From NCBI GenBank assembly GCA_000442015.1, contig KE561079.1, positions 45,194 to 65,193 on the forward strand: a stretch of 20,000 nucleotides of DNA, in the 5' to 3' direction. Every line of letters begins with the position of its first letter. The stretch's first letter is position 1. The stretch comes from Rozella allomycis CSF55. Its lineage: Eukaryota. Below the pieces are notes generated by a model that saw only the letters and a program-made list of their open reading frames with translations, searched no databases and was not told the origin of the DNA. The position numbers and the translations under genes are program-made. Positions 1-20,000 of this stretch are shown one piece after another.

Positions 1-2
1 CC

Positions 3-281
3 CATGCATATCTTCAAATGCTTTCTATCCTTCCCGAAGCAAAAGAAGCTGTTTCCAATATTGGAACTTACTTGGAAAATGTGTTTAAACAAGATTACAA
101 TTATCGCCCCAAAAGACCCGGCTTGTATAAAACTTTTCGTCGTTTCAAAGAACAACATTCAACTTCAACTATATTTGATAGCAATGAATTTACATATCAT
201 GAAACAGTGGAGGAATTCAGTGATAACAAACATCGAATAAAAAGTGAAGCAGACCTGATAAAAAGAAAATACACGATTTGA
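3..281 (+). CDS. 3' end of an unidentified protein-coding gene (partial, runs off the window start)
   Basis: Frame is open from position 3 to TGA 279-281. AATAAA at 281-286 overlaps the stop, as in most other genes in the window. No recognisable domain. Confidence 0.55.
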   Translation, partial: HAYLQMLSILPEAKEAVSNIGTYLENVFKQDYNYRPKRPGLYKTFRRFKEQHSTSTIFDSNEFTYHETVEEFSDNKHRIKSEADLIKRKYTI

Positions 282-333
282 ATAAAAATTTGAATGCAAT
301 ATTAGTTACAAAATATATGATAATTTATGAGTT

Positions 334-792
334 TTATCTGGACATGGCCAGTTTTTGTGACAGAAATTCTTTTTGAGATAAAAGTATTTGCTTTTCCTTT
401 TCAAGAACTAAAATATGTTGTGACGCCGAGGTTAATATTTCCCATTTGCTTGCTCTGGTATGCATTTGTAGCGAAGGGGTAGACATGCGAAGTTCATCAA
501 ACAAGTCTTTCAATTCTTTTCTTCTTCGTCTTTCTGCGAGTTTATGTGATTCTTTAGACTCTAGTTTATTACTAACTACATTTGTGCTGGCTTCCGAATT
601 ATTTATGCTTGGTAAAATATATGGTACAGTAAGTCGAATCGCCGGCAGTGACATTCTGCGGCTCAAGTCATCTCCAGGCGGAACTTGCAGAGAATTATGC
701 AAGGAATATTCTCGTGGCAGGCGATGATAAGGAGGATACGCAAGAGAAGGTGTGATTTCGTTCGCTTTTAAACCATCTATATTCGGTTGCAT
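334..792 (-). CDS. bHLH(-zipper) transcription factor, fungal Esc1-like / Max-type
   Basis: SHKLAERRRRKELKDLFDELR...RASKWEILTSASQHILVLEKEK gives the basic region with E-box H-E-R residues, helix-loop-helix, and a short coiled coil. It closely resembles the HKLAERKRRKE.K.LFD.L...SKW pattern of fungal Esc1-like bHLHs. Confidence 0.85.
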   Translation of the reverse strand: MQPNIDGLKANEITPSLAYPPYHRLPREYSLHNSLQVPPGDDLSRRMSLPAIRLTVPYILPSINNSEASTNVVSNKLESKESHKLAERRRRKELKDLFDELRMSTPSLQMHTRASKWEILTSASQHILVLEKEKQILLSQKEFLSQKLAMSR

Positions 793-892
793 GTTTCAGT
801 GGCTTTGATCTTTTAGAATTTTAGTGATTCATCATTTTACGGCCTATTTATAAAATGATTACTTTTCAGAATTAAATTTATAAAAATTCTCA
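793..892. promoter_or_regulatory. Putative 100-bp bidirectional promoter (bHLH / FAM149-like)
   Basis: Head-to-head start codons at 792 (-) and 893 (+). AT-rich, with two TTTATAAAA elements. Confidence 0.4.
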
Positions 893-2763
893 ATGAGTCA
901 ACAACAAAGCTTTTTTGATGATTCATCTTCCCATTCATCCACACTTCAATCGTGGGTTTTCTCAGATGATGATGTCCAGTTTCAAAACAATGTCGCACAA
1001 CAAGCACTAGACGATTTTGAAGAAGAATACGAAAATGGTACAGAATATAAGGAGTGGAGGAAAATTTTGCCCAGGTTAAGGTAAGGTTGAAAGTAATTGC
1101 TTTTCAGATTAAAAGGCTCTTCATTGCTATGTTTAAAAAGTTCTTATACGGAACAAGCTCCCTTGTCACCGTATGTCTCTCGGATTCCTAAATTGAATCA
1201 GCAGAATAATTATAGTCCCTTGGAAAACGTACTCTTCTGCAGCAAATTATCTCAAGATGACTTTTTTAACAGCAAGACGCCATCAAAAACACTAGAAGGA
1301 CCTGATGTGCATTTAAGGATAGGCGAAAAGTTCAATTTTCCACACAAAGATATTGAAGAATATTTTGATCGATTAACTAATGGTGATGGATTTACTATTG
1401 ATTATTTTGCCATTTTAACAAATTCTGAAGGCGATGTGACCTTATGTCCATATGTTAGTGATGTCAGCTGGTTCGAATTGTTGTCAGCTTTGAACTCAAA
1501 AACAGAAATGTGCTTATGGTGTAGATTACCCATTGGTTTAGCAGAAGAAAACCTTAAATTTTCTTGTTCAGTTTTCTCAACGTTCGGATTATTCTACTTT
1601 GTACCAGGAAACATGAAAGGCAGGCCTGTCCCTTCTATATTTGATTTCTTGCCGTTTAATTTAACTTCCAGTGCCCCAGTCATGGAAGTTTGTGATCTTA
1701 AAGCTACAATCATTTTTGACAATGTCAAATCCTATTATAACAATAGAGGGGAAGAGATTATTTGCAAAGATGGGGAGGAAGAGGAAATAATTGTTAATGA
1801 CTATCCTTTAGAAGCCCAGATCACAAGGTAATAATAAGAAGTCTCTGAAACAGCAATGACATGAATTTGGAGACGATTGACCAAAAATATGAAGAAATTT
1901 GGCCGCAAGTAAGTTTGATATATGAATTGAATCAGATTTTGGAGCTTGCGCTGCCTAAATTAAATTCACAGCAAGAATGTTTTTCGTCATGTAATGACGC
2001 CGTTTCGACCACCACTGGTGGTACCTTGTCTTTCAAATCGTTATCGAGCGTTGAAAACACTAAATTAGTAGAATTAATAACAGAAAAGTAATTAATAATC
2101 TTAATAGAGAAAAGCAAGACGGCCGTCACCTCATTTGCAACCTGAATCTAAACAAGTGATGCGGCCATTCAAATCGGCTAGGCCAATCACGGAAACCCTA
2201 AAAGAAACGCCAACTAAATCTATTTTAACCAAAAAGTACAAATTTTACATCAGTAATCATTCAAGTGTACTCAGGCCTTTGAAATCTGCATATCCTAGAG
2301 TTCTATCTGCTATTAATACAGAAAAGTAACTATAGCAGATTAATTCAAAAGAAATTTCTATAGCAGGCCCGGAACTGGTCAATTTTTTAGAAAGCTTCCA
2401 CCTCTTCCTCCATTAAATAGAGACAGAGAAAGAGAAAGAAGTGGGATTATAAATTTCGACGGAAAAAGTAGTTACCAAAATTCTAAGGTAGATAAGTTAC
2501 TAAATATTTTTACAGAATAATGACGAGGGCGCCAGACAGCCGGGTGGCAAATTATCTAGGTATGAATCAGCAATGCAACCTAAACTAGATCTGCATGGTC
2601 AACTCGGTCTCAAAAAGAAGACAAAAAGGAAGACGCCTTGAATCTGGATACAATAAAGGGAGTGAGTATGAAGATAAGTACTTTTATTTAATTGATTATA
2701 GCAGATAAACTTGCTACTAGCTTTTCAAAGCCCAAGAGAACAGTGTCGTTTCAAAATCACTAA
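893..2763 (+). CDS. Multi-exon FAM149-like (DUF3719) protein, putative cilium-assembly factor
   Basis: Frame-consistent introns 1081-1107, 1828-1853, one ambiguous near 2068/2088-2107/2118, 2326-2351, 2488-2515, 2560-2588 and 2678-2704; stop TAA 2761-2763. N-terminal S-rich SW..DD...AQQ....EEE...EW...LPRLRLKG matches the DUF3719 pattern. The later EEIICKDGEEEEIIVND matches the second FAM149 block. The tail is low-complexity with RPxS/T and LPPL motifs. Confidence 0.6.
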
Positions 2764-2801
2764 ATAAAGTTATAATTAATCAAAAATTATAAATCAAATA
2801 T

Positions 2802-3984
2802 ATGAGCAAGTTTGAGTGTAATTTTAATAGTTTTTTTGTTTGAGATTGGTAGTGAACGACATTGTTTGGGAAAATTCTAAAATGAGCGAAAACTCGGCAT
2901 CGTCTTCCGTTTTTTCTCTCCTTAGCTCCTTGACCAATTTAGTGTTTGATGATAAAAGACCCAAGACTCCAATAAAGCAAGAAGCAAAATTGTCCAAAAC
3001 TAGCACGCCAAAATCGGTGAAAAATGATGCTACCAAAACTCCTTCGAAAAGTTCGAATTCTATGATACATTCTACTCCAAAAAAGAATGCTACAACTTAT
3101 TGGAAAACTCCCGTGAAAAAGGCAGTGTCAACTTTGAAGAATGCAATTAATGTTCATCAGGAGGCTTTTCATTCAGAAGAAACTGAAGAGGAACTCTTTT
3201 CTCCTTCGTTTCATGTTGATGAAGCAGAAGATGAAGAGGATTTGACAGCGTATATGACAGCTGAAGACGAACTTCCTCAAGACGATGATATGTTTAACCC
3301 ATTTACATTTATTAGGTATTTACCTGACTTGTCGAATTTCCCACCTAGAAAAGTTAATTTGCCTCGAAAAACCAGGAGTTGCCCACCGATAACGCTGGTG
3401 CTTGATTTGGATGAGACCCTTGTTCATTGTTCAACGACTCCATTGAAAACATATGATCTTACTTTTGAAGTTGAGTTTAATAGTGAGCATTACACTGTTT
3501 ATGTATTGAAAAGACCATTTTTGCAAGAATTCTTAGAAAAGGTGTCGACAATGTTTGAGGTGGTTATCTTTACGGCATCACAAAAAGTTTACGCGGATAA
3601 ACTTTTGAATATTCTTGATCCTAATAGGAAATATATAAAGTAAGAGCGAGTTTAAAGTTTTATAGGCACCGTTTGTTTAGAGATAGTTGTTTGTATGTGC
3701 ATGGGAATTATTTGAAAGATTTGACGGTTCTTGGAAGAGATTTAAGCCAAACGATAATAGTTGATAATGCACCCCAGTCTTTTGGGTTTCAAGTACGTTG
3801 AATTTCGAGAGTGAATAAGTTGAGCAATGGAATACCAATAGAGTCATGGTATGGCGCTAGAGATGATACCCAACTTTTGTCAGTTTTGGAATTTCTTTCA
3901 GATATTGTTGGTGTGACGGACGTTAGACCTACCATAGAAAATGCATTCCGACTAAAAGAATTGGTCTATGGAAGACAAAAATAA
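2802..3984 (+). CDS. CTDSPL2: NIF/FCP1-homology HAD phosphatase, CTD small phosphatase-like 2 (SCP4) type
   Basis: Motifs [25 protein letters not shown] (DxDxT), [56 protein letters not shown] and NGIPIESW. Introns 3640-3665 and 3793-3819. Start is uncertain: ATG 2802 with a first intron (2816-2844 or 2818-2852), or ATG 2882. Confidence 0.88.
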
Positions 3985-4012
3985 ATAGTTTCATTGAGAG
4001 GAATTTAAGTTT

Positions 4013-6040
4013 TTATTTATTTTCTAACAAAATAAACAAAGAATTTCTTTCTCGCTTGTTAATCATCACGTTAATCAAATTTCTACCCTTCCATACAAGA
4101 AATTTGAAATCTTCAGCGCAAAGGATCATTGATCCTGTTGGTATGTCTATTTATATTTCTAACAATAAATTGTTACCTTCCAACCCGTAAGATCTACTAA
4201 GCTCATGGAACCTAGTCTTTTCTTTGGATAAAATTAGTTTCGCATCTGCCATGTCTATCTTCATACTTCTATGGGAAATGAATGGACTAATAGAGTATAA
4301 AGCTTCCTGATGAAATCTAAAAGGACAAAGTCTAACGTCATCAGCAGGTCCATCGTGTCTAGAAAATGTTTTGACTCCTGTATTTATAACACAAAGCTTT
4401 TTGGCTTGTCTGGATTCCAAATACTCTCTCACTTTATTTGATACAAAGTAAATTGAGTTGGGAATACAATAAACCTTGTCGTTCCTTATCACAAAGTTGG
4501 AAAATGGAAAACTCTCAGAAAATCCATAAAATGATTTAACAGAATCAAGATAACTTTGATTGGAAAGGAATACAAAAGGTTCTTCGCGATATCCATTGCT
4601 TGGTCTTTGTGGCTCTAAAATAACAGCGTCAGTATTTGAAATTTCGCATTTATCACCCTGGTCCTTTGAATCACTCTCAAGACTATTTAACATTTCTTGG
4701 CATTCCTTTAATTCGTCTTTCTCTTTCTTCATTTCTTCAGTAGCTTTACATATTTCTTTCATGTTGCCTATCTTTTCAAAGACAGCTACAAAAAACCCTC
4801 CTGTGTTTTGGTCGTGTGGAAGAAACCTCATACATCTTTCCAAAGGAATATTTTCTTCTTCAGTGGGAGGAAATATTGACTTTTTCCATTTGACGTATTT
4901 TGAAGGAACCTGATCATATGAGTCATAAACATCTCCCTGGGTATCCATGATCTATTAGAATTCCAAATTAAAATTACTTTCCAAGTTTTAAGCCCAGGAC
5001 GAGCCTTTAAATCTTTGTGCTTCAAAGTGAAGCCATCAAGTAACTTTAGGGATTCAGGATAAAGACGTAAAATTTCAGCAACAACCGCTTCATTCTCGGC
5101 AGGATTAAAAGAGCAAGTGGAATAAACTATTCTTCCTCCTATTCTTGTAAGCTCACAGCCTCTTTGCAATAATCGTAACTGGAGAGGATGCAATCCAATA
5201 CCCACAGAAGGCGTCCATTTTCTCCACATGGCCATGTTTTTTCTAAGTGTACCATCGCCACTACAAGGAACATCACACAAAACCCTGTCGAATAAAATTG
5301 GATTCTTCTCATTGTCATTTAAAGTTGGAAATTGTGTTCCATCATGATTAGTAACGAGTAACATTGGAGAAAGCATTCGCTTTGCTTGATGGACAAGAAG
5401 ATACGCTCTTTTATGGTCAGCATCATTAGCAACAACCATTCCATCTGATTAACGTAAAGCAAAAATATTTACCTGGAAATCCTTCGGAGCATTGTTGATG
5501 CATCAACTGCAGAATCTGTGTAGTCTTAGAACCAGGAGACGCACACATATCCAACACACGATGCTCTGGCTTTAGATCCAGAAATAGTGGGGGGATCATA
5601 CTAACCGCCTCTTGCCGACAAATATTTCCAACATCTGTTTCCGCAACTAAATACTGATGGAACTGTTTATGTTCAGGACTCTTTCGTATTCCAACAGCAG
5701 ATACCTGGACTTGATACGCAAGATCACCAGGGAACCAAGTCAACGGACTCACATTACCTAATGTAGGGAAATGCTTTTTATAAAGTTGCTCCCTCATTTC
5801 ATTACACAAAGCAGTAGATGGCGCTGACAATCGAAAAGATACAGGCAATTTGGTCTTTAAGATCTCATAAAATTCTTCAAATTCTTCATCTGGAACTATT
5901 TCGTTTAAACGGTAAAATTTTTCAAACTTCTCATTCTTGTATTCAATATTATACGAATCGTAGGTCGTGTTCACTTTATCTTGGTTTGTTTCATCGACTT
6001 TAGGTTTTTTATGGTTTCTTGAATTCTTTTTGCGACCCAT
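4013..6040 (-). CDS. NCL1: tRNA (cytosine-5)-methyltransferase NSUN2/Trm4 (Ncl1)
   Basis: Motifs RQEAVSMIPP, VLDMCASPGSKT, FDRVLCDVPCSGDGT, YSTCSFNPAENEAV and RFLPHDQNTGGFFVAV. Minus-strand introns 5445-5472, 4952-4977 and 4147-4176 join the ORF pieces in frame; stop at 4013-4015. Confidence 0.95.
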
Positions 6041-6209
6041 TTTGACTTAGCCACGTCTGCGCTATTGTTCAATAAGTAATTGCAGCAGATAATGAAAAAT
6101 GTGAATCATTGAATTGCAATTATATGTTTCACGTTGAAATTGCTCTTCATCTTGTTACAAAACATAATGAGGACAATACTTAAATTTGGTTTTTGTGTGG
6201 CTTGGTCAT
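6041..6209. promoter_or_regulatory. Putative 169-bp bidirectional promoter (NCL1 / GPN3)
   Basis: Head-to-head start codons at 6040 (-) and 6210 (+). Confidence 0.4.
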
Positions 6210-7143
6210 ATGCTCTACGCATTATTTGTCATAGGACCAGCAGGAAATGGAAAAGTAAAATAATATGAATATAGAAAATATAAGACCACTTTATGCTCCA
6301 CGCTGATAGAGTATTTGCAGAACTCTAAGCGATCTGTTCACCTCGTAAATCTTGATCCAGCGGCAGATTATTTTGAGCATATTGAGCCTTCGATAGATAT
6401 CAAAGATTTAGTTACAGTGGATGAAGTTATGCAAGAATGTAATTATGGACCTAACGGTGGACTTTTGTATTGTTACGAGTAAAGAACATTAAAGATTATA
6501 AGTAAGACTTCTTTTTGATAATGTGGATTGGTTGCAAGAACAAATAGGTGGCTATTCGGAGGATTTTCTTATAGTTGACTGTCCAGGTACCATTTTTATT
6601 TTGAGGAGATGAGGTCAAATTGAGCTATATACTCATGTACCCTACATGAAACAAGTGATAGATCTTTTCCAAAACAAATTTAACTATCGCGTTTGCGGGG
6701 CTTATTGTATGGAAAGCTCATTTGTTGTAGATCCATCCAAATATTTTTCTGGAGTGCTTTGTGCCATGTCGGCAATGATCCAATTAGAAATTCCTTATAT
6801 TAATGTCATGACCAAGATGGATCTAATGCCCAAAGATTCTCCGATGGTTGATAGGTATTAATCTCTCTCGTCAATTATTAGGTTTTTGGATGTTGACACT
6901 AGTCTTTTGCTAGAAACTGCCAATAGGGCTTCACACGACAAGTATCGAAGTTTGAACGAAACGATCGTCAGATTGATTGATGATTATTCAATGGTCAAAT
7001 TTGTTCCTCTGGATCGCACTGATGAAGAATCAATTGAAAGGTTAATGCTAGAGATTGACAATGCCCTTCAAGTGTGGGATGATGAAGAGCCGAAAGAAGG
7101 AAAAGAATTTGATCAAGGAGAAGATTATGACAATGACGACTAA
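6210..7143 (+). CDS. GPN3: GPN-loop GTPase 3
   Basis: P-loop GPAGNGKTT, VNLDPAA, YGPNGGL (GPN loop), DCPGQIELYTH, SAMIQLEIPYINVMTKMDL and LIDDYSMVKFVPLD. Introns 6255-6284, 6479-6506, 6587-6613 and 6855-6881. Confidence 0.92.
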
Positions 7144-7201
7144 AAATAAACTCATTTTTCTAGATGACCTTCTTATTTTCGATGCGTAAATTTCCGAAAA
7201 A

Positions 7202-9897
7202 ATGTTTCCGAACATTGAAAGAAATATATCCCCAACTTTGATAATCGACAAAAAATTAAACATTAAAAGTTTGAGTAATTCATTTTACACAAAGCTTGGG
7301 ATTGACACTAGTGTTATATTCAGGAACCTCAAGGATCATTTAAAGCCTATTGAGCCTGAAATATATGGAGTTAAATATTTGAATGATTTAACATACCTTA
7401 AGAAGACAGATTATTCGGTTCTTGATTTCAATGGACATGAATTATACCATTTAGAAGTGTATCCAGACTTGCGANCCATTTAGAAGTGTACCCAGACTTG
7501 CGACTTCCGGTCACATTGGAAAGGGGAGATCAAAAGATGGAAGAAGATTTCTTTATTATAGAAGTACAAAATGTGTATTGCTGCTTGAAATCATTGATCC
7601 TTTTAGAAAGATGCACATCGATATTAAAGAAGAGTGGAATATTTATTACCAACCATGAAGGCTACATTGAGATGACAAATTCATTAGCAGATTCAATGTT
7701 TAAAGTTTCAGATATATCAGAGTCGGAAGATAAGAATGTTTTGAAGTTTTTCAAGGCCGAAGTGAAAGAGTTTATTAAGCAAGTAAAGGAGACAGGCAAG
7801 CCCAAGAGACAGATGAGAACAGTGGCTTATGTTCCAGATGGACAAACAATGACAACAGATTTTGATATAGATGGATTTGAAATATGTGGTGAGTGGACAT
7901 TTGTGATCCGAGTGACGGACACAAGAAGCCATTCATTTGGAGAGTTAGAATTCCAGAGTGTGGTAGATACGGCAGTTGATCCCATCTTGATAGCGAATAG
8001 CACAGGCATAATTCAGTTTGTAAATAAAGCGACAGTTAAAAATTTTGGATTTGAGGAATCAGAATTGTTGGGTGAAAATTTGAATATGTTGATGCCATCA
8101 CCTGATAAAGAAAAGCATGATGGGTACATGTTGAACTATAGACGTACTAATAAGCCTAAAGTGTTAGGCATTGGCAGAGAAGTTGTTGCAAAGAGAAAGA
8201 ATGGCGAAATGTTTCCAGCAGAATTGGCAGTGAGTGAATTCATTCATGATGATGAAATAAAGTTTACAGGGATTTTACGTGATATTTCAGAAAAGAAGAA
8301 GGCCCAGCAGAGGATTTTGGAAGCAGAGAAGGCGATATACAAGACTGAAGCTGAATACAAAGCAAAGTCTGAAGTGTTTGCATTTATGAGTCACGAGCTT
8401 AGAACACCAATGAATGGAGTACTTTGTATGACGACAATGTTGAGAGATACACCCTTGACGCAAGAACAAAGTGAAGTTGTTGATATTATTAGAGCCTCTT
8501 CAGAGAATTTACTTCATGTAATTAATAACATTTTAGATCTTTCAAAAATTGATGCACAAAAAGTAAATCTAGAACAAATAGATTTTGATCTTCATTCAGT
8601 AATTCTTTCAGTTTTAGAAATCACCCAACCAACAGCTAATAAGAAGCAAGTAGAAACATTTTTAGATTATCCAAATAATTTATCTTTAATAATGAATGGA
8701 GATCCAACAAGGTTACGTCAAGTAATTATGAATCTTGTTGGCAATGCTGTAAAGTTTACAGATAAAGGACACGTATGCGTTCAAGCGTACAAGGAAGAAA
8801 ATAAATTGAAAATTATTGTTAAAGATACAGGGATTGGAATCCCAGAGTCTGATTTACCACACCTATTTGATCATGTTTATCAAACTAAAGCAGCTGTAAC
8901 CAGATCACATGGAGGAACAGGTTTAGGTTTAACTATCAGCCAAAGACTTTGCCAATTAATGGATGGATCGATTTCTTGTTCTTCTCTTGTTAACCAGGGT
9001 AGCACTTTCACAGTAGAAATTCCTTGGAAAGATCCTCTTAAATTCGTGGATACGATTTTCTCAAAATTAAAGATATCTAAGATTGTTCTGTTCCATTCAA
9101 ATTCATTAGTTTCACCTCAAATTGTTTCTGACTTTGTCAAGTGTGGCTGTGTCGTATTAGATTTGTTACTTTTACATCCAAATGAAATTGATTCTGATGT
9201 TGATTTAATTATTATAGACGTTAACACTTCAGGTATTGAAAGACTTCTTTCAGACGATTGGAAAATTATTATTGAAAAACATAAAGCAAAAATTATCTTA
9301 ATGCACAACTATGACACTTTTATTGATTGGAAACAATTTAGAAACATGGGCCTAAATTTTGTTATACGAAAGCCTTATTCTCTTCCAAAAATTCTTTCAA
9401 TTGTTGCTAAAATGCAATCTGTTGAACTAAAAGAAATTAGCCTCTTTAACAGCAATCAACTAAAAATATCAACAATATTTACTAGCGCCGAAAAAGACAT
9501 TCTAAAAAGACTAAAGGTTCTTGTTGCTGAAGATAACGATATCAATCAAACTATAATGCGTTCATTCCTCTTAAAGTTCGGTATTAATCAAGTGCAAATG
9601 GCCGGTGATGGAGTAGAAGCTCTTGAATTGTTCAAAAGATCTAAATATGATCTTGTTTTAATGGACTTGATGATGCCTAGGATGGGTGGTGTTGAAGCGG
9701 CAAAATTAATCAGAGAATACGAACTATTAAAGCAATTAGAGAAAACTATAATTATTGCAGTCACGGCAGACGTAATCATAAACCCCAAAAGTGCTTTTCT
9801 TGACACTATGGAAGACGCTATTACAAAACCAATTGATCATTATATACTGGCACAAAAGATTCGTAAATATTTTCTTGATAATACTAAATCGAAATAA
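7202..9897 (+). CDS. Intronless hybrid sensor histidine kinase: degenerate PAS, FixL-like heme PAS, HisKA, HATPase_c, degenerate receiver, receiver
   Basis: H-box MSHELRTPMNG (His codon 8392), N-box NLVGNAVKFT, G1 DTGIGI, G2 GGTGLGL, and receiver VLVAEDN...DLVLMDLMMP (Asp codon 9664)...TAD...KP. ORFs 7202-7483 and 7486-9897 become one 888-aa frame once the 28-bp duplicate plus N at 7475 is collapsed. Confidence 0.93.
7447..7503. repeat. 28-bp direct duplication flanking a single N (probable unmerged contig overlap)
   Basis: ccatttagaagtgtaTccagacttgcga-N-ccatttagaagtgtaCccagacttgcga. The single T/C difference is synonymous (TAT/TAC). Confidence 0.9.
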
Positions 9898-9961
9898 ATA
9901 CTCATTCATTTTTAAATTTTATTCTTTGTACTTTGTAGCTATTTTGTAAACAAACTACAAT

Positions 9962-12900
9962 ATGAGCCAAGAAGACAAATCAACCACAAAAGACGATTCA
10001 TTTTATTACGATTTCAATGAATTCAAATTGGCTCCAAAAACAACTGAAAAACCTTTAGGGACATTCAAAATTTCGTACGCCACTATGTTTCATTAGATTT
10101 AGCTATTCCTTTGGCTTTGAAAGTTCTAAGAGGCAAAATGCGTTATATTTAAACGAAAATACTGTCATTACAAGCTCAGGTAGCTCCTTGGTGTTTCTGG
10201 ATCCTAAAAATCTCTCTCAAGACCATGTTTCTCTAGACAATGATTCATCCATTAGTTGCATATGCACAGATTCTACTAAATCTTATTATGCCGTTGCTGA
10301 AAAAGGCGTAAATCCGCGTGTATTTATATTTGAATTCCCAAGCAAAAAATTATTCCGTGTTCTCAAAGGAGGTGCTGAAAGGCAGTTTAGTTGCATGAAT
10401 TTTCATCCAAATGGAAATTTATTAGCAACTGTTGCTGGATCACCTGACTTTATGTTGACAATTTGGGATTGGAAGCAAGAAAAGATTGTTTTAAGGTACA
10501 AGGCATTCTCACAAGAAGTTTACAATGTTGCCTTTTCACCGTTCACGGAAGGATTACTAACTACCTCTGGATCGGGGCATATCAAGTTTTGGAAAATGGC
10601 GCACACATTTACAGGCTTAAAATTGCAAGGGCAGTTAGGGAAATTTGGGTTATATGAATTGTCAGACATTTATTGTTTTGCTGAAATGCCTGACGGAAAG
10701 ATCATATCCGGGAATGAGGCTGGTAATTTGTTGATCTGGGAAGGCGGGTTTGTTAAATGTGAAGTGACAATGAAGAACAAAAAGCCAATGCATCAAGGTG
10801 CTATAAGAGTTTGCATCGTTCAAGAAAACGAGGTGATGACGGCTGGAGATGATGGAATGGTACGTACTTGGGATTTGGAAACAATTGATGGCGCAGAGAC
10901 GGTGGATGCTGGCGGTAATTTTGAGATGGAACCAAATGAAGAATTTACCATCTTTAAAGATGCCAAAGTAAATTTATTTAGTAGTTACAATAGATTGTTA
11001 CTATGACTCAAACTCCTGGTATTGTTGGCGAATACTTGGTTCAAGATGAGCAAGGATATTTATGGAAATTTCAAAGCAAAAAGAGAATAGTAGATAAAGT
11101 TTTCTCATTTCATTCTGGAGTGGTTAATGCAATTGATGCAGCCCCTATAAAGCATGAATGTGTTAGCATAGGAAAAGACGGAACATTAAGATTATATGAC
11201 TATATAGATCATATAATGCTACAAAGAATAAAGTTTTCTTCAAGCGGGACGTTTGCATGCTACGCAAACAAGGTAATATCATTGGTTTGTCCACATAGAA
11301 ATTTGATCCCTTTGGACAAACGATATTAGCTGGATTTGAAGATGGAATTATTAGAGTTGTTAAGGTGTTGGGAGAGGGCATAAAGACGAGTTCAATAATG
11401 AAGCCCCACACTACTGCCGTGAAGCAAATGGCATTAAATTCTGAAGGCACTTTTCTATGTTCACTTTCTTCTGACAATGAAATATTCTTTTTCCAAGTGC
11501 ATGAAACATTGAATCCAATTGGTTTTCTTAGTTTGAAGAGACAAGTGTATTCTGTTTCCTGGTCTGTTGATGTCCCCAATCATTTGTATGTCTTGTTAGA
11601 TAATGAAGTTCACATGTATACATTCCCTAGAATAGAGAATATTGATAATAAACTAAGTTTTGAATTCCAATTGATTCCCAAAAAGTATAATTTGGATTGG
11701 ATGGCAGCAAGACACAAAATAGAACCGCCAAAGGAAACTGAAGGAGAACAAGAAGAAAATAAGATGAAGAAGATTCCAGACCCTGTAACATTTACACCAG
11801 TTTCATTTTGTTGTTTGCCAAATGATAAATTGCTTGTTGCAATAAATTTATCAAATGGTTTATTTGAAGTTTTAGAATGTCAATGGAAGGTGGCAGGGAA
11901 CGGCAAGAGCATCCAATTGTGCCAGGGTGTTCTAACGATGATGAAAATATCAAATTCATTTAAATATTTGACATTTGGGATGGTTGATGGAACAGTTGCT
12001 TTTTGTGAATACGAAACTAACGCAACAATTTGGAGATCTCATTTGCATCAAGTAGAAAATGGAAGAGTTTTTTCAGTTGTTGGTAGTTTTGATGACAGCA
12101 TGTTATTCTCATGTGGAGAAGATGGCAATGTTTTTGTGTTGAGAAATACAGGGAATGCATTGAAGAATGAAATTGGTAAATTGAAATCAAATATAGAATA
12201 GTTCCTGATGCCAATTCAAGTGGGACATTCAAACATGTCAATGGCAATGTAGAAGAGATTTTCAATGAAATGAATCCAAATGGATTTTCATTGCAAGAAA
12301 CGAAATTAAGAGCAAAACTGGATGCTGAAAAAGAACAAGCAGAGTTAAAGAAACAAGTAAATTTGTTATTTAAAGATTAAAAGTATGTGAGAGACAATGT
12401 GAGAGAATTAAGAAATGCATTTTTATCTATTGTTCAAGAAAATGCAAAACTGCCTCCAGAATTGGCTCTGCAACCAGAAGAATTTGATGTTGACCCTGGT
12501 CTAGTTGAAAGAATTAGTAATTAAAATAAATATTGTGAAATAAGATTTGGAAATTGAAGAGAAAAAGAACAAATTGAAAGAAGAAATGAAAGAAGTGACA
12601 GAAAAAGCATTTGCAGGACCTAAAAAGTTGATTGAGAAATTTCTGGATCCAATTGAAACGGAATATTTTTCAGTTAAAGCGTTAAAGTCTGGAATTTCAG
12701 TTTCAACATTTCGATCATTGAAATCTTCATTTGATGAATCACAATTTACTTTGATTCAACAAAACAAAGAAAACGAAGAAAATTTGTTTTTTGATTTAAA
12801 GAAAGAATTTGGAATTGAAGAAGCCCCAGCGACTACGATTGTTCAAAAAGAAAAAGTTGATGTGAAGGCCAAAAGAGAAGCAAGAAAACAATTAAGAGCT

Positions 12901-15103
12901 GAAAGGGCTCAACTGTTTCAAGAATTATTAGCGTCCAAACCAGATGAAAATTATCAAGATCCCCATGATTTAGCTGCAATAAAGTACGCAATGGCTAACA
13001 TGGGTGATTATAAACTTAAAAGTAGTTCAAACTATATTGTGCCAGAGAATGAAAGAATAAACGCAGACAAAAAGAAGAAACAAATGACTCTTTTAAAGGA
13101 AAGCATTAGAACCTTAAAACAAGTAATATTCAGTTATGCCATTCAAAGGACTTTAATTCTCAGATTTTTAAATTAAAGTCGTTTAAGGGTTTGCTAATAG
13201 AAGAAATAAAGTCAAAGAATGAATTAATTAAAAAAATAAACAAGGAATTGTCTGAATTGGATGATAACGTAGATTTCCAAATTTGGGAACCTGAAAATGA
13301 CCAGGGTTTACAATTTGAAAAGCGATTTGAAATAACGCAAGAAGAACTTGAAAACTCTAGTAAAATATATTTTTATTTCTAATTTGAAAATAAACCAAAC
13401 TCGAATGATAATGAAAATATTTTGGGCACAAATTTACCGACGCAGATAATCCTACCTGAAGATAAACAAGAAAAGAAGAAACAAAATGTTAAAAAGAAGA
13501 ATGAAAATGCATTGATAATGGAAGAAAAAAAGAGAAAAATAGAAAACTTAATTGAAATAAGAACAAACTTGAAAAGAGAAATAGATTCAGCAGTTGATGA
13601 TTTTGATTCAACTTTGAATGATATAAGAAAGGATAGAGTTCTTTTAGAAGGGGATTTAATTGCTTGTGAAATGAAATATTTATTACTTTTCAAAGAATGG
13701 CAACTCTTGAAAGAATTTGAAGTCAATGATAATCTATTAGCTGATAAACTAAAACACAAAAGAAATGAAAAAACTGAAATATCTGGAAAGCTTAATGAAT
13801 GCCAAGAGAAATTAATTGTTAAAAAAGTTCAAGTTGAAAATATTGTGAAAAATGGGAAAAATATTTTCGATCAATTTCTTCAACTCATTGGAGAAAACAA
13901 TAAAAATGAAGAATTCCTCACAAAACTCTTTAAAAGGAAAATTAAACGATCAAAAAAGAATTCAATTTCTTCTACAAATGATGATAATGGTAAACATCCT
14001 TTTTTCAGTTTATTAGAATCTTCTGATGACGATGAATTAGATTTTGATGACGATTCATTCGATGAAGAAAATGATGAAGATGAATTCGACGAAAATTGTC
14101 CAAAGGATTGCGATTCCGAAATTTACAATCAAGTTTTAACTTTAAGAGAAAAACGTTTAGATCAAGAAGATTTACTAAATGAAATTCAAAAATCAGTCGA
14201 AGTAAATAAATTATTTTATTTTTTATTTGTCAATGAAAAAAGATCATGAATCCTTGTTGAAAAAGGAAAAGATCATTGATTCTTCATTAAGCCAAATAGA
14301 AAAGGAAATTCAAGAATTTCAATTCCAAAAACAACAAAAATTAAATGAATTAGACATCATTGTCCCTCTTCGCTTAAATCAATTAGAAATATCAGATGAT
14401 TCAATATCTCAAGCCCTGGTATTTACAAAACAAGGAATCGCCAAACTAAAGCAAAGAAATATTGATTTGAATCAAGTAAAAGACTCATGCATCTTCAATC
14501 AAAGGAAAAATCTGAAATCAAAAGAAATCATCGCGACTTGAAGAAAATGCACGTGAGTCTTATAAAATCCAAAAAGGAAAAGCAATCCAAAGTATTTCAC
14601 ATTAATTAAAATAATAAAGTTGCTTGAATTAGAAGCAAAAGCTCATGATGTTCAAATGCTAAAATTTGGCAGAATAATCGATTTGGACAAATTAGAACGA
14701 ATGAGCACTAACAAAGCCCTGGATGAAGCAAAAGAAAAAAATCAACAAGAAGAATTAAAAAGAAAAAAAGAATTGGAAGATCTTGAAGTAATGTTTACCA
14801 AACATCTCCAAAGGATCAAATATATCAACTTCGAGAAGATCTGATTAATGTTACAAGAGAAAACACTAGCAAAATGGAAACATTTATTAATTTAACAACT
14901 TCAAAAAGAGACCTTGAGACAGCCTTGAACCAGAAACAAAAAATCATGGTAAGAAATTCTTCATTTTAAAACAGACATCCAAATATAAAGGTTTGGAAAA
15001 TATGGATAATAAAGACATAAATCATCTCAAAGAAATCGCTCGCAAGCAATCATCAGAAATTAAAATGCTAAAACAATTGATTCATGATTACGTCAAAAAA
15101 TAA
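9962..15103 (+). CDS. CFAP44: Cilia- and flagella-associated protein 44 (WDR52): N-terminal WD40 repeats and C-terminal coiled coil
   Basis: Motifs YSFGFESSKRQN, LATVAGSPDFMLTIWDWKQEKIVLRYKAFSQEVYNVAFSP, GHIKFWKMAHTFTGLKLQGQLGKFG, MGDYKLKSSSNYIVPE, LREKRLDQE, KQQKLNELDIIVPLRLNQL and VQMLKFGRIIDLD. Fourteen reconstructed introns: 10075-10102, 10968-10993, 11273-11298, 12176-12201, 12357-12383, 12517-12544, 13123-13148, 13360-13386, 13990-14016, 14202-14229, 14476-14504, 14592-14619, 14788-14813, 14949-14974. Confidence 0.93.
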
Positions 15104-15697
15104 TAAACAATTTTTACTCTCTACGATGATACACTTCATTTTGTTTTTTATAAATAAAAGTGTTAAAGTTTAAATCAAATATGTTGAGAATTTGGGTGCA
15201 GGGAGTTCTTCACACCTAAGGTTGTCAATGGCGCGGCTAAACGTCTGGCTTGGCAACTGGCAAGTAAGTAAGAATGTTAGTTAATTTATTTACCAGTAGT
15301 TTACGGTCCTATATGGGGTTCCCAGTCTCCAGATGGTAAGTCACCGAGATGCGGTTGCGGAAAAGGACTGCCAGCCATTTTACAACCATCCAGAACTGAG
15401 AGCAGCAAAGAAACAAAAAGCCGGCAAGGAAACCGCCAATCTTTCCAGGGTCGATGAAGAGATACCGATGGATTTGATTTGGACAGCGTCATTGCCCAAC
15501 CGAAGAGGTGGAAGTTGATGTATCCAAAAAGATTGGGAATTCACCAAGTGCAATAAAGTCTTCTGATTATTTGGATTGTTCATTAATGTCGTTACCTTGT
15601 ACGGACTTGGTTCTTCAGAGGTAGAGACAATCGCTCTACTTCTGCATTGCTCGATCACTTTGGTTTATTTGGAATGAAGTCTGAGTCTAATGCAAGG

Positions 15698-15891
15698 TGT
15701 CGTACCAGGGATTCTCATCCCACATTTCACAGAGGGATTCTCATCCCATACATCTTAGAATAATTATCAAAGAGAGGAGTCACTATTTATAGAAAAGACC
15801 AACATATAAAACTCTAAGGAGATATCAATAAATAGAACGGAGGGTAATCCATTCTCAATCGACATCAGTTTTAACTCTTTTTATCTTACGA
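15698..15891 (+). mobile_element. LTR copy 1 (internally deleted, 3'-truncated)
   Basis: Starts TGTCGTACCAGGGATT like the copies at 16426 and 16709. Collinear with copy 3 up to TTATCTTACGA but lacks the 65-bp segment 16792-16856. Confidence 0.75.
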
Positions 15892-16019
15892 TTAAACCTA
15901 ACATACAACAAACAATCAAATCCTTAGATGATAATAAAACAAATTCAACCTACTTCGATTTTCTCACCTCACTGAAGCATATGCAGATCATTTGAAAGAC
16001 CACCTAAAACCTGTATCAA

Positions 16020-16230
16020 TCCATAAAAAGATTTTGTACACTTCCTAATGCATTCATAAGGATCCATACAGGCGACACCCCCAGCCTTCAAGACATAATA
16101 TCCCACCGTCTTAAACCAATAGTGACTGAACAAGTTGAAAAATGGACGAAAAATGGTTTGATTAAGCAACTGAATGGACATTCTGGATTGGAATAGTTCC
16201 TGGCTCGTTGTAGCTAATGTCGCGGACGAT
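16020..16230 (+). pseudogene. Degenerate Ty3/gypsy pol fragment (N-terminal part of reverse transcriptase)
   Basis: Stitched translation FCTLPNAFIRIHTGDTP / PAFKT*YP / HRLKPIVTEQVEKWTKNGLIKQLNGHS / DWNSSWLVVA matches the gypsy RT start (..I.TGD..P....Y....L...V..QV..W...G.I.....WNSP.LVV), with frameshifts and a stop. Confidence 0.65.
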
Positions 16231-16425
16231 CTTGAATTAATATCGGTACAATTTGTGTTCGAGACTTNATTTTTGGCCTGAAGGAAGCATAAATCATATC
16301 TCCGAACCTCTCTAAAATATATCACGTTATAAATAAATTATTTTAAAGAATAAAGTTACGGTTACCGAGCGATTTCCGATAATATACTATTTCTTTTTCC
16401 TTAAATTTTCTATGAAGGATACTAT

Positions 16426-16520
16426 TGTCGTACCAGGGATTCTCATCCCATATTTCACAGAGGGATTCTCATCCCATACATCTTAGAATAATTATCAAAG
16501 AGAGGAGTCATAATTCTCAA
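16426..16520 (+). mobile_element. LTR copy 2 (5' part only, cut by the N at 16521)
   Basis: Near-identical to the first ~85 bp of copy 1, then continues like copy 3 (GTCATAATTCTCAA) until the N. Confidence 0.75.
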
Positions 16521-16696
16521 NTCATCAACATACACATACTAATCAAGTAAATCATCCCTTATGATGCTTGGATATACATTATTATCATATATATGTACAA
16601 AGAATGGTACTTTACCTGCGGGATAATCTTCATTTTCAGGAATGGAACTATCGAAAGAGATAGGAAATTTCAATATCTTAAACGCCTCCAGATACT

Positions 16697-16708
16697 GGAA
16701 GGGGGTAA
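16697..16708 (+). other. Polypurine tract (plus-strand primer) of an LTR retrotransposon
   Basis: GGAAGGGGG-TAA lies immediately 5' of the TG start of LTR copy 3. Confidence 0.7.
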
Positions 16709-17014
16709 TGTCGTACCAGGGATTTTCATCGCATCTCATAGAGGGATTTTCATCCCACCTTCCTTAGAATAATTATCAAAGAGAAAAGTCATAACTCTCA
16801 AAGGATCTCTTAATCCTGACGGATCTCTATTCTGATACTAATTATAGAAAGGGATACTATTTATAGAAAAGACCCACATATAAAACTCTAAGGAGATATC
16901 AATAAATAGAACGGAGGATAATCCATTCTCAATCGACATCTGTTTTTACTTTTTATCTTACGAATTATTATCCAATTTACGAGGATTAAGGTTCTATGAG
17001 CGCATGGAGCGACA
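16709..17014 (+). mobile_element. Full-length 306-bp 3' LTR (copy 3)
   Basis: TG...CA ends with an imperfect 10-bp terminal inverted repeat (TGTCGTACCA vs revcomp of TGGAGCGACA = TGTCGCTCCA, 8/10). Preceded by a PPT. Contains TATAAAA (16879-16885) and AATAAA (16901-16906). Confidence 0.78.
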
Positions 17015-17509
17015 AAAGGGAAACTGGATCAACATAAAAGTAGATGCAGATATGCCTCATATACATGCGTTGATTGCCTTGTTCATTTTAAAGGAACTGA
17101 ATATAGATCCCATACAACTTGTATGACCGAGGCTGAAAAATATCAAGGAAAAGACTATAAAGGGCCCAAAACCAATAATAATGACACTAATAAAATAAAA
17201 CCCGAAACGGTTGTAAAGTCTGATGTAAGTAAAGAGGAAAATATTGCTGAAAATGATGAAAATAAAATAGATCTCAAATCTATGACAAAAAATATATTTG
17301 AAAACTCGAAGGTATCACTATTTTTATCTCAAAATGTAGTCTATGACTTTAAGCACTTTTCAAAAGAAGTTGGTAAGCAAATTAACAGCTGGTCGAATGG
17401 AAAAGAAAAAGGCCAAATCATTCATAAAGAAACATGTAAAAATAATCAAAGTTAATAATAGATTTTAATCAAGTTTGAGGAAGAGCACATAGGATTACAT
17501 TTTAAATAA
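17015..17509 (+). CDS. LYAR-type C2HC zinc-finger protein (YCR087C-A/UPF0743-like), 5'-truncated at the LTR boundary; possible pseudogene
   Basis: Upstream of the tracked ATG 17123 the same frame reads KGKLDQHKSRCRYASYTCVDCLVHFKGTEYRSHTTCMTEAEKYQGKDYK, which is the zf-LYAR signature. Introns 17312-17339 and 17436-17461; stop 17507-17509. The initial M..F.CxxC is absent. Confidence 0.85.
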
Positions 17510-17557
17510 CAATAAACCGCACATTTTCTGTAACTAAGGATATTGCATTCCTTTGGC

Positions 17558-20000
17558 ATGAAATCCTTCGCATTATTAGGTATTCTTTATTTGGCATTTA
17601 ATGTTAAATGCTCACCGGCGTACTCAATATCAGGTAGTTTTGATATCATTTGAAAACAGGCGTGAAGTCGATGTTTAACGTATCACTGGCCGGTCCATCT
17701 TACAATATGACCTCGGCATCTATGACAAAACTTTTAAACGGCATTTCTCAAGATTATGGTATTGGTTTATGGCTTAACTTATCAACTCTCTTCAGGACAA
17801 CTGTTCAACCACTTGATAATATCGCTTTCCTTGATGAGAATAATGATCCAGATCCCACCATCGCAATGAATGAATTTTTGGTAAATACAAATCATATCAA
17901 TTTTATAGCCTTCAATAATAATGACTACCGTTTGTTTTGCCCTATCCTTGGGGTGCATTTTTATCGCTCCATTTGTGTATTGCTGTTGCAAATGGCGAAG
18001 AAAAAATTATGAAGCAAGTTTAAAAATACCACTGCTGTTTTTGTTCGTATTTTCGTCAATCTTAATGTAATATCCTTAGTCCTACTTAAAGAGTGCATGT
18101 ATCGTAGTAAGCTTTCTAACTAATGATGTTTTTGGGTCTTCATTTCCCAGTATTTTTAATGCAACGAATAATTTAATAATTGTGGCAAACAATAAAGCCA
18201 GTGATATAACATCATTGAGCAAAGGTATATTATTGACAATGGGACCAACAATTCTGAATTCTTTGCAGAAAATTGATCAGATTCCAGTTAATTCTTTAAT
18301 TTCGAATTTGACAAGCGAAGGGCACTCCCTAATCACTCAACTTGTTGTCCTGAAAAACAGTCTGGACACGACAAAGTCGAGTGGGGCAAATGTTATTCAT
18401 CATTTTAATCAACTCTCAAATTATTCTAGTATTTATCAAGTAGAAGCTTCTTCTACAGCTAACCTCTTAAATAATCTAACGCTAAACCAAACTGTTGGTC
18501 CGTATAATAACATCACTTATTCCCTGTATTTGACGGGACCCCTAATTGACATTTCTATGTCTAACTCTTCCATTGATATTTCTGTTTTTTCAAATTCTTT
18601 AGATTCTTTGAATAATATCCCCAATATATCCACAATAATTACAAGCATCAACACCACCTTTCTTGATTTGAATGCAACAATTCACTCTACTATTTCTAAT
18701 GTCACAGATTCAACAAATACAGCTGTAAGAAACCAATTAGATGGAATAAATAACTCAGTCTTGCCCCTCATAAACAACAATTTAGGGCCCATCAATTTAA
18801 TGCTATCTGAATTCAAAGAAGCCGTCACAAATGCTTACAATAGTTATTTTTTGCGATACAATGAATATAGGTAAAAATCATTAGCGATCAAAAAGAGATC
18901 TAATTTAATGTGCGCTATATTTGTGTTGGTGGCACTGTCTTTATTTTTATGCATGATGTCTTTATTATTTCGCTCTGCGAAATTGATGAAGGTTTCCACT
19001 CAGGTGGGTGTGTGTTGTAGTGGCATTTTATGGTTTTTGTGCGGCATATGTTTCATTATTGCTTCTTTGTTGTCATTATCTTGTAATTTGGTGACTGTTA
19101 AGAAATTAAAACCAATTTCCCCATATTTTTCAGAACTTGGAATCCCCCTGTCCCCTTCACAAATAGATGATATTTACGAACAGCTAGATGCATGCAACGG
19201 AAATGGGACTTTATTTAACATTATCGAAAGTGCTGCAAGCATAACTATTCCAGATATTAAATCTCAAGTAGAGTCTGTTTTAGAAAATTTTGACTTCAAT
19301 TCACTCGCAGATTCTATAGGCCTTCAGTAAAATAGTTAATGATTCCTTATTAGAAATTACTTTAACTTTCCAAGCGACCTCGATACACTTGATTCTTCTG
19401 TTAATTTAAATATTTCATCATCGACTCTCTTCAACACTTCCGATTTATCGATAATGCACACCTCTGTTCAGGACTTAAGAAATATTACTATGTATTTAAA
19501 TGATACAAATAATGCCACAACTCTGCAATACTACGTTCCATTAACTAGCAATGATCAAGATGTATCCATCGCAGATTTCCGCCTAAAAATATCTGAAATT
19601 ATAGACCGTATAAATATCATTAATAATACTATACTATCTGGAATTGATGTTGAGGTGGCATCTGTAAATTCTTCCTTTCAAACATTTGCGTCCGCGGCCA
19701 CAAATTTGGTTAATAATACCAACACGTTATTGTTAAAAAAGCGTGACATGCTCAACTATGCGAACTTGTACATCAATGAAACGAAAAACGAAGTAATCAA
19801 TTCATTCACAATTAATAGATCATCACTCGCATAATTCCAAACATTGTAAGTGACATAAGACTGTTTGCCGGAAACGCATCGGTAGCAATGGATGCTGTTG
19901 GTGAATGTAAATCAATATCTACAAGTTTAACTGCATTTGAAAATTCCATATGTATTATATTACAGTAACTTTTTACATTATATTAGTATTTCAGGAGAGG
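17558..20000 (+). CDS. Prominin-like multi-pass membrane glycoprotein (partial, runs off the window end)
   Basis: Signal peptide MKSFALLGILYLAFNVKC. TM1 is followed by a Cys cluster (FVYCCCKWRRK), then TM2, a large N-x-S/T-rich loop, TM3/TM4, and a second large loop with LDACNGNGTLFNII and VGECKSISTSLTAFENSIC. Introns 17634-17659, 17881-17908, 18067-18093, 18871-18897, 19327-19353, 19793-19818 and 19965-19994. Confidence 0.75.

Follow-up and report, generated by a model that had tools for sequence, protein, structure and literature searches.

Predicted introns of 26–31 nt with an adenosine anchored to the 5' end in a 20-kb region of Rozella allomycis

Gene models and predicted introns

The window, the single 20-kb stretch of DNA from Rozella allomycis CSF55 that we analyzed in full, contains six to seven genes. 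These include gene C and genes for a NIF/CTD-phosphatase, NSUN2, a GPN-loop GTPase, CFAP44, a LYAR zinc-finger protein and a membrane glycoprotein (gene J). An exon of NSUN2 shares 98% identity with a protein labeled Rozella allomycis CSF55, which marks the DNA as nuclear and from this species or a very close relative. The draft sequence contains three Ns and, at 7475, a duplicated stretch of 28 nt. Gene models were built by a dynamic-programming search with GTA donors, AG acceptors, introns of 15–60 nt and an open frame as its only inputs, followed by curation.

Thirty-eight candidate introns beginning with GTA were reconstructed (Table 1). Their median length is 27 nt, with 12 of 26 nt, 12 of 27 nt, nine of 28 nt, two each of 29 and 30 nt and one of 31 nt. 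They are AT-rich and occur at a density of ∼2–3 per kb; the donor conforms to GTA(A) preceded by (A)(A/G), and 36 end in AG. The initial annotation had described tiny introns of 26–30 nt, and our analysis confirms that the predicted introns are ultra-short. None is below 26 nt, but the upper end is 31 nt, at the 2088 junction. Of 128 GTA sites on the sense strand of exons, just 24 have their first AG from 26 nt onward within 26–30 nt, compared with 35 of the 36 AG-ended introns (Fisher p = 1e-18). The narrow range of lengths is therefore not due to chance.

Table 1. Predicted introns and intron-like features of the window. A23, adenosine at position 23 from the 5' end; 3n, length divisible by three; paired Pfam numbers, profile positions flanking the junction; ungapped, junction ungapped against homologues.
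Gene	Position	Strand	Length (nt)	Ends	Remarks
C	1081..1107	+	27	GTAAG..CAG	frame-forced; T at +23; 3' part T-rich
C	1828..1853	+	26	..CAG	frame-forced; A23
	1909..1935	+	27	GTAAGT..CAG	candidate; 3n, stop-free; A23, first AG at 27; motif only
C	2088..2118	+			ambiguous junction; four options, see text
	2326..2351	+	26	..AAG	frame-forced; A23
	2488..2515	+	28	GTAGA..CAG	frame-forced; T at +23; TACTAAA at positions 11–17, then T-run
	2560..2588	+	29	..TAG	frame-forced; A23
	2678..2704	+	27	..CAG	alternative in-frame TAG at 24 nt
NIF/CTD-phosphatase	3640..3665	+	26	..TAG	frame-forced; Pfam NIF 81/83
NIF/CTD-phosphatase	3793..3819	+	27	..AAG	frame-forced; AGs at 17, 19 skipped; Pfam NIF 124/126
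NSUN2	5445..5472	-	28	..CAG	P0121 join exact; Pfam RsmB-F 33/34
NSUN2	4952..4977	-	26	..TAG	P0121 join exact
GPN-loop GTPase	6255..6284	+	30	..AAG	frame-forced; TAG at 20 skipped
GPN-loop GTPase	6479..6506	+	28	..AAG	frame-forced; AAG at 24 skipped
GPN-loop GTPase	6587..6613	+	27	..GAG	Pfam 99/101, split codon between
	6855..6881	+	27	..TAG	frame-forced
CFAP44	10075..10102	+	28	..TAG	in-frame TAG at 22 skipped
CFAP44	10968..10993	+	26	..TAG	frame-forced; ungapped
CFAP44	11273..11298	+	26	..TAG	frame-forced; ungapped
CFAP44	12176..12201	+	26	..TAG	frame-forced; TAG at 21 skipped; region poorly conserved
CFAP44	12357..12383	+	27	..AAG	frame-forced; ungapped
CFAP44	12517..12544	+	28	..AAG	frame-forced; ungapped
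CFAP44	13123..13148	+	26	..AAG	frame-forced; ungapped
CFAP44	13360..13386	+	27	GTAAA..CTAATTTG	intron-like; non-AG (TG) end; A23; in-frame TAA stop
CFAP44	13990..14016	+	27	..TAG	3n, stop-free; CAG at 19 skipped; A23
CFAP44	14202..14229	+	28	GTAAA..TTATTTG	non-AG (TG) end; frame change; A at +24
CFAP44	14476..14504	+	29	..AAG	frame-forced; ungapped
CFAP44	14592..14619	+	28	..AAG	frame-forced; ungapped
CFAP44	14788..14813	+	26	..AAG	frame-forced; ungapped
CFAP44	14949..14974	+	26	GTAAG..CAG	frame-forced; ungapped
LYAR zinc-finger	17312..17339	+	28	..TAG	candidate; A23, first AG at 28; motif only
Membrane glycoprotein J	17634..17659	+	26	GTAGT..CAG	frame-forced
	17881..17908	+	28	..TAG	frame-forced; T at +23
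	18067..18093	+	27	..GAG	AAG at 25 skipped
	18871..18897	+	27	..GAG	AAG at 25 skipped
	19327..19353	+	27	..TAG	frame-forced
	19793..19818	+	26	..TAG	frame-forced
	19965..19994	+	30	..CAG	putative; TAG at 22; donor clear, stop immediately after; downstream exon beyond window

Twenty-nine of the introns are frame-forced, and about 17 are also fixed to the residue by Pfam coordinates, a deposited protein model or homologue alignments. The others comprise three with an in-frame alternative acceptor (2088, 2678 and 10075), two that are 3n without a stop (1909–1935 and 13990–14016), two that end in TTG (13360–13386 and 14202–14229), the LYAR-gene candidate (17312–17339), where the unspliced frame is open too, and one with its downstream exon beyond the window (19965–19994). 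It is hardly credible that some or all of these short gaps are instead modeling artefacts on a draft assembly, resulting from frameshift errors, pseudogenes or recoding. The Ns and the duplicated stretch would be in keeping with such an origin, as would the missing AG of two introns and the prediction of all of them from DNA alone. Yet every gap starts with GTA, nearly all end in AG, and the lengths cluster tightly in spite of the wide range permitted. Moreover, Pfam profiles and homologues place the junctions at the same residues. Profile coordinates are continuous, with no loss, across introns 3640, 3793, 5472, 6479 (positions 72/75, separated by a split codon and a single residue) and 6587, and exon 2 after intron 6255..6284 begins at position 10 of ATP_bind_1. 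When spliced CFAP44 was aligned with 10 homologues using MAFFT, 11 of 14 junctions were ungapped. An independent deposited R. allomycis CSF55 protein model (P0121) has joins identical to both predicted NSUN2 introns. Lastly, the intron sequences are present in three DNA runs, where intron-less joints are absent. In DNA contigs of runs X4 and X5 there is a 1-nt insertion after 13997; an indel of this kind would break the frame if the sequence were coding, which supports 13990–14016 as an intron.

Two junctions in the first part of the window have more than one solution. That near 2088, called ambiguous by the initial annotation, has four. It could be an intron of 31 nt ending in AAG, one of 22 nt ending in GAG at 2109, one of 40 nt from a donor at 2068 to TAG 2107, or one of 27 nt to 2114, after which the gene stops at TGA 2143. 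The AG at 27 nt breaks the frame, and under a single-gene model the junction falls outside both the 26-nt floor and the acceptor rule described below. Intron 2678 is in frame with either 27 or 24 nt, and its adenosine at position 23 belongs to the AG that would end the 24-nt form.

Acceptor choice and the adenosine at position 23

The initial annotation suggested that each intron ends at the first AG that makes it at least 26 nt long. Within the window this holds for 35 of 38 candidates and for all 29 that are frame-forced; the exceptions are the 2088 junction and both TTG introns. The acceptors are 13 TAG, 11 AAG, 9 CAG, 3 GAG and 2 TTG. The earlier tally of 15, 10, 8, 3 and 2 respectively was thus the same for GAG and TTG, and the slight differences arise because 2088 is included here and one of the earlier introns is absent. 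The −3 base is relaxed, being A or G in 14 of the 36 AG acceptors. Eight AGs reported to be skipped are all present, at 6274 (20 nt from the donor), 6502 (24), 10096 (22), 12196 (21), 14008 (19), 18091 (25), 18895 (25) and 19986 (22). Altogether 25 AGs lie 12–25 nt from a donor, and 23 of them leave fewer than 20 open codons. Of the other two, one is that at 10096 (see below), and the other, at 2109, is among the possible acceptors of the 2088 junction. Introns 6479, 18067 and 18871 bypass an AG at 24 or 25 nt. In 18067 use of the AG at 25 nt leaves four open codons compared with 259 for that at 27 nt, and in 18871 the corresponding values are 3 and 143. The AG at 10096 is ruled out as an acceptor by homology: the 28-nt form of intron 10075 aligns gap-free with the seven homologues shown, whereas the 22-nt form adds two residues.

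It appears that two introns end in TTG, one of which (14202..14229) is precisely supported by homology, provided that the assembly is correct at 13385 and 14228. In a tblastn search, residue 1492 of P0003 falls on both flanks of 14202..14229, and in the MAFFT alignment the junction VE/SMKK is gap-free against VEVLKK in the homologues. For 13360..13386 the 70 nt from the donor contain no AG; the alignment with homologues is gapped here, and we infer the exact borders.

Thirty-three of the 38 introns have an A as base 23 from the 5' end (binomial p = 4e-10), as do 26 of the 30 labeled frame-forced. None of 20 000 shuffles gave a value above 27, and at control GTA sites the frequency is 117 of 374. 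In 27-nt introns A occupies position 23 in 11 of 12 and position 24 in 3 of 12, and in 28-nt introns position 23 is A in 6 of 9 while positions 24 and 25 are each A in 3 of 9. This indicates that A23 is anchored to the 5' end and not to the 3' end. Its distance to the acceptor G is 3 nt in 12 introns, 4 nt in 11, 5 nt in six, 6 nt in two, and 7 and 8 nt in one each. The initial annotation had noted the lack of a consistent CTRAY branch point. A YTRAY motif is indeed found in just 12 of 38 introns, at variable positions, but the positional adenosine had been overlooked. No enriched context was found around A23 in the 38 introns, so pairing with U2 is not evident.

Possible basis of intron recognition

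On balance we think it probable, judging from sequence, that the window holds genuine U2-type spliceosomal introns of a rozellomycote nuclear genome, of the smallest size that the spliceosome of this organism accepts, and that a branch-like A23 set by distance is combined with choice of the first AG. A23 would be the branch-point adenosine, or a base on which the branch-site machinery docks, selected because it lies a set number of bases from the 5' splice site and not by a consensus around it. The 3' splice site would then be the first AG whose G is at least 3 nt downstream of A23. Such spacing would impose a hard minimum of 26 nt (A23-N-A-G), and lead to AGs at 19–25 nt being ignored and the −3 base being unconstrained. 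Selection could hold the AG 3–8 nt from A23, so that lengths pile up at 26–28 nt, and where no AG is within reach a TG at equal distance apparently serves, in two cases. Acceptor choice would then follow the usual rule, in which the first AG past the branch is taken, provided that its G is at least 3 nt away. A minority of introns, five of 38, lack A23, and three of them have instead an upstream A followed by a T-run, which is a more classical layout. To our knowledge a branch A to acceptor G distance of only 3 nt is below every mapped spacing. Given this short distance, A23 may be some other positional determinant and not the branch nucleotide.

Another explanation, which we consider unlikely, places a degenerate branch upstream, at around positions 15–20. 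A 3'-site factor would read A23 as one element of an extended 3' splice-site or 'anchoring' signal, with the 26-nt floor set by a minimal branch-to-AG distance. A spacing of 3 nt from branch to acceptor does seem sterically tight in spliceosome structures. Furthermore, the three introns just mentioned (1081, 2488 and 17881) have an A-containing motif at 15–20 ahead of the T-run. But across the 38 introns A is not enriched at any position from 12 to 21, and a signal for the 3' site should keep a constant distance from the 3' end, whereas A23 keeps its distance from the 5' end.

The proposal of the initial annotation was that the introns are defined by length, possibly through a modified spliceosome. 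In its purest form a ruler would run from donor to acceptor, taking the first AG that gives a length of 26 nt or more with no need of a branch-type signal, and A23 would be a by-product. The good agreement with the first-AG rule, the lack of a YTRAY-type consensus and the relaxed −3 base would all follow. We nevertheless find this distinctly improbable. It predicts no A23, which is far above chance and 5'-anchored. Random sequence beyond 26 nt would scatter the first AG, as it does at the exonic GTA sites, so the placement of the AG must be constrained relative to something upstream. In addition, the chemistry of splicing requires a branch nucleophile. Twelve exonic sites have GTA, A23 and an AG at 26–31 nt, yet are coding. 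This combination is therefore insufficient, with AT-richness and GTAA also mattering, and length alone does not define an intron. What stands of the proposal is a distance rule from the 5' splice site, with its 26-nt floor, skipped closer AGs and relaxed −3 base. Most likely the ruler measures from the donor to A23, and not from the donor to the acceptor.

Comparison with known short introns

This miniature intron design is known in a few other parasites and in ciliates, and apparently undescribed for this lineage. Introns of 3n length are depleted in Paramecium, a ciliate with a different genetic code, whereas 14 of the 38 are 3n here, a number subject to biased detection. Those of Paramecium tetraurelia average 25 nt and are among the shortest known, their recognition being poorly understood (PMC8997360). 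The introns of Stentor coeruleus are also GT..AG, AU-rich and without a branch consensus, and have a nearly invariant branch A, the 10th of 15 nt or the 11th of 16 nt (PMC9505925). There the length is 15–16 nt with a fixed 5 nt from A to G, while here it is 26–31 nt with 3–8 nt and choice of the first AG.

The myxobolid myxozoans and Dicyema japonicum have introns with a median of 22–27 bp, a 5' signal reduced to GTa, a 3' signal reduced to AG and no polypyrimidine tract (PMC13644364, Mol Biol Evol 2026). Their A residues show weak conservation and are farther from the AG in longer introns, implying that the A is anchored to the 5' end. These parasites thus share with R. allomycis tiny introns, minimal signals and a 5'-anchored A. 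However, they are animals, whereas R. allomycis is related to fungi and has its A at a single sharp position with a floor of 26 nt. Rozella is not named among the lineages with introns <30 bp listed in the portion of that paper covered here.

Encephalitozoon cuniculi belongs to a related lineage, the microsporidia being sister to rozellids, and has introns of 22–76 nt with GT-AG ends (PMC3629993). It has just a few dozen, with strict 5' and branch-point motifs, unlike the dense introns with minimal motifs seen here. The S23 gene of R. allomycis has been described with two putative ∼30-nt introns, which bring in premature stops and in which the 5' and branch motifs conserved in E. cuniculi are missing (PMC6349667). 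As we read the columns of the supplement to PMC8476143, R. allomycis has 6350 genes and 20623 introns comprising 950194 bases, which by our division gives a mean intron of 46 nt. Fungal medians extend from 29 bp upward, the species not being named there (PMC8042348). Neither the 26-nt floor, the A at +23, the first-AG rule nor TG ends are described in the portions of these last three sources covered here.

Introns with GT..TG ends can be spliced by the major spliceosome (PMC2374985). The human TG sites are rare alternatives used beside an AG, whereas two of 38 introns here have a TG end that looks constitutive, with AG out of reach.

Genes, introns and reading frames

The window has a G+C content of ~35% overall and is eukaryotic nuclear DNA that uses the standard genetic code. 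Gene identities were assigned by Pfam scans of long open stretches; a search of the window against Rfam gave zero matches. One exon of NSUN2 shares 98% identity with a protein labeled Rozella allomycis CSF55, and the next best matches ~60%, which places the window in that species or in one very close to it.

Genes of the window, in window coordinates
Gene	Position	Strand	Basis
bHLH gene	337-792	minus	Pfam
Unknown protein (gene C)	893 to ~2763		
NIF/CTD-phosphatase	2882-3984		Pfam
NSUN2-type RNA methyltransferase	6040-4154	minus	Pfam
GPN-loop GTPase	6210-7143		Pfam
Hybrid histidine kinase	~7203-9897		Pfam (PAS, HisKA, HATPase, REC)
CFAP44 homologue	9962-15103		Pfam
LYAR zinc-finger gene	~17000-17455		Pfam
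Membrane glycoprotein (gene J)	17558 to window end		

Introns were sought by a global search for the longest open frame, with a GTA donor, an AG acceptor, a permitted length of 15-60 nt and a penalty for each intron. Full reading frames were rebuilt for genes C, D, E, F, H and J, and the introns needed were all 22-30 nt despite the wider range permitted. Naive enumeration and greedy walks along open frames were abandoned, as they yielded candidates by the thousand or false introns, some short and some long, that skirted true stops. Curation after the global search led to a set of 38 candidate introns, each named below by its start, and 29 of these are forced by the reading frame.

Removal of the introns gives continuous, homologous protein, as judged from the frame-forced cases, from Pfam profiles, from the deposited Rozella NSUN2-type protein P0121 and from alignment of CFAP44. 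When P0121 is mapped onto the window its junctions fall exactly at introns 5472-5445 and 4977-4952. Pfam coordinates run unbroken over five introns in total. The RsmB-F profile passes from 33 to 34 across intron 5472 with no loss, and NIF is continuous over introns 3640 (81 to 83) and 3793 (124 to 126). ATP_bind_1 passes from 72 to 75 over intron 6479 and from 99 to 101 over 6587, with split codons between. The spliced CFAP44 product was aligned with 10 homologues using MAFFT, and 11 of its 14 junctions lie in ungapped, conserved sequence; around the remaining three the alignment is gapped and conservation is poor. We rejected one further candidate at ~10915-10941 (GTAAT.., length a multiple of three, first AG at 27), where the residues that would be lost align with those of the homologues. 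Intron 19965-19994 and its acceptor are putative, the downstream exon lying beyond the window.

Contigs from the DNA runs X1, X4 and X5 contain the intron sequences, and intron-less joints are absent from them. The 27-nt intron 13990-14016 is free of stops, and in X4 and X5 contigs there is a 1-nt insertion after 13997. This would be tolerable in an intron but would break the frame of an exon, and thus supports the assignment of 13990-14016 as an intron. None of the runs listed as matching window 7500-16200 is on record as RNA. The RNA-labeled run X12, compared with the whole window, gave six short pieces that continue unlike the window, and nothing of the genes. A search of metagenomes with a CFAP44 exon gave 58 loci with a best identity of ≤57%, which is too distant for a test of intron conservation.

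An NSUN2 model has been deposited. For CFAP44, in contrast, searches with the N-terminal exon among proteins of 553-2000 residues and with the C-terminal exon among cluster representatives gave no near-identical deposited protein. The best match of the C-terminal exon was 50% identical, and the search thus gave no deposited model from which the annotators' handling of the TG-ended introns described below could be read. The gene may be absent from the public annotation or split up in it, and these introns are a conceivable reason.

Donor distance, position 23 and the 3′ splice site

The 38 introns of this one window have a median length of 27 nt and a range of 26-31 nt, with 12 of 26 nt, 12 of 27, nine of 28, two each of 29 and 30, and one of 31. 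The initial annotation proposed a length ruler, in which splicing takes the first AG at ≥26 nt and passes over closer ones. The eight skipped AGs that it listed are all present at the coordinates given. More generally, 25 AGs lie at 12-25 nt from a donor, and use of 23 of them leaves <20 open codons. An in-frame TAG at 10096 would insert two residues found in no homologue, and the one remaining is the GAG at 2109 that ends a 22-nt option at the 2088 junction. The first AG at ≥26 nt is the one used in 35 of the 38 candidates and in 29 of 29 that are frame-forced. The exceptions are two introns ending in TG and the 2088 junction, where the first such AG (at 27) disrupts the frame. The alternatives for this junction are introns of 22 nt, 31 nt, or 40 nt from a GTAG donor at 2068, or else termination of the gene at TGA 2143, with another gene starting downstream.

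We compared these lengths with GTA sites on the sense strand of exons (n = 128). There the first AG at ≥26 nt is scattered from 26 to >60 nt, with 24 of 128 falling within 26-30, compared with 35 of 36 AG-ended introns (Fisher p = 1e-18). The narrow length range is therefore not a by-product of base composition.

In profiles aligned on the 5′ end, position 23 is A in 33 of the 38 introns and T in the other five. Against an intron background of 37% A this has a binomial p = 4e-10, and in 20000 shuffles of the intron interiors the count of A at any one position never exceeded 27. At GTA sites elsewhere in the window A is found at +23 in 117 of 374. Division by length gives A at position 23 in 12/12 of the 26-nt introns, in 11/12 of the 27-nt introns (position 24, 3/12), and in 6/9 of the 28-nt introns (positions 24 and 25, 3/9 each). 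A23 is also present in the 29-nt introns and in the 31-nt intron. The signal thus keeps its place relative to the 5′ end. We considered an A tied to the 3′ end and set it aside; A occurs at −5 in 24/38 introns (p = 0.001), weaker than position 23, and this enrichment results from the 5′ anchoring of A23. Among the five introns that lack A23, two (14202 and 19965) have A at 24, and three (1081, 2488 and 17881) have an A-containing motif upstream, followed by a T-run.

The spacing from A23 to the G of the acceptor is 3 nt in 12 introns, 4 in 11, 5 in six, 6 in two, and 7 and 8 in one each. AGs that contain A23 or immediately follow it are unused (introns 6479, 18067, 18871 and 2678), and this is the origin of the 26-nt floor. 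The ruler proposed initially is partly supported, as a distance rule from the donor with a floor at 26 nt, but its end point is most likely the A at +23, and the acceptor follows. It had also been stated that there is no consistent CTRAY branch point. YTRAY is indeed found in just 12 of the 38 introns, at variable positions, and we discarded it as a determinant, but the A23 present in 33 had been missed. Examination of the context around A23 in the 38 introns revealed no enriched sequence.

The introns of the window are tiny GTA..AG introns with a floor of 26 nt, an A at position 23 fixed relative to the 5′ end and an acceptor at the first AG that is ≥3 nt beyond it. This is a simple rule that is testable genome-wide. 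We suggest that A23 is probably the branch adenosine, or the docking site of the branch machinery, placed at a set distance from the donor. The acceptor would then be chosen by the ordinary rule of the first AG after the branch, with an unusually short minimum spacing, and selection would hold an AG within a few bases of A23. The main doubt about A23 as the branch is that 3 nt from branch to acceptor seems very tight. The branch might instead lie further upstream, with A23 a positional signal of a different kind.

Two introns of the set end in TG. Intron 14202-14229 (28 nt, ..TTATTTG) divides two frames, and in a tblastn search residue 1492 of a chytrid homologue falls on both sides of it. The spliced sequence VE|SMKK aligns ungapped to VEVLKK of the homologues. 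The single AG within 45 nt of this donor, at 41, leaves five open codons. Intron 13360-13386 (27 nt, ..CTAATTTG) has an in-frame TAA inside it and no AG within 70 nt; we infer its borders, and the homologues are gapped there. Both introns end in ATTTG. Provided that the assembly is correct here, TG takes the role of the acceptor at the distance normal for these introns; if confirmed, the two would be rare constitutive non-AG 3′ sites. TG 3′ sites are documented in human U2-type introns, in the excerpt available of PMC2374985.

A broader proposal is that in Rozella distance alone, 23 nt from the donor, fixes the branch, and that the spliceosome then cuts at whichever suitable dinucleotide lies 3-8 nt beyond (AG whatever the base before it, or TG where there is no AG). 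The genome would then carry ~20,000 introns defined almost without sequence signals, and reduced microsporidian splicing would have evolved from this regime. We regard this extended scheme as possible but less likely than not.

Sequence motifs, decoys and short introns of other lineages

The splice-site motifs are reduced to GTa and AG, and position profiles of the 38 introns lack a polypyrimidine tract. GTA begins all 38 introns, with A at position 4 (GTAA) in 28, and AG ends 36. On the exon side of the donor there is A at −2 in 28/38 and A or G at −1 in 36/38. The introns are 75% A+T compared with 65% for exons. Exons carry 29 GTAA on the sense strand and twice as many, 58, on the antisense strand. 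At intron position 9 there is G or C in 17/38, against a background of 21% (p = 0.0008 before correction for ~20 positions); noise or a further positional signal could account for this.

A scan of the two strands of the window for the combination of GTA, A23 and a first AG at 26-31 gives 61 sites, including 31 introns of the set. The other 30 comprise 15 on the sense strand of genes, nine antisense and six intergenic. Twelve sense sites lie in coding sequence; these decoys mostly lack GTAA and are less AT-rich. The combination therefore appears to be necessary, but is not sufficient.

How the spliceosome finds introns almost without sequence signal is an open question, which has to date been studied in ciliates and, most recently, in animal parasites. 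Microsporidia, in which introns are nearly absent, have in Rozella an intron-rich sister. Standard gene finders cope badly with such introns, and the rule could improve rozellid gene models.

The introns of the window match the ultra-short-intron regimes of other lineages in their short median, narrow length distribution, reduced motifs and A at a fixed distance from the 5′ end. Stentor introns, 15-16 nt long, have their branch A at position 10 or 11 (PMC9505925, in part), and the A at a fixed distance resembles A23. Myxobolid myxozoans and Dicyema have just 'GTa' and 'AG', like the reduced motifs found here, and A residues lie further from the AG in longer introns (PMC13644364, in part). The available portion of that text names ciliates, microsporidia and dicyemids as lineages with introns <30 bp, and does not contain the word 'Rozella'. 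On Rozella itself the literature surveyed gave passing statements. Two putative introns of ~30 nt without conserved motifs were reported for the S23 gene of R. allomycis (excerpt of PMC6349667). A supplementary table lists, with its columns as read, 20623 annotated Rozella introns and 950194 intron bases (PMC8476143, in part); provided that this column reading holds, our division gives a mean intron of 46 nt. Dividing 20623 by 7,439,579 gives 2.77 introns per kb, the same as the value in that table. The lowest fungal intron median in a study that includes Rozella is 29 bp (excerpt of PMC8042348). The literature on Rozella introns and spliceosome that we surveyed does not describe the 26-nt floor, A23 or TG ends; the 2013 genome paper (James et al.), outside that scope, may say more.

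Additional features of the window

Two further motif-perfect 26-nt candidate introns were noted. One, at 125-150 (GTAT.., A23, AAG), lies at the 3′ end of the left-edge gene and would link upstream frame 0 to downstream frame 2, both of which are open there. The second, at 17436-17461, is in the LYAR gene. This gene (16990-17460) seemingly lacks its first zinc-finger exon, and its open frame begins right after a stop at ~16995, adjoining a repeat region.

That region, 15342-17342, is a very high-copy repeat, with a summed contig depth of 1e4-1e5 compared with ~80-700 elsewhere. It contains direct repeats of 90 nt and 99 nt (15698/16426/16707; 15782/16856) and two Ns. Pfam gave zero matches to ORFs of 15300-16770. 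The region probably consists of LTR fragments or of a transposon, either degraded or without coding capacity.

Contigs of X1, X4 and X5 show many single-base differences from the window and a few indels; examples are contigs with 6-25 differences each, and deletions of 11 nt at 15127 and 3 nt at 15139. This suggests haplotype or strain variation of ~0.5-1%.

An N at 7475 lies between two near-identical 28-nt copies (window 7447-7503). An X1 DNA contig covers 5616-7777 with 29 gapped letters, and removal of these 29 nt brings the two histidine-kinase frames, 7190-7480 and 7441-9894, together in frame. The duplication looks like an assembly artefact. The histidine kinase gene has zero introns in ~2.7 kb, compared with two to three per kb in its neighbors, and could be a recent retro-copy, a transfer, or the result of chance.
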